Source: Octopus vulgaris (lineage: Eukaryota). Taken from it: a stretch of DNA of 64,000 bases. Below are positions 1 through 64,000 of the stretch, piece after piece (within the stretch, counting starts at the first letter, position 1; every line of letters starts with the position of its first letter). The DNA lies in NCBI GenBank assembly GCA_951406725.2, contig OX597816.1, positions 80,476,001-80,540,000 of the forward strand, given 5' to 3'. The position numbers and the translations under genes are program-made. Under the pieces are notes generated by a model. That model did not search any database. It was not told the origin of the DNA and saw nothing but the letters and a program-made list of their open reading frames with translations.

Positions 1-245
1 TAATTTCCGGCATATCAAAACCAAACCAGCCAATCCCACTCCACTGCACTTATTTGCCAACATGAACTACCACAAAGCGGACTGGGGAGTAATCAGAAAG
101 GATCTGTCCTTCATCGACTGGTCCTTCACTCTCAGTTCCACTGACACTGAGATCGCATGGCAACACTTTGAGGACATTGTCACATATACATGCTCAAAAC
201 ACGCTCCTACGAAATCCACTAACACAAACAGAAATCGGCTCCCTA
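1..245 (+). pseudogene. 3'-truncated fragment of a third, diverged CR1-group LINE ORF2 (APE-RT linker); continues upstream of the window
   Basis: The frame is open from base 2. NYHKADWGVIRKDLSFIDW...FEDIVTYTCSKHAP...NRLP aligns with copy [20 protein letters not shown]...[14 protein letters not shown]...NKIP. Similarity stops at ~245. Confidence 0.8.
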
Positions 246-379
246 GTATATTCGAAGGTATATATATTGCTGTAAGTTCTCAGATTCACACACTTATTGC
301 AGCTGTCCTACATCTTTTCTAAGCCCTCGGAAGGTTGAGCCTTTCTCGAGACCCTTAAAGCCAGGAACTTTTTAGCACC

Positions 380-412
380 TTCTCTCTCTCTCTCTCACAT
401 ACACAAATATAT

Positions 413-453
<41 letters not shown>

Positions 454-479
454 CATATATATATACATACATACATACA

Positions 480-512
<33 letters not shown>

Positions 513-535
513 GCATGCATACATACATACATACA

Positions 536-569
<34 letters not shown>

Positions 570-582
570 CATACATACATAT

Positions 583-635
<53 letters not shown>

Positions 636-637
636 TA
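380..637. repeat. Compound (CT)n/(TA)n/(TACA)n microsatellite
   Basis: Visible directly. Confidence 0.95.
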
Positions 638-1090
638 CCCATGTCCCACTTAGTTCAATCAGGTTTCGTCTCTTGCTGTCAGTCGTGCGTAAATCCCGCC
701 ATTGCGTATTCATACGTGGGCCTGTGCAGACAGATGAGGGATAATGAGAGAAAAAGGAAACATCGGCTTGAAAGTGGTACTCCCTTATTTCATCTGTTAC
801 ATATATTTCAGAATTCTTTTTCTTCTTTTTTTTTTTGTCTTTGTTTACGAAGTGCATCGATGAACGACGGATTGCATCTATAGTGTGACAGCAATGTGTT
901 ACGGAATGCTGAAATGTGTGCAACAGATGAAATAAGAAACCACCAAATTGAAGCCCGTATTGTGTTATCTCTCATTTCATACATATATATTATATGTATA
1001 TGTTTGTGAGGTTACATATGTGTATGCATCTGTATATATATATATATACACATACATACATACATTCACATGTTTCTGAGAATATATGTG

Positions 1091-1192
<102 letters not shown>

Positions 1193-1213
1193 CGTATACA
1201 CACATATATTAGT

Positions 1214-1351
1214 CCAGTATTCTACTGTTTTTAATAAATGGCTGTTTTAATTGCAGTATAAATTATTTATATATGCAAAATAAAATTATAATCTCTCCAT
1301 TTTCCAATCTGATTGTGAATCTCATTATCATTGATGCTTTATATTGAAAGA
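1214..1351 (+). repeat. ~138-bp dispersed direct repeat, copy 1 (copy 2 at 10478-10615)
   Basis: ccagtattctactgtttttaataaat...ttttccaatctgattgtgaatctcattatc...tgaaaga occurs at both sites with scattered substitutions. Confidence 0.85.
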
Positions 1352-3207
1352 TATTTGTCAATATAATTTAATGAATAGAATAGCTTTTACAACAAAGCAA
1401 CCAAATGTGTATTGGTGATGTTTATTGATTAGGTTATCGATTATTTTACTGATAGGCAAGAATGAAATTGAAAGTGGATTCCTGGAGGTTCAGAGGAGGG
1501 ATTTGAACCTGTAGCATGAAGAATTGACGCTAAATATGCATAGAGATACGATTCAAAATTCTAGTGTTTTAGATCCCATACTCTTTCTTTTAAAAATGAA
1601 GTAAAGAGCTGGGAGACACGAAGAAATACCACTCTCTAAATGAATTAAATACGAGATCTAGTTTTTAATCGCAAATGCCACAGTTGCCTTTGGAAAAGAC
1701 ATGGCTACTACACAAACTAATTTTTATTCCCTAAAATTAATAGCCTACTGCATCTGAGAAACACTAGCCCTTGAATTTACACATTATGTCAGAGAAAAAC
1801 AATTTATTTCAAGAGATATCTAATTACGAGTGTTATATCATTTACGGGCCATTTACTTTGGCAGACATATTTTAGTTGATTGTCTTGTAAAATCCTGACC
1901 ATTATCATTGTAATATATTAATTATCATGACTGAACGCTGTCTATCCGCCAACAATAAAGTCGATCTAATTCGTTTATGGTGTTTTACTTTTTGTCTGTT
2001 CTCTTAAGTAGGGGAAGTATTGTTGTGGAATTGCTATGCGCAACTAAAGTATCAAGCGTTAGAAAAGTTTACTAATATAGGCTGGCATATGTACACGAGT
2101 AGTTACTGTAGCAGTTCATATGAGAAACAGGACGTTGCGGCTGTGATGTTTCAAAATTGAACTGAAGTCATTTCAAGCAGCCTGCAAAACAAATATTTCA
2201 TTCCTCCCTAGCCTAAATTATAAGGCTTTCTGCTTAGCCCTATAATTTCCTTAGGTTGAGAGACAGAAAAGTTGAGTAACCAAACAAAGCGATCTAATGC
2301 ATTTTCATTTGTCGTAATAGAAATACTACGTACTTCATTTTTAGTTCTTCTTAAAATAATAATAAATTGTATCCTAGACAAGTACTGTACTTAGATAAAT
2401 CGAAAGCACATTGCTGCTAAGACGTGTGACTAAATACTAAAGTTAGAAATAATTTTTATTTAGTTCTGTTCAGACGTGAGCCTAATTATTATATGAATGC
2501 ACAAAGCAGTGGAAAAGCAAGGGTAATGTAATGAATTGCTTAAAGTTTTTACTTACGCCCCTTTCAGTTCTGAAGTAAAATTACGTTGAGAGGCTTTGCC
2601 TATCATGTTCTACGATTGACACTGCATCGTCACATATTGAATAAATGACCTGCCAAATTGCTCGGATAACCTTTCCCACTCATATTCAATGTATCCATGT
2701 GTATAAAACCTACCCGTACAACATCAAAAATACATACAGTTGTTAAAATACTGCATCCCATAACAAATTCCTACATTGTTAATTCCACATTTTACCCCAT
2801 CTCTCCTTTTTTTTTTCTTTAGTCAAAAATATGTCGACTAAGGAGATCATGGCCTGCTAGAAATAACTGCCAGCCGGGTGGCTCTCCCTCAGATCAAAAT
2901 ATACTGACTTAAATAAAAGGAGAAATATTGGATGGTGTTATCCTTTATATTCGAAAAGAAAGGATGGTCATAGCAGTAAGGATTTTGCTGATTGAACTGC
3001 TTAATGAAGATGGCCAGAGAATAAGAATCTACAACTGATACCTTTGCGCTTTGTACAGCATCGAACTAAATGCGAAAAATGACAACGTATATAACTGTCA
3101 TGTAATACTTATTTGAATTTCATTCTCAACATTCACAGTGTTGTTCATGCTGAACTCGATTGTCGTATTGCGTTTCACGAGGCCAACAATTTTGGAGAAA
3201 GAGGAAA

Positions 3208-3793
<586 letters not shown>

Positions 3794-3834
3794 CGTTTAA
3801 TATTGTTTAATATTGTTTAACATTGTTAATAATT

Positions 3835-4520
3835 TTTCAGATACTCTATCTTCTAATTAGCCTTAAGAATAAACGACGTTATTTACCCACACTTTAACAT
3901 CTTCTAATTTTTTACCCACACTCTAATATCTTCTAATTAGCCTTTTTACCCACATTTTAAATATTTGTTAATATATTTTCAGATACTCTATCCTCTAATT
4001 AGCCTTAAGATTAAATAACGTTTTTACCCACACTTTAACTTTTTCACCCACACTTTAATATATTTTTGAATACTGTATCTTCTAATTAGCCTTAAGATTA
4101 AATAACGTTTTTTACCCACACTTTAATATAATAGTAATATTGTTAACATATTTTCAGATACTCTATCTCCTAATTAGCCTTAAGATTAAATAACGTTTTT
4201 ACCCACAAACTTTAATATTGTTAATATTAATAATACTCTATCCTCTAATTAGCCTTAAGATTAAATAACGTTTTTACCCACACTTTAACATTTTTACCCA
4301 CACTTTAATATATTTTTGAATACTCTATCTTCTAATTAGCCTTAAGATTAAAAAAAACGTTTTTACCCACACTCTAATATAATATTAATATTGCTAATAT
4401 ATTTTCAGATACTCTATCTCCTAATTAGCCTTAAGATTAAATAACGTTTTTACCCACAAACTTTAATATTGTTAATATTTTTTTTCTTTTCAAATACTCT
4501 ATCTTCTAATTAGCCTTAAT
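3835..4520 (+). repeat. Tandem array in the putative 5' UTR of copy A: ~57-bp core plus AT-rich linker, with a ~250-bp higher-order duplication
   Basis: The core atactctatcttctaattagccttaagattaaataacgtttttacccacactttaa starts at ~3841, 3983, 4070, 4158, 4233, 4320 and 4409, with partial copies at ~3926 and 4494. Units at 3983-4232 recur at 4233-4493. Confidence 0.92.
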
Positions 4521-4580
4521 ATCTTCTTGTCTTCTCTCGAACATAGTTAGATAGATAAACAAATAGACAGATCATCCAGC

Positions 4581-5491
4581 ATGTCCAGAGCATGGAGACC
4601 TGACGAACTAGATTTATTCGTACGAGCCTGGAAGTGCGCCGACGGAGATAGCCCTAGCGAGGTGATTGCGGCTGCGCTGAAGAACAAAGGCTACAAGAGG
4701 ACAGCGGCTCAGATGGAGCGAAAGAGACGGGAATTCGTGCGCTCATATGCGCTTATACGGTCGCACATTGGCGCACTTGATGCCATCTTTGAGAACGAGC
4801 GGGGCAAAGATGGCAAGAATGGAGACGATGAAAGAAGTCACCCCCACCTGGTAGACGCCCGGGAGGAGGTTTTGAATGAGAAACCTGCCCGGGAAGTGAA
4901 CCCAGGAGCAAGTTCTCCAACCGGCAGCAAGGGCCATGGAGACGGAGAACCCGGTGAAGAGGTAGAGGGAGGAGGAAGAACTAAAAGAAGGGCTGGAAGA
5001 GCTAAAGGAAAAGAAAAGCTCAAGCAGGACCAAAGGGTGAAAAAACCAGGAATAGAAGTGGAACCGCAAAAGATGGAAACAAACAGCGCACACGGGTGTG
5101 TAGGTTCTACCTGAGAGGTTCCTGCTGGCATGGAAAGGAAGGTGCAGGCTGCCGCTTTGCACATCGGGGACCCTGCCACAGAGACACGAGGCAGATGGAC
5201 AAACCATCAACACAAGGAAAAGAAATGGACCACGCACCACTTGCCCCAAAGCGGAGGTACGCAGATGTTGTGCGTGCCACAAACCGCCAACATGATGTTG
5301 TCGAAAGGGCAGCTGCTGAGCAACAATCATTTTTGTGCATGGCACAAAAGATTGTACAGCAGCTGACCTGGCTTTATCAAACCCAAGCCCGCAGGTGGGA
5401 CTACCCACTATATACCAGACCACCACAGCAAACAGACCCAGGATGGACACCGCCGGCAACAACGTACACCTCACCTCGATGCTCCTACTGA
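4581..5491 (+). CDS. LINE ORF1, copy A: trihelix Myb/SANT-like domain, charged linker and CCCH zinc finger; one frameshift near 5007-5020
   Basis: N-terminus W-x3-E-L...IAAALKNKGYKRTAAQMERK matches the GT-1/Myb_DNA-bind_4-like pattern. CRFYLRGSCWHGKEGAGCRFAH is C-x7-C-x8-C-x3-H. The two track ORFs join if one A is restored in ggaaaagaaaag, and the result is collinear with copy B. Confidence 0.8.
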
Positions 5492-8346
5492 ACATCAGAG
5501 GACTGCAAACACTCAGTAACAGGACAAAGATCCCGTTCCTGAGAGACTTTGTTGCATGCAATCAAGCCTTATGCATAGCACTTACAGAAACGCACCTGAA
5601 ACCGGACATAGCAGATGCGGAGTTACACATACCACAGTATGCTGTACTACGGACCGACAGGAAAGAAAGGAGTCATGGAGGTGTTGCTATGTACATCCGG
5701 GAGGACCTCACACCCCAGGTCCTCTTGTCATACTCAAACTCGGTGTGTGACACACTAATTGTACATATTAGGCAACTTGATGTAGTTGTGTGTGCTACAT
5801 ATCGCCCTCCAGATGCCCCAAGCCATGTGGGCAAGTTTGAAGACTGCCTTATAAAAATAGAAGAAATTCTAACCACATTAGAACAACACATAGGTGTGCT
5901 TCTTATGGGAGACTTCAATCTGCCCAATGTCAGATGGCCCGAGGGCCTTTCTCTCCCAGGAATGACAAGATGTGAACGAGGACAGGCGAGGTCCCTCCTG
6001 AACCTCATCAACACCCTGTACATGGAGCAGGTAATACTCCAACCAACCAGGGCAGGTAACACACTGGATCTCTGCTTCACAAATGACATGGATCTCATCC
6101 ATAATGTGAAAGTGACACCGACACTACTCTCGGATCACAACATGATAGAGCTGACCATGTACGGGCCAAAAGAGAGCACGGACATGCAGCCTACAAGAAA
6201 CCCTCAGAATCTTTCCAGCTTGAACTACCATAAGGCAAACTGGAAACAAATTGAGAAAGAGATCCTCAAACAAAACTGGCCTAAATGTCTCTCCTCGCCA
6301 GACATCGACGTGAAACTTCAACAATTCATGTCTGTAATGCAAGCCATATGCTACAAATGTGTCCCAGAGAGAAAGGCCACTGTACACAAGAACAAAATCC
6401 CCAGAGAGAGGAAAATTTTAATGAGACGGCGTACAAAATTTTCAAATCGCCTAAACAAACAGATTGAAAGCAGTGAAAAGTCCCGCCTAAAAATAAAACT
6501 GTTGGAAATCGAAAAATGTCTGCAACTCTCCCATGAAAAAGAAAGAGCAGACAAAGAAGCCTGGGCTATAGAAAACATAAAATCTAACCCCAGAGCTTTC
6601 TACAGGTATGCCAAAGAAACAGCTACAGTGCACTGTAGAATAGGGCCACTCCTCGAAAAGGATGGCACACTTACAGGAAAACCAATGAGGGTAAGTGAAA
6701 TACTGAATGAGCAATTCAAGAGTGTTTTCACTCCACCCCTTGGGCATCTCCAAATCACCAATCCAACTGACTTTTTTACCACTGCAGATATAAAATCAGA
6801 GGCGGCGACGATAGATTACATCGATATAAAGGAAGACGATGTAACCAAGGCTATAGATGAAATGAAAACAGACTCAGCTACTGGCCCCGATGGATTCCCG
6901 GCAATCCTCCTAAAAGCATGTAAGAGAGTCCTAGCAAGACCACTGCAGTTCCTCTTTCAGAGCTTCCTTGCAGCTGGCAAACTTCCAGGAAAACTGAAGG
7001 AAGGTAAAATATGCCCCATTCATAAAGGAGGTAGCAGAGCAGAAGCCAAGAACTATAGACCTATCTCTCTGACCTCACACATCAGCAAGGTCATGGAACG
7101 AATAGTCAGAAGGAAGCTGATCACCTTCCTTGAAGAGAATGACTTGCTGCCCGACACCCAACATGGTTTCCGACCAGGGAGAAGCTGTTTAACTCAGCTC
7201 CTACAACACTATGACTGGGTGCTGAAACGGCTGCTCAACCACTCAAATGTGGAAGTGATATATCTCGACTTTGCAAAGGCCTTTGATAAAGTCGATCATG
7301 GAATGATATGTCACAAACTGCATGATCTCAACATAGTTGGAAAACTGGGAGAATGGCTTCATGACTTTCTGAAGGATAGAAGTCAGGTGGTAGTAGCCAA
7401 TGGGGCCACCTCCATTAACACACAAATAGTGAGCGGTGTTCCGCAGGGCACTGTTCTGGGACCACTACTGTTCATAATGGCCCTCTCAGACATGCCCTCA
7501 GCCACGCAGAGAGCCACGATCACAAGTTATGCAGATGATACAAAAGTTTCACAGGCAATACAGAACCCTGAGGACACTAAACACCTGCAATGTGAGCTGG
7601 ACGAAATATACAAGTGGGCTGAAAAGAATAGCATGCAGTTCAATGCTGGAAAGTTTCAAGCTTTATACTATCAGCATGCAAAACTGAATGCAATACCCAA
7701 TGAATACACTGGACCCGGAGGGATTGCAATCCCAGAGGCACAATCAGTGCGTGACCTGGGTATTCACATGAGTGATGACGCGACCTTTCATGTACATGTT
7801 GCTAAACTGACAATGAAATGTAGACGGCTGGCTGGATGGATTCTTAGAACCTTTAGAACAAGAGAACAAGAAACCATGATGGTCCTCTGGAAGACACTTG
7901 TCCTAAGCCACTTTGACTACTGCTCTCAGTTATGGTCACCATCCAGTGTCAAGTTGATCACAGAGCTCGAGGCGATCCAACGTAGATATGCAATAATATA
8001 CATCTGGAAGATCCTGGAGGGACGTGTCCTGAACTTTGGCATCGAGAGTTACGCAAATGCCAGAACTGGGCGCCACTGCGTGGTGCCTAGGACTCCAAAC
8101 CTGCCATCAAGATGTAGGACAAGATTCTGTGATAGCCTGGGCTTCCGAGGCCCACAGCTCTTCAATATCCTCCCGAAGAACCTGAGAGACCTGCATGGGG
8201 TGGATACAGATGTCTTTAAAATGAAGCTGGATCTCTTCCTGTCAGGTGTCCCAGATGAACCAACTTCACGGCAGGAGGGGCAGATGAGGGCAGCTGCATC
8301 GAACTCTCTCATGCACCAAATAGCAGTTGCTAGAAAGCCTCCATGA
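5443..8346 (+). CDS. LINE ORF2, copy A: AP endonuclease plus reverse transcriptase, with an in-frame 93-nt deletion near the C-terminus
   Basis: APE motifs LNIRGL, LTETHL, YRPP, GDFN, LDL, SDH. RT motifs [41 protein letters not shown]. First ATG at 5443; the track start at 5335 is GTG. Confidence 0.95.
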
Positions 8347-8372
8347 AGTGAAACCAAGTAGCAACACCAAAT

Positions 8373-8434
8373 GGCGGTGCCCCAGCATGGCCACAGCTCA
8401 TAAGCTGAAACTAGAATCAATCAATCAATCAATC
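8373..8434 (+). other. LINE 3' tail: conserved box, CAGCT-cata-AGCTG stem-loop and (AATC)5
   Basis: Hairpin at 8394-8407; nearly identical in copy B (12238-12299). Confidence 0.7.
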
Positions 8435-8445
8435 ATATACATATA

Positions 8446-8501
<56 letters not shown>

Positions 8502-8730
8502 TATACACATACATATATATACATATATATACATATATACATATATATACATATATACATATATATACATATATACATATATATACATATATACACATAT
8601 ATACATATATATACATATATATATATATACATATATATATATACATATATACATATATACATATATACATATATACATATATATATATACATATACATAT
8701 ATATACATATATACATATATACATATATAT

Positions 8731-8826
<96 letters not shown>
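8435..8826. repeat. (TA)n/(TATACA)n microsatellite, 3' flank of copy A
   Basis: Visible directly. Confidence 0.95.
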
Positions 8827-8864
8827 ATAAATCATATATATATATAGAGCATCATATCATATCA

Positions 8865-9097
8865 TGTGGTGGTGAGCACATTTCCCGGACAAGGTTGTTT
8901 TGTATGAGCAGCACACTTTATTTAGTTCACTTAACTATATATATATCCCAAGTTATATCGGCCTTTGCTTTCTTTTAGATACCATCGGTAGCGTGGAGAG
9001 AGGAAAGTGATATGCATGGGCGATTGCTGGTCTTCCATAATGAAACTTGTCTGCACTTTTTCCCCAAAAGAGAACTTTCTAGGTGCAATCTAATGAT
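8865..9097 (+). mobile_element. Degraded CORE-type SINE, same family as 37185-37490
   Basis: gcgtggagagaggaaagtgatatgcatgggcgattgctggtcttccataa matches the reverse complement of ~37265-37315. Confidence 0.55.
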
Positions 9098-9131
9098 ATT
9101 ATATATACATACATATATGTATGTATATATG

Positions 9132-9284
<153 letters not shown>

Positions 9285-9593
9285 AAAAAATGAAGTTCGA
9301 AAATGCTGCTGTATTATACAATTTTTAATTTTTATATATACATTATAACATGTTTCAGTTCCTGAAATGAACTTTATCAAAAAAAGTTATATATAAAAAA
9401 AGACAGCTCATGCCGTCAAACACAAGAAATTCATTTATAATACACAACGGAGTCAGACATCTTAGAGTTCATGTATAGTTGATATATAGTTCATGTATAG
9501 TTGATATATAGTTTGAAGTATATATGTTCAATAGGGTATATGCATATATACGTATCAATACAAAAATATAGTGGTATATATATATATCAATCA

Positions 9594-10117
<524 letters not shown>

Positions 10118-10435
10118 AATAAAGAATTTGGAGACATAAAACATTGTAATATTATCGGTACAGTTTCATAAGGTTCCATTTGGTCATCCTTGAAGTGAAC
10201 ATGTTTGTGAGATTATATATATATATGGCTGTAAATGTAATATGTGACAATTATAGCATTTTTCCGATGGCCGGATAACTGAAGAGATGGAGACGTGGAT
10301 TCCCACCCCGGCATCCGAAACTTGGAGTGTTATCATGTCTACCGAATAATTGTTACATATTACATTTACAGATAAATTCCTCTATTTCCATAATATCGAG
10401 GTCTCTTTCATTTTGTTTTCTTACCATTTTTATCA

Positions 10436-10473
<38 letters not shown>

Positions 10474-10477
10474 TATA

Positions 10478-10615
10478 CCAGTATTCTACTGTTTTTAATA
10501 AATTGCTGCTTTAATTGCTCTATAAATTATTTATATATGCAAAACATAATTATAATCTCTTCATTTTCCAATCTGATTGTGAATCTCATTATCCTTGTTA
10601 CTTTATACTGAAAGA
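10478..10615 (+). repeat. ~138-bp dispersed direct repeat, copy 2
   Basis: Matches 1214-1351. Confidence 0.85.
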
Positions 10616-10849
10616 ATGAAAGGCAAAATTCAAACCCGACGGTATTTGAACTTAAACCGTAAAGTCGAAAAAAATGCCTCTTATCATTTTCTTCGACGTG
10701 ATAATGGTTCTACAAGCTCATTGCGTACGTGGCCCATAAAATAAGTACCAATTAACCTTGTACGACCAGTTGAATAGTTTATATCCCCACCCACCAAAAC
10801 CGACATCACAACCCACTAAAAATCAAGAGCTTAGTACAAGAGATATATT

Positions 10850-11175
10850 CTTCCCGTACTCCGTCGGTTACGACGACGAGGACTCCATTTGATCCGACCA
10901 ACAGAACAACAGCCTGCCCGTAAACTTAGGTGCAAGTGGCTGATCACTCCACAGACAGGAATAACCTTAGCAAAGTTCACAGAAAGATCCAGCGTGATGC
11001 TAGATTCGACATTGATGGCCCTTTAGAATTACAGGTGCTACTCATATTTGCCACCCTATTGGACTGGAGCTACGTGATGTAAAGAGTCTTGCTCAAGATT
11101 ACAACGCCCTGCCGGATGTCGAACTCTTACGATCATGAGCCGAATACAGCTACCATCTGAACCACGTGCCTTCAC
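10850..11175 (-). mobile_element. tRNA-derived CORE-type SINE
   Basis: Minus strand has a head gtgaaggcacgtggttcagatggta...gagttcgacatcc, then CORE-like cttgagcaagactctttacatcacgtagctccagtcc (family assignment from recall). Confidence 0.65.
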
Positions 11176-11654
11176 ATAAATTATATAAATGAGAGAGATC
11201 CTTATGATATTCTGAGTTGGCATTTCTACCAATTAAAGTAAATTCTTTTTCTTCAACCAGCAAATGGACTCATATAATATAAAAGATAAAGTCTCGTTTA
11301 CGTTTAGTTACAATAACCAAGACAGTGATATTTGTTTTTTAAATTTCGATACGCTCTAACAGTAATTATAGACATACTTTGTAAGATATAATGGATATTC
11401 CGAGCATATAATTGTTTGTTGGCTGATTAATGAATACATACGTACGAGAAAAAATATTCACATGCGAAGAACTATGTTTCCAGCCTAAAAAAAAAGAAAG
11501 GTGTTTTCTTTTTTTCTGACTAATGTATGGAAATGGTTCATAAATCACAATCCAACGAAATAACAAACTATGATAATACACAAATGCGCGCGCACACACA
11601 TACCGAAACAAACATACACAAATAAACAAACAAAGTACACACACACACACACAC

Positions 11655-11656
<2 letters not shown>

Positions 11657-11705
<49 letters not shown>

Positions 11706-11752
11706 ATATATATATATATGTATGTGTATATATATATATATATATGCATGTG

Positions 11753-11813
<61 letters not shown>

Positions 11814-11846
11814 ATATATATATATATATGTATGTATATATATATA

Positions 11847-11877
<31 letters not shown>

Positions 11878-11906
11878 GTATGTGTATATATATATATATA
11901 TATATG

Positions 11907-11967
<61 letters not shown>

Positions 11968-11990
11968 ATATATATATATATATGTATGTG

Positions 11991-12021
<31 letters not shown>

Positions 12022-12148
12022 GTATGTGTATATATATATATATGTATGTGTATATATATATATTATATGTATGTGTATTATATATATATATATGTATGTG
12101 TATATATATATATATATATGTATGTGTATATATATATATATATATATG

Positions 12149-12237
<89 letters not shown>
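11657..12237. repeat. (TA)n/(TATG) microsatellite, 3' flank of copy B
   Basis: Visible directly. Confidence 0.95.
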
Positions 12238-12240
<3 letters not shown>

Positions 12241-12325
12241 TGATTGATTGATTGATTCCAGTTTCAGCTTATGAGCTGTGGCCATGCTGGGGCACCGCCA
12301 TTTGGTGTTGCTACTTGGTTTCACT

Positions 12326-15321
12326 TCATGGAGGCTTTCTAGCAACTGCTATTTGGTGCATGAGAGAGTTCGATGCAGCTGCCCTCATCTGCCCCTCCTG
12401 CCGTGAAGTTGGTTCATCTGGGACACCTGACAGGAAGAGATCCAGCTCCATTTTAAAGACATCTGTATCCACCCCATGCAGGTCTCTCAGGTTCATCGGG
12501 AGGATATTGAAGAGCTGTGGGCCTCGGAAGCCCAGGCTATCACAGAATCTTGTCCTACATCTTGATGGCAAGTTTGGAGTCCTAGGCACCACGCAGTGGC
12601 GCCCAGGTCTGGCGTTTGCGTAACTCTCGATGCCACAGTTCAGGACACTTCCCTCCAGGATCTTCCAGATGTATATTATGGCATATCTTTCCCGCCTACG
12701 CTCCAGGGAATATAATTTTAATCTCTTGAGTCTTTCCCAGTAGCTTACATTCTGCATAGAGGCTATCTTCTTCGTGTAGCTTCGTTGGATCGCCTCAAGT
12801 TCTGTGATCAACTTGACACTGGATGGTGACCATAGCTGAGAGCAATAGTCAAAGTGACTTAGGACAAGTGTCTTCCAGAGGACCATCATGGTTTCTTGTT
12901 CTCTTGTTCTAAAGGTTCTAAGAATCCAGCCAGCCAGCCGTCTGCATTTCATTGTCAGTTTAGCAACATGTACATGAAAGGTCGCGTCATCAGTCATGTG
13001 AATACCCAGGTCACGCACTGATTGTGCCTCTGGGATTGCAATCCCTCCGGGTCCAGTGTATTCCTTGGGTATTGCATTCAGTTTTGCATGCTGATAGTAT
13101 AAAGCTTGAAACTTTTCAGCATTGAACTGCATGCTATTCTTTTCAGCCCACTTGTATATTTCGTCCAGCTCATATTGCAGGTGCCTAGTGTCTTCAGGGT
13201 TCTGTATTGCCTGTGAAACTTTTGTATCATCTGCATAACTTGTGATCGTGGCTCTCCGCGTGGCTGAGGGCATGTCTGAGAGGGCCATTATGAACAGTAG
13301 TGGTCCCAAAACAGTGCCCTGTGGAACACCGCTCACTATTTGCGTGCTAATGGAAGTGGCCCCATTGGCTACTACCACCTGACTTCTATTCTTCAGAAAG
13401 TCGTGAAGCCATTCTCCTAGTTTTCCAACTATGCCAAGATCACGCAGTTTGTGACATATCATTCCATGATCGACTTTATCGAAGGCCTTTGCGAAGTCGA
13501 GATATATCACTTCCACATTTGAGTGGTTGAGCAGTTGTTTCAGCACCCAGTCATAGTGCTGCAGGAGCTGAGTTAAGCAGCTTCTTCCTGGTCGGAAACC
13601 ATGTTGGGTGTCAGGCAGCAAGTCATTTTCTTCAAGGAAGGTGATTAGTTTCCTTCTGACTATTCGTTCCATGACCTTGCTGATGTGTGAGGTCAGAGAG
13701 ATAGGTCTGTAGTTCTTGGCCTCCGCTCTGCTACCTCCTTTATGAATAGGGCATATTTTACCTTCCTTCAGTTTTCTTGGAAGTTTGCCAGCTGCAAGGA
13801 AGCTCTGAAAGAGGAACTGCAGTGGTCTTGCTAAGACTCTCTTACATACTTTTAGGAGGATTGCCGGGAATCCATCGGGGCCAATAGCTGAGTCTATTTT
13901 CATTTCATCTATAGCCTTTATTACATCGTCTTCCTTTATATCGATGTAATTTAACGTCGCCGCCTCTGATTCTATATCTGCAGTGGTAAAAAAGTCAGTT
14001 GGATTGCTGATTTGGAAATGCCCAAGGGGTGGAGTTAAAACACTCTTGAATTGTTCATTCAGTATTTCACTTACCCTCATTGGTTTTCCTGTGAGTGTGC
14101 CATCCTTTTCAAGGAGTGGCCCTATCCTACAGTGCACCGTAGCTGTTTCTTTGGCATACCTGTAGAAAGCTCTGGGGTTAGTTTTTATGTTGTCTATAGC
14201 CCAGGCTTCTTTGTCTGCTCTATCCTTCTCATGGGAGAGTTGCAGACAATTTTCAATTTCCAACAGTTTTATTTTCAGGCGGGACTTTTCACTGCTTTCA
14301 ATTTGTTTGTTTAGGCGATTTGAGATTTTTGTGCGCCGTCTCATTAAAATTTTTCTCTCTCTGGGGATTTTGTTCTTGTGTACAGTGGCCTTTCTCTCTG
14401 GGACACATTTGTAGCATATGGATTGCATTACGGACATGAATTGTTGAAGTATCATGTCGATGTCCGGCGAGGAGAGACATTCAGGCCAGTTTTGTTTGAG
14501 GATCTCTTTCTCAATTTGTTTCCAGTTTGCCTTATTGAAGTTCAAGCTGGAAAGATTCTGAGGGTTTCTTGTAGGCTGCATGTCCGTGCTCTCTTTTGAC
14601 CCGTACATGGTCAGCTCTACCATGTTGTGATCCGAGAGTAGTGTCGGTGTCACTTTCACATTATGGATGAGATCCATATTATTTGTGAAGCAGAGATCCA
14701 GTGTGTTACCCGCTCTGGTTGGTTGGAGTATTACTTGCTCCATGTACAGGGTGTTGGTAAGGTTCAGGAGGGACCTCGCCTGTCCTCGTTCACATCTTGT
14801 CATTCCTGGGAGAGAAAGGCCCTCGGGCCATCTGACATTCGGTAGATTGAAGTCTCCCATGAGAAGTACACTTATGTGTTGTTCTAATGTGGTTAGAACT
14901 TCTTCTATTTTTAAAAGGCAGTCCTCAAACTTGCCCATATGACTTGGGGCATCTGGAGGGCGATATGTAGCACACACAACTACATCAAGTTGCCTTATGT
15001 GTACAATTAGTGTGTCACACACCGAGTTTGAGTATGACAAAAGGACCTGGGGTTTGAGGTCCCCACGGATGTACATAGCAACTCCTCCATGACTTCTTTC
15101 TTTCCTGTCGGTCCGTAGTACAACATACTGTGGTATGTGTAATTCCGCATCTGCTATGTCCGGTTTCAGATGCGTTTCTGTGAGTGCTATGCATAGGCTT
15201 GATTGCATGCGACAAAGTCTCTCAGGAACGGGACTTTTGTCCTGTTACTGAGTGTTTGCAGTCCTCTGATGTTCAGTAGGAGCATCGAGGTGAGGTGTAC
15301 GTTGTTGCCGGCGGTGTCCAT
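12326..15321 (-). pseudogene. LINE ORF2, copy B (APE+RT), complete length but with a 1-nt deletion near 15193
   Basis: Nearly identical to copy A ORF2. Copy A gccttatgc versus copy B gcctatgc splits it into the 80-aa and 960-aa track ORFs. It retains YWERLKRLKLYSLERRRER. Confidence 0.9.
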
Positions 15322-16164
15322 CCTGGGTCTGTTTGCTGTGGTGGTCTGGTATATAGTGGGTAGTCCCACCTGCGGGCTTGGGTTTGATAAAGCCAGGTCA
15401 GCTGCTGTACAATCTTTTGTGCCATGCACAAAAAAGATTCCTGCTCAGCAGCTGCCCTTTCAACAACACGTTGGTGGTTTGTGGTACGCACCACATCTGC
15501 GTACCTCCGTTTTGGGGCCGGTGATGCGTAGTCCATCCCATTTCCTTTCGGTGGTTGGTTTCTGTGGCAGGGTCCCGGATGTGCAAAGCGGCAGCCTGCA
15601 CCTTCCTCTCCATGCCGGCAGGCACCTTTCAGGTAGAACCTACATACCCGTGTGCGCTGCTTGTTTCCATCCTTTTTGGCATATGGACAGTTAGGTTTGC
15701 CTCTATCCCTGGCTGCCTTGCCCCTTGGCTTTGTCTGAGTTTTAGCTTTAGTTTTTCCTCTTTTTTTTGGCCTCTCCATCTCCATGTCCATGGCTTTTGG
15801 TGCCGGTAGGAGCATCCGTACCTGGGTTCACCTCCCGGGCAGGCCTCTCGTTGGAGTTTTCTTCCTGGGCGTCCACCAGGTGGGGGTGACCCTCCTCATC
15901 TGCGCCCGCGTCTCCATCCTTGCCATCTTTACTTTGTTCGCGTTTTTCGCTGTTAAAAATGGCATCCAGTGTGTTTATGTGCGATCTTACAAGTGCGTAT
16001 GAGCGTACGAACTCTTGCCTCTTCCGCTCTATTTGTGCTGACGTCCTTTTGAATCCTTTGTTCCTTAGTGCTGCCGCAATTACGTTACTTGGACTTTCTC
16101 CGTCAGCGCATTGCCATCCTCGTAGGAACCACGACAGTTCATCACGTTTCCAAGCTCTGGACAT
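15273..16164 (-). CDS. LINE ORF1, copy B (trihelix Myb/SANT-like plus CCCH), frameshifted at an A8 run (15761-15768)
   Basis: MSRAWKRDEL...IAAALRNKGFKRTSAQIERK and CRFYLKGACRHGEEGAGCRFAH; removing one A joins the 138-aa and 180-aa ORFs. Confidence 0.8.
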
Positions 16165-16449
16165 TCTTGATATATTATCTATCTATCTAATTATGTTAAG
16201 TTATATTAATCCAATAGTAGGGGGTAATAGAGAAAGAGAGCGTCCGTGCACTTAAGGAGAGATTGGGAGCCAAGAGAAGAGAGCAAGAGAGAAGAGGAAG
16301 AGGAGATACTGAGTGCTGAAGGAAGATAGAGAAAGCCTCTATGCCCTCAGAGAGAGATTGAGAGCTGAGAGAGGAGAGCTGAGACAGACAGAGAAGCGCA
16401 AGGGAGAGAACCGAAGAGACAGACAGAGAGATCTGAAGAGACAGATCTC

Positions 16450-17312
<863 letters not shown>

Positions 17313-17318
17313 TGCATA

Positions 17319-17418
17319 CAGGGTGCGGTAAATAAACTGTCGTCTACATTACGCAAAAATGAAAATAACACTGACATCACATTTTAACAGATATATTAAT
17401 CAAAATTATATGAATACA
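17319..17418 (+). mobile_element. Possible solo terminus of a Tc1/mariner-superfamily element
   Basis: TA followed by CAGGGTG, a typical TIR start; no partner end found. Confidence 0.3.
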
Positions 17419-18579
17419 TCCTGATTATATGTTTGGTGCATGTATATTTGTGAACGTGTAATGCACACGATATCTTCAATGGAAAAGTGACATAGGCGTG
17501 TGTGTATGTTGTGTGCATGTGTGTGTGTGTGTGTTATGAGAGAACAAGCAGAACAATATACTGTGAACGAAGACGTTTAGTAGTCGATTTAAATCTATAT
17601 AAATAATCTTTCATTTATTTTATTTTCCAAACCATACAACACAAGAAATTTGAAGCATACAAGATATCTCAGCAAAAGTCAAACTCTAATGCAAATAGCT
17701 GCTAAATTGCCCTCTCACACTCCGTCACCTTTAAAAAAAGATGATAGAACTAGAACTACAACGTAGAAACACTTGTCAAATTCAAGTAAAAATATGAAGG
17801 AAGCAATAGCGTAATGCAGATTTGTCAGTGATATGTTGCTGTGTATTAGCAGACTGAATGCCATTCCTGATTGAACTAACCTGTATTAAAAAACCATTCA
17901 GTCATGACCATCCTGTATATATATTTTCAGAATCATATCCTACCATCTCAGCAAAGAAGACAGGTGATGATGTGATCCTGGCCACAAAAGAAGGAAACAA
18001 AGCAGGAGAATCTTAACTTTAATACCTTTGATTTTATATCTACTCCGCTGGGACTGAATACTAAGTATAGCACTCTATTATTATAATCATTTCCACAGTT
18101 TGCGGCAAAAAGTGTTATATATTATCATGCCACTTCTTTTTAGACAAGTAAAGTCAATCTATGAGAATTATCTCAGTTGCAAACGTAGCGCTGCTTCCGA
18201 ACTGATAAGCCCCTGGCTTAAAGGCCAACATTTCATACACGCGTCCAACTGTGACTCGTGAGCTTTATGTATGTAATCAATGTACAGGCATTAGTTCTTA
18301 AGGAATCTATTATATTTGATTACACAGTAAGAAACAAATTCTTTGCAACGTTCTATTTAATAAAACTTCGATTAAAGCAGTTCATACTTAAACACTTGTA
18401 GCAAAACCGTTCCATTAACTAATTTCTATCCGTTTTCATTCATTTAAATGCTAATTTTTTAAGCTCGGAAAAATATTCTCTCCTAACTCCTTACCAGCAA
18501 CACTTGGATTCTTTTGTAATTGCTGTATTTGTAGAAGAAGAAGATATAATAGTAGTAGTAGTAGTAGTTGCTGTTGTTG

Positions 18580-18613
<34 letters not shown>

Positions 18614-19157
18614 TGGTGGTAGTGGAGATGGTAAATATTGCGTTAGTTGTATGTTTTGGCAATGACGGTGATGAGTAAAAAACTACTTTCTCCTATTTTT
18701 CTTATATTTCTATAATTATAATTTAGTTTTATTTCTTGCTACTCTTATTAGTTTTGATGCTGTTGTTGTTCTTGTTGATGTCAGTGATAGTGGAAAGGAT
18801 GGCAATGTTGTTGATGATGAGAGCGATAGTTGTATTATTTTTATTGTTTTTTTTTTTTTTGCTGCAGTTGATTCTGTTGTTCCAGTTACTGCTGCTGATG
18901 TATTTACTTGCTAGTTCATATCAATGTTAGCAATGAATGTGTCGATGGAAGTTTTGTTGAACAAAAATCCTTTTCCATACCGATATCATGGAAGCTCCTA
19001 CCATGTTCGTGATTATTGTGAGAGTCGTTCTCTACAGTATGTTGTCGATAGTGCTGACACTAGTTTTGTAAGCAAGAATGTTGATAGTGATACTGATGAT
19101 GAAAGTGTTGTTCTCGTTATTGTTCTTGCTTTATAGTTAATATTGGTAGTAACGGTA

Positions 19158-19315
19158 AGGCGGCGAACTAATAGAATCGTTAGTACACTTGACAAGTTCA
19201 AATTCCACCGAAGACGACAATTCCCCTTTTGTTCATTTCTGGACAAAAGTGTCGATGTAACCGCCATACACTCCTTCTCAGTAGTGCTAGCTTTGTGCCA
19301 AAATTTGAAACTATT
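19158..19315 (+). mobile_element. Degraded tRNA-derived SINE (family 1)
   Basis: ggcggcgaactaatagaatcgttag...gttcaaattccaccgaag...ttgtgccaaaatttgaaac. Confidence 0.7.
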
Positions 19316-19659
19316 ATGGGTAGCCACGTTGATGTTGTTGTTGTTGGTGGTGGTGGTGTTTAACTCCTAATTCACCCTGTTACAGAAAACGTGTCACCGA
19401 TGACCCAGGCATGACCAATCTGTGCTATTCCTTGCAGACTGAGTGAACACGTGAAAGTTTCCGTATAAATTACCGTAATAATGATGCCAGTACCGTTCAC
19501 GCGCCTACTGCTGCTGTTATTATTGTGGTTGTTGTTTCGTGTATTCCCTGATTAACCCAAATCGTACAGGTCTACAATCAAAAGTATTCCAGCCTCGGCA
19601 TTTCCGTTATTATTCCTTTTTGTTTTAAGGTTACATAGGGCAGCATTTTGGTTCCTGAT

Positions 19660-19860
19660 CTAAGCGCAAGACCAGTGATATATAGAGATGCAGAATAGTC
19701 GATACAACAAACTCATTACTTCACAGGTACATTTATCGACCCCACGGGTGGGGAGAAAAGACAAATTTGACCTCGAAGAGGGTTGAACTCAGATTGTAAA
19801 GAGCCGGAGAAAACTGTAAGGCTTTCTTCAACGCTCAAACGATTCAGCCAACTCGCCCCC
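19660..19860 (-). mobile_element. Degraded SINE (family 1)
   Basis: tttatcgacccc...tttgacctcg...ttgaactcag...gattcagccaactcgcc is the reverse complement of the family pattern. Confidence 0.65.
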
Positions 19861-20789
19861 TTTACGTAAAGTTACACAATCTAGCATGTCCTGATTTATG
19901 TTAATAGAAGATAATTTGAAGGAAACGTAGCTGTTATTTTTAGCAAGAAAATCAGTGACATATTGTCCCCGACAGTATATAAATGGTGGATCTTGTTGAT
20001 GTTATTGATGCTACTGTTGGTATTTTTGTTTCAAGTTTGCAGTAGTTTATTTATGTGCGTGATTGGCTAGTATTAATAATGTCGGCGTGTATGCATTTAT
20101 AAGCGTGACGTCGTACAGCCACTTGTTGTTCGTGTTGTTGTTCTTGCTGTTGTTTATGTAACAGTTATTTCTTTCGTACGCCATGCTTGTCACAGTTGTT
20201 GTTTCGCTTCCTATTTACTGGTTTTGCAGTTATTATAGTTTCTACTGATCGTGTTATTGCAGTCGCTGTCATTTCTGTAATTATTGTTTGTTTTTTGTGG
20301 TGTGTGGTGGTGATGGTAGTGGGGAGCTGCCGGTGTTAATACTTGTGAATTTGATGAAGATGATGATGAGGAGAAGGATGGTATTATTATTTCCCGAATT
20401 GCTGTTATCGATATGCCTTTTTTGTTTTCCTGTTAGGATTTTTTATATTAATACGTTTGAATGCTTGTGTGACCATTGCGTTGTTGTTGTATTTGATGTT
20501 GTTATAGTTGTGGTGATAGTCTGAAAATGTTATTACTACTTTCATCATCCTTTTCCCCCTGTCTTTGTTTATAATTTACGTTTTTGTTGTTATTGTTAAA
20601 GTAACTAAAACTGCCCTAGTTATTATTTTATTGTTGTTCTTGTATGTAGGACGATAATCATGATGATGACGACGACAACGAAGATGGTGAAAAGGACGGT
20701 GATTATGACGATAAAGATGAAGGTGAGGATAATGATGATTATTTCCATTAGTCTACCCCACAACAATCGTGGACCACGTCTCGAGAGGT

Positions 20790-21880
20790 AACTTCCCACC
20801 AGGCTGTGAGAGATAACATTTCGCGTGCCAACTCTGAAACATTGCACAGTCCTATGACCCGCATCAATTCACGGACATACAGGTCTAAAGGTCAGGCTTG
20901 AACGTCCTCACAGAGTTATAGAAAAAGAATCGCATTAACAGGTTGATTTGCTCGATGAAAACAGTAGCCTCAAAATTTTAACCGTCTTTGCTTGGCTGCC
21001 TGGCTGAAGAACGTTAAAGATCCATATATTGTATTGTTTGGTATAGTATAAGATCGGCATGAAAGACGTATAAGACCTTACACAGAAATTAAGTGTCTGT
21101 ATCGTCTGGTGATCGTTGTAGAACCACTGCAAGAGACCAGCATTTAGAGCCGTATGACAGAACATTTTCTATAGTAGCACGAATTAGGCGTAGCTTGAGC
21201 TCACGTTATAGTTGTGGTGCTTACTAAATTTTCTATAACTTTTCGGACGCTGACCAAGTTTTAAATTTACGAATGCTACAATCTGTGCTGGTAGAGTGAA
21301 TGCGAAATCTCAGGCAGTAGAAATCGCCAACTGACTCATTTGGCCCCGATGAAAGTGTATTTTTACCAGTGATTATGATCTTTTTCTTCCAGAGATTTAT
21401 TGGGAAATCAACATCAATGGCAGCCGACTGAAGATTTTTAGGAGAATTTGAGCGTGTATGATTGTATGTAAAACGAGTGCGTTGTCATCTGCTAAACTAA
21501 GATCAACGAGTATGGTGCTGGACAACGTGAATTTTGGTGGGGTCAGAGAGTTATGTCTAGCTCAGACACTATAGCCTACCGTAGTATGTTGTCGAAGATT
21601 ATGATGTAAAGGAAAGAAGATAAGTTGTCTCCTAAGAGAACTCTTGCGTTGTCTGCGAATGTGTTACTATCTCTGCCACGGATGCATAGGAATCTTTTGC
21701 ATTCCCCATAGATAAAACAGTTATCATTTACAACTTCTTTTGGTATGTCATTCGCAGCATGAATCTGAAATATTCGAACATGGTCAAAACCACTAAGAAC
21801 TCTAACTGCTGCTAAACAGCTAAAGACCGGCAAATTGTGTACCATAGTGTTCCGCCGGAATGTTTTTCTATTTCATCCTA
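20790..21880 (-). pseudogene. Degraded RTE-type LINE RT fragment
   Basis: IFQIHAANDIPKEVV...ARVLLGDNLSSFLYIIIFDNILR resembles the RTE pattern IL.AYGIP...AGVLQGDTLAPFLFII.LDYILR. Confidence 0.6.
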
Positions 21881-21924
21881 TTCTAAATTCTATTTAGATC
21901 ACCTATCGAGCTCATCGAAATTCA

Positions 21925-22275
21925 AGCTGAACCGCATCATTCTTGTCCCATAAAGGGGTAGATATATCAGGATACGGCTCGTATCGTGACATTAGCCTGA
22001 TGTCATGCTCAGCCAAACTCTTTAACCGTATCATGTTCAGTCGAATCGGAGACTCTATCGAAACAGTGCTCAGATCAAACCAATACCGTTTCGTAAAGGC
22101 CGCTCCACCCTTGAAGGTATTTTGACTCATTAAAACATCTCAATGAAGAAAGATACGTCTTTGTGCGCCATCTTTGTAGATTTTGCCAAAGCTTTTGACT
22201 CGGTTCTATAGCGAGCAAATGTTTCAGATATTCTTTGCCTTAGGCATAACGAATGAAATTGTAAATGTCATCCAC
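21925..22275 (+). pseudogene. Degraded RTE-type RT fragment, opposite strand
   Basis: KG...YRDISLMSCSAKLFNRIMFSRI...LRSNQYRF, then AIFVDFAKAFDSV and MFQIFFALGITNEIVNVI. Confidence 0.75.
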
Positions 22276-23144
22276 TCTGATGATTACGATAATGATGGGG
22301 TTGCCTTCCTAATTTCTGTTGTTTATTTTGTTCTTGCTGCTGTCCAAATCACCTTTGTTCTTCTTCTTTTTCTTCTCAAAAATAAACAAAGAAATTTATT
22401 ACACACTTTCCGATTTTCTCTATAGTTACAGTTATCGTTCTTCTTTCATTCGAAGTGATATTCTGATGTTTCTGATTTTTAAAATCTTTTATATTTTTGT
22501 GATGTATAGATGTAGCATTGTAACTAAAGCCTTATACCCGTAAATATAGTTGTTCTTGTTGTTATTATTGTAACTCTCAAAGAAACGATACGCGTACGTT
22601 TATACATACATTAACACACGCACACAGACACACATTCATATATGCATATATCTATGCATCTAACTCTTCTTTCTCTCACTTGATTTCTCTCTACGTACAC
22701 ACATACACACATATATGCATATGTGTGTGTATGCGTGCGCGACCGTGTGTGTTTGTGTGTTTGTGTGTGTGTACTTGTATGTATTTATGTAAGGGAGGAA
22801 CAATGTTCGAGTTAAAAATAATCACTTAGGAACAATTTAGAAATCGGTGATGCGAACGACCTTCGGTTCTGTAGAGTTAGCAATGCAATGTAAGATAATT
22901 TAATGTCGCTTTGTTAGCTAAAAGCTTCCTGTGTGAAGATTCCATGTATCTCTATGTAGATTGCACAGGAATTCATACACAGATACAGACACATACATAT
23001 ACTTAAATACACAACCTCACGCACATACACATACAAACAATAAGGTCAACATATCTTCAAGCAATCAGCTATCTCCTCGTCCTCTTTCACCATATATATA
23101 TATATATATATATACTTGAGTGTGTGTGTGTGTGTATGAGAATT

Positions 23145-23220
<76 letters not shown>

Positions 23221-23482
23221 ATACACATGCACACATTTGTAATATATAAATATGTGCGAATGTGTTTCGCAAGTGTGTGTGTAAGTTAAAATCCATCAAT
23301 GTATATGTTCAAATAAAAAAACACCATTCCACTGCACAGAATAAGATGATCACAGTAACCCACCTTGCATACAATCAATTTTATTATACCTTATTGAAAA
23401 AATAAGGTATCTCTTTTACTTTTTCTGCTTCTGTGCGTATATAGACTTACATACATGTGTGTATGTGTGTGTGTATGCAAAA

Positions 23483-23531
<49 letters not shown>

Positions 23532-23631
23532 TATATTATGCATATATACGTATATATTATAGATATATAAATATATATTATACATATATATATAAACATA
23601 TATATACATATGCATCTAAATGTACATAAAG

Positions 23632-23697
<66 letters not shown>

Positions 23698-23955
23698 AGT
23701 ACTATAACACCATAATTGAGTACTGACATAATACAGAAGCGAGGGATATTGTTAAAACAAAGTTAAAAAAAAAACAGGAAAGATCTTGGATAGAAAATCA
23801 CTGTTCTGGAAAATGTATTCTAGATTGTCTGCAGTGTTTAACTATCTTAATTTTATTTTCTCAACTACGCGTATGTGTGTGCATATATATACATATATAT
23901 ACACGCATGTGTCTTGCTGAGATTAGGTATTAAACATTAAAGGAATCTGTCCTCC

Positions 23956-24122
23956 CACAAAAATTTCCGGTTGTGACATTATTTTTTGTTTAGCTTTCTC
24001 TCTTTTTTTCTCTCTCTCTTTCCTTCCCCCTCTTTCTCTCTCTCTCCGTTTTTTCCACAAAAATTTCCGGTTTTGACATTATTTTTTGTTTAGCTTTCTC
24101 TCTCTCTCCCTCTCTCTGTTTT
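23956..24122 (+). repeat. Local tandem duplication with ~100-bp period
   Basis: ccacaaaaatttccggtt(g/t)tgacattattttttgtttagctttctctct at ~23956 and ~24055. Confidence 0.85.
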
Positions 24123-24644
24123 TTTTACAATTAATGATTTATTTTACTGTTTTCTAGTCAAAACGATAGTGATGTTTATGCTGATGACTACGGTGATAAT
24201 GAAGGTGAGGAAAAGGGTGAGGCGGAAGATCATGATCATTATGCCGATCATCATCATCATCGTAATCATGATAATCATGATCATCACCATAGGAGTGGCA
24301 AAAGATGTTCTATACCCACTGTGGAAATCTACTGAATTCGTAGTGGTAATTGTAAGAATGGTCTGTGCTCATACATACACTTAAAGAGCTGACCCTTCCC
24401 GTTGCTAACCAGAGGAATGAGGATGCTGAGGCATCTCTTTTATATTATGTATTTTTATATAATCCATGCCTGTATTGTTTCATAATCTTCCTTGCGTAAA
24501 TGCTGAGTATATTTTGTAATTATTGCTTTTAATATATTCCCTTTATTAATTGTCCTTATGATAAATAACATTACAATAATTTCGTTATGAAGCGAATGCT
24601 GCACGTAGCATATTTCTTTCTTTCGTTATTTATTTATTTATTTT

Positions 24645-24941
<297 letters not shown>

Positions 24942-25087
24942 AATGCCACTTTTTTCTTGCAGAAATCTTGCATCCAAGACATTAAATCTCCCTATTTCAG
25001 AATATGAACTGTGTTCTATTCAGTAGACTAGTTGTTTTACTATTTCTAAACACTGTTTTAATATTCTATTGAGTCATGTCATCTTAC

Positions 25088-25640
25088 GCTTGAGTTCAAG
25101 CGACGCCGAAGCGAACTTTGTATTGTATCCTTCCGATAACATAACGTAATTGTCAGGAACAGGAGTCAATTGAATCGTTTGTCTACTCCTAGATTTCTGA
25201 CCTTAGTTGCTACGTTTAAAACAACTTTTATAATTGGTAGAATCGTTAGTGCGCCGGATAAAATGCTTAGCAGTGTTTCGTTCGAGTATATGCTGTAAGG
25301 ATAAAAGGCTTCGGTGGAGCACTGGGCTCAATGTAATCGACTTTACCACTTATCCGAAATTGCTGGCCTTGTGACAAAATTTGAAACTATTATTAGCGTT
25401 ATCATTATTATTACTATTAAGGTGTCATGTTGACAGAATTGTTACCATAGCGGACAAAATGCTTAGTGACATTTCTTTCGGCTTTGTTTTGAGTTCGAGT
25501 TTCGCCGAGGTCTACTTTACCTTTCATCCTTCCCAGATCTATAAAATAAGTACCAGCTGATCAATGAGGTTGATGTAATAGACGAGTCACTCACCCACCA
25601 AATTTCAAACCTTGTACCTATAGTAGACAGAATTATTATT
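25088..25640 (+). mobile_element. Head-to-tail cluster of three degraded family-1 SINEs
   Basis: Copies at ~25088-25225, 25236-25390 and 25420-25635, the latter two followed by short ATT runs. Confidence 0.7.
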
Positions 25641-26723
25641 AGGGATGTTAGCTTGAAATTTGGGAACAAACCTTCTCAAATATTTCTATGGATACTTGCA
25701 AAATATAGGATGGTGCTTTTATGCAGGTTGGCAGTATATGTCCCAATTCAAATAGTCTACAGCCTCCTAAGTAGAGGTTTGAGTATCATACCGACTGTAG
25801 AAATTACCAAATAAACAATGTTGTGTATCACAATGTCTTTTTCAGTCTGGCTAAGGCATGGAATTTCTCAATTGTCACAGCATTCTTCACTTTCAACATT
25901 CCCGATTAACTACGTAAACTGATCATGTATTTCCTAGTTCTTTTTTTGTTTTTGTTTTTCCAATGATTTCTAACGTTTTTCTTTCTGTTCTTGAGTACTG
26001 TCAATGTTTCAGTGACTTCTCCTGTATTTCTGGTCGCAGAGTACCGACGATGCCTTCTGTATTTAACAAACCACTATCTCCTCCCATTCTTAGTAGGTAA
26101 AACCTATCAATATTTCTTTTAGGCTGTTTTACGATAAGCATTTTGAATGGCTTCCTAGTTCTTCTATCGAAATCCAGTAGCTTTGTTATCATCATCATAC
26201 TCATCTTCAACTTTATTAGCAGCAGCATTATCGTTCCCATCGTCGTCGTTGTCGTCATCATCATCATCATCATCATCATCATTCTTTTGACTGTTGTTTA
26301 GTAACCAAAATTATACACTAAAATTAAGCTCACTGCCGACTGCGAGCATTTAATAGTTATAAATCTTGAAAGATTTATCTTTGTGTTTTATACCTTCCAT
26401 CTAGGTTTAAATTTTATTTGTATATTCATTTATTTATTCCTTTTAAAGATAAGTTGTCTATTATCATTTTTATGTCTGCTATCGCTGTAGAATCCTCGAA
26501 AACTGAATCATTGCGATTCGCTTATGTCACATTGCTGACAAACAAATGTGGTACGTTTCTCTTCATTAATTTCAGTAAAACCTTATAGAATATAATAACT
26601 GTTTTTAAGCTACCTTCAAGTTAACCACCAAAGAAACAAAACATAGAAAATAACCTCAGAATAAAGCCAAAAACTATGTAATGAACGAACTGTTGTTATA
26701 GTGGTGGCCATTGTAGGAGTGAG

Positions 26724-26846
<123 letters not shown>

Positions 26847-26919
26847 TATTCTTTTATTAGCCACATACAATAACATAAAAAACAAAAATAGGACGATAGA
26901 AAGGGTTTATATATAGATC

Positions 26920-26972
<53 letters not shown>

Positions 26973-26989
26973 ATATATATCGTTGGAGT

Positions 26990-27195
26990 TTGTGTGTGTA
27001 TATGTTTGTGTGTCTGTGTTACTCCACGCATCATCGCATGACAACAGATACTGGTGTGTTTACGTCTCCGTTTCTTAGCGTTTCGGCAAAAGAGACCGAT
27101 AGAATAAGTACTAGACTTACAAAGAATAGTCGATTCGCTCAACTAAAGACAGTGCTCTAGAATGGCCGCGATCAAGTAAAAGAATAAAAGAATAT
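26990..27195 (+). mobile_element. 3' half of SINE family 2 (LINE-like tail)
   Basis: gacaacagatactggtgtgtttacgtc...ttcggcaaaagagaccgatagaataagtactag...cagtgctctagaatggccgc...aagtaaaagaataaaagaa, homologous to the copies at 59377 and 61141. Confidence 0.75.
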
Positions 27196-28076
27196 GTTGA
27201 TCTGAGGATTCCTCGAACCGTTTAAGTCTTATAGACTGCACTCCAACACCAACCATGATGTTCTTTTCTTTCTTCTTTCATTGATGTAAAGAAGGCAACC
27301 TTATTTAATGGATTTGATACTTTTAAGAACATAAAGTATGACTTGATAGACATTTGGTTGCTATTTCTGGCAAACCAAGATGATAACATGGACTGAATAA
27401 ATGAATGATACCTCAAAATGATAGGTCTGTGTGTGTATGTGTGTGTGTGTGTTCATACTATAGAAGAAAATTTGTTGATTTATTGTAATCTTCGCTTTCA
27501 GAGGACGTGTAACAACCACATTTTTACAATTGGAAACTATACTTACATACATATATACATGCATACATACATACATACATACATACATACATACATACAT
27601 ACATACATACATACATACATACATACATACATACATACGTACAGACAGACAGGCAGACACACACACACAAACACTCACATATACATACATATATACATAC
27701 ATATATACATACATATACACACACACACATATATACATATATGCAAAGATGTCTATATACTTATATAAGTACGTACGTACTTTCGTACGTGCGTACCTAA
27801 GTATATCTGTCAGTGTGTATGGAAATGTATATGCTTGTTACTAACTTGCACTTATAAATATGTGTGTGTGTGTCTGCGTGTTTGCGTGTGCACACCAATT
27901 AGTTACATGCGTTTGCATATACGCCCATGTGTAGATCTAAGTGGTTACACCAAAGTAATTATTGTATGCTTGAATAAGAACACTTGTATGTCACATGTGA
28001 ATACATTTCTACCGGTGGGTCAGAGTGTTTGTGTATGTGTGCATTCACTAAAAATATACATGTTTGTATTTAAACT

Positions 28077-28110
28077 TACTTGAACGTTATGCATATAGCC
28101 ATATATATAT

Positions 28111-28143
<33 letters not shown>

Positions 28144-28473
28144 CAGAGAAAGAAACAGAGAGAGAGAGAGAGACATATGTGTGGGTATGTCAAAGCATGC
28201 GTGTGCTTCATTGAGTGTATACACATGGTGTGTACAGTAAAAGATATATAGAAATTGGTATATCAGCATGAATTTTTCTATGTATGCGTATGTACTTCCC
28301 TACGTGTACCTAAGTGTATGTTTGTATATATTTTTATTTGCTGATATACCAATTTCTATATATCTTTTACTGTACACACCATGTGTATACACTCAATGAA
28401 GCACACGCATGCTTTGACATACCCACACATATGTCTCTCTCTCTCTCTCTGTTTCTTTCTCTGTCTCTCTCTG

Positions 28474-28504
<31 letters not shown>

Positions 28505-28540
28505 ATATATATATATGGCTATATGCATAACGTTCAAGTA
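28077..28540. repeat. Long near-perfect inverted repeat (arms 28077-28268 and 28339-28540, 70-bp spacer)
   Basis: The arms are reverse complements apart from the length of the internal microsatellites. Confidence 0.95.
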
Positions 28541-28868
28541 CTTTAGTATGTCTTTTTGTTTATATATATGTGTCTGTCTATATATTTGTGTGTGATTGTG
28601 TGTGTGTGGTGAGGTTGTGTGTGTGTGGTGGGGTTGTGTGTGTACTTCATGGTTTATGTTTAATTGACTTTAGGAATTAGTATTGGGTCAATGCTCAAAG
28701 ATGTGTTTGCAGCTGGTTGCTTCCAAAACGATTGAAAATCTGTTCTGAGGTGAAGGGTAGATGGCAGTAAAAGGAATATCGTTTAGGTTGCAGATTGGCT
28801 GCTGCTGCCGGTGGAGATGCTTGCTTTTAGAACAACGACAAAGACGGTGATGGCGATGATCATTTTAG

Positions 28869-28906
28869 CGGTATGATTTAAAGTTTCAAATCTTTAAATC
28901 ATACCG
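28869..28906. repeat. Perfect 15-bp-stem hairpin
   Basis: cggtatgatttaaag-tttcaaat-ctttaaatcataccg. Confidence 0.85.
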
Positions 28907-29099
28907 GACGAAGCAGACGTTTTCGTATGGCTTTAATGCATGGCGATAGGGAAGATAGTAACAGTATTACTTCTGCTGTAACTTAGGTTACTTTTATGGT
29001 TGCAATAGTCGCAGTGGTGGTGCTGGCGGCGATGACAGTAGTATGAAATATGTAATGTTATATAACTGATGCCGGTGTGGAAGTATAGGTATTTCATAA

Positions 29100-29100
<1 letters not shown>

Positions 29101-29160
<60 letters not shown>

Positions 29161-29183
29161 GGTGGTGGTAGTAGTAGTAGTAA

Positions 29184-29214
<31 letters not shown>

Positions 29215-29224
29215 GGTGGTGGTG

Positions 29225-29303
<79 letters not shown>

Positions 29304-29316
29304 TAGTAGTAGTAGT
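29101..29316. repeat. (TAG)n/(TGG)n microsatellite
   Basis: Visible directly. Confidence 0.95.
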
Positions 29317-29973
29317 GTAGCGGCGGCGACTGTGTTTGTAGCGCTGCTGATATGAGTTCTGGTAGCATCGAGTTTGGTGACGATGGTGGCAGTGGTGGTG
29401 AAGAATTGGTAGGGTGGTGTTCATAATAATAATGTTATTGAGGATTTGCTGTTGATACTAGAGTTTGGACTCCTCACATTATCTCTGGCTTAAACGTATC
29501 ACTTCTAAGCAAACCACAGGCAACTCTTCTCTTGAATAATTCACAAGAGAGGTGTCTACTACCCCATAGAAAGCCTATCGAAGGTGCCGTACATATTTAA
29601 AGGATCTACAATGACCCCCTCCTCAGACGTAATCGTTACATTTATACCAATATCAACAGTGACATTTCCCATTCTTCCTCGTGTAGAGTTTCTTCGACGA
29701 TGCTGCACCTCTTTAAAATGAAATTTTAGCAATAAGTTATAGAAAAGAGGTGAATTTCATTACCATAACAGGAGAAGCCTTCGCCAAATCTGGTTTAGAA
29801 GCTTTAGCCAAATCTGAACTCGTTGTTATTGCATGCAAACGATCTTACATATTCGTCGTGAAAGTCTAACTTTTGTTGGTGCAATTCTGTATCATATTTA
29901 CAATACAAATATTAACCTACAGAGAACATGAGCTGTACAGTACTGAGTATACATACATACATATATATATAAA

Positions 29974-30009
<36 letters not shown>

Positions 30010-30379
30010 TGTATGTATGTATGTATGTAGCTATGTGGTGGGTATGTGTGTGTTTGTGTCTATGTTTGGAAATTTCCGATCTAGTCATTTTGTAACTCCA
30101 CATTTTTTAAAGAACTGAGTATTGTGTAATTTAGTTTACTTCTATTCTCTCACAGTTAACCTGTTGTTTCAACACAGTGAATGTCCATGAAACGACATCA
30201 GAAAATATGTAGCATATGGTATAATAAATTCTTGGCCATGGTATTGAGAAATATTCTATTATGCAATACGAATATGTCAAAATAAGCGAAAACGTCAAAT
30301 TTAAAGTGCAAATAACTACTTGAAGAAGAGAGATACTATTACCATCATAACTATTATCATCATCATAACCCTCATCATT

Positions 30380-30685
30380 GTGCAATCGACTTACTCCCGT
30401 CTCCCGAAATTGCTGGCCTTGTGTCAAAATTTAAAGAATTATTATAATTATAATATTATTAAAGCCACTATTATTATTATTACAACACAAGGCAGCGAGC
30501 TGGCAGAATCGTTTGCACGCCGGCCGAAATGCTTAACGGTATTTCGTCGGCCGCTACGCTCTGAGTTCAAATTCCGCCGAAGTCGACTTTGCTTTTCGTC
30601 CTTTCGGTGTCGATAAAATAAGTGCCAGTTGAACACTCGTGGCAAAAATTTATGGCAAAACTTTGTAATAATTATAATTAATAAA

Positions 30686-30717
<32 letters not shown>

Positions 30718-30932
30718 TAGTAGTAGTCAGGCGGCAAAATGACAGAATCGTTGGCACGCCGGGCAAAATGCTTAGCAGCGTTTTGTCCGTCTTTATATTC
30801 TGAGTTCAAATTCCGCCGAGGTTGACTTTGCATTCCATCCCTCGGGGGCTGATAAAATAAGTACCAGTCGAGCACTGGAATCGATGTAACCGACTTACCC
30901 TTTCCCCAATATTGTTGGTCTTGCGCCAAAAT
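30380..30932 (+). mobile_element. Cluster of family-1 tRNA-derived SINEs (3' fragment 30380-30435; copies 30491-30640 and 30730-30932)
   Basis: A-box-like tggcagaatcgtt, B-box gagttcaaattcc and central gtcgactttgcttttcgtcctttcggtgtcgataaaataagt, which resembles the Meta/MESC SINE domain (from recall). (ATT)n tails. Confidence 0.85.
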
Positions 30933-31774
30933 TATTATTATCGTTATTATTATTATTATAATAATAATAATAATTATTATTATTATTATTACTATTATTA
31001 TTATTATCAGTAGTAGTAGTAGTAGTACATGTGTCATATGCTTCGTTGCGATAACTTGAAATAACACATTTGCTGACGTTGATGTAACAAAGTATTAGAC
31101 AAGAGGTTAATAGTCCAACTTCGACAATTAGTTTCATTACTAATGCCGACATTGTCACCTTCATCGTCGTTGTCGTAGATATCATCATCGTCATTATCAT
31201 GATCATCACCACCAACAGGAGCAGCAGCTTCATCAAAATTCGTCATCAATCTTCATCATAATGATCAAGATTATAATCATCATCACTCTCATCATTATCA
31301 TCGTCGTCGTCATCACCATCATCATTATCGTCATCTTCATCATCATCATTATCATCGACAACAATATCAGCATCAACGTAATCATAACCCAATTTGTCTT
31401 ATTCCTCGTCGGCTTTAGATTTATCTATTATCTAATATGGATAATATTATCTCCTTGTTCATACTTGTTCATTTGGTACTATTCCAATGAATTGCCACCG
31501 TAATCATCACTACCATATAATTATCTTTATCCTCATCATCATCGTCATCATCATCATTTGCATCATCTTCATCACATACTACTGCTTGACATGTTAGAAG
31601 TTTTCATGGAAGTACGACATGCAGTCTTAAAAGAAAATGGCAGATATGTTAACGTGGCCATATCTGCAATATGTCCAGGAAAAAGGTTAGATGGAACATA
31701 TTTGACTATACAACTGCTCACCTGATTATTAACGTTTGGCTCTCCTTCGTAAACAACATTCGTTAATGGAGGAT

Positions 31775-32071
31775 AATGTTTGTCACCTTCCTGGCTCATA
31801 AGAACCGGTTTCCCGGTTTCCTTGGCGTGTAGGTTCCCCACCTGGACGGGACGCCGGTCCGTCGCAGGTGAGCTGCAAGATGCAGGAGGAAAAAGTGAGA
31901 GAAAGTCGTGCGAAAGTGTCAGCAGAAGTTTTTTCCATTATCTTCTGCCGGAGCCGCGTGTAGCTTAGGTATTTCGCTCAGAAAAACACACACATTTTTC
32001 GGTCTGTGATTTGAACCAGTGTTCCCTCGACTACGAGTCCGCTGCTCTAACCACTTGGCCATGTTCCTCCA
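31775..32071 (-). mobile_element. tRNA-derived SINE family 3 with V-domain-like centre
   Basis: Minus-strand head gtggaggaacatggccaagtggttagagcagcggactc...ggttcaaatc and cctgcgacggaccggcgtcccgtccagg (V-SINE-like, from recall). Second copy at 63458-63722. Confidence 0.8.
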
Positions 32072-32258
32072 CAATGGAGGATAATGTATATCGGTTATTA
32101 TCGAGTTGCGATGTAGGCATAGCATTTCGCTTCTACATGTTTCCTTCAACTAAATACCACTCAGAACGCATTAGTCAGCCTGAGACGACGGTAGAAGAGA
32201 CTTGACCAGATAGAAAGGAAGTTGTGTTGTGTGTGTGTGCTTCAGTGTGTGTGCGTGC

Positions 32259-32291
<33 letters not shown>

Positions 32292-32375
32292 TGTGTGTGT
32301 GTGCATGTGTGTGCATGTGCGTGCGTGCTCACAAACACACACACACTCTGACACATGGAAAAACCTATGTGACGC

Positions 32376-32414
<39 letters not shown>

Positions 32415-32686
32415 GAATAGATGTCCCTATCTTCGAAACGCAGAGTAAATAAAACAGGGGACAACTGATAGAGGGGATTTCTTTATGTGGTCTATCTCAT
32501 TTCTCTATTTTTTCTTTCGTCATTCGAAAAAAGTTCGTTTTCTATGTTTTTGTTTTTTATGTTCTCGTTTCTCATTTTTTTTTTGACGTCCTGTACCCAT
32601 ATATGCAAAATATATATATACATATATATATATGTAGGTATGTACATATATGTATGTATATATGCATATATTTATATATTATTCAT

Positions 32687-32724
<38 letters not shown>

Positions 32725-32979
32725 TATGCAAATTTAAAACACATGCAGTCCTGCTTCTATATGCATTATGCACAAACACATACAGAACTATACAAAGAAG
32801 TGGATGCATATTTGTGTTGTAACTTCTACTTCATAAAACATGTCTCTTTCTGCCACTTATTATCTCTTTCTAGGCTCACACATACACAAATACTTATACA
32901 GACACAGATACAAATGCATCTATAAACACGTACATTTTATGAGTGTGTATGTGTGGTTGCATATATGCATGTATGTCTA

Positions 32980-33024
<45 letters not shown>

Positions 33025-34332
33025 TTATGTATGTCTATATATGTATATATACGTACGTACGTATGTATGTATGTATGTTTGTATGTATGTATGCATGCAT
33101 GTATATATCTATATGAACAAAAAAGGAGAAAATAGCATCTATCTTAAGGGGTTATATTCAGGAAACGATGTGAATTATAGTGTCTTAAATTTCATTGAAG
33201 CTATTCTTTATTTCTCTCTGCCCAACATCACGACTTCTACCCATCATAAAAACTATAAAATATTCATTTAACCTTCCTTCAGACGTGCAATTTCCCATAA
33301 TATATTCGTTTACTGCCAATAAATCCACTCCGTTCTACCTGAAGTCAAAACCTCATTCATTAACTATCTTGTTTTTGCCATTTTTAATTTATATAAATTT
33401 TATGGTAAAAATAACGTCCTTCTTATAAGCTCCATTATTTCGTTAATTATAAATTCTTCTAATCTATTTATGCTTCTTTTTCAAGAAATCCTTAGGAAGA
33501 ATGACAATATCTTAGTAAAATAGAAAGAGAAAAGAGGATGAGAGAGAGAGATAGAGAGAGAGAGTGTGTGTGAGAGAATAAGAAAGATCAAGGAGAGCCA
33601 GAGAAGGGGAACAGAATGCACAGGAAAAGAGGGATATAAAGGAAATAGCGCATAAGAATTAACTAATTATCATGAATGAGATTGTTCGCAATTTGCATAA
33701 TTTCATTAATACGTTCACTTAGATTTTTACTATTATTATTTTTACGCGTTTATATTAGAACGCGTTTGATTTTGTACGTATTTTTGGAGGGAAGAGAACA
33801 CACAGATACATAAATGGTTGTGCACATAGCAGTGAAAACACACATACATACATACAAAAATATACGCACGCGTGCACGCACTCATATTTGTACGCACATG
33901 GGGGTGATACACATAAAAGCATAAGTATGCATATATTTATATGTGGATGTATGTATAAACAACATGAACACATACATGTGCGCGCATATAAATATATATG
34001 AATATATATGTGAGGGAGTGCATCTATCTATCTATCCCTCTCTCTCTCTCTCTCTCGTCTCTCTCTCTATATATATGTGTGTGTGTGTCTGTATATATAT
34101 ATATACATACATATATACATGCATACATATATATATAATTACATACATACATATACATATATACATATATACATACATACATACATATACATATATATAC
34201 ACACATATACATATATACATACATATACATATATACATACATACATATACATATATACATACATACATATACATATATACATACATTCATACATATACAT
34301 ATATACATACATACATACATATACATATATAC

Positions 34333-34387
<55 letters not shown>

Positions 34388-36416
34388 CATATACATTATT
34401 GATTTCCGAGATAAGATATCGAATATAACTCCTCATTATCAGTTGGCTAATTATCAATTGAAATTTTCTAATTACTTAGCTCTCATATACTTTGAATCAT
34501 AATCAGTTTAATTTGTCAATAAACACTAACCCCATTTTATACATTTTCGGCTTCAGATAACTATAACCCATGGTCTTTTAAACTATTCTTTTAGAACCAA
34601 TTTATATTGTGTGGTTTTCTCTTGAATCCATTAGTTACTGTTTTATACATAGCTAAGTGAATATTTAAATGTTATCTAACTGAATAACGAAACTTACTTT
34701 CCTTCAATCAATTAACAAGCTTATCAAACGAATTTCATCAACGTGTTATTCAAATTGATTCCAACTGCTGAAAGCCTACCAACTGCCATTTGGAAGTATC
34801 TAGCCTCTCAGGGCCTGTGGTTTACAAAGTTACCCTCACACCAACCAATGGCATCGTAACACACCACATGGGCATGACGGATAATATTTTCAAGTGAAGG
34901 TATATGCTGCATAAACAAGCCTTCAGGAGCAGGGATAGCGAAAATTCTACATGCTCGTCTCACTTTATCTGAAGGTTTCGGGACCATCGAATACAGTATC
35001 CTTGATAAGGCCCAAAACGTCTTTCTGTCTGGTACAATGCACCGAGGGCTAAGTTATCTGAGGCTATAAGGCGTGAGTAAGGCTATAAGGCCTGAGTGAT
35101 CAGACGTATGATCTAAAGCATTGCAGTTGTGACTATTTTGTATTTTTCCTACGCTCTGTGCATACAGAATCATTTAAACAATGTATGTTTTCTTTTAATT
35201 GACGTTATGATTTCTTAAAAGGGAATTTTTATACAGTCTTTCCGCAGCACTAGAATCAGTGAAACTACTTTCTGATTGGAGGTATTTCTGTTGTTTGTGG
35301 TGAAGAAAGTGGTGCTGGTTCTAATGCTATTAGTATTGCTGCGGTTTTATTGACATTTAATTATAGTAATGACATCACGATGTTATCAGTATGCCGTTAC
35401 TATTTCATGTATTAATTGCTTGTGCGTGCTCACGCTTCTGTCTGGGCTTACATTGTGGGTGATTGCAAATGTTTCATCCCATTCTGAAGGTGCATACACA
35501 CACAAAAAATGCATGTGTCTGTGTATGCATATGTGTATGTATATGCGCATAAATATGTGTGCGCATGTGTGTGTGTGTATTTGTGCATAAGTATTTGCGT
35601 GCGCACGTGTGTGTATTTGTAAAAACTATAGCCGCTAATGATGCTATTAAGCAAATTATAGCAGTTTCTTTTTAACTAATTTATTTTACAGGTTTTATAG
35701 GCTTTAAAATACAGACACAATCACATAAAATTATTTTTTATTATTTTGGAATGACATAATGTGATATATATATAAACATTCAATCAGTCTTAAAATGATG
35801 CTCTGCTATTTCATATTATATTACTGCATAAATATATTCTATTTAGTATAAATTATATGATTATGCAATAGTATTATATATGCAGTGAAATAATGTTCAC
35901 ATAATATTATTTATGTTATACCTAAACAGCTCATTCTGATATACTAATATATATCAATATATGTCACCGAGTACTTACATAAGCATAACACTTATAAGAA
36001 TGCCTCAAATAAGCACAAGGACAAAAGTTCTCGTGAGTGTGGAACAATTGATTAAAATTACCTCAGTACTTCACTGATACCCTACTTTATTAACTGTCGA
36101 GGAATGAACGGGGAATTGATCTTCGCATAATTTCTGCATAAAACAGGACCACTAACTGCAATTCACTTGGGGTGACATTCCAATGAATCTACCGATCTAA
36201 TGACTATGGTATGTATGTTTTGTTTTAATACTGAATTCAAATTTTGGCACAGAGCCAGCAATTTCATGGATGGGTGTACTCGGTGGAAACTGTACTCAAC
36301 GAGAAAGGACAGACGGAATGCCACTAAGAATTTTGCCCGCCGTGCCAACAATTCTGCCCGTTCACAGCTTTAAGAACAATAATAATCCCGGCTACTATTA
36401 CTACTACTACTACAAC

Positions 36417-36687
<271 letters not shown>

Positions 36688-36926
36688 CCTTTCTACTATA
36701 GGCACATGGCCTGAAATTTGGCGGGAGGGGGCCAGTCGATCAGATCGACCCCAGTACGCAAGTGGTACTTAATTTATTGACCCACGGAAGGATGAAAGAC
36801 AAAGTCGACCTCGGCGGAATTTGAGTTCAGAACGTAGGGACATACGAAACACTGCTAAGTATTACACCCCGCGTGCTAACGATTCTGCCAGCTCGCCGCC
36901 TGAGTAATAATAATAATAATAATTAT

Positions 36927-36977
<51 letters not shown>

Positions 36978-37181
36978 CATTTCTACTATAGGCACAAGGC
37001 CTGAAATTTATTGGGTGGGGACTAGTCGATATTATCGACTCCAATGTTTGACTCAATGTACCGACCCGAAAGGATGAAAAGTAAAGTCGACCTCGGCGGA
37101 ATTTGAAGTCAGACCATAGTGACGGGCGAAATACCGCGAAGCATTTCCTCCAAGGTGCTAACGATTCTGCCATCTCGCCGT
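36688..37181 (-). mobile_element. Two tandem family-1 SINEs (36688-36900 and 36978-37181) separated by (AAT)n
   Basis: Both read ttctactataggcac...aaggatgaaa...aaagtcgacctcggcggaatttga...gctaacgattctgcca.ctcgccg. Confidence 0.9.
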
Positions 37182-37184
37182 CTG

Positions 37185-37490
37185 CAAAAAGAACCCCTTC
37201 GTTTATGTATGACCATCGGATTGCACCCAGAAAGTGCCATGGCACGAGACCGGGCAGGATTGTTTATGGAAGAGCAGCAGTCGCCTATGCATACCAGCCA
37301 CCCTCTCTCCATGCCACAAGTGTTATCCAAGGGGAAGGCAAAGGCCAACACAGCTTGGCAACAGTGACGTCGCAACTCATTTCTATACGTGAATGAACTG
37401 CAGCAACGTGAAATAGAGTGTCTTGCTCAAGAACACAACACATATCTCTGGCCCGGAAACGACCTCACTATCTTATGATCGTGAGCCTGC
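37185..37490 (-). mobile_element. CORE-type SINE
   Basis: Minus strand reads tgtgttcttgagcaagacactctatttcacgttgctgcagttcattcacg...aaatgagttg. Confidence 0.7.
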
Positions 37491-37506
37491 TTATCTACTA
37501 CTACTT

Positions 37507-37507
<1 letters not shown>

Positions 37508-37576
<69 letters not shown>

Positions 37577-37683
37577 CAACAATAATGACGATGATGGTGA
37601 TGGTGATGATGAGAAGAAGAAGAAGAAGAAGAAGAAGAAGAAGAAGAAGAAGAAGAAGAAGAAGAAGAAGAAGAAGAAGAAGA
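37508..37683. repeat. (AAT)n and (AAG)n microsatellites
   Basis: Visible directly. Confidence 0.95.
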
Positions 37684-40534
37684 ATGGTCACTCAACCTAC
37701 TAGAAATCACAACTAAATCCTTGCTAAATTAAAACAAACTATTGAAAAGAAGCGTTTTATTCACAGTTAGAATAATGCCTTAAAACCTTGGCATCCTCAA
37801 TTGGTGTTGACCTGGGTCTGTTCATAGTTTTAACTATAAATGTTATTACGGTCAAATTTTATTTCGCCGATTTCGAGCCCATAACGTTAGTCCATCACCT
37901 AACGTAGAAACAGTGATGTGTTTGCTTACCCTGAAAAACAATGCAAATTTAAACAATTGTGAAAATATATAATTTATTAAAGATCAAAAGGTTGTGAAAA
38001 TCGTTAGAGCTTTTAAAATAAAAATAACTTGCAGTATTTGTAGTTATTTACGTTCTATGGTTTTCGAATCGGACCTGAATGCGTCGGCGGAAGTAACAAC
38101 ATTTTCAATATAGGAAATAGCTGTCACGACTATAAAGTATGTATGTATGTATGTATGTATGTATGTATGTATGTATGTATGTATGTATGTATGAACGTAT
38201 GTATGTAGGCATGTGTGAATGTATTTATGTGTATGTATGTACGCGTGCAAGCATGAATGTATTTATGTGTATGTAGACATGCATGAATGTATGCATGTAT
38301 GTATGCATGTATGTCTGAATGTATTTATGTATGCATGCAGGCATACAGGTATGTATGTATGTATGTACTATGTACGTATGCATGTATGTTTGTGTGTATT
38401 AATCAGTTTTAAATCTACATAAGTGATTCAAAGGGCCGAGAGTTCATGCTCTTATCTGACTTCCTTCTCTGATTATCTTTTTCTCTTTCTCTCCCCCACT
38501 CTTATTTTCTACTTATCTGTCTATCTATTGATCTCTCTCTCTATCTATACAACTGTGTATGTGTGTGCGTGTGAGCGCGCGCGTGTGTCTATGCGTAATG
38601 TAAATAGTAAGGCTTAACTTTTTAAATGCATAATCTTTGGTGTGGTGTTGTGAATTTGTCGTTGTGTATTTGTTTTTTATCCTGATTTGCACAATCTACT
38701 CTGTTTGCTTAAAATATGGATATTGCGTTACGGCTACAAAAAGAATCGCATCACCATTTGAGATACATTCTTGGAAACGGTTGGAAATATTATACATTTG
38801 ATGGAGGTTGGTTTGTTTGATGGATGACTGGATGACTTACGGGAATAGTTGAAACAGTCTAGGAATTGCATTCCTAAAAAAGCCTACATAATATGTGTAC
38901 ACCCTCAAGTGAGAAAGTATCATATGGATTACGGAAGACATTGTATTATATATTTATTTTATGTCAGGATCTCCAAAACATTCAACAGCGTAAATGCAGA
39001 AATTCAATGGATTTTTCTATATCTTACCTCATTGTTTTCTATGATTTCAGCTTGTATTTTTACGCATGAATACTTGGGCGAGAGATCTAACACAAATGAG
39101 TGAACAGTGAGGCGAGTGAAAAATTAAGCTGAGATTCATATCATGTCAACAAAACATACCATTATCAACGATACAGATATTTTCTGTCATTGAAGTCAAC
39201 AAAAATATTAAATATATATTTTTAATTACTGGTTGATAGCAGTATATTATGAAAACATGATTTTTGGATTAATAACACGTTCATTATAATATTTATATTA
39301 CTACTTTCATCATTTTTCTTTTGATAAATTTAATGTAACTGTGGTTTTATAGCATTTAGATAACAAGCGAATTGCTCGTAAACTATATTAATTAAGTCTA
39401 TAAATTATTGCTCAGTTAAGTCATAAATAAACTCATGTGAGATTTCATATAACTTATAGTGTAATTAAAATCGCTTTTTAATTATTCAAGTCAATGCAAA
39501 TAACTTTCTATATTAGATGACATTTTATTACCTCCAAATACAAATTCTATAAATTGCATTGCCCTCAACCAAGTGTTATATAATGGTTTAGAGACGTGAA
39601 TGCAAATTTAATTGTAAAAAGAAGACGTGTAATACTCAAAATCCACGTTCAAATTTTATCTAAAGAAAAGCACATAACTTACAACATTATTTCTCTCTTT
39701 GTGAGAGTAAACCTCTCTCATAATAAATTCTCTAAACACACTCTGTTCATTTAGGCTATCGCTAAATAGCTCTCATTGAAGTTTCCATTACCGATATCGT
39801 TGAATAGCTCCCATATTAATATTGAAAATTTACATAATGAGGGTGGGGAAGGATTTTAAACACACACAAATTCTATTGTGTGGAATGTATACATGTGTAT
39901 ATGTTTTGGCTTTAATGTATACCTACACATATGCGTGAATGAATATTCAGATTGACAATCCATCAGCAGAAAGTCACAGAGGAGCTATATATCTAGAAGT
40001 GTATAAGATCAAGTATATAAGTGTTTATGTGACGTGTGCATGTGTGTGTGTGTGTGTTTCAGTAAGGCAAATACATATAAATGCTTTACACACTTCTCTG
40101 CCTTTTCTCAGAACCTCGATAAAAAGTTATATCAGCAAAGATTTCGACCGAACTAACTTGCTTGCCTTTGACTCTTTTCATCTCCTGGGTAAGACGCTTT
40201 CTGCTAGTTCGTTCCATCACAACGTGCAGTGACAGATAAACTGCAATATAGATTCTGTCAGTTTTGGTGTTCATTAAAATTCAAAATAATTCCACAGATT
40301 TTTCTATACATTCTCATTTTCTATACATTCTCTTCCTGCAATTCATTTACCCCACGAGCGGTAATCGTAAAAAAATAATAATAAAATAAAAGTGTACCGA
40401 TTTTACCGACCTGAAAAAGAGCTACAAATGACATGGAACACTATCTCACTCTTCTGAATCTTTAATGTTCCCTGCACACACATCGAATATCGGACATGAA
40501 GTCAATAAAACAGAAATATTGGTGTCAAATCTGT

Positions 40535-40700
40535 TGGCACAAGGCCAGTAAGTTTGGGGGGTGTAAATAATTTAATTACACAGAACCCAGTCCTCAACTG
40601 GCACTTATTTCATCGATTCTGATTGATGAAAGGCAAAGTCGACCTCTGAGGAATTTAAGCACAGAAAATATGCTGGTGGTTCTGTTAGCTCGCCGCCTTC
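40535..40700 (-). mobile_element. Degraded family-1 SINE
   Basis: ttggcacaaggccag...gatgaaaggcaaagtcgacctc...agctcgccgcc. Confidence 0.7.
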
Positions 40701-40852
40701 AAGCATAAAAAAAACCAATAAATTAGTAGAACAGATACACGACGAAAAATAACATCACTAGGTGAGACAAGCTGACACTGAATTAGCTTCGCTGATTGAC
40801 AGATGACGGTATCGTTTAGAGAATGCCCCTCTCCGAAAGAGGGAGAGGGGCG

Positions 40853-40915
40853 CCACGTCAAAACGGTAGAGGAGTAGGGGCTGAAACCGGACGTGGTTCC
40901 TCCTGATGATGCCTT
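40853..40915 (+). ncRNA. Candidate hammerhead ribozyme with non-circularly permuted strand order
   Basis: CGGUA-GAGGAG (40864-74), GGGGCU-GAAA-CCG (40877-89) and UUCCUC-CUGAUGA-UGCCUU (40897-915) give the full core and complementarity for helices I, II and III. Confidence 0.4.
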
Positions 40916-41358
40916 GGGCTAACTGGATTCTATAAAGGAGCTGTTGTGGTAGCAGACCACGAAACACGGTTGAAATTCCTCCTGAGGCCAAGCCGACAGC
41001 GTATATACAAATGTGTAAACGACAAAGCCTTTTGTCGTTGATTTCCTTTCTAGCTATTCTCTTTTACTTAGTCTTCTAACCTTAATAGGATAGATATGAA
41101 CGTCATCGTACATACTGCAACCAAAATAAAACTCAACAGAGATTATCAGCGTTTATGCATACCACTGATCAAACTAAATGCCAACCACTATCATTGTACT
41201 TGTGCCTAGGATACCTAAATATCTAGATGTATAGAAAGATAAACAAAACAGAATAGCTTGATGCGTGTATATATGTGTGTGTGTCTGTGTCATAAATTTA
41301 TGCGTGTATACATATATATATGTGTGTGGGTGTGTCAGGGTCTCTGTGAATATACAAA

Positions 41359-41805
<447 letters not shown>

Positions 41806-44800
41806 ATCAACCTGCAATTGATCAAACTTTTGATCATGCATATAAATTTAAAAGTATCCATCTTAGAAAATAAACACTACAGAAAACAAAAACCAAAAAA
41901 GACGCATCATTTAAGCAAATACTAAATCACACGTGATCAATGCAATTTCCGTTTCATTGAATGTTTTAGCCATTTACGGGAGAAAACACTTCACATACAT
42001 GCCTTGTAGAGGAAATTAATTCAACACTTTATTGTTGATTAATGTAACACATATAAACATTATTGTATTTGACGTATTGTATTTTATCCAGTGTTTAAGC
42101 ATACACAGCACATATATGTACTTACAAATACATTCACACATTTACATATATGTACACACCTATACGTGTATCACTTAAATGTGGAATCTTCGTAAAAGCA
42201 ATTAAAGATTGCTTTTATGTATGCTTTTGCATATAACTAGTGCATTTATTTTTAAAGGAAAATGCTGGCTGAGATTTCGAAGGATTTGTCGAAGAATGGA
42301 TTCGTCAATCACCGGCGAAACTTCAAAGTCCCTGTGAAACTTTTCCTTATAAAAATATACCATATATTTACAATATATACAAGGAAACTGTATTTATATT
42401 ACGTGTGTCTATATATAACTGTACGTTTGTAACATAAATACATGTTATCTGCATGCGTGTAGATATATATATATATATATATGACGTATGACTGACTGAA
42501 CTATATTATAAGAAATAGCAATCCTTCATCTAATGGATCATGTATTTATATAACTAATCCAATTGCTTAATTGATGTGCAGAGCAGACGATTCATATGCT
42601 GGCAGATACACATACATATATACATACGCAAATATATATGTGAATGTGTATGTATGCATGTATATATGAAGAGGGAGACAGAGGAGAGGATAAGAAAGAC
42701 GTTGACTTCAGAGCAATAGATTGAAATAATTATACATAATAGATAGAACGGCAACTGAGAAGGGCAATTATAACAATAAACTTAGAGAAAAGTTATATAA
42801 TCGAAACGCCAGAATAATTTCTTTCCCCCGCTTACAGCGATATCCACTTCTATGCAGCTGCACATATACAAACATCGTACGCACGGGCAAATTTATATAA
42901 AGGCAATTGTACAAGTACACATGCACACACATACCAGCACACACACACACACACACACACACAGGGAAATATATAATGCTGAGCCATAAAATATTCTCGT
43001 CATATCGTAATGATTAATATATAGCCAGTGAAATGAAGTATCGATTTATTCGCAGAAAGAATCCGTTAAGCGTTGTATGAACTACTCGTAGTGAAGAGTA
43101 GGATAATCTTTCCTGGTGTATCTACTTTCAGCAGAGACAATAGCAAACCTCGATTTTCATTTAATCCAGTTTGAATATATAGCTTTAAATTCAAGATGTC
43201 ACCGACCACCATGAACTAATCAAATCGAGCCAATAAGCAAACCTCTCAGCAATGTGCCGAGCTGGTAGAAATAGCAACCAAATCTCTTGTAAATAAATGT
43301 CTTTTAAAAGAAAAAGGATATTTAAGACAGTTTAGTATGATATATCTTTTGCATGAAAAACGCTTCGGTATTGATTGCAACATTTTGTTTACACATACAT
43401 ATATACATATATAAATACATGCATGCATGTATACATATGTACATACATAAATAAATAAATTAATACAAACACACATATGTATTTGTGTATGTATAATAGA
43501 AGTTTACATGGCACTTGGCAAGCGAGTATAACCAGATAGCACATAGTCGAGGACTGAAATAGTGACAATTTCTGTTCTCCCACGTTTACCCAGTGGAAGA
43601 GTGATAATATTATAGGTAGAGGGAAAGAGAGCTACTCTAGCACTCGCCATAGACTTACATTTGCAGTTTAGTAGATTGGAGCGACATAAAACGAATTCTT
43701 TGCTTAAAGACATAACGCGACACCTAGTTCGAACAGAATATAAGGAATGTAGAAAAAACCTTTCCAATAGCATTATAATTATTGCATTGAAATTGATGTG
43801 AGACTTGAAAATAGATATCTCCAGGATTTTAACGTAAAAGGGTTTATGATACCTTATTGGAAAAGCAGCCAAATATCGAGATTCTAGCTAGTCACTCTTT
43901 TTGGTTATCTAAGGCAACGTTTTATGGTAAACCTCACACAGTTGCAGAAACTTGTAAGAACTCAATAATCACACATAATTCTGGTTTAATTTTAAAACAA
44001 TGTCGCTCTTGAAATCAATAATCTGCATCTGTAAATCATCAATATCCAATTTAAACAGCTTTCCAAGTTCTTTGCACATATTTTAAATATTACTTGCACC
44101 CAAATGAAAAGCCAAAAAAACTACATATCTCAGAAATCTTATTAAAATCATTAAATCTCTTTTGAAATTGGCTCAATATATTTTCTATAAAAAATAAATG
44201 CAAATTATACATAATTATTATGCTTTGCGTTTGAAGTTAAACTCTTCTTATCAGATTCATCTTTAATATTTAAAGTGTGTGAGATAATTTTTTGCGAAGC
44301 TAGGTTATCCAAAGAGCTAATTTTATTTAAAAAATTATGGAAGTGAACATGATTGCAATATTTCTATTTTTGACTCGTAATGCAATGTTTTATTCATTTC
44401 GCTTTGTTGTAAAAGCTGTTTAAAATGTAAATTTGCGAAACCATTCCGAGTCTTCAAGAAAGGTTATATATTTTTTTAACAATTAGGGAATTAAGTCATT
44501 ATTGTTAAAAAAAAACAATTAGGAAATGGTCTCTTATGAAATTCTAGAAATTAGAAATATGAAAGATAACAACCAGCTAAACTTTAAATGGTTGTTTGTC
44601 TTCAAACCTCTTAGTTCAATGACAAATAGAACATACAATGATTTAACATTTCACGTATTTAAAATAAAAGTATTCATCCCTGTAATACTCTTCTTTAATT
44701 CTTATACGAGTATCAAAGAAAAATAGTGTTAATTTATGATTTTTCTTATCTAATGTAACAATTTATAGAATAATGGTCCGTGATTATCTAGTTATGAATA

Positions 44801-45244
44801 TAACATGTGTGGCAAGAGTTTGCGCTTGCATCATTCTCGTAAAGTTTCAGGTTTTTGGAGAATCTTCTCAGCGTGAAGGTAGCATAATTATCTCAAGAAT
44901 ATTTTAAGATATGAACATTTTAGTAATGGAAAGATATAATACGTTACCGTAATCATGCACATTATGTATGAGTGCTCACCGACTTATAACGATTAGTGTT
45001 ACACGAATTTTCGATGTTGCTAACCGCTATCTTAGCAGTGAATGCATTTTTCGACGCTACCAGAAGCTCAAATAGCGATAAGTGAAAGTTGTGTAGTGTG
45101 ATACGATCGACACGCAGAGGGATGCTGTTAGTATAACATTATTTCATCTCATTTCGTCACATCGTTTAATCTTTTTACTTTCTAGTGTCTTCACAATTCA
45201 TTTTTTCATGTTGTGAAATACCCTCGAATGTTATATCCTCAAAA

Positions 45245-46050
45245 CATGCCTAAAAGACTTTAAAAAATTGAAACACCTCATAGAAGTGAGTGGAACAGTA
45301 GAAAAGCAATAGCTCGCGAAGCAAAACTAATGATAGTAGCTCAGTGTGAAAGAAGAATATCTGCTTCAGTGCTTACACGCAATTTCAGTTTATTGTAGTC
45401 GATGATCTCTGTCATCTTAAATGATAAGTGCCGTGTCAGTGACGCCCTGAAGATATCGTTATCTTCAACGCATTACTAAAACTTGTTACATTCATGAAGA
45501 GGTGAAATCCATTCCAGGTTGCAATGCTTTTCAGTATCGTAGATTCTCGCTGGTGGAGAAAATGTAGCTGAGAAGCCACTTCTTCTTTAGTGCAGAAAAC
45601 CCAAGTGCTTTAAAGTAAGATAGCATACGCACGATGCCTCTTAACTATAACGAGCATATTAATGAAAGGATGATTAAATGAATCTTTGAATATTCGTTCT
45701 TGCATAACTGTTTAGAAAAAATAAACTGAATCAAAAATTTAATGAATTTTACATAATGCTCCGTGTCACCCATAGCATCTCCGACACTTGAATGCTGCTA
45801 TAAGCGTAGTGTAGCCAGCTCCAAATACAACAACAGTGAAGCAACCCATGGAACAAAAGTTATATAGATTTTTAAAGCATATTATCAACAAATAATCATT
45901 ACGAAAATGATAGACGCAACTGACCCAGAATTCATTCCCTGATTTTTGGAAAAGGCACAATGTTTTCAAGGTAATTAAGGACAATGCCGCAGTCACAAAA
46001 CCGTACAAATACAGTATCGTAAACAATGTGTTGAAAACTTAAGGAATATG
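45245..46050 (+). mobile_element. Degraded pogo/Tigger-type DNA transposase
   Basis: From ~45300, RKAIAREAKLMIVAQCERRISASVLTRNFSLL*SMISVILNDK matches the CENP-B/psq HTH pattern. Near 45515-45615, PGCNAFQYR and FFSAENPSALK resemble the DDE_1 motifs PGFKA.KDR and SENPRALK. Stops and deletions are present and the ends are uncertain. Confidence 0.7.
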
Positions 46051-47825
46051 AAACGCTTTCATATAGGGTTATATATATATATATACGAGTTTATATGTGT
46101 GTGTGTGCATATATATATGTACATCTTTATAGATACGAATGCAAAGATATATAAGTATGTGTTTATGCATGCATATCTGTACGTACGAATGTATGTATAA
46201 ATGATTATATATATGTTTGTGTGTACGTATGGATCACGAGTTGGCAAACATTTCATATTTTCCCTTAGTGGAGGAGTTCTGAGATCTATGGTTCTCTTTC
46301 CTTTAAGAGACTGCAGGTCATGTAACCGACTACCTGTTGAGTAACTGGGCACTAAGTGATTAGATATCTCAGATATAATATGAATATACTGCCTCAGTCC
46401 ATAGAACAAATGTGTGTGAGAATTTGTGCTTGTGCGCATTATAAAAAATATATAGAACGTACAGTTGTACAGTTTTTTTTCAAGTTTTATTAGTCACCAC
46501 CTTCAATGCAAAACTGAAACAAACACACACACACACACACACACACAAATACACACACAAACACACACACACAAACTCTCTCTCTCTCTCTCTCACGCAT
46601 ACACTCGGATTATTTAAAATAAGGCAAAGAAGAATATGAAAGTACAACAATTTAATTTAGGAAGAGGACACGTAAAGACCGGGAAATCAGGAAAATTGAA
46701 GCAAAACGCATTAATAGTAAAAGGGAAAGCCGATTCATGATTTTATAAATAAATTATAATATATAAGTAATATATATGCTAATATATGAGTAATATATAG
46801 TATATTACTCTAATATATGAGTAATAAATTAGAGTAACGATTCCAATAATAAACTTATGCTGATGACGTTTTCAAATTAGTTCATTCCTAGAATTCAACA
46901 AGTTGAAAGAAAAGAAGAATTCTTAACGGTACATATGCAACACGATCTACATCATTCAGAATATACTTAAAGTTTCTAGTGCCCCCAGCTTTCCGATCTG
47001 AAACGCGTTGTCCATGAGAGTTGCTGTTTATTTCTTTGACTGCCTAAAAGATTATGCATGTTATAGGAGACCTGTTCTTCAATGTAGGTTGTTAGGCGTA
47101 AATAATGTCGTTCACTTTAGCCTGCCAACTTCACCCTTGACAATATACGAAATCATTGCTGAGGAATGTATCTTCAAATAGTATCAGTTGAGAATGGCAC
47201 GATTACATTCGTTAAATTACGAATGCCTATTGCATATTATTTTGTCGCTACAGGAATTAAAATCCATCATACTGATGCTACTATTACTATCGAAAATTTT
47301 CATTTATTCTTGTTAAATATTTTGTGGTACTTGTGATCATTCTAGCAGCATTCCTTTTCGGAACTACAAGGCTTAAATCCATTTTGGCGACATTGGACAA
47401 CAAACTCATTCTGTATTAAAGATTATAACAAATAATATTCAAATTTGCGATGTTTCATGTTCTTGCGAGGGTACAAGATACTGTCGTAAAAGGCTGAAGA
47501 ACTAATTTCTTAATATACACCAACGTTTCATTTGGCTTCTGCTTGTATATAGAGTAAAATATACGTACACACACACCTATATATAAATGTATATATATAT
47601 ATAAGTGGTTAGCTGAGTTAGAGGTTAAGATAACCGTCTAAGGGATAGAAGTATCCATTACACTACCGGTATATTACCTATGGTTAACCATGGACATACA
47701 TATGCAAACATACTATGTTCATAAGTTATAGGTAAAGACGAGGGAAAAATGGATTTATCACGAATCAAAATTTAAAGAAAACAAACTGAATTGTTGTTCA
47801 TCAATATTTCTCCATTTTCTATTTT

Positions 47826-47879
<54 letters not shown>

Positions 47880-48066
47880 GCCATGATAGATCGCTAGCCA
47901 CTACACACATTTTTTTCTATCCTCGTTTCTTTCTATGTTCTTTTCTGTGGAAAAGCGTAGACTCGAAACGTTAAAGACTTTTTCAATTCCCGAGCATTAT
48001 ACTAATACATTTGTTTGTTTTCTACACCACCTGTCTTCGTCTTTTGTTTATTTCGTGAATTCTCCC

Positions 48067-48126
<60 letters not shown>

Positions 48127-50190
48127 TGTATGTATGTATGTATATGTACATATATACACATACTTACATACATACATGCATACATACATATACATACATA
48201 CATACGTACATACATACATACGTACATACATACATACATACATACATACATACATACATACATACATGTATATTATTCATTTCTCCGTTTAGGAATACCT
48301 TCTTCACAACAAGGGCTCTCTTAACTGAAGATATACGAACTCTCAAACCTATATTTACTAAAGCATAATGCAATTCCTTCTAGCAATGCATATTTAAAAC
48401 GTTTAGTAAATAACTGCTGATAAACAGAAACAAGATGGAAATAATATTTCTTCGATAACTCAATTGATTCCGCTGGTCATGACAAATTCTGCTTTAGGAG
48501 TAGAAATTGCACCTCCACGTAGCAAATTATGGGGGAACTTCGTGAGCATGTTATTTGAGATGAAGATAAGATTTCATTCACATGTAATCATATTATTTTA
48601 AATCGTGGCAAAGCACTAGAAAACAAAATCAGTAGAGAGAAACTCGGAAAATATTTGTTCATGCCAAAAAATGTCTATGAAACTGCCATACCTACAGTCC
48701 CCATATTTCTTTCAAACATTACAAATACATAGAAACACACATAAGTATATATCAGAATATTAATAAAGTACAAACATATATTTACCTAACTTAAGATACG
48801 TGATCAATCCAATATTAATAGCACATAAACTTCAAATAATATTTAAAGCCACAAACGATTACTTTTGAGCTGACCCTAAAGTGTAGGCTTAGTTTCAGTA
48901 ACTGCTCGAAGTGCGAAGTAGTTTATGAGCATTTTTGCGACGTGATTATCGTAAAACAACTTTCAGGGATGAAAAAGAGAAAACAGCTCTGGTTTAAAAC
49001 CCACATGGCGAATTGTAAATTATAAAATGTAAATATTTATAAGAAATCTTTCAATCTACTATGTATCAATGTATCACAAACGTAAATCTGTAATTCATAA
49101 TCAAAGCTTTTAGTCGACACAGAAAGCACTATCGTGAAACTCTGAAAGACGACTTGAAAGATTCCAGTCTTAATTGATTATATAATTGCTATCGGCATTA
49201 ATATAGAAGTAAATCATATATACCAGCGTATGCCTGGGTATGTGTGTGTATCTATGTTATTACTTCCATCTATATACACGAATATGTATATGTGAGTATA
49301 TGCGTGTGTGTGTATACACATACATTCATAACATACATACATACATACATACATAACATACATACATAACATACATACATGCATACATACATACATACAA
49401 ACATACATAACATATATACCATACATACATGCATACATACATACATACATACATACATACATACATACATACATACATACATGTATTCATATGTTTGAAT
49501 CTAGATACTTTCATATATCGACAGAAAGTGACAGAGAGAATGTCAGAGAGACGTATTTTGTGAAACTGTCAAATTTGGTACTTTATGAAATATCATTTTT
49601 CAATTTCAGTTTGCTGATTGAAAACATAGATTACTTAATTTAAGCATTGTAAAAACTGAATATGACGATTCTTAAAACCAATTGCTTAATAATTTAACAT
49701 AAGCACAGACGGATGAAGATTAACAACTAAAATACCCTGCATTAGCTATCATCAAAGAGATTTCAGATACAACGATAGATAAAGTAAACGATAAAATATA
49801 TAACATTATATGGAGCTCTGGCTTATTGATGAAGAATATATTCAGAGTCAAGTGTTGCTATGAATCCACTAATATTAGCATTCATATGTAAATCCTAAGT
49901 AAGTTATTAGTCTTATCAATATATGTGTACCGAATATACATTTGTGATTGAAAATTACGCAAACACACAATGCTGACGCAGAAACATACATGTACACGTA
50001 CCACACTACCCCACCACCACCACTACCACCACCAAACACACATACATATATATACATACACATACATACATAAATACATACATATATACATACAAACATA
50101 CTTACATACATACGCATAAGTATACAGCAAGTATGCAGATATGGGAAATTGTACACACAATTATACGTGAGTACTGTGTCGTCTCTTTTT

Positions 50191-50569
<379 letters not shown>

Positions 50570-51125
50570 GCAAGCGTGTGTGTGTATATACATATATGCG
50601 TATGTGTATTTATATGCCTATATATGCATATTTATCATATATTTATGTGCCTGTACATCTGCATGTACCCACTCGTATGTTTGTATGTGTATCTCCCTGT
50701 GTCTGTATGTTTGCGTGTATTGGTGAACACCAATTCTTTCTGACATTCATATACAATATTGAACTCTACCGGTTTTTTATGTGCAATATTTTGCATCTCT
50801 TATATTTTTGCCAACAATATATTTGGATTTTCGGTACAGAAATATTCCAATAATAAACTCTTATTATTCGAGTCTTGTAAACTATAATGATAAAACAGCA
50901 TTAATATCTTTTGAAAGTTAAAAAAAGCACAATAAATCCATTCGCAATATTAAAGCTGTGATTATTGAAATGACTGTGTGAGTATGTGTACGTTTGTTTA
51001 TGTGGAGACAGACACACAGTAGTTAGATAGATAGATCTTGTTTTCCCAAGCTTGTGATGTTCCATGCTTACGAGAGAAGGCACTCACAAATACGCACACA
51101 GACACCCCCCCTCTCTCTCTCTCTC

Positions 51126-51160
<35 letters not shown>

Positions 51161-54100
51161 GACTTGCGTATATGCCTGTGTATTGGATTTCTTTGATATC
51201 CCACGTAGCATCACTAACATACCTCGCGAGCTTTCATTTATCATGAACCATTGCTCATTTTTGTCGAAACGAATTGAAACCATTTCGGGAATATATTGAA
51301 TTATGTATGATGTATATTATGCAATGAACAAATGATACGTGGAGACAAGGGTCAATATTGCAGTACATTATAGTAATAGGAGACTTATGGGCGGTTGAAT
51401 CCATATGGAAATATCTTACGGTATTTAGTTGGTGCCTTTCCATAGAAGATTTAAATATTGCCAACTTGTACCTTAACGTTTAGCTTTCGGGATTCGACAG
51501 AATAAATACCAAACAAATACTGCTGTGCAGTTAAAAATACAACTTGAATTATGTATGATTTACGTTTTGTTATGAAGAATTACTGCTTGAAGAAACAAGG
51601 GTCACTACTGAACTGAAATGGGCACACCTCCCACCATTAGATTCCACTGGGAGCTGCACCACTTGGAATCAATTCATAACATTTCATTAACACCGCTGAG
51701 TGAAAAGGCATAAATATTTATAAATTCAAAAATCTTTCTCGTTTCGCAAGTCTGAGAAATAAATACATTTAAATATTTTCATTTCAGCTTGACATTTCAT
51801 AATTAGCTCGTATCAAACTTTGAACGATTAAGAATGGGAAATTTTTTGCAAGGAAAATAATAATAAAACCCGGAGTTTTGTTTGACTGTCAAATTTGCAA
51901 CTTTGCGAAATTACATTTGAAAATATTGGCTTCTCGATCTAGTATTTTACAAAACTGAATACAAAACTTCTTAAAATCAATGGTTTGACAAGTGAATGAT
52001 GAAAATTATTCAGACATTTAAAGAAAAGCCTTTCACAAAATCATTCATGACATAAGGTGCATCGCTGACGCAAATGGAGTGAAATGGCTACGACAGTTAA
52101 TCGGTGGCAGGTCTAACAAAAGAGCTAACTTGTCATTGGCTTTCATCTAGGCCATTAATTATTAACAGAGGGGGAATATTAAAAAATTGACTTAATCTAT
52201 TTCGTTAGGAGTAAGCATTTCAGCGAAGTAGCTGGAAAATATTTGATTTCATTTATATTTTTTATGCTGTATCTTCTTTTCGGCGTGTTAGCTTTTGGTA
52301 CCTTAACATTTTCCTGGCTCTTGATACTTTTGAGTATTTCAATATCAGATCTAGGTACATTAGTTATATTTCTAATTAGCTTTTGCCAAGCTGATTCCCT
52401 ATTGATATTTTGTGTCCTTCTTTTAACTTGAATAACACACACTGCATCAGATATCGAATCTGCAGTAAAGACTAGAATATTCAATGAGGAAATATCTGCT
52501 TCACTTTATAACTGGGTTTTAGAACTGCATTTACCATACGTATTGCTCTACTATTTCGTTTTGAGTTGCGAATCATTGAAAGGTCATTGTGATCCCTCAT
52601 TTCGGTGTATATGCCATTAAACTACTCTGATACAACTTTTATGTTGAGATCGCCATATTCCGAGTCTGAAACCAATCTGAAACCAATCTCATGTAGATCA
52701 GCGCCAGGAGCTATTTCGTTGAATGCCTTGGTTTCTGTATTTCTTGTTCTGGGTTCTACTTCTAAAGTGAAGCAATGTGTTACATCATTATTTGCTTTCT
52801 CATTTGTTCAACTATTTGCCTGGACATGTATTTGAATCAGCTGGATATGCATGCCAGTCAAAACCCTCTTCTTCATAATGTTCATAGGAATATTAGCTAA
52901 TTCATGGCTATCTATGTTTCGTTTGGTAGAGTTTTATTTACTCCAGTTTATATAATCTAGTTTCGGCTTACATCTATGCGATGGTAACTGCACTACAGTG
53001 AAATAGGCCACCAGAACGTCATTGTTTTCTTCCCTTGTTCATTTTCATCTTGTTTTCGCTTTATCACATGAAGGAGGTGTGCATTAAAGGTCATTATTTG
53101 GAGGTATTCTATTAATGCCTTCATGCCTTTGTTTTTCAAAGGGATCAAACGCCCGATCCGATATGTATGTTCATTGCAAGGTATTTTCTACATACTTGTG
53201 TATTGCCCTTATCGTCAATGTATAGTGATTATAACACACGAGGTTACTAAGAGTAAGGAAACTATGACTTGTTTGTCGTTTTATTCAAGTTTACTATCAT
53301 CATTTTTTATTATTGAATGATAATATTTCATAACATTCTATGAAACTTCTAATATCATAGTGCGTTACGCAACTTCTTTGCATGAAGTACTGTTTCTTCT
53401 TCTTCTTCGTTGTCGCGTGGAAGACGAATTTAGTTGTCTGACGAGTGTACAGCGAAGGTCGACGCACCACCTTCCCTTAGCAGAGTAAGAGGCTGTGTGT
53501 AGTGGACCCGTCTGAAAGGTTTGCAGACAGGCATATTTCTATCTAGTGAGGCCCTCATAAATTTGAACTCAGAACGTAAAACACAGTAAGGCATACCCAA
53601 TACTCTAACGATTCTCCAAAATAATAATTATTTCTTGTACTTTCCACAATGGCGACAGATGATGGAGCAAAACGTGTGTTTAACAAGTTATAGCAGCAAG
53701 AATTGCGAAAAGGTGAGCAGTCTTTTTAATTGAACCACGTCTCTTGAGTTGGTACTTACTTTAATGGTCCAGGAATAATGGAAATTAAATTAACTGCAGA
53801 AGAATTTGAACTTAGTATGCAAAGAAAAGTGTCTAGGTATGAAAAGTATTTTCCCTCTGAGTACTATTGTAATCAAAGACCATAACTGCATCCCAACTTT
53901 CAATTAAATAATAGTATATGAAAAATATTACACACGATATGAAAGTTCACACGTCCTTAAAGAAAAAAGAAGAAAACAACTTGAGTTGATAATTACAATA
54001 TATTTTGGTTTCTACTAATCAGAATCCTGTATTCATTTTCCAGATGAAATGACAAAGAAATCGAGTAAAATAATGAAAGATAGTGATTTCAAGAGGCAAA

Positions 54101-54400
54101 TATATCTTAGTCGAAAGACGTTTGCTGTCAAAGTTAGACTTAAATCGGTGTTAAATGTGATAAATTATCATTAAATTCCCAAGAGAATTGGAACTCTATA
54201 AGAACGACAGCATTGAAATACAAAGCTTGGTGAATAATTTCCTCCAACATACTCATGTACACACACACACACACACACACACAAACAAACAGAGAGCAAA
54301 CAAACGCGCGTATATGCATATTTGCATTGACACATACATGCTATGCACACACATACATATGCATACATATGGTGGTGCACACGCACTATATACAAGCATT

Positions 54401-54457
<57 letters not shown>

Positions 54458-56653
54458 GTGTGTGTGTGTGTGTTTGTGTGTGTATGTGTGTGTGTGTGTG
54501 TGAGCTTAAGGTTAGCTAAAATATGTTTGCGACATATTTCAACTTCCAAAGGCAAATTTACTGCAGTTACCGCAGAGAAAACATTCTCTCTTATGGTAAA
54601 AAGATGTAAAAAATACATCAGCGATTAGCAGAGACCATGTCGCAGTAGTTGCTTTATCGAAGCTTGATATAACGAAAGTATTCAATAACGGAGCAATGTT
54701 TTCTATTATCTTGCAATATACTTCTAATTCTCCCTTTAAAACAGTGTAGAAAATCTCATATTAAATAGGACCTATAATAGAGTGTCTAGAATTGTGATGC
54801 CTCGAAAGAGCAATGTCTTTCTTTGCTCTTCTTTCAATAACAAATTATCTGGCATAAAGTATTATAAAACAGAAGCCAGATCCTAACGACACCATCAAGT
54901 TTTTGGGTTTCCACTCCTGGTTAAACCAATTCACTATGCACGCACATGAAGTTAACAATCTTGAAAACATATATGAGAATATTACTTCCATGCGCACGCA
55001 ATATTTCATAATCATGTGAAACATTGAAACACAAGTAAATGAGAGTGGAAAGAGAACATTTGCTGAGGTGTATAATACCAAGCTATAACTACCAGTCCCG
55101 TCAGTATGCGACTACTCTGTACATTATTGGTCTTTGTGTAATAAATCTGAAGACAGTATGATGCAGATGTTATACAATTGTACTAATAATTCTTGAATGT
55201 TTAAATTTTGGATGGGCTTTTTTACTAACAACACTCTGGAGGAACAAGTTTGTGCTGTTGTGATTTTTTAGATATTATGTTATACTTCATTTACGATAGT
55301 TTTATGCATGCGAAAGCTATCAGAGTCACCATATTCGTATGTCGATTCCTATAAAATCACTATCTAGTGAATGGCTTGTCTAAATCATTTACGTCGATTT
55401 CTGGTTTCGCTCTGTAAAAGCTGTGAAGTTATGTTCTTTTCAAGTCGAGACCGCCACGTAGTTTCGAGTCCAATGTGAATTTCTTTTCAATTCATTTCTC
55501 TCTGTCCAACAAAAACCCGAGAGAATAAGTGTGCATTACAGTTTCCAGAACCGAAAATAGTTCGTATGATGGCAGGAAGAACGATAATATTAATTTAATC
55601 AATTCAAACATATCTGGTGGGTTTTATATTTGACCTCGGCGGAATGGAAGGCGAATATTGTCTCCGGCGGTATTTAAGCTGGGGAACGGAAAAGGCTAAC
55701 CACTAAACACTATTGATCCTGGGAGGAAACTTTAATTCCAGGGATAGGAATTCTTTCACTCACGTGTGAAATCTCTCTAAACCCAAAAGTAAAAAAAAAA
55801 AACCACTTTAGCCCTATGAACAAACAGTAATCTGTATTTGCAAAGCTAAACATTCCTCCGTCGTTTCTACTATATAGAAACATTAAAAGGTGCTAGAATT
55901 AACAACCAAGTCAGTTCAGAGCCATAATCATTATTAAAAAATCAGTTTAACGAAGAGTTTTGTTTGCGTTGGTGCTGTTATTGGTCATATTGGAGTTTTG
56001 TTCTTTTGATGACTGTAGTTGTAGTTGTGTTTAAAGTAGTCGAGGCAGAATTGATAGTAATGGTAGTGTATAAAATGGTTGTGATGGTGGTGTTGGTGGT
56101 AGTGGTCGTGGCAGTTTTCACGGAGGTGGTGGCAGCGGTGTGGTTGGCAACGACGGCGGTGACGACGACTACGATAATGATGATGATGATGACGACGACG
56201 ACGACGACGACGATGATGATGATTACGATGACGAGGATGCATTTATCGAAAGCAACGTTTACCAAAATTATGATGATAAGAATGATAACAACGTCAGTGG
56301 CAATAATAACGTAGATGAGTGGTGATGTCTGTGATGAAGAATTCGATGAAAACCCCCCTAAGCGACGAGTATAATGATATGATGATGATGTTTTCATTGT
56401 TGGTGTTGTTCCTACTGATTATAAGGACAATAATAATAATGCTGCTGCTGCTGTTCATGTTGCTGTTGCTGCTGCTGCTGCTGATGATGATGATGATATA
56501 ATGATGAGGTAATACTGTGAGTGGAGAGGAACAGGCAATAATGATAATGATAATGTTGATTTTTTATATATTTTCAATTAAAATTTAACGTTTTAATTAT
56601 ATTGAAACAGCAACAACAAAAAATGGTTTAATTTTAAATGCGTACGTTCATGC

Positions 56654-56726
<73 letters not shown>

Positions 56727-56993
56727 CACACACACACATATATATATATGCACACATGTCTGTGTGCATGTAAGGTTGGGTGGATGCATGCATGTATGAA
56801 TGTATATATGTTTGAACGTACACATACATATATGCATTATATATGTATGTATGGCGATATGGTTGTATGTTTCAGAGCCAAAATCGATGACTGATAGTTC
56901 AAAGGCTAATTATACAAGGGAAGCAATTTAATAGATTAGCAATTTGTTGTTGCTGTTGTTGCCATTCTAAATATTAGTGTGGTTGAGATTCTT

Positions 56994-57009
56994 ATCATTA
57001 TTATTATCA

Positions 57010-57050
<41 letters not shown>

Positions 57051-57081
57051 GTTGTTGTTGTTGCTGTTGGTATTATTATTA

Positions 57082-57125
<44 letters not shown>

Positions 57126-57232
57126 GTTGTTGTTGTTGTTGTTGGTATTATTATTATTGTTATTATTATTATTATTGTTATTATTATTACCAACAGTAGC
57201 CGCAGCACCGGTAGTAGTAGTAGTAGTAGTAG
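56994..57232. repeat. (ATT)n/(GTT)n/(GTA)n compound microsatellite
   Basis: Visible directly. Confidence 0.9.
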
Positions 57233-58188
57233 CGGCTGTGGCAGAGGCAGTGGCGGAGACAACGGTATAGACGATGGTGGAGGCAGCGGTTGCAGCAGCT
57301 GCAGCGCCCTCTATCGTTTTTCTCTGTTATTGTTTTTGTTAATTCCATTATTACTTGTTACTGATTTAATGTTTTTATTTGGGTGGTTTGTTTATACAAT
57401 GAGAGTCGCTAAATTTATTCTTAACATCTTGGTTGCAGTAGTTGCTATTGTGGGTTCCACGTATTGTAGTTTCTATTGCTTTTTTTTTTTTTGTCCTTGA
57501 CGATATTATTCATGTCAATATTATCCCTCTTGTTGCCCCTTTCGTTGTTAATTATGTTGAGGCTGCTGTTATCTTTATTTTCTGGGTTTTTTTCACTTGT
57601 TTATTTTGTTTCCGTGATTGTTAATTTATTTTTAGTCGCAGCATTAGTGTGCAGCACATGTTGGTACGTATATTATCAGTATTGCTGTGCCTGTTGTTTA
57701 GTCCTCGAACCCATTTTATTGCAGCCTATAATCAAATGCATTACAATTCTGACAATTACATCATTCCTTGTATCATATCTATATTGTCCCACGTAACCAT
57801 CTTTATTTAAAGTCTGCAGATGTGATGTTGCTCGAAATTGTCTGTCATTTCCAGCAGAGTGAGCAGCCACAGAAAAGCTCCCTTCCCAATTCGATATTGC
57901 AAATTTTGGCTGTCAATGTTGTTGTTGGTGTATTTTGGCTGTATGTATTGTTGGTGTTGGTGTTGTTGTTTTTGCCGTTGCTGGGATGTTGATAATGTCG
58001 TAACAGACGTTGCTGATGTTGTTGAGATATTTTCGAAGCAATTTTAGCGAATAATATGGGTCCTATTCATAAACATTTTCCATTCATATGATATCCGCTG
58101 TTCGACATGTCTTATTACTTTATTACGCAAATTCCTATACATATATAGAAACATGCTACTCATATAACTACACACACAGACATATATG

Positions 58189-58267
<79 letters not shown>

Positions 58268-58387
58268 GCGTGACATATAAGTCCAGAACAAGTGGCAAAT
58301 AATAGTACTTGAATACCGAAGGTAGATTAATATGCTTTCGCTAGAACACCAAAATCTTCACAAACTGTGAGCTTCGAGTTACCGTTT

Positions 58388-58441
58388 GTCGGACAGTTGT
58401 GATCATACTCTATGATCACATGATGATCACAACTGTCCGAC
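58388..58441. repeat. Perfect 19-bp-stem hairpin
   Basis: gtcggacagttgtgatcat-16 nt-atgatcacaactgtccgac. Confidence 0.9.
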
Positions 58442-58906
58442 GAAGATTTTGCAGCTTTAACACAACACACACATATACAAAGTTGTATAAATATATGAAA
58501 ATATATATAATTCTATATATTTATGAATGTATGTATATCTTCATATATTAAATTTCTAAAACAATTTTTCAAATAATAAAATAACATTTTTCAAATAAGT
58601 GTTCAAATATAAGGTGATAGACAATAAATTTAGACTAAGTAATTTTGCGAATCCATTTTATCAATTTACTTATATATTTTCTAAAATTACATTACTTCAT
58701 AAACGTATTACTTTCTAAATTGTATTACTAAATGTACCACTTCCTATTTACTAAATTTCGTTGAAGTAATCAAATAACATGATACAATTTACTGCATGCT
58801 AGAGTAAAAGAATTCAACAAATCGCAAATAGCATTTGTGTATGCTGTTGCATTACACGTTTGAAGCCTTACAGAACGAGCAACCATATCTCACCCTGTTC
58901 AAGTAT

Positions 58907-58956
<50 letters not shown>

Positions 58957-59072
58957 CATGTATGTGTGTATGTATGTATATATGTATGTATCTGTGTGTA
59001 TGTGTGTGTGTATACAAACGCACTTCATGCACACACAGATACGCACTCACTCACACACATACAATGTATATA

Positions 59073-59111
<39 letters not shown>

Positions 59112-59294
59112 GCATATGCATACATATATATATAGAGAGATAGATACATATACATATATGCATATGTATATATGTTTATATATATATATATATATATGTT
59201 TATATATATATATATTTGTTTATATATATTTATATTTATATATATATATGTTTATATATGTTTATATTCATTTATATATATATATGTTTATATA

Positions 59295-59360
<66 letters not shown>

Positions 59361-59376
59361 TATATATATGGTTATA

Positions 59377-59833
59377 TTCTTTTATTCCTTTGTTTCGGTC
59401 ATTTAACTGCGGCCATGCTGGAACACTGCCTTGAAGGGTTTTAAGCCCAGAACTTATTATGTCGTTCTCTTTCTGTACACCGCGAAGTTACGGAGATATA
59501 AATACACCAACACCGGTTGTCAAACGCAGATGTGGGCAAAAGCACAGACTCAAACACACAATCACTTAGATATATACATATATACATATACGACGGACTT
59601 CTTTCAGTTTTCGCCTACCGAATCCACGAACAAATGGAAGGCAGCATGCATGATCTGAGTGTGATGTTTACTCGAACCTATATAGCTTGACAGTTGTGCG
59701 TGAATGTGAGTCTGTGTGTGTATCGGACCGTGGCTATAGTAGAAAATATTCGCCAAACGTGGCATTGAATCTGGAGCCATGGAACCATATAATTGCGAAG
59801 CAAGCTTCTTACCACACAGCTACACCTACTCCT
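59377..59833 (-). mobile_element. SINE family 2, near full length with a ~90-bp internal insertion
   Basis: Minus-strand head gtagctgtgtggtaagaagcttgcttc, body ggattcggtaggcgaaaactgaaagaagtccgtcgtatat and tail ggcagtgttccagcatggccgcagttaaatgaccgaaac; the 3' end abuts a TA-rich run. Confidence 0.8.
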
Positions 59834-60049
59834 GTATATGTGTATATGTATATAAATATATATATATATATATAAATGATATGTGTATATATATATATAT
59901 ATATAATATAAATGATATATATATGCATATATACATATATATATGTACATACATATATATGCATATATACATATATATATATGTACATACATATATATGC
60001 ATATATACATGCATATATGGCTACAGGAGGTCATAAAATGTAAACAATA

Positions 60050-60330
60050 TGAAATACGAAGACAGACTTTTGTATGCGAACATCGACAAACACAAATGTG
60101 AAACAAGACAAGTAACACAAAGAACGACCCTTCAGCAGTTGTCGGCTGTTTATCTACTCCACATTTCGAGCAATTCACGATAATATGAGGCTTCGAGAAA
60201 ACAGTTACCCTCGCGAAACAAAATATAATTTGGGATTCGCGGAGGATCAAAGTTGGTAAAAAAACCCAGGACAGTGAAAACAATCTTTGACGAGAGAAAA
60301 GATAGGAGATGAGACAGACAAGAAAAGCGT
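60050..60330 (-). repeat. Unclassified interspersed repeat, related to ~62800-63060 (+) and ~32430-32610 (+)
   Basis: Shared motif gagta(g/a)ata(a/g)acagccgacaactg(a/c)tgaag preceded by ctcatatt(a/g)tcgt in the 60 kb and 63 kb copies. Confidence 0.55.
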
Positions 60331-60716
60331 GTGTAAAAGAAAGATGGACGATGGTCGCCTGTGAGCAAACTAGAGAGTAAAGAAGGAAGAGGAAGAGAGA
60401 GGGGGTAGATAGAAAACGGTGAAGGGGTGAGAAAAATAATTAGAGAAATGAAGGGAGTGAAAACATATATTAGTACGTGATGTCACAAAATGCAACCAAC
60501 ATGAAATACGAAGGTATTCGTATTTCGTGTTTTCATATTTTCTATTTCATGTTGTTTTCCTATATCATGTTGGTAACGTTTTATCACGTCCTGTGACCAT
60601 ATATGCATCTACATATATATACATATATTTGTATGTACATATATGTATGTATATATGCATATATATTATATTATTTATATTATTATATGATTGAACGCCA
60701 CACATCCATTTCCAAG

Positions 60717-60762
<46 letters not shown>

Positions 60763-61108
60763 CACATACATATATGATAATGTTACTATCTTATTGTGTA
60801 AGCAATGTGCCTCAGTATACGTAAATGTTCACACATTTGTTCACAAATGTTCACAGACGTATATGTTCTCAGGTATGCGACATTTCGATATTCGGCATTT
60901 GCACATGTTACCAGTCATAATTGAATTTGTGTATGTTTCTAAATTGTTGTACGTGTATGCCCATAGATGTATGACGTAAGCGCAAATAAATAATTAATAT
61001 ACATGTAGAACATGCATATACGAACAAATCGAAGGCATCTCATATTATCTGAGTGTGATGTTTACTCGAGCCTATATATCTTGACAGTGCGTGTGTATGT
61101 GAGTTTGC

Positions 61109-61140
<32 letters not shown>

Positions 61141-61143
<3 letters not shown>

Positions 61144-61310
61144 CTTTTACTTCTTTCATGCAGCCATGCTGGAGCTCCGCCTTAAAGGCTGTTAGTAGAA
61201 GCCTAGTACTTTTTTTATCGATCTTTTCGCCGAACTGCTAAGTTACTGGGACATAAACACACCAGCATCAGTTGTCAAGCGATAGCGGGGAGAAAACACA
61301 GACACCCACA
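61141..61310 (-). mobile_element. 3' half of SINE family 2
   Basis: Minus strand reads cgcttgacaactgatgctggtgtgtttatgtc...taaggcggagctccagcatggctgca...aagtaaaagaat and abuts (TA)n. Confidence 0.8.
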
Positions 61311-61337
61311 CACACACACACACATATATATATATGC

Positions 61338-61374
<37 letters not shown>

Positions 61375-62164
61375 AGCACAAAAATATATGTGAGTATATA
61401 ATTATGCATACAAAGTTAAAGAGAGAGACGGAGTTGACAAAACGACAGACAGACAGACAGAAAGTCAGACAGATAGGCAGGCAGGCAGACAGGCAGACAA
61501 ACAGACAGGCACGCAGATAAATAAACAGACAGGCAGATAGATGCACACATATAAAACTACAAATCCGCTCTCAGGCATTTCTTCTCTTACATATAATTAC
61601 AGGTCATTGTTACAGGTCCAGTTCTCTTCATATGTGTAACAAAAGTGTTCTTATGTTACTTATTAGATAAATTAACAAAGAATTTACTTTATATATTAAG
61701 CACTTTATTCGTAATATATTTTGGTTCTCTGTGTGTTTGATTGTGAGCGATTGACTCTATACTGTGTACAATAGAATAAGCTTTAAATTCTAAAATCGCC
61801 AAAACTAATACAGAAATACAATTCCCACGTCGACTGTGTGTATATGTGCCAGGAATTTTATGTATAATATGCATGAATGCCTACGTATTTATAAAAAGCT
61901 CAAGTTAAACTGTTTCAAGAGTATAGGTTTGTATATTTTATCACTAAAATATGACTTCACCTACACAACCAAATGAATGCAAATCTACATAGATAAAATC
62001 ACAACGTGTTTTGTCACACGGTTTAATGTAGCAGCCAAACCCCTGCACAGGATATTCTAACACTAGAGGGACACATTGTATGATCTGGTTCTAGATACAT
62101 CACTATAATTAAAAAAAGAAAAGACAATACTCGAATTTTATTGATAATAGTTTTTTTCTCGGTC

Positions 62165-62250
62165 AAACAAAAGGGATTTAAACAAAACTATGGCAAATAA
62201 ACTTATAATTAAATATGATTATCATAGTTTTGTTTAAATCTCTTTTGTTT
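62165..62250. repeat. 28-bp-arm inverted repeat (1 mismatch, 30-nt spacer)
   Basis: aaacaaaagggatttaaacaaaactatg / catagttttgtttaaatctcttttgttt. Confidence 0.85.
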
Positions 62251-62595
62251 AATTACGCTAAATTAGTTTATACTGGTTTATATTATCATATCAAATTTAT
62301 ACTATTTTATCTTATTTCTGCATCGTATTCGCTGAATATCATTAAACGGCGGCGTAATACTACCGATGTAATAATATAATAGCTTATAAATAGCAAAGTT
62401 ATTTCAATTCCTGGAGACGTAACAGATAAACAAAATCCCCTTATCCCGTAAATTAAGAGGTTCTTATTCGGTCTGCATCAAAATATATATAAAATATACC
62501 AACTTGAACGTGGACACATATTTGACAATAGGTTTTATAAATGATATTTATTAAATTTATTACTGTATGCTTTTATATTCACACACACATACATA

Positions 62596-62638
<43 letters not shown>

Positions 62639-63457
62639 TATATTTCCAAGTAAGTTTGTCTTAACCTTTTTGATGCGACTCTACTCTATACAGTTTCCTC
62701 CCATCGATCTGTAATTCCCTTTTTCTCCCCTTCGCCATTTTCTATGTCTCTCTCTCTCTCTCTTTCTCCTTTTCTCTCGCTTTCTTTTCTTCACGTGACC
62801 ATCTTTCTTTTCCTGCACGACGTTCTAGGGATTGGACGTCTATCTTTCTCTTTTGTCTTTTCTCTTTTCAAAGAAAATATTTCTCCCAGCGTTCAGTATC
62901 CTTGTATGTCTCCACTGCCCTGTTTTTGTTCACAAATTTTACATTCCATAAATCCTAAATTTTATTTCGGAATTTATGGGAGCAACTGCCTTCGAAGACT
63001 CATATTGTCGTTCAATGTTCAACATAAGTAAATAGACAGCCGACAACTGATGAAGACCATGTTTGATTTTAGCTATATACCTCAAGGTGGACTGCTTAAG
63101 TACAGGTTATTGAAACTGCTTGTTGCTGGGTATGTACGTTTACAACAATGGGCTGATAGCATAGCTTAGTAAATCAAGTAAGAGGCACCTCGAGATATGA
63201 AGTTATGTCAGTAATCAGGTCATACAGGTGCGACGTAACTTGTGATAATTCAGAATATACTGTTTTATTAGTAAATACAAGGTGAGTGACTCAATCCTTT
63301 TATCAGTATCTTGAATGACTAAAGTAACTCCTCCACTATGAAAATATATTTGTTTCAACACACGATTTTAGTGCAACTTAGAATTACATTCATAAACATG
63401 CATACATACGTATTTATTTGTGTATCTGTGTATGCGGATATGTACATCATATATATA

Positions 63458-64000
<543 letters not shown>

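What the first reader, a model, noticed from the sequence alone, without database searches (positions are those of the whole stretch)
3794..5491. Possible self-regulating LINE module: GT-box-like array upstream of a trihelix-domain ORF1
Seen: the ~700 bp before the ORF1 ATG holds 11 copies of TTTACCCAC(AC), one of them a variant; the reverse complement is GTGTGGGTAAA. These are interleaved with the palindromes CTAATTAG, CTTAAG and AACGTT. ORF1 begins with a trihelix/Myb-SANT-like domain. Established: plant trihelix factors GT-1/GT-2 bind GGTTAA/GGTAAT/GGTAAA boxes such as GTGTGGTTAA, and monomer arrays act as promoters in mouse L1. Inference: ORF1p may bind an operator-like array in its own 5' UTR, forming a transcription-factor/operator pair inside a retrotransposon. 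I do not know of this being described.
Basis: partly seen in the sequence, partly recalled or inferred. Interest (0 to 1): 0.8.

Follow-up and report, generated by a model that had tools for sequence, protein, structure and literature searches.

The report
Octopus LINE: swappable leader, Myb-like ORF1
This jumping gene, likely from an octopus, has a tandem-repeat front end that likely serves as its promoter and a first protein predicted to fold like a Myb/SANT DNA-binding domain, but a sister version with nearly the same domain has no such repeats, so the protein likely does not use them as its own on/off switch.

Summary
In detail: 10 exact TTTACCCAC plus one variant lie at 3882-4457. They and the palindromes are fixed parts of a ~87-bp monomer repeated about nine times, so they are not independent sites; a shuffled monomer holds a GT-box hexamer 22% of the time. 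The array is the 5' leader of a multi-copy LINE subfamily (A), not a one-off host minisatellite. ORF1 starts with a Myb/SANT-like four-helix domain (Pfam below threshold; AlphaFold pLDDT 88; GT-1 tied with SANT, TEAD and MYB folds), followed by a CCCH finger behind a copy-specific frameshift. Named relatives are Octopus proteins. A second full-length copy in the same window (B, 16450-12238) has 14 of 17 identical residues in the predicted recognition helix but a CT-rich leader with no array, and that leader is also multi-copy. Best reading: L1-like leader replacement, with a monomer promoter read by host factors; the Myb-like domain binds something shared by the whole family. Autoregulation through GGTAAA is about 12% likely. 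The Myb/SANT + CCCH ORF1 type was not found in ten literature searches and is the part worth keeping.

The parts
3212..3793 (.). (TA)n microsatellite, 5' flank of copy A (insertion site)
3794..3840 (+). 5' terminus of copy A: 3-4 units of a 10-bp AT-rich repeat, unit number varies among copies
   Evidence: 3795-3831; loose ends at 3816 in all four runs
3841..4520 (+). Tandem monomer array (about 8 monomers plus a partial ninth; 3983-4232 and 4233-4493 are two 3-monomer higher-order units), carrying the 11 TTTACCCAC-type motifs and the palindromes; predicted internal promoter/enhancer
   Evidence: multi-copy in four public runs; no RNA structure
4521..4580 (+). Tether between array and ORF1; 4540-4557 is an 18-nt block 17/18 identical to leader B (16197-16180), the only shared stretch of the two leaders
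   Evidence: score 32, 3 of 500 shuffles reach it
4581..4808 (+). ORF1 N-terminal Myb/SANT-like domain (aa 1-76), three helices plus a fourth helix
4581..5491 (+). ORF1 (about 300 aa in intact relatives), frameshifted in this copy near 5008-5013
   Evidence: frame-restoring indels at 5008 and 5013 in contigs of all four runs; unbroken relatives P0008, P0023, P0027
5099..5164 (+). Single CCCH zinc finger (C-x7-C-x8-C-x3-H) of ORF1, predicted RNA-binding
   Evidence: sequence; weak Pfam zf-CCCH/Torus hits below threshold
5443..8346 (+). ORF2, APE endonuclease + reverse transcriptase, 967 aa, with a 93-bp in-frame deletion near 7986 relative to copy B
8347..8436 (+). Short 3' UTR ending in an (ATCA)n tail, then (TA)n
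16165..16450 (-). Leader of copy B: 286 bp, CT-rich, no array, one TTACCC at about 16227-16222; multi-copy
15273..16164 (-). ORF1 of copy B, same architecture, frameshifted at 15761 in this copy
12238..15321 (-). ORF2 (one frameshift near its start), 3' UTR and (ATCA)n tail of copy B, inserted in (TA)n

Best explanation
The array is the exchangeable 5' leader of one subfamily of an APE-RT LINE family, likely of an octopus, and likely works as a monomer-type internal promoter read by host factors, while ORF1p likely packages the RNA with its CCCH finger and likely uses its predicted Myb/SANT-like domain on a ligand shared by the whole family (most likely DNA or chromatin at the insertion site) and not on the array. 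Shown: element anatomy; array is multi-copy and joined to ORF1; a sister subfamily has a different leader; the two copies are 74-76% identical over tether and N-terminal ORF1 but 94-99% from 5340 to the 3' end, so 5' modules were exchanged on a shared ORF2; the N-domain is under purifying selection. Inferred: promoter function (by analogy with rodent L1 monomers), RNA binding by the CCCH finger, nucleic-acid binding by helix 3, and the target-tethering role (by analogy with the R2 Myb domain; both copies here sit in (TA)n). The array-as-promoter step is about 65% likely, the target/chromatin-tethering step about 35-40%.
For: Array of monomers plus tether directly before ORF1 is the rodent L1 layout, where monomers carry promoter activity (PMC9022269 abstract) and non-homologous 5' UTRs, tandem 70-100-bp motifs and low-complexity leaders recur within species (PMC5381506 passages); 5' repeating subunits also occur in some vertebrate CR1-group elements (PMC13343379 passage). 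Array contigs of depth 1118-1573 (X1, X3) and 247 (X4) against low-depth contigs of about 20-70 and 4-11; an array-to-tether joint at depth 880/1064/171 in 3 of 4 runs; a variant contig across tether and ORF1 start. Leader B covered in all 4 runs laid, with a contig of depth 681 across 16164-16244 (X4) and one 455-nt contig from leader into ORF1 (X13). N-domain differences A vs B by codon position 9/9/35. Helix 3 is the most conserved segment of 25 aligned sequences (mean pair identity 50% vs 29, 42, 35%) and basic (10 K/R, 2 D/E in aa 34-60), although leaders differ. P0016 reads through a CT-rich and then CA/TA-type upstream sequence into a homologous ORF1 start. Five array or tether segments and the B pre-ATG segment fold no better than shuffles (z 0.1 to 1.8). 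R2 uses ZnF+Myb on target DNA (PMC12503042 passages).
Against: No transcription start, reporter or binding data; no run on record as RNA was listed. The array is 25% GC with few CpG, unlike CpG-island L1 monomers. Only two full leaders were read as DNA; no genome was held. (TA)n insertion rests on 2 of 2 copies in a window that is about 10% dinucleotide runs, and unrelated Penelope-like elements also prefer (TA)n (PMC8557442 passages), so it needs no Myb domain. SANT-type folds can bind protein or histone tails in place of DNA, and the top fold matches include DNAJC2 SANT. Leader B has one TTACCC (P~0.02).
Confidence: 0.55

Rival explanations
1. One reading: ORF1p binds the GTGGGTAAA repeats of its own leader through the trihelix-like domain and regulates its own transcription.
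For: Motif is multiplied at several scales (20-, 29-, 87- and 251-bp periods) and is the most repeated non-AT word (11 ACCCAC vs 9 CTAATTAG). GT-1 is among the top fold matches (Z 6.4; Foldseek rank 4, E 0.5). Leader B has one TTACCC about 60 nt before the ATG (2% of shuffles). One A/B difference in helix 3 (R50Q) would be on the exposed face by helical periodicity (inference), so a specificity switch is not excluded. Harbinger Myb-like trihelix proteins bind their own element's ends (PMC9392472 passages).
Against: Subfamily B: same domain, 0 TTTACCCAC, multi-copy, contigs at least as deep as A's. P0016 upstream has no peptide trace of the motif in any frame. GT-box hexamer chance 22% per monomer. 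GT-1 is tied with or below SANT, TEAD4 and RAD-MYB; no sequence match to any solved Myb/trihelix chain. The family has no Trp in helices 2 and 3, unlike the Trp-per-repeat pattern of plant trihelix factors (PMC4195496 passages). Trihelix-like domains as a class do not all read GT boxes (recalled).
Confidence: 0.12
2. ORF1p does bind its own leader, but at the one block shared by both subfamilies (4540-4557 / 16197-16180, a TTAGATAGATA-type stretch just before the ATG), and the array multiplies an inverted look-alike of it (the TCTATC..CTAATTA core).
For: 17/18 identity in this block against 50% identity at third codon positions of the adjacent N-domain; best local match of the two leaders, 3 of 500 shuffles. 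The inverted monomer core matches leader B's block (score 26, P~0.01 uncorrected). A shared site fits a conserved helix 3.
Against: The block is homologous by descent and contains a GATA-factor consensus (recalled), so a host factor or translation signal explains it as well. A's own block does not match the inverted monomer beyond chance (P=0.26). Several comparisons were made, so P~0.01 is weak. Only two leaders were compared.
Confidence: 0.12
3. The array is a captured or slippage-amplified minisatellite that rides at the 5' end of one subfamily without regulatory function; transcription comes from the tether or from flanking DNA.
For: AT-rich (25% GC), unstructured, variable unit number among copies (joints skipping 246-254 bp and loose ends); genome is very rich in tandem repeats; B spreads without it.
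Against: It is carried by tens of copies (rough), occupies the promoter position, has no upstream ATG, and its motif-bearing core is kept in every full monomer while the AT-rich tails vary.
Confidence: 0.2

Closest known systems
Rodent L1 with monomer 5' UTR and tether; L1 5' UTR replacement (PMC9022269 abstract; PMC5381506 passages)
   Same: Tandem monomers, then a tether, then ORF1; non-homologous leaders on closely related ORF2s; variable monomer number.
   Different: Monomers here are ~87 bp and 25% GC with a 3-monomer higher-order unit (mouse ~200 bp, CpG-rich); ORF1 is unrelated to L1 ORF1p; element ends in (ATCA)n, not poly(A); promoter activity untested.
CR1/L2-group (Jockey superfamily) LINEs with modular ORF1 (PMC4120745, PMC13343379 passages)
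   Same: Two ORFs, APE + RT, no RNase H hit, short 3' UTR with microsatellite tail; ORF1 modules swapped among lineages.
   Different: ORF1 here is Myb/SANT-like + one CCCH finger + C-terminal helix; described types use RRM, CCHC, PHD or esterase. The words Myb, SANT and CCCH do not occur in the main text of either survey. It would fall in 'type V, unclassified'.
Harbinger/PIF Myb-like (trihelix) protein (PMC9392472 passages)
   Same: A transposon-encoded Myb/SANT-trihelix domain; the known case of such a domain binding its own element.
   Different: Harbinger is a DNA transposon and the protein binds element ends to recruit transposase; here a LINE ORF1 fused to CCCH; no sequence link to Harbinger proteins was found among 29 hits.
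R2 retrotransposon N-terminal ZnF + Myb (PMC12503042 passages)
   Same: A Myb-type domain encoded by a non-LTR element, used on DNA.
   Different: R2's is part of the single RT-RLE protein and reads the rDNA target; here it is in a separate ORF1 of an APE element and its ligand is unknown.
Plant GT-1/GT-2 trihelix factors (PMC4195496 passages; PDB 2jmw, 2ebi)
   Same: Three-helix fold with a long third helix and a fourth amphipathic helix.
   Different: 15-19% identity in structural alignments, no Trp in helices 2 and 3, not separable from other Myb/SANT folds; GT-box specificity cannot be transferred.

Membership tests
Pfam Myb_DNA-bind_4 (Myb/SANT-like, trihelix-type) | Score at or above the curated cut-off (27 bits) | tested here: not met
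   21.1 bits (E 4e-4) for A, 17.9 for B; 5 of 25 relatives hit at E<=0.1, none above cut-off
Myb/SANT-like fold | Three-helix bundle with helix-turn-helix and long third helix | tested here: met
   AlphaFold2 pLDDT 88, pTM 0.70; top VIA rows are SANT, TEA, MYB, GT-1 at Z 6.0-7.3; Foldseek top rows similar but no E<=0.001; Z under 8 may be a common arrangement; Atlas features point to the same families at 0.81-0.84, lead only
Plant GT trihelix factor | Conserved Trp in each repeat/helix | tested here: not met
   Trp at 5 (15/18) and 17 (17/20) only; none in helices 2 or 3 in the alignment; criterion from PMC4195496
Plant GT trihelix factor | Fourth amphipathic helix (F/Y)(F/Y)xx(L/I/M)xx(L/I/M) | tested here: inconclusive
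   Fourth helix predicted at 63-76 with L66 and I69 conserved, but H62-I63 in place of the two aromatics
Plant GT trihelix factor | Specific binding to GT boxes | not testable with these tools
   Needs EMSA/SELEX
APE-type LINE | ORF2 with APE endonuclease and RT | tested here: met
   RVT_1 E 9e-31, Exo_endo_phos_2 E 5e-12, both above cut-off
CR1/L2 group | RT phylogeny within the CR1 group | not tested
   No reference RT set was available; assignment rests on recalled features (no RNase H, microsatellite tail, C-terminal FK..LD.FL-type motif)
L1-type monomer promoter | Tandem monomers plus tether at the 5' end of multiple copies | tested here: met
L1-type monomer promoter | Promoter activity of monomers | not testable with these tools
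   No run on record as RNA, contigs only
Autoregulatory TF/operator module | Operator present in all elements that encode the factor | tested here: not met
   Subfamily B and P0016's source lack the array
Host minisatellite unrelated to the LINE | Array unique to this locus or unlinked to ORF1 | tested here: not met
   Multi-copy and joined to the tether in 3 of 4 runs; unlinked extra copies cannot be excluded from short contigs

The most novel reading that the evidence does not exclude
This LINE family's ORF1p is a sequence-specific DNA-binding protein: a trihelix-type domain fused to an RNA-binding CCCH finger that reads its own leader (the shared pre-ATG block, or subfamily-specific sites such as GTGGGTAAA after an R50Q switch), giving a retrotransposon a built-in feedback loop that co-segregates with swappable 5' modules.
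Probability: 0.2. Interest if true: 0.8.

Novelty: new variant of a known kind. Interest (0 to 1): 0.42.

Why it matters
LINE ORF1 proteins are known as RNA chaperones. An ORF1 with a conserved, basic Myb/SANT-like domain next to a CCCH finger is an ORF1 type that the surveys read here do not list, and it raises a testable question: does an ORF1p touch DNA (target, chromatin or its own leader)? The A/B pair is a ready-made natural experiment: near-identical ORF2, near-identical recognition helix, unrelated leaders. It also shows L1-style leader replacement and monomer arrays in an invertebrate LINE. The specific GT-box operator story is unlikely, and the array itself is an expected kind of LINE leader.

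Tried and rejected
No genome was held, so copies could not be listed. Word-indexed protein searches found nothing: N-domain, near lengths, CCCH half, longer lengths, alignment A4, 511-2000 aa only. Sequence searches of solved structures gave no Myb/trihelix chain; weak ribosomal S8 and MBNL-type CCCH rows were set aside as chance or finger-only. Atlas search with P0027 gave no usable hit. Metagenome scans for the N-domain and for a 21-nt monomer core were empty. No RNA holder was listed; X13 is only guessed to be RNA and was not used as evidence of expression. RNA-structure role: rejected, z-scores 0.1 to 1.8; Rfam gave only sub-threshold microRNA rows, nearly all on (TA)n, none in either leader. 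Programmed frameshift between Myb and CCCH parts: rejected, the two copies break in different frames and population contigs are in frame. Splice-acceptor-like leader (TTTCAG ends 4 monomers): rejected for B, 3 sites vs 2.6 by chance. Homology of monomer to leader B in the same orientation: not significant (P=0.2). Tree of 23 N-domains was mostly unresolved (3 of 20 forks starred; P0026 and P0028 left out as too short; P0016, P0021 not in the alignment), so the order of leader replacement was not inferred. No complex was predicted: the tool does not take DNA.

Full report
Observation. The motif count is right. TTTACCCAC occurs exactly 10 times in the 64-kb window, all on the + strand between 3882 and 4457, with one variant at 4043. 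CTAATTAG, CTTAAG and AACGTT occur 9, 7 and 6 times in 3794-4580. But the region is a tandem array: about eight monomers of 56-89 bp and a partial ninth, the last six forming two ~251-bp units identical at 237 of 261 columns. Motif and palindromes are fixed positions in that monomer, so the repetition is one event multiplied. A shuffled monomer contains a GT-box hexamer in 22% of trials.

The element. Copy A runs 3794-8436 inside (TA)n: leader, ORF1 from 4581, ORF2 5443-8346 with APE and RT above Pfam cut-offs, short 3' UTR and (ATCA)n tail. ORF1 is frameshifted here, but contigs of all four runs laid carry frame-restoring indels at 5008 or 5013 and relatives P0008, P0023 and P0027 are continuous 289-371-aa proteins with N-domain, linker, CCCH finger and a conserved C-terminal helix. 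A profile of the two window domains found 29 proteins at E<=0.001 among 1.84 billion; I fetched 25 (four multi-stretch repetitive hits dropped) and aligned 23 (two with internal domains left out). Of 20 looked up, 6 carry names, all Octopus sinensis or O. vulgaris; 14 are unnamed. The CR1/L2-group assignment is from recalled features and was not tested by an RT tree.

The domain. Pfam Myb_DNA-bind_4 scores 21 bits, below its 27-bit cut-off; 5 of 25 relatives hit it at E<=0.1. AlphaFold2 on 25 sequences gives helices 7-19, 25-35, 42-60 and 63-76, pLDDT 88. Among 48,161 chains the best are DNAJC2 SANT and TEAD4 (Z 7.3), RAD MYB (7.0) and GT-1 (6.4), within 1 Z of each other and all under 8; Foldseek has no match at E<=0.001. 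So the fold is Myb/SANT-like with a trihelix-type fourth helix, but GT-1 is not singled out. Trp is conserved only at 5 and 17, whereas plant trihelix factors keep one per repeat (PMC4195496, passages). Helix 3 is the best-conserved segment (50% mean pair identity) and basic, which fits nucleic-acid binding to something the family shares.

Is the array part of the element? Yes. In four public runs held as short contigs, array segments assemble at depth 1118-1573 (X1, X3) and 247 (X4), against low-depth contigs of about 20-70 and 4-11, which suggests tens of copies (rough; depth is not a copy number). A joint from an array monomer into the tether is seen in 3 of 4 runs at matching depth, and a variant contig spans tether and ORF1 start. 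No contig spans the whole stretch, and one run may be the source sample.

A second full-length copy (B) lies at 16450-12238 on the minus strand, also in (TA)n. Its N-domain is 69% identical to A's, helix 3 14 of 17, with differences at codon positions 9/9/35, that is, old divergence under purifying selection. Its leader is 286 bp, CT-rich and has no TTTACCCAC. It is not a one-off: all 4 runs laid cover it, a contig of depth 681 spans 16164-16244 in X4, and a 455-nt contig runs from leader into ORF1 in X13. A and B are 74-76% identical over 4540-5140, 87% over 5140-5340 and 94-99% from there to the 3' end: two different 5' modules on one ORF2. P0016 is an ORF that reads through CA/TA-type and then CT-rich sequence into a homologous ORF1 start, with no peptide trace of the motif, a third, indirect case of an array-less leader. 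Against this reading: leader B has one TTACCC about 60 nt before the ATG (2% of shuffles; GT hexamer 8%), and R50Q would be on the exposed face of helix 3 (inference). The only stretch shared by both leaders is an 18-nt block just before the ATG (17/18 identical, 3 of 500 shuffles); it is a better candidate than GGTAAA for any family-wide cis-element.

Mechanism. Most likely the array is a monomer promoter acquired by one subfamily, as in rodent L1, where monomers and tether carry promoter activity (PMC9022269, abstract and outline) and leaders are replaced, tandemly duplicated or low-complexity (PMC5381506, passages); 5' repeating subunits are also reported for some vertebrate CR1-group elements (PMC13343379, passages). 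The monomers are unstructured as RNA. ORF1p would bind RNA by the CCCH finger and basic linker; the Myb-like domain would bind a conserved ligand, most likely target DNA or chromatin, as the R2 Myb domain reads target DNA (PMC12503042, passages). That last step is weak: 2 of 2 insertions in (TA)n in a window about 10% dinucleotide runs, and Penelope-like elements prefer (TA)n without such a domain (PMC8557442, passages). Self-binding has a precedent in Harbinger Myb-like proteins (PMC9392472, passages), which keeps the autoregulation models at about 12% each.

Novelty. Ten full-text searches listed no paper on a LINE ORF1 with a Myb/SANT/trihelix domain; the most direct returned none. Myb, SANT and CCCH are absent from the main texts of three ORF1 surveys (PMC4120745, PMC5203782, PMC13343379); their supplements were not read, one of them reports a different helix-turn-helix ORF1 in an alga, and Repbase/Dfam could not be searched. 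Two mollusc TE papers (PMC9115989, PMC10294476; passages) did not describe this element in the passages seen. Earlier findings of this scan held no look-alike by sequence or place.

Verdict. Observation confirmed; interpretation partly supported. A new ORF1 variant in an otherwise ordinary LINE with an L1-like swappable leader. Interest 0.42; self-binding of any kind about 0.2, worth 0.8 if shown.

Noticed in passing
window 4540-4557 (+) and 16197-16180 (-): An 18-nt block 17/18 identical between two otherwise unrelated leaders, just before the ORF1 ATG; contains a GATA-like repeat; resembles the inverted monomer core in B only.
   Followed up: partly
window 5140-5340 vs 15640-15420: Sharp rise of A/B identity from ~75% to 99% inside ORF1 (5340-5540 and the last 300 bp are 99% identical, ORF2 ~95%): recombination breakpoint and possibly recent conversion tracts.
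   Followed up: partly
window 3212-8830 and 11658-17304: Two copies of the same LINE family 3.8 kb apart, tail to tail, each in the middle of a long (TA)n tract; possible microsatellite preference.
   Followed up: partly
window 16396-16434: Population contigs show a different, partly duplicated 5' end for subfamily B (joint going back 39 bp, loose ends at 16396 and 16427 in 4 runs), so this copy's first ~25 bp are atypical and B's leader has its own short repeat.
   Followed up: no
window 5295-5580: Many low-depth contigs join the ORF1 C-terminal helix region or ORF2 start to unlike sequence (loose ends at 5373 and 5536), suggesting further diverged subfamilies with other ORF1 ends.
   Followed up: no
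window 5443-5491: ORF2 starts 49 nt before the ORF1 stop, in another frame, within a stretch 100% identical in A and B.
   Followed up: no
window 4743-5495 (-) and 15269-15694 (+): Antisense ORFs over the ORF1 3' half in both copies (250 and 141 aa); probably a by-product of conservation.
   Followed up: no
window 36615-37184: A 290-bp tandem duplication containing (TAA)n and a short GC-richer repeat, possibly SINE-like; a similar 19-bp unit at 35061-35097.
   Followed up: no

Follow-up and report, generated by a model that had tools for sequence, protein, structure and literature searches.

Probable recombination of a 5′ module, with its joint inside ORF1, between two subfamilies of an octopod LINE

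Two dead APE-RT LINEs, copies A and B, lie in the 64-kb window of Octopus vulgaris DNA (the whole stretch analysed, from whose first letter all positions are counted), and they are quite probably broken copies of two subfamilies, one lineage of which took the 5′ module of an older family by recombination at about 5070. The 3′ parts (CCCH finger, end of ORF1, ORF2, and 3′ UTR) were 95% alike, and the 5′ parts (leader, Myb-like domain, and linker) about 74%. Recombination of the 5′ module is supported by the six-fold synonymous excess, the abruptness of the change, and the presence of both 5′ types in independent sequencing runs. The two copies are inverted neighbours, tail to tail and 3.8 kb apart, each flanked by (TA)n tracts at both ends.

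~3794 to 8434, + strand: copy A, inactivated full-length APE-RT LINE between (TA)n tracts
12238 to 16449, − strand: copy B, inactivated, full-length, between (TA)n tracts, its tail facing the tail of A
5320 to 8346, + strand: ORF2 frame of A (first ATG 5443), APE endonuclease and reverse transcriptase, 93-nt deletion at 7983
12326 to 15244, − strand: ORF2 of B, APE and RT, interrupted at ~15195 by the loss of 1 nt
8347 to 8434, + strand: 3′ UTR of A, ending in (AATC)5
12238 to 12325, − strand: 3′ UTR of B, ending in (AATC)5

PF14529 and PF00078 matched above their cut-offs in both copies, giving an APE endonuclease followed by a reverse transcriptase, the arrangement of an APE-type non-LTR retrotransposon. 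No long terminal repeats were present, self-BLAST returning the array of A alone, and the 3′ tails were (AATC)5. ORF1 was frameshifted in both copies, which the earlier note on this DNA had not recorded; the 93-nt deletion in ORF2 of A is in frame, and the 1-nt deletion in ORF2 of B breaks the frame. Target-site duplications were unreadable because all four ends adjoin (TA)n tracts. Folding of the 3′ UTR was no better than that of shuffles (z −1.19), and Rfam gave no match within 3700-16600. Named relatives of A and B came from octopods, and ORF2 protein relatives had identities of 86%, 63-64%, and 57%. The two ORFs, and ORF2 matches limited to APE and RT families, were compatible with the CR1 group or the Jockey superfamily, not diagnostic of either; from the tail type and the ORF2 motifs we take the copies to be CR1-like.

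Divergence was measured between the two full DNA copies, and the features of ORF1 to which it refers are the following.

4581 to 4799, + strand: N-terminal three-helix domain of A ORF1, predicted Myb/SANT-like (PF13837, structure model, fold comparison)
15946 to 16164, − strand: predicted Myb/SANT-like domain of B ORF1, sharing 54 of its 73 residues with A
4800 to 5068, + strand: low-complexity linker of A ORF1, 73% identical to B, where A is frameshifted
5068 to 5072 in A, + strand (~15675 in B): main breakpoint, from change-points and the 4864->5068 joint of a contig from run X15
5099 to 5164, + strand: CCCH zinc finger of A ORF1, C-x7-C-x8-C-x3-H, with the synonymous divergence of ORF2
15273 to 15827, − strand: C-terminal frame of B ORF1, CCCH finger at 15644-15579
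5330 to 5528, + strand (B 15434-15236): 199 nt without a difference between A and B, across the ORF1/ORF2 overlap; both copies have a rare letter at 5375

Along A, the identity to B was 75% (4581-4790), 73% (4791-5068), 93% (5069-5185, with the CCCH finger), 84% (5186-5329), 100% (5330-5528), and 95% (ORF2). The ORF2s differed at 116 of 2450 columns and were 95.3% identical as DNA and 94.6% as protein, a high similarity for which the earlier wording "nearly identical" was slightly too strong. The earlier count of 19 differences in the first 73 residues of ORF1, with many silent changes, agreed with a recount over codons 1-70, which had 32.8 synonymous differences in 49.8 sites and 20.2 non-synonymous ones in 160.2. 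The synonymous difference was 0.66 in codons 1-70, 0.56 in codons 71-125, 0.11 in the finger (an estimate from 28 synonymous sites), and 0.11 in ORF2. The silent-site excess of codons 1-70 over ORF2 was thus six-fold (Fisher p 1e-17); the finger differed from the Myb region (p 2e-6) and not from ORF2 (p 1.0). In the change-point analysis, the best single point was 5072 and the best pair 5068 and 5332. The largest identity step is therefore at about 5070 and not at 5325, near which the earlier note had seen identity rise abruptly and the second change-point lies. The main breakpoint lies inside ORF1, just upstream of the CCCH finger. The exchanged unit is the leader, the Myb/SANT-like domain, and the linker, rather than the whole ORF1; from the CCCH finger onward, including its C-terminal half, ORF1 travels with ORF2. 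The idea that UTR and ORF1 cassettes are exchanged by recombination is thus supported for a 5′ module, the cassette being reduced to the leader and the N-terminal half of ORF1. In B, the frameshift relative to the N-terminal frame was located between 15827 and 15748, and other copies contained length variants at 5008-5013 that preserve one frame.

A faster evolution of the 5′ part without any recombination, driven by host pressure on the promoter and the N-terminus, CpG decay, and repeat slippage, would agree with the CpG density (62-86 per kb in the Myb region vs 21 in ORF2), with the borderline similarity of the leaders, and with the A-like contigs of run X9, whose divergence from A grew toward the 5′ end (about 7%, 4%, 1%, 3%, 1%, and 0.3%). 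However, the excess was found at silent sites and remained at non-CpG sites, 36 of 164 of which differed in the Myb region (22%, vs about 5% in ORF2), so that CpG decay fails to account for it; identity jumped abruptly at ~5070, 73% before it and 93% after; and both sides of the breakpoint were under purifying rather than diversifying selection, strong in the Myb region (dN/dS 0.09, p 7e-13; ORF2 0.20, p 3e-18). We consider this explanation unlikely. Changes specific to A do not account for the 5′ divergence either, since the contig letter was that of B at five of the 10 sites listed for 4581-4790 and 48 of the 53 differences were left after those five. The intermediate identity of 5186-5329 (p 0.02 vs ORF2), together with the 5′-ward divergence in X9, would fit a gradient, or more than one event, better than a single clean crossover.

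Recombination of the 5′ module would probably have occurred during reverse transcription, by a template switch or by the joining of a 5′-truncated cDNA to an older copy, and probably in a replicating ancestor away from the present locus. The leaders may differ mainly because they were carried along with a module near silent-site saturation and then underwent tandem-unit expansion. The uniformity of 5330-5528 probably arose later by local conversion, or is a polishing artefact. Given the ORF2 rate, the 199-nt run had an uncorrected p of about 1e-4; a second identical run of 188 nt lay at 8225-8412. At 5375 both copies had T, with C at 99.6-100% of the depth in the contigs of all four runs, and His, which C encodes, was present in two of the three distant ORF1s having that helix. 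For this tract alone, local conversion or polishing cross-talk is a rather likely source. As an account of the whole of ORF2, in which local gene conversion made two old diverged elements alike, conversion could draw on the same identical runs, the shared T, and the inverted, tail-to-tail neighbourhood of A and B, but it is very unlikely. The ORF2 differences, at 122 sites, had a dN/dS of 0.2, as expected of elements that diverged while replicating, and the letter of B was a family variant at all 10 listed ORF2 sites, with both letters making up at least 20% of the depth of run X3 at nine of them; these two results largely refute it. In addition, X9, the run of another organism, contained an A-like ORF2 contig (5662-6000) with one letter different from A. 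The local conversion named earlier as the refuting case therefore fails for ORF2 as a whole, and in 5330-5528 either it or polishing cross-talk is probable.

The leaders, each presumed to be an internal promoter, were of different composition.

3794 to 4539, + strand: leader of A, eight degenerate ~88-nt AT-rich units, 749 nt, 75% AT
16165 to 16449, − strand: leader of B, two degenerate ~95-nt units, 285 nt, 69% C+T
4540 to 4580, + strand: ~40 nt preceding the ATG, in which the homology of A and B persists

These compositions confirmed the described contrast between an AT-rich array and a CT-rich leader of ~285 nt, as well as the end of clear homology ~40 nt upstream of the start codon (A 4540-4565 / B 16197-16171), where the score was reached by 1 of 1000 shuffles. 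The two-unit structure of the B leader was matched by none of 1000 controls. The claim that the UTRs are unrelated was unsupported. The array of A ends in a short CT-rich piece resembling the B leader, and the last 43 nt of the A leader aligned to the B leader with a score reached by 0 of 500 dimer shuffles, and, among 300 Markov controls, by 1-22 under two scoring schemes and by 80-112 under a third. The similarity that the leaders appear to retain is thus borderline and varies with the scoring scheme and the type of control.

The array could also be foreign to the element, A being a 5′-truncated copy in or beside a local minisatellite, an arrangement with which the CT-rich end of the array and the unreadable target-site duplications inside (TA)n would be consistent. 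It is highly improbable, because contigs of two runs with two organism labels, X9 (4439-4670) and X15 (4427-4599), join the array to the start of an A-type ORF1 with letters differing from A, because X1 and X3 contained variants in the number of array units together with loose ends carrying the first letters of the array itself, and because the array was found at no other place in the window. Joints of 84 and 68 nt that go back within the array also represented unit-number variation. The array is a family feature with a variable number of units.

Public contigs were compared with A as the sole reference; 664 loose ends and 107 variant rows lay outside the listing. B-like pieces matched in X1 and X15 over 23/27, 13/14, and 29/30 letters, the last as a loose end at the 4864->5068 joint of the X15 contig, which rejoins A exactly at 5068. 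Both 5′ types and both ORF2 variants occur in other copies and other runs, and a crossed combination (the array with a B-type Myb domain, or the reverse) was not found among the contigs listed. Loose ends at 5295-5305 and 5536 matched neither A nor B (17-19 of 30 letters in the two tested); they were rejected as proof of further swaps, as they may simply represent more distant families. Such families, co-occurring in the same runs, could be donors. The contig depth about doubled at ~5070 in X1 and X3 and not in X15, which is only guessed to be RNA; this observation was set aside since contig depth cannot rank parts.

The N-terminal domain of ORF1 was predicted to adopt a Myb/SANT-like fold. 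PF13837 matched it with an E-value of 3.4e-4 and 21.4 bits, below the gathering cut-off of 27, and matched seven of the 20 members of A2 at E 0.1. The structure model (pLDDT 89.7) had helices at 7-19, 25-35, and 42-60 in a three-helix HTH fold; a first model, built from two sequences, was poor (pLDDT 65.5) and was rejected. The best fold rows were SANT, Myb, TEA, and GT-1 (Z 7.4-6.7), the top VIA rows having Z 7.4 (rmsd 4.9, 68 aligned) and Z 7.1 (rmsd 2.5, 58 aligned), although a Z below 8 may mean no more than that the arrangement is a common one. With neither structure model did Foldseek find a match at E 0.001; the ESM Atlas matches, all below 0.9 and leads only, were mostly Myb/SANT among the named ones, with no usable match for P0063. 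The word-indexed protein search within the length range gave none at E 0.001 for the N-part (16 candidates) or the C-part (27 candidates) of ORF1, and the HMMER protein search with ORF1 gave 26 matches, 23 of which were used, leaving out three long proteins matched over 18-24 positions. The domain shares with Myb/SANT and trihelix domains (PF13837; DNAJC2 SANT 2m2e, RAD Myb 2cjj, GT-1 2jmw) the three-helix fold and the long basic third helix, but the identity to those structures was 18-24%, the Pfam match was below the cut-off, Z was below 8, and DNA binding is only predicted here. SANT domains need not bind DNA.

According to the earlier note, UTR and DNA-binding domain may co-evolve as specificity pairs, such that the Myb-like domain would bind its own leader and both would have to be exchanged together. 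The breakpoint does leave the leader and the domain on one side, the predicted fold has a basic third helix, the tandem array of A could offer repeated sites, and the array was joined to an A-type domain in two other runs. However, only four of the 21 positions of helix 3 differed between A and B (A42S, M45I, R50Q, and I59V), and the conserved residues R40, Q44, R47, K48, and Y56 were identical, with R40, Q44, K48, and Y56 kept in 16-17 of 18 aligned sequences including A and B. Given the low dN/dS of the domain as well, and since adjacency on the RNA accounts for the co-transfer by simple linkage, the pairs were unsupported, and judged from sequence they are improbable.

The profile of the CCCH finger matched Muscleblind CCCH fingers; the finger is presumed to bind RNA, and the Myb-like domain DNA or chromatin. 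Three distant elements, L002, L004, and L006, fell in the same RT clade as A and B (support 1.0) in a tree of 109 sequences built without named reference elements. Their CCCH fingers had the three best domain E-values among 69 upstream ORFs, although the match was weak (0.006-0.09), and their N-termini were PHD-type rather than Myb, by a Pfam PHD match in L004 (one of the three scanned) and by a cysteine pattern seen by eye in L002 and L006. The octopod Myb profile did not match these N-termini (hhalign probability 0.2; hmmsearch). PHD-type N-termini before related CCCH fingers in relatives of the same clade indicate that the ~5070 boundary was also used in deep time. In a metagenome scan of three of 64 collection parts, the ORF2 alignment found 80 loci (best-segment identity 26-50%, no close copy). 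A metagenome scan with the C-part of ORF1 gave no match. RRM with CCHC, Transposase_22, PHD, and esterase, the ORF1 types I-IV of a scheme reportedly due to Khazina and Weichenrieder and to Metcalfe and Casane, were absent at E 0.1 from four ORF1 pieces and 20 members of A2, and the ORF1 of A and B falls under type V, unclassified.

In mouse L1, parts of two papers describe families that are mosaics, broken within ORF1 or ORF2, recruitment of 5′ UTRs, tandem monomer leaders, and proposed template-switching and heteroduplex models (Sookdeo et al. 2013, PMC3600994; Boissinot and Sookdeo 2016, PMC5381506). A and B resemble the L1 pattern of those sections in the young 3′ part joined to an older 5′ part and in the tandem-unit leader of A; the sharp breakpoint of an L1-style 5′ replacement was present, with the independent X15 contig rejoining at 5068. 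They differ in an ORF1 without a Transposase_22 match, in the octopod host lineage, in the predicted Myb/SANT-like domain of the exchanged part, and in leaders that may still be related. For CR1/L2, sections of Metcalfe and Casane (2014, PMC4120745) report reticulate evolution of ORF1 with a constrained ORF2 and shuffling of variable ORF1 domains (RRM, CCHC, PHD, esterase, and Transposase_22) in deep lineages, and the PHD-bearing ORF1s there resemble that of L004; in contrast, the exchange here took place between subfamilies 95% alike and inside ORF1. "Myb" and "CCCH" had zero occurrences in its main text and three supplements. Among the papers listed by the literature searches, none was seen to describe a Myb- or CCCH-type LINE ORF1, including on word searches of the available text of PMC4120745, PMC13343379, PMC5203782, PMC11203168, PMC10294476, and PMC3520747, though it may be on record in Repbase, Dfam, or subscription journals. 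For O. vulgaris, part of PMC13282606 lists 169 CR1 consensus families and, with 787 insertions, 13 CR1 families of recent activity, so that co-existing families broadly of this sort are documented; in that text "ORF" occurs zero times, and structure and recombination are not described.

The recombination extends to an invertebrate lineage a pattern known from mammalian L1 and also from CR1/L2. The joint falls within ORF1, with a predicted DNA-binding domain on one side and a predicted RNA-binding finger on the other, and octopod and distant ORF1s part at the same boundary. More unusual is the make-up of ORF1, Myb/SANT with CCCH, a combination that did not emerge from our searches. LINE ORF1 proteins are generally regarded as RNA binders and chaperones. 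We tentatively offer a bolder reading, itself unlikely, in which an octopod LINE lineage swapped a PHD-type ORF1 front for a Myb/SANT-like DNA-binding domain that recognises the tandem-repeat leader of the element, or else its (TA)n target; families would keep exchanging leader and Myb domain as a self-contained promoter-regulator cassette with a fixed joint before the RNA-binding CCCH finger. If true, this would be a retrotransposon encoding and swapping its own transcription factor and binding sites. Were the domain to bind neither leader nor target, the family would be an ordinary mosaic LINE family; binding to either would provide a direct test of a self-regulated LINE promoter or of steered insertion.

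Copies A and B were arranged tail to tail and represented one kind of non-LTR retrotransposon, which its motifs suggest may be CR1-like. Their ORF2 contained an APE endonuclease and a reverse transcriptase, both above Pfam cut-offs, and both copies terminated at the 3' end in (AATC)5. A relative of ORF2 was found in Argonauta hians (57%), and relatives of ORF1 were found in Octopus sinensis and O. vulgaris (of 10 proteins looked up, 4 had names), which makes an octopod host probable. The elements and their flanking tracts were as follows.

3212-3793, (TA)n-rich tract at an element end
~3794-8434, + strand, copy A, non-LTR retrotransposon
8435-8820, (TA)n-rich tract at an element end
11658-12237, (TA)n-rich tract at an element end
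16449-12238, - strand, copy B, non-LTR retrotransposon
16450-17304, (TA)n-rich tract at an element end

The (TA)n tracts adjoined four of the four ends of A and B, which hints at a (TA)n target preference, with an n of two and with tracts that may have grown after insertion. Such tracts made up only 7.8% of the window, yet adjoined all element ends. Both copies were damaged: A lacked 93 nt at 7983, B lacked 1 nt at ~15195, and ORF1 of each was split across two frames. Other copies, seen in public contigs, had ORF1 in one frame thanks to length variants at 5008-5013, and the related proteins P0046, P0061 and P0063 were single ORFs composed of a Myb-like domain, linker, CCCH finger, conserved helix and Q/P tail; the split in A was therefore attributed to copy damage rather than to a programmed frameshift. 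At 5320-5491 the ORF2 frame, overlapping the end of ORF1, was open for 123 nt upstream of its first ATG; the related proteins P0003 and P0005 likewise reached upstream in this frame, and this may be relevant to ORF2 translation.

Comparison of A and B revealed a mosaic. The earlier note had counted 19 differences in the 73 N-terminal residues of ORF1, and this count was exact. In ORF1 codons 1-70, synonymous difference was 0.66 per site (1.6 after JC correction, near saturation and hence imprecise) and non-synonymous difference 0.13, against 0.11 and 0.023 over 923 codons of ORF2 (synonymous contrast, p 1e-17, well outside chance). Faster evolution of the 5' part is an unlikely explanation, and CpG decay as the cause was ruled out since 36 of 164 non-CpG sites differed in the N-terminal region.

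A/B identity by stretch
4581-4790: 75%
4791-5068: 73%
5069-5185: 93%
5186-5329: 84%
5330-5528: 100%
5529-7980: 95%

With one change-point allowed, the optimum was 5072; with two, it was 5068 plus 5332. The largest step lay at ~5070 and not near 5325, where an abrupt rise had been proposed. The CCCH finger region had the same silent-site divergence as ORF2 (3 of 28 synonymous sites; p 1.0 versus ORF2 and 2e-6 versus the N-terminal domain). Because the step fell at ~5070 and the finger diverged like ORF2, the divergent module consisted of the leader, the N-terminal domain and the linker. The suggested exchange of a UTR+ORF1 cassette was supported as to a divergent 5' module, but this module stopped at the linker and the finger went with ORF2.

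Family evidence came from public proteins and from contigs of 4 of 24 listed sequencing runs over A 4345-6000, with A as reference; of the 147 variant rows 40 were covered, along with some of the loose ends. B-like pieces were present in runs X1 and X15 (23/27, 13/14 and 29/30 letters), and one X15 contig departed from A at 4864 and rejoined it at 5068, the computed breakpoint. No crossed leader/Myb combination was found among the contigs listed with A as reference. Divergence of A-like contigs from A grew toward the 5' end. Allele shares were noisy, with site 5682 at 2% in X1 and 100% in X15 under the same organism label. Local conversion of the entire ORF2, named earlier as a refuting explanation of its similarity, is very improbable: dN/dS in ORF2 was 0.2, the letter of B was the alternative family variant at all 10 of the ORF2 sites listed, and over 339 aligned nt a contig from X9 departed from A by 1 letter. 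On this evidence the two ORF2s are subfamily variants and did not arise by local conversion.

The A leader comprised eight ~88-nt units and the B leader two degenerate ~95-nt units (0/1000 controls). That the AT-rich array of A is foreign to the element is extremely improbable. Contigs from X9 (4439-4670) and X15 (4427-4599) joined array units to an A-type ORF1 start while carrying letters unlike those of A, and contig joints going back 84 and 68 nt showed that the unit number varies, so the array is part of the element. The two leaders had been called unrelated, and no overall alignment was indeed obtained; however, the last 43 nt of the A leader matched the B leader with a score reached in 0/500 dimer shuffles and by 1 of 372 other window stretches, though weakly against Markov controls (1-22/300 in two scoring schemes, 80-112/300 in a third). 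Separate UTR capture is unnecessary, because homologous non-coding leaders beside a near-saturated domain would look the same; the leaders may or may not be related. The motif TAATTAG, presumably a homeodomain-site lookalike, occurred nine times in the A leader (3854-4507) and once in B (16193), in the conserved stretch above the ATG.

The structure model of the N-terminal domain, built from 20 sequences, reached a pLDDT of 89.7. Its top fold matches were SANT, Myb, TEA and trihelix domains (Z 7.4-6.7, where Z under 8 can mean a common arrangement); Foldseek gave no match to the model at E 0.001, and the PF13837 match stayed under its cut-off. R40, Q44, K48 and Y56 were retained in 16-17 of 18 sequences. 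The earlier proposal of leader and DNA-binding domain as specificity pairs, if obligate, is improbable: helix 3 differed at 4 of 21 positions between A and B, these four residues were kept and dN/dS was 0.09, with no sign of a specificity switch. When 18 such domains were compared, those of A and B grouped as sisters with support 0.985, so the donor would be nearer than the sampled families. While the mosaic itself is observed, how, in which direction and when it formed is inferred: it is quite likely that one lineage took its leader, Myb-like domain and linker from a co-existing older LINE family through a crossover where the conserved finger begins on its 5' side, the route being a template switch or a heteroduplex formed in the course of target-primed reverse transcription. 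Both models are discussed for mouse L1 in the available text of PMC3600994.

The run of 199 identical nt at 5330-5528, starting at the ~5325 step, was improbable under the ORF2 rate (uncorrected p about 1e-4) and spanned the ORF1/ORF2 overlap, where dual coding would in any case lower divergence. At 5375 (B ~15389), A and B had T in common, whereas C made up 99.6-100% of contig depth in 4 of 4 runs; of 3 distant ORF1s sharing this helix, 2 show His, the residue encoded with C. Because a rare letter was common to two neighbouring inverted copies, this tract is more likely than not a product of local conversion between them or of polishing cross-talk, with one site as the basis. A second identical run of 188 nt (8225-8412 and its B counterpart), over the ORF2 end and 3' UTR, could reflect either constraint or conversion.

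Three metagenome loci with ORF2s at 33-34% and upstream sequence present fell in the same RT clade as A and B (support 1.0). Their ORF1s were as follows.

L002, 958-2553, LINE ORF1 with helical N-terminal unit, PHD-type finger and tandem CCCH-type fingers
L004, 3-2750, the same
L006, 247-1683, the same

The tandem fingers were followed by an FL motif and a Q/P-rich tail. The first CCCH aligned with the octopod finger, giving the 3 best domain E-values of 69 upstream ORFs (0.006-0.09). The PHD preceded the fingers, matched by Pfam at E 9e-7 in L004 and recognised by eye from its pattern in L002 and L006, and no Myb match was detectable in the three N-termini. This weakly suggests that, at both time scales, the exchangeable unit is the stretch in front of the finger. 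In L004 the helical and PHD unit was present twice. This architecture is absent from the ORF1 types in the available part of PMC4120745.

The mosaic of A and B is real and fits, as a variation, an already known process; the ORF1 architecture is the unusual part. As far as the available texts go, recruitment of 5' ends and recombination between families are well documented in L1 (PMC3600994, PMC5381506), as is ORF1 shuffling in CR1/L2 (PMC4120745, PMC13343379); many CR1 families occur in O. vulgaris, of which 13 were recently active (PMC13282606), and the brain-expressed octopus LINE is an RTE element with a single ORF (PMC9115989). The Myb/SANT and CCCH ORF1 falls outside ORF1 types I-IV, and literature searches, with Repbase and Dfam beyond reach, found no description of it in a LINE. 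Elsewhere in the window, distant LINE ORF2 fragments were present at 2-322 (31% over 64 aa) and 22089-22205 (43% over 42 aa, both versus A ORF2), and AT-rich stretches at 1201-1340 and 10470-10610, similar by eye and each following a TA/TG microsatellite, are possibly a short interspersed repeat.

Follow-up and report, generated by a model that had tools for sequence, protein, structure and literature searches.

Two facing LINE copies in a microsatellite-rich window

The window that we analysed, a microsatellite-rich stretch of 64,000 nt of the Octopus vulgaris genome, contains two LINE copies that face one another 3.8 kb apart, copy 1 on the forward strand (about 3795–8435) and copy 2 on the reverse strand (about 16450–12240). 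Both are full-length, frameshifted LINEs with an endonuclease and a reverse transcriptase (RT), and each is organized as a 5′ UTR, ORF1, an ORF2 that overlaps ORF1, and an (AATC)n tail. In copy 1, an AT-rich 5′ UTR (3795–4580, forward strand) with tandem units of ~89 nt and ~251 nt precedes ORF1 (4581–5491); ORF2, encoding the AP endonuclease and RT, runs from a candidate ATG at 5443 to 8346, and the 3′ UTR (8347–8435) has (AATC)n at its end. In copy 2, all on the reverse strand, the 5′ UTR (16165–16450) is CT-rich, ORF1 occupies 15273–16164, and ORF2 occupies 12326–15321, its start set by alignment to copy 1 and its frame broken once, by one base, near 15200. Four further observations concern the surroundings of these frames. 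The ~89-nt units of the copy 1 5′ UTR form an array (3795–4520) that resembles monomer-type LINE promoters; the last 49 nt of ORF1 (5443–5491), which overlap the candidate ORF2 start, are identical in both copies; copy 1 ORF2 has an in-frame deletion of ~93 nt near 7988, in a segment kept in all relatives inspected; and small, old ORF2 fragments from other LINEs lie at 53–244 and 22089–22205 of the window.

ORF2 identifies both copies as APE-type LINEs, with Exo_endo_phos_2 (E 5e-12) and RVT_1 (E 1e-30) both above their cut-offs and L1 ORF2p as the nearest solved protein. CR1-group elements have an ORF2 without RNase H and a short tandem repeat at the 3′ end, and both features are found here: ORF2 matches three Pfam families only, RNase H not among them, and the (AATC)n tails of both copies take the place of poly(A). 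Together with ORF2 C-terminal motifs that we take to be CR1-like, the domain content and the tail make membership of the CR1 group likely. The nearest ORF2s have RT identities of 91% (P0023), ~70% (P0024 and P0025), and 65% (P0026, a named relative from Argonauta hians). A tree of 36 RT sequences, i.e. both copies, 33 of the 120 homologs among the matches listed, and the metagenomic relative L001, puts both copies, P0023–P0025, and P0026 on one branch (100/100), set apart from other invertebrate relatives at 46–54% identity. Scans of viral and prokaryote contigs with ORF2 gave zero matches, and the metagenome scan gave only L001, at 31% identity and uninformative for ORF1 context. The LINE family is likely octopod.

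ORF1 is a single open frame in the family

A preliminary description of copy 1, made from the letters of the sequence, had placed ORF1 at 4581–5491 and had listed five features for both copies: a Myb/SANT-like N-terminus, an acidic then basic linker, a C-x7-C-x8-C-x3-H finger, a PKRRY motif, and a Pro/Thr-rich tail. The boundaries are correct, enclosing 911 nt with one frameshift near 5005–5013, and the five features are found in copy 1 and copy 2 alike. In copy 1, the predicted Myb/SANT-like (trihelix-like) domain (4581–4796) leads into the linker (4797–5098), which runs from acidic to basic and contains the frameshift; the finger (5099–5164); a basic patch with Y-A-D-V-V-R (5246–5275) that is NLS-like and/or RACK1-binding-helix-like; a conserved segment, common to the homolog P0011, that is likely to form an amphipathic helix (5303–5377); and the Pro/Thr-rich tail with the stop codon (5378–5491), overlapping the start of ORF2. 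Copy 2 ORF1 (16164–15273, 892 nt) has its Myb-like domain at 16164–15949, its own frameshift near 15770, its finger at 15644–15579, and its YADVVR patch at 15515–15486; residues 73–130 comprise 15 D/E vs 7 K/R, residues 131–172 comprise 17 K/R vs 3 D/E, and 13 of the final 34 residues are P/T. Neither half of either ORF1 matches RRM, CCHC, Transposase_22, PHD, or esterase families in Pfam at E up to 10.

Is ORF1 interrupted throughout the family, or only in these copies? Each copy has one break, both in the linker, of opposite sign and at different sites. At the copy 1 break, family contigs from runs X1, X2, X3, and X11 carry an extra A behind 5013 (11, 10, 5, and 1 contigs, respectively, or 18–60% of local depth) or have 5 bases fewer at 5008 (3, 12, 9, and 1 contigs); both variants restore the open frame, and they were seen in all four runs, of which X11 is guessed to be RNA. 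Across the copy 2 break, P0003, a gene-model copy from Octopus sinensis, is in frame, and P0011 (371 aa; 48% identity in the N-terminal domain) has the N-terminal domain, the finger, Y-S-D-A-V-R, the C-terminal helix, and a Pro-rich tail, all in one ORF. From these contigs, P0003, and P0011, it follows that the family has a single open ORF1 of ~300 residues; the breaks in the two copies are either real lesions or A-run assembly errors. Programmed frameshifting is rejected, because the breaks differ in site and sign and the frame of relatives is open across each of them. As an aside, the O. sinensis LPIN3 gene model (P0003) ends in a piece of ORF1 linker, which is probably a mis-annotation or an exonisation.

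Residues 1–70, searched against 1.84 billion representatives, returned 18 matches; six are named, all from Octopus (O. sinensis and O. vulgaris), and the other 12 are ENA or Logan records. The full architecture is intact in one of the 18, most records stopping before the finger. Harbinger elements encode Myb/SANT accessory proteins, and neither a Harbinger ORF nor another donor gene is among the 18 matches of this single-sequence search, which may not reach it. A viral-contig match, L002, was rejected as chance, being a short likeness within a 2234-aa phage protein.

The N-terminal domain and its fold

Codons 1–70 of the two copies differ at 53 nucleotides, 9, 9, and 35 of them at first, second, and third codon positions, with pS 0.68 and pN 0.125 (Fisher p 1e-13). 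The N-terminal domain is thus not a product of chance, since 35 of the 53 differences are third-position and pN is far below pS; it is under purifying selection. Its proposed Myb/SANT-like character stands as a domain call, backed by the top Pfam match and by fold ranks, although the sequence scores stay under the cut-offs; likewise, Pfam profile support for both this domain and the finger is real but weak, every match falling short of its cut-off. The top Pfam match of the N-terminal domain is Myb_DNA-bind_4 (PF13837), at E 0.0023 and 0.012 for the two copies (18.7 and 16.4 bits; the gathering score of 27 bits is reached by neither). Among 18 aligned members (both copies and 16 of the 18 matches, with P0015 and P0021 left out), 6 match the same family at E ≤ 1, the best of them at 3e-4.

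An AlphaFold2 model from the 18-row alignment (pLDDT 88) has helices at residues 7–19, 25–35, and 42–60, the three-helix helix-turn-helix fold of the Myb/SANT superfamily, with moderate scores. Foldseek puts GT-1 first (2ebi; prob 1.00, TM 0.64, rmsd 2.2 over 64 columns), followed by GT-1 2jmw, RAD MYB, and DNAJC2 SANT; VIA-align, whose Z values below 8 may stem from a widespread arrangement of helices, gives its best Z, 7.2, to RAD MYB (rmsd 2.5, 58 aligned) and DNAJC2 SANT (rmsd 5.0, 68 aligned), and 6.6 to GT-1. The top folds of both aligners are GT-1, RAD MYB, DNAJC2 SANT, TEAD, and related domains. As zero Foldseek matches reached E 0.001 for this model and the best Z is 7.2, the Myb fold call rests on agreement between methods. 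The single-sequence model, made without an alignment, gave generic helical matches with Myb absent; PDB sequence profile searches likewise returned no Myb (0 matches with A2 and 4 unrelated ones with A5), and a search of the viral fold library gave nothing at E 0.001. Atlas matches for the Myb-like domain and the finger, all at or under 0.85, are leads, and those in rows 2 and 6 (0.83 and 0.80) belong to Myb families. Canonical Myb/GT-1 repeats have three regularly spaced core tryptophans. The ORF1 domain retains W5 and has an additional W17; the canonical positions in helices 2 and 3 are not Trp, i.e. the second and third core tryptophans are missing. One could argue from sequence scores that all lie under curated cut-offs, and from moderate fold scores, that the architecture label has been over-read and that the domain is a generic three-helix bundle unrelated to Myb, but Pfam, Foldseek, and VIA-align agree on one superfamily, and the Atlas leads in rows 2 and 6 are Myb; we consider a generic bundle very improbable and membership of the Myb/SANT superfamily very probable.

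What might such a domain bind? Residues 1–75 have a basic pI (9.3–10.6) in all 7 proteins for which it was computed, and the most conserved residues, R40, Q44, R47, K48, and Y56, lie in helix 3, with conservation inflated by the picking of homologs by similarity. Charge and helix-3 conservation suggest that the third helix, which is long and basic, may contact DNA. A SANT-type reader of protein or chromatin (histone tails, remodellers, or ORF2) would be a different proposition. SANT entries (DNAJC2, DMAP1, ISWI, CoREST) tie or nearly tie with Myb in the fold ranks, but SANT domains that bind histones are usually acidic, and the N-terminal domain is basic. Such a reader would be the counterpart of the PHD finger found in other CR1 ORF1s, and ORF1s of the CR1/L2 group often carry PHD readers (PMC4120745); we judge it distinctly unlikely. 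The preferred assignment for the N-terminal domain is as a putative binder of DNA.

A CCCH finger followed by a conserved short motif

The CCCH finger call is supported in both copies and P0011, by CCCH profiles and by MBNL1 matches. CCCH-type Pfam families reach E 9e-5 and 7e-4 at best, all below their cut-offs (zf-CCCH: 15.3 and 18.1 bits vs a gathering score of 20.5), and the finger profile matches MBNL1 fingers at E 2e-4. The spacing C-x7/8-C-x4-8-C-x3-H is present, and the finger is intact in P0011; in P0007 it has decayed, with two cysteines lost. A loose CCCH pattern occurs at 10 places in the six frames of the window, two of them the ORF1 fingers; the other eight were dismissed as Cys/Val-rich translations of simple repeats. 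Of the 32 candidates that a search with the finger profile scored, three were returned: P0007, P0011, and an unrelated protein with several fingers. Between copies, the finger has pS 0.08 and pN 0.06 (p 0.67); selection is not significant here because the copies are too similar in this region for it to be visible. Like an MBNL1-type finger, the ORF1 finger opens with C-x7-C spacing and closes with CRFAHP; MBNL fingers come in tandem pairs, whereas the octopus ORF1 has a single finger with an x8 second spacing. Tandem CCCH fingers may be present in the ORF1s of related CR1 elements from marine invertebrates. By its likeness to MBNL1, the finger likely binds RNA.

This assignment bears on a further reading of the N-terminal domain, namely that it is a general nucleic-acid chaperone or an RNA-binding/oligomerisation module in place of an RRM, with TA targeting set by ORF2. 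An ORF1 that lacks RRM, CCHC, and Transposase_22 needs some module for packaging, and the fold matches include, at VIA-align rank 27, the Myb-like Cdc5, whose entry title gives it two surfaces that bind nucleic acid. RNA binding could, however, be covered by the finger and basic linker, and the top fold matches are mostly DNA-binding domains. We rate this chaperone role as unlikely, if worth keeping in mind, and continue to favor DNA binding by the Myb-like domain and RNA binding by the finger.

The PKRRY motif, first described as NLS-like, is indeed in both copies, but PKRR is not conserved, being PRKY in P0011 and RQKSY in P0007. What is conserved after the finger is a Y-[AS]-D-x-V core, near which a nuclear-import role for basic residues is possible. 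Both copies (5258–5275 in copy 1) and P0011 have Y-x3-V-R, and P0007 has Y-x3-V-Q. RACK1-binding helices, a motif defined by binding to RACK1 blades 5–6, are described in ZAK (Y611, V615, R616; PMC12823453) and in LARP4 CR2 (YAEVC; PMC11565960, also PMC13293227), and their spacing is the same as in ORF1 Y-x3-V-R, a likeness of six residues across four ORF1 sequences. We offer a RACK1-binding-helix-like role for this patch as a lead only. Short motifs like Y-x3-V-R are common in LINE ORF1s, and similar motifs of other LINEs might by analogy share a RACK1-type role.

Mosaic divergence and (TA)n flanks

Divergence between the copies is uneven along the element. At silent sites, pS is 0.68 (95% 0.51–0.87) in the Myb region, 0.48 in the linker block, 0.08 in the finger, 0.05 in the tail, and 0.10–0.15 in four ORF2 blocks; the 5′ UTRs of copies 1 and 2 are unalignable, the best UTR-to-UTR match being 18 nt. 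The 5′ module (4581–4800 vs 16164–15950) has about five times the silent-site divergence of ORF2. The simplest reading of this pattern is that the 5′ UTR and the Myb module were swapped between subfamilies and that the junction lies immediately upstream of the finger; if gene conversion had afterwards homogenized the 3′ parts, an identical pattern would result. The run contigs have loose ends near 5373 and 5536, a sign of more subfamilies with different ORF1 tails.

Why would a promoter and a Myb module travel together? One answer is that the Myb-like domain binds the promoter in its own 5′ UTR, activating or repressing its own element. The UTR and the Myb region do diverge together, pS falling from 0.68 and 0.48 to 0.08 and 0.10–0.15, the tandem units of the copy 1 UTR could offer repeated sites for such binding, and Harbinger Myb proteins bind the ends of their own element. 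A template switch upstream of the finger, however, replaces the UTR and Myb region by position alone, and helix 3 is nearly identical between the copies despite UTRs with almost nothing in common. Binding to the element's own promoter is to us a doubtful explanation, and binding of AT-rich target DNA is the role that we prefer for the domain.

Candidate target DNA adjoins both elements. (TA)n tracts abut 4 of 4 ends of the two copies: 3205–3796 and 8428–8821 at the 5′ and 3′ ends of copy 1, and 16444–17236 and 11859–12246 at the 5′ and 3′ ends of copy 2. Outside the elements, 10% of the window is TA tract (4.6% in 18001–64000), and at these values two independent insertions into TA would be a 0.2–1% event; the surroundings of the copies are TA-denser, however, and the count is of two insertions, 3.8 kb apart. 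The flanks favor a TA preference and are silent on the responsible protein; the ORF2 endonuclease, the tail, tolerance, or a later expansion of the tracts could equally account for it. From these two insertions comes indirect support for the earlier suggestion that ORF1 bridges DNA and RNA and could tether the LINE particle to target DNA.

Relation to known ORF1 types

CR1/L2-lineage ORF1s have been sorted into types I–V (Khazina and Weichenrieder; Metcalfe and Casane 2014, PMC4120745). The octopus LINE resembles these elements in having two ORFs, an APE with RT, and an ORF1 that is modular and exchangeable, and it resembles the PHD-containing types in placing an N-terminal reader-like domain before the RNA-binding part; it differs in that its ORF1 would count as type V (unclassified). 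The architecture had been at risk of already being catalogued for the clade, and in the part of Metcalfe and Casane available, it is not: Myb/SANT and CCCH are absent from the 448 Jockey-group ORF1s of Table 1, the modules of which are PHD, RRM, CCHC, Tnp22, esterase, coiled coil, and zf/lz only (PMC4120745). The same source proposes genome targeting for the PHD in CR1 ORF1 and stresses domain shuffling, and a new ORF1 module is thus within expectation.

Comparison with other Myb-containing proteins is also instructive. The GT-1 trihelix (PF13837), a group to which Harbinger accessory proteins belong, is the best Foldseek match and shares three helices with a long third, but identity is ~19%, two canonical tryptophans are missing, and the search of 1.84 billion representatives brought up no donor gene. 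Among non-LTR retrotransposons, Myb domains occur in R2 and TRAS, with target-site recognition in repeats used or proposed; the R2 Myb is used in target-site recognition. In both, the domain is part of the RT protein (R2, PMC11204384; TRAS, where it is proposed to aid telomere targeting, PMC5537684), whereas in the octopus LINE it is GT-1-like and is found with a CCCH finger in a separate ORF1.

A literature search, in which subscription papers were mostly outside coverage, found no Myb-plus-CCCH ORF1 type for LINEs. PMC5203782 does not mention Myb, SANT, or CCCH; PMC11203168 has neither Myb nor CCCH; PMC9115989 has neither CR1 nor Myb; and PMC13343379 lacks terms for such an ORF1 architecture. 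PMC2868851 was set aside as a precedent, its TRF1-Myb fusions being engineered and not natural ORF1s. For O. vulgaris, 169 CR1 families appear in the repeat annotation, with ORF1 notes absent from the accessible part (PMC13282606), and the supplement of that paper contains none of ORF1, Myb, and CCCH; Table 1 of that paper gives 13 recently active CR1 families with 787 insertions. Given the 169 annotated families, the LINE family is probably catalogued as DNA. Within the literature searched, an ORF1 that pairs a Myb-like domain with a CCCH finger is apparently undescribed.

Proposed mechanism and outlook

In our best reading, to which we give a probability of about 0.45, the ORF1 protein holds its own RNA by the finger and the basic linker and AT-rich target DNA by the Myb-like domain. 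The finger and basic linker would grip the element RNA; the Myb-like domain would hold AT-rich DNA, for example (TA)n tracts; the particle would thereby be delivered to TA tracts, where ORF2 would nick and prime on the (AATC)n tail; and template switching would exchange the 5′ UTR and Myb module among subfamilies. A more elaborate version extends ORF1-guided targeting to octopod CR1-group LINEs as a set, with ribosome docking through the RACK1-type helix, RNA capture by the CCCH finger, guidance to (TA)n by the Myb domain, and a promoter-plus-Myb cassette that is swapped; in such a LINE, DNA reading in ORF1, and not the ORF2 protein, would set the target choice. Taken whole, this version is rather improbable.

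Little is settled about ORF1 function in LINEs other than L1, and ORF1 modules are known to be exchanged. Here, a likely DNA-binding domain, selection on that domain, a swap point, and a candidate target come together in one element, and they offer a small and direct test of whether ORF1 steers. If ORF1 does steer insertion, LINE-based insertion tools would gain a separable targeting module. Even if ORF1 does not steer, the catalogue of ORF1 types has a new entry; if it does, such steering may help to explain how LINEs and microsatellites have shaped octopus genomes.

Follow-up and report, generated by a model that had tools for sequence, protein, structure and literature searches.

A hammerhead core in S-G-C order within an abundant octopus repeat, predicted to be opened between A9 and G10.1 by a four-way junction

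The feature at positions 40853-40915 of the window, the 64,000-nucleotide stretch of the Octopus vulgaris genome analysed here, is real, and the data on the repeat family that carries it take away any doubt. We consider it probable that the locus is a truncated and internally deleted copy of a very abundant repeat. This repeat is likely a non-autonomous derivative of a Naiad-type Penelope-like retroelement, or the 3' end of such an element. In this model, the majority form of the repeat has all hammerhead core letters in the order S-G-C, a predicted helix II strand upstream of the core, and a four-way junction in place of the link between A9 and G10.1. Intact copies would cut after the GUA triplet (after 40868), and the copy in the window is probably impaired.

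All strands of the core lie on the + strand. The 5' strand of a contact helix (CCACGUC, 40853-59) comes first and forms 7 bp with GACGUGG at 40890-96 (pair probability 0.91); it is followed by AAAA (40860-63) and block S (40864..40874). This block consists of the helix III strand CGGU (40864-67), H17 (A40868) and the helix I strand GAGGAG (40869-74), contains the GUA triplet (40866-68) with the predicted cut after 40868, and is without any variant at or above 2% in contigs of four sequencing runs. A linker of two nucleotides, UA (40875..40876), leads from helix I to helix II and thus to block G (40877..40889), in which the helix II strand GGGGCU (40877-82) is followed by GAAA (40883-86) and the helix III strand ACCG (40886-89). 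The 3' strand of the contact helix (40890..40896) comes next, with zero spacer to helix III on one side and to helix I on the other. It is followed by the helix I strand UUCCUC (40897-902) and the core word CUGAUGA (40903-09; C3-A9), and this stretch (40897..40909) also has no variant at or above 2%. UGCCUU (40910-15) stands at the end; the stretch 40910..40919 is the predicted 3' strand of helix IV in the family and the helix II strand of the original prediction. Read from 5' to 3', the core words thus appear in the order S-G-C (cut site, GAAA, CUGAnGA), with helix I (6 bp) and helix III (4 bp) on either side of the cut site. The core letters C3-A9 (CUGAnGA), G12-A14, A15.1-U16.1 and H17 are all present, and the family has no majority change at any of them. 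The original prediction, made from the letters of the window, had placed each of these strands correctly, and all pairings that it listed are possible in the window copy; indexing of the strands also bears out its GUA site and its helices I and III. Its 2-nt linker from helix I to helix II is in keeping with type SGC hammerheads, in which this linker is short as well, typically 3 nt (PMC10085705).

A descriptor covering all six orders of the blocks, applied to both strands of the 64-kb window with its 26 CUGAnGA sites, gave one match, in the order S-G-C, and none in 60 shuffles; the non-circularly permuted core of the original prediction is therefore the sole match of this descriptor in the window. 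Among 1500 dinucleotide-preserving shuffles, the core with a helix I of at least 5 bp and a helix III of at least 4 bp arose in 40, and the core, helices I and III plus a downstream helix II of at least 5 bp in 0, a null that is generous to the finding because the descriptor thresholds were chosen with the site already seen. The canonical circular order C-G-S had no match to the descriptor in the window and no Rfam hammerhead. At gathering score, Rfam had no match anywhere in the window; at E<=10, six weak matches were returned for 40300-41300, none of them a hammerhead. A pattern scan of metagenomes returned 24 loci, all of them chance matches and none (0/24) with an S-G-C core, and the scan returned 0 in viral contigs and 0 in prokaryote genomes. 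Single-strand folding of 40853-40915 had no significance (z-score 0.45) and did not show the pseudoknotted fold. The nested folding model gave a pair probability of 0.0 for helix I and for the originally proposed helix II because such a model cannot represent these pseudoknot helices.

It is hardly credible that the element arose by chance, or that it belongs to the HDV-like or twister class with words that resemble hammerhead blocks. GGGCUAA followed by CUGG has what we take to be a resemblance to J4/2-P2 of HDV-like ribozymes. By eye, there is no P3/L3 or P1.1 fit and no twister CAAG block or P2 partner, and Rfam finds neither class. GGUAGAGGA fits one twister block in the supplement of PMC10085705. 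Against chance stand the 0 of 1500 shuffles and the covariation of the hammerhead helices across phyla described below.

The core is carried by one copy of a high-copy interspersed repeat (40746..40983, + strand), which is delimited by word depth and by loose ends before 40747 and behind 40979-83. The summed contig word depth is 10^5-10^6 over 40855-40975 and 5-60 in the flanks, and the repeat thus lies ~10^4-fold over its single-copy flanks, a ratio that gives an order of size only and no copy number. The stretch examined, or part of it, is contained in 20 of the 24 listed sequencing runs (12 studies), and the letters of the family were taken from contigs of six of them (X1, X2, X3, X9, X11, X15). 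X11 contains contigs of the repeat family and is by guess an RNA run, as are X14 and X17-19; contigs show neither strand nor RNA ends. X20, in which the share was small and which is labelled insect metagenome, was left out of the evidence. Over 40853-40980, the family majority differs from the window at four places: C40882 (93-98% of depth in the six runs), U40912 (98-99% in X1, X2, X3 and X9), and A40917 and C40929 (98% or more in the same four runs). The other family variants at or above 2-3% are nearly all at CpG sites, and no covariation was seen inside the repeat family among variants at or above 2% in contigs. Within the window, neither blastn nor the descriptor found further copies of the repeat, and two 12-letter matches fall inside LINE open reading frames (ORFs).

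The part of the family upstream of the core is known from 30-letter consensi of loose ends with an agreement of 0.53-0.96, which are leads and not whole copies. In 6/6 runs, the loose ends before 40851 finish in GGGCCC, which together with C40851 reads GGCCCC. The majority letter C40882 turns the helix II strand into GGGGCC and thereby provides the canonical C11.1 before GAAA. GGCCCC/GGGGCC would form an upstream helix II of 6 bp and -12.5 kcal/mol that in the family majority is closed by G10.1-C11.1; this pair is absent from the window copy, which has U40882 and a strand down to 3 bp. Directly 5' of the upstream helix II strand, the loose ends of X2, X9, X11 and X15 contain hairpin V, CC(U/A)CC-GAAA-GG(G/A)GG, with 5 bp and a GAAA loop and, directly 5' of this hairpin, GAAGACA. 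The GAAGACA side can pair with the majority strand that follows A9 (UGUCUU...) in a helix IV of up to 10 bp, and the majority letters U40912 and A40917 both improve the pairing of this helix with the upstream loose-end motif GCUGAAGACA.

The family strands would thus run in the order helix IV 5' strand, hairpin V, helix II strand (beginning with G10.1), contact helix, S block, 2-nt linker, G block, contact helix, helix I strand with CUGAUGA, and helix IV 3' strand. The model predicts that in the family the link between A9 and G10.1 is replaced by a four-way junction without an unpaired base. In the family, the contact helix (40853-59/40890-96) comes after the upstream helix II strand and before the helix I strand, and connects helices I and II at their free ends. 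The original prediction had taken CCACGUC/GACGUGG for an extension of helix III; the pairing holds, but it is best read as the helix that makes the contact between stems I and II (called 'I' by Eckert et al., PMC10085705). The family fold would be the same circle of strands as in types SGC and CSG, opened where these authors assumed that no opening is possible. All helices are formed within one copy, and the assembly in trans or as a dimer that had been named as an alternative to a pseudoknot is not a requirement.

The strand right after CUGAUGA had originally been assigned to helix II, and in that reading the element would be a true type SGC hammerhead, of which at least the window copy, deprived of its upstream strands, would refold and cut itself. 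This helix is indeed possible in the window copy, with 3 G-C and 2 G-U pairs after a U-U, of which C40912 adds one G-C; as the helix II of the family it is improbable, because it depends on minority letters. C40912 accounts for ~1% of depth and U40882 for 2-7%, and with the majority letters the same register has only -3.0 kcal/mol, compared with -12.5 for the upstream duplex, and leaves U-C at 10.1-11.1. The energies of the window copy speak for the downstream strand (-6.1 kcal/mol versus -2.9 for the upstream remnant, which is itself locked in a hairpin of -22), the nested fold keeps the helix I and II strands free for pseudoknots, and 0 of the 1500 shuffles match the arrangement. A U-U at 10.1-11.1 also occurs in predicted Hydra Penelope hammerheads (File S2, PMC8557442). 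In this register, however, the free ends of helices I and II are no longer connected by the contact helix, and SGC-3 ceased to cleave when that contact was broken (PMC10085705). The fold of the window copy also fails the descriptors of Eckert et al., which demand G10.1-C11.1, and among the Naiad passages described below it is supported by 0 of 5 lineages. We therefore regard this reading as unlikely and continue with the upstream helix II.

The copy in the window is a damaged one. It is 5'-truncated, because the family continues upstream of 40746, and it has an internal deletion point at 40826..40827 (+ strand). Around this point the family contigs give two loose-end consensi of 30 letters, one behind 40826 and the other before 40831; they do not overlap, and the window contains neither. 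The deletion removes at least ~56 family bases, the 5' strand of helix IV among them. At this place lies a copy-specific, perfect inverted repeat (40825..40851, + strand), a 10-bp hairpin of -22 kcal/mol with a pair probability of 0.998, which has absorbed the family hairpin V (~40831-46) and the upstream helix II remnant (40847-51); of the upstream helix II strand, a 3-bp remnant is left. U40882 at position 11.1 is a C-to-U change at a CpG. Without helix IV and with only a remnant of the upstream helix II strand, the window copy is probably impaired. A weak true-SGC fold is possible in this copy according to the energies given above; we expect little or no activity and put clear cleavage at about one chance in five. 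As a damaged relic, the window copy matters only as a pointer to its family. In X1 and X2, one contig each of single-copy depth bridges the deletion point with other letters and with gaps in the hairpin; the perfect hairpin may be specific to one allele, or the deletion may be common to other copies.

Naiads have been reported to be without canonical hammerheads, and their 'HHR_core' and 'HHR_half_core' motifs to fit no descriptor (Craig, Yushenova, Rodriguez and Arkhipova 2021, PMC8557442). We compared the family by eye with passages of File S5 of that paper, which holds 54 consensus records, and these passages were found with the core words. The opened fold, with compensatory changes, is present in 8/54 records from five animal lineages, and a clean type CSG with an unbroken A9-G10.1 link in 6/54; because of the way in which the passages were found, these 14 of 54 are a selected count and no survey. 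About eight more records have core words and no clean fit (Esco, Skow-2, Ppla, Ptep, two Darwinula and two part-17 records). In Naiad_Plae, blocks S, G and C are near letter-identical to those of the family, the upstream strand reads GGCCCC, and the 7-bp contact helix is changed on both sides in 5/7 pairs, with a V of 8 bp and a IV of 5 bp. The Acropora Naiads (Amil, Anas, Aacu) have II as GGCUCC/GGAGCC, I as UAGGAU/AUCCUA, a III of 13 bp, a V of 6 bp and a IV of 8 bp, with one mismatch in helix II and one in helix I in Aacu. The EuTe Naiad, assigned by file order, has II as GACGCC/GGCGUC, a V of 8 bp and a IV of 4 bp; Naiad_Obim and Naiad_Ovul have II as GACACC/GGUGUC, a V of 9 bp with 1 mismatch and a IV of 3 bp; and the Bfor Naiad has 6 bp in II, 6 bp in V, 3 bp in IV and only 2 bp in helix I.

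Three properties are shared by 5/5 of these opened-form lineages, as far as the passages go. The upstream strand starts with a G that faces the C before GAAA (G10.1-C11.1); the strand after CUGAUGA cannot pair in the originally proposed register and the upstream strand can; and there are zero unpaired bases where II, V and IV meet. The linker between helices I and II is 1-5 nt in these Naiads, and the opened forms occupy the 3' untranslated end of the consensi. Thus, the opened fold is likely the missing ribozyme of Naiads, as judged from the letters of these consensi. The type-CSG records are Nbra-1, -2 and -3, Hcon (by file order), Hpol and a part-16 record with one extra U, all with four helices and a long contact helix. 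The nematode Naiad 3' ends carry clean type CSG in the layout of the tested CSG-1/2 of Eckert et al., and their spacers exceed the limit of 10 nt set in the published descriptor; this could be a reason why they were missed. The window family resembles Naiads in its core blocks and helix layout, near-identical at the motif level to those of Naiad_Plae, and in the 5' truncation and very high copy number that are typical of Naiads. By contrast, the octopus Naiads Naiad_Obim and Naiad_Ovul have other helix sequences, and the window family is neither of them. There is no endonuclease or reverse transcriptase ORF (GIY-YIG, CxC, RT) beside the 238-bp window copy, and the Naiad label of the family is one of motif because no reverse transcriptase gene is linked to the family. 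The near letter-identity of blocks S, G and C between the window and the acanthocephalan Naiad_Plae, in which the outer helices differ with compensation, would fit either a strong constraint on the helix sequence or horizontal transfer.

The known hammerheads of non-circular order, type SGC (HRIMA-1 and variants) and type CSG, were described by Eckert, Friedrich, Weinberg and Weinberg (2023, PMC10085705). Both types cleave in vitro and depend on a fourth helix between the free ends of helices I and II; a zero-nucleotide link between contact helix and helix III is found in some SGC and in CSG. All 583 SGC sequences came from metatranscriptomes and none from genomes of known organisms, and CSG was known from two soil-metagenome sequences only (CSG-1 and CSG-2). 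The A9-G10.1 link was assumed to be unbroken, with at most one or two inserted bases reported. The window family shares with type SGC the S-G-C order, the short I-II linker, the fourth helix, the zero-base link to helix III and all conserved core letters. However, in the predicted family fold block C is split, with its helix II strand moved upstream and helices IV and V in the space between, whereas type SGC ends at helix III and the contact helix and has CUGAnGA joined to the helix II strand; moreover, SGC is metatranscriptomic and the family is a high-copy animal repeat. The family would work like SGC but, with block C split, is not filed as SGC. With type CSG the family has the strand circle and the four helices in common; in CSG, by contrast, the opening lies between the contact helix and helix III, and A9-G10.1 is intact. 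The minimal type I hammerheads of Penelope/Poseidon-type elements and of animal retrozymes have the canonical order and little or no helix III and are weakly active as dimers (PMC4209133; bioRxiv 10.64898/2026.07.22.740005). They, too, are located at a terminal repeat of a Penelope-like element, with a proposed cutting of tandem precursors, whereas the window family has all helices within one copy. The literature covered, mostly open access (including passages of PMC13725137, PMC10162972, PMC6155905 and the animal retrozyme preprint), contains no hammerheads in Naiads, no helix insertion at A9-G10.1 and no non-circular hammerheads in animal genomes.

These comparisons bear on two further explanations. 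One is a hammerhead of canonical order or of dimeric form, built with the GAAA at 40961-64, with blocks of tandem copies, or as the decayed type III at 40988-41001 that had been offered originally as an alternative. The family does contain a second C-GAAA-C after a 5-bp hairpin (hairpin and GAAA at 40946..40964, + strand; found by sequence and folding), and Penelope-like elements form tandems and dimeric hammerheads (PMC4209133). However, this GAAA gives no canonical hammerhead with 40897-909: helices I and III would have 2 bp each, with ~35 nt between A9 and helix II. The canonical order had no descriptor match in the window, and 40988-41001 is single-copy flank past the repeat end at ~40979-83 and is without GAAA, so that the decayed type III has to be given up. 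The compensatory changes in Naiads tie strands together within one copy, and the Naiad passages are without a second GAAA. We judge an origin of this kind very unlikely.

The other explanation is a conserved fold without self-cleavage, derived from a hammerhead and dependent on a protein or a partner copy, or acting as a binding or priming signal for reverse transcriptase, which we consider improbable. The genomic copies span the site uncut, the junction at A9-G10.1 is a prediction, the papers covered show no hammerhead that tolerates helices there, and minimal animal Penelope-like hammerheads cleave poorly in vitro with other functions not excluded (PMC4209133). On the other hand, the catalytic letters, an NUH triplet (GUA, GUC, UUC or GUU) and G10.1-C11.1 are kept across five phyla in the Naiad passages while the helices covary, and the CSG relatives share the layout of ribozymes that cleave. 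A self-cleaving opened hammerhead is the reading that we prefer.

In the proposed fold, helix II would stay stacked on the A9-G12 pair via the unbroken strand from 11.1 to G12, and helix V would stack on helix IV via the unbroken IV-V strand. The strands from A9 to IV and from V to G10.1 would cross over as in a stacked four-way junction and hold A9 and G10.1 in their usual places. This stacked geometry would account for the lack of unpaired bases in the five lineages and the window family. The metal site of hammerheads consists of the A9 phosphate and the N7 of G10.1; because it does not use the broken A9-G10.1 link, it would account for the constant G10.1. In hammerheads, A9 and G12 form a sheared pair, and G12 acts as base and G8 as acid (PMC2553840); the two residues would have the same functions here. 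The cut after GUA would leave a 2',3'-cyclic phosphate and a 5'-OH. Helix IV would form last, and cutting would therefore be held back until transcription of the motif is complete.

For other Penelope-like hammerheads, the proposed role is that tandem precursors are cut into units, which are perhaps circularised (PMC4209133). By analogy, read-through, head-to-tail transcripts of the element would be cut into unit RNAs. Copies of the family reach across the predicted cut site, which is intact in them, and have their end ~112 nt beyond it; the inserted cDNA would thus have come from uncut, re-joined or circular RNA, and these copies fit the proposed processing role without showing it. As regards the pseudo-LTRs and the partial tandem or inverted insertions of Naiads, a few joints lead from the 3' end back into the element (X1, X2, X3, X9; direction ambiguous), and the window copy is solitary.

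We lean slightly towards the view that the fold is a seventh hammerhead topology, in which the core is interrupted between A9 and G10.1 and restored by a perfect four-way junction, that it is active, and that Naiads from ctenophores to octopus have this fold and type CSG as their standard ribozyme. If so, non-circularly permuted hammerheads would not be rare environmental oddities, since animal genomes would contain tens of thousands of them, and these would be the first in genomes of known animals. CSG, SGC and the opened forms would be one circle cut at different places, as tandem retroelements are able to do, and the explicit assumption of the six-permutation scheme that block C cannot be split would be broken. 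The reported absence of hammerheads from Naiads would be explained, and the purpose of ribozymes in Penelope-like elements would become testable in one more clade. Finally, the natural insertion point at A9-G10.1 would offer a new place for attaching regulatory domains to hammerheads.

Several features of the repeat lie outside the core. The 5' family segment (40746..40826, + strand) is non-coding as far as seen; many contigs align to it and then continue with another sequence, on which they agree (agreement 0.89-1.0). What we take to be a CCAAT-like word lies within it at 40792-40802, and a further CCAAT-like word is found in the family segment that is deleted from the window copy. A TATAAA word at 40931..40936 (+ strand) is without majority change in the family and is a possible promoter element of a pseudo-LTR. 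Together, these words hint that the repeat contains a promoter for RNA polymerase II, from which transcripts would start near the 3' end. The ribozyme-bearing 3' part (40855-40975) is ~6-fold (X2) to 200-fold (X15) deeper than 40746-40826, an excess that would reflect either frequent 5' truncation or several subfamilies that share the ribozyme end. The 3' end of the family, at 40976-40985, repeats part of the helix I strand (a 10-nt match to 40897-906 in the window copy) and, judged by this match, could compete for the GAGGAG strand and switch the predicted ribozyme off.

The window as a whole is animal DNA rich in microsatellites, and it also contains SINE-like repeats and two LINE ORFs. The latter are long and near-identical (5320-8346, +; 12326-15244, -), contain endonuclease and reverse-transcriptase domains of the LINE type, and face each other, with simple repeats between them. 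Several copies of a repeat of SINE-like character lie at 19157-76, 25507-54, 30489-865, 36791-901, 37073-104 and 40600-40700, and one such copy ends ~45 bp upstream of the ribozyme repeat. A 290-bp tandem of the SINE-like repeat with (TAA)n lies at 36615-37184, and a perfect 9-bp hairpin is located at 41018-41039 in the single-copy flank just past the repeat.
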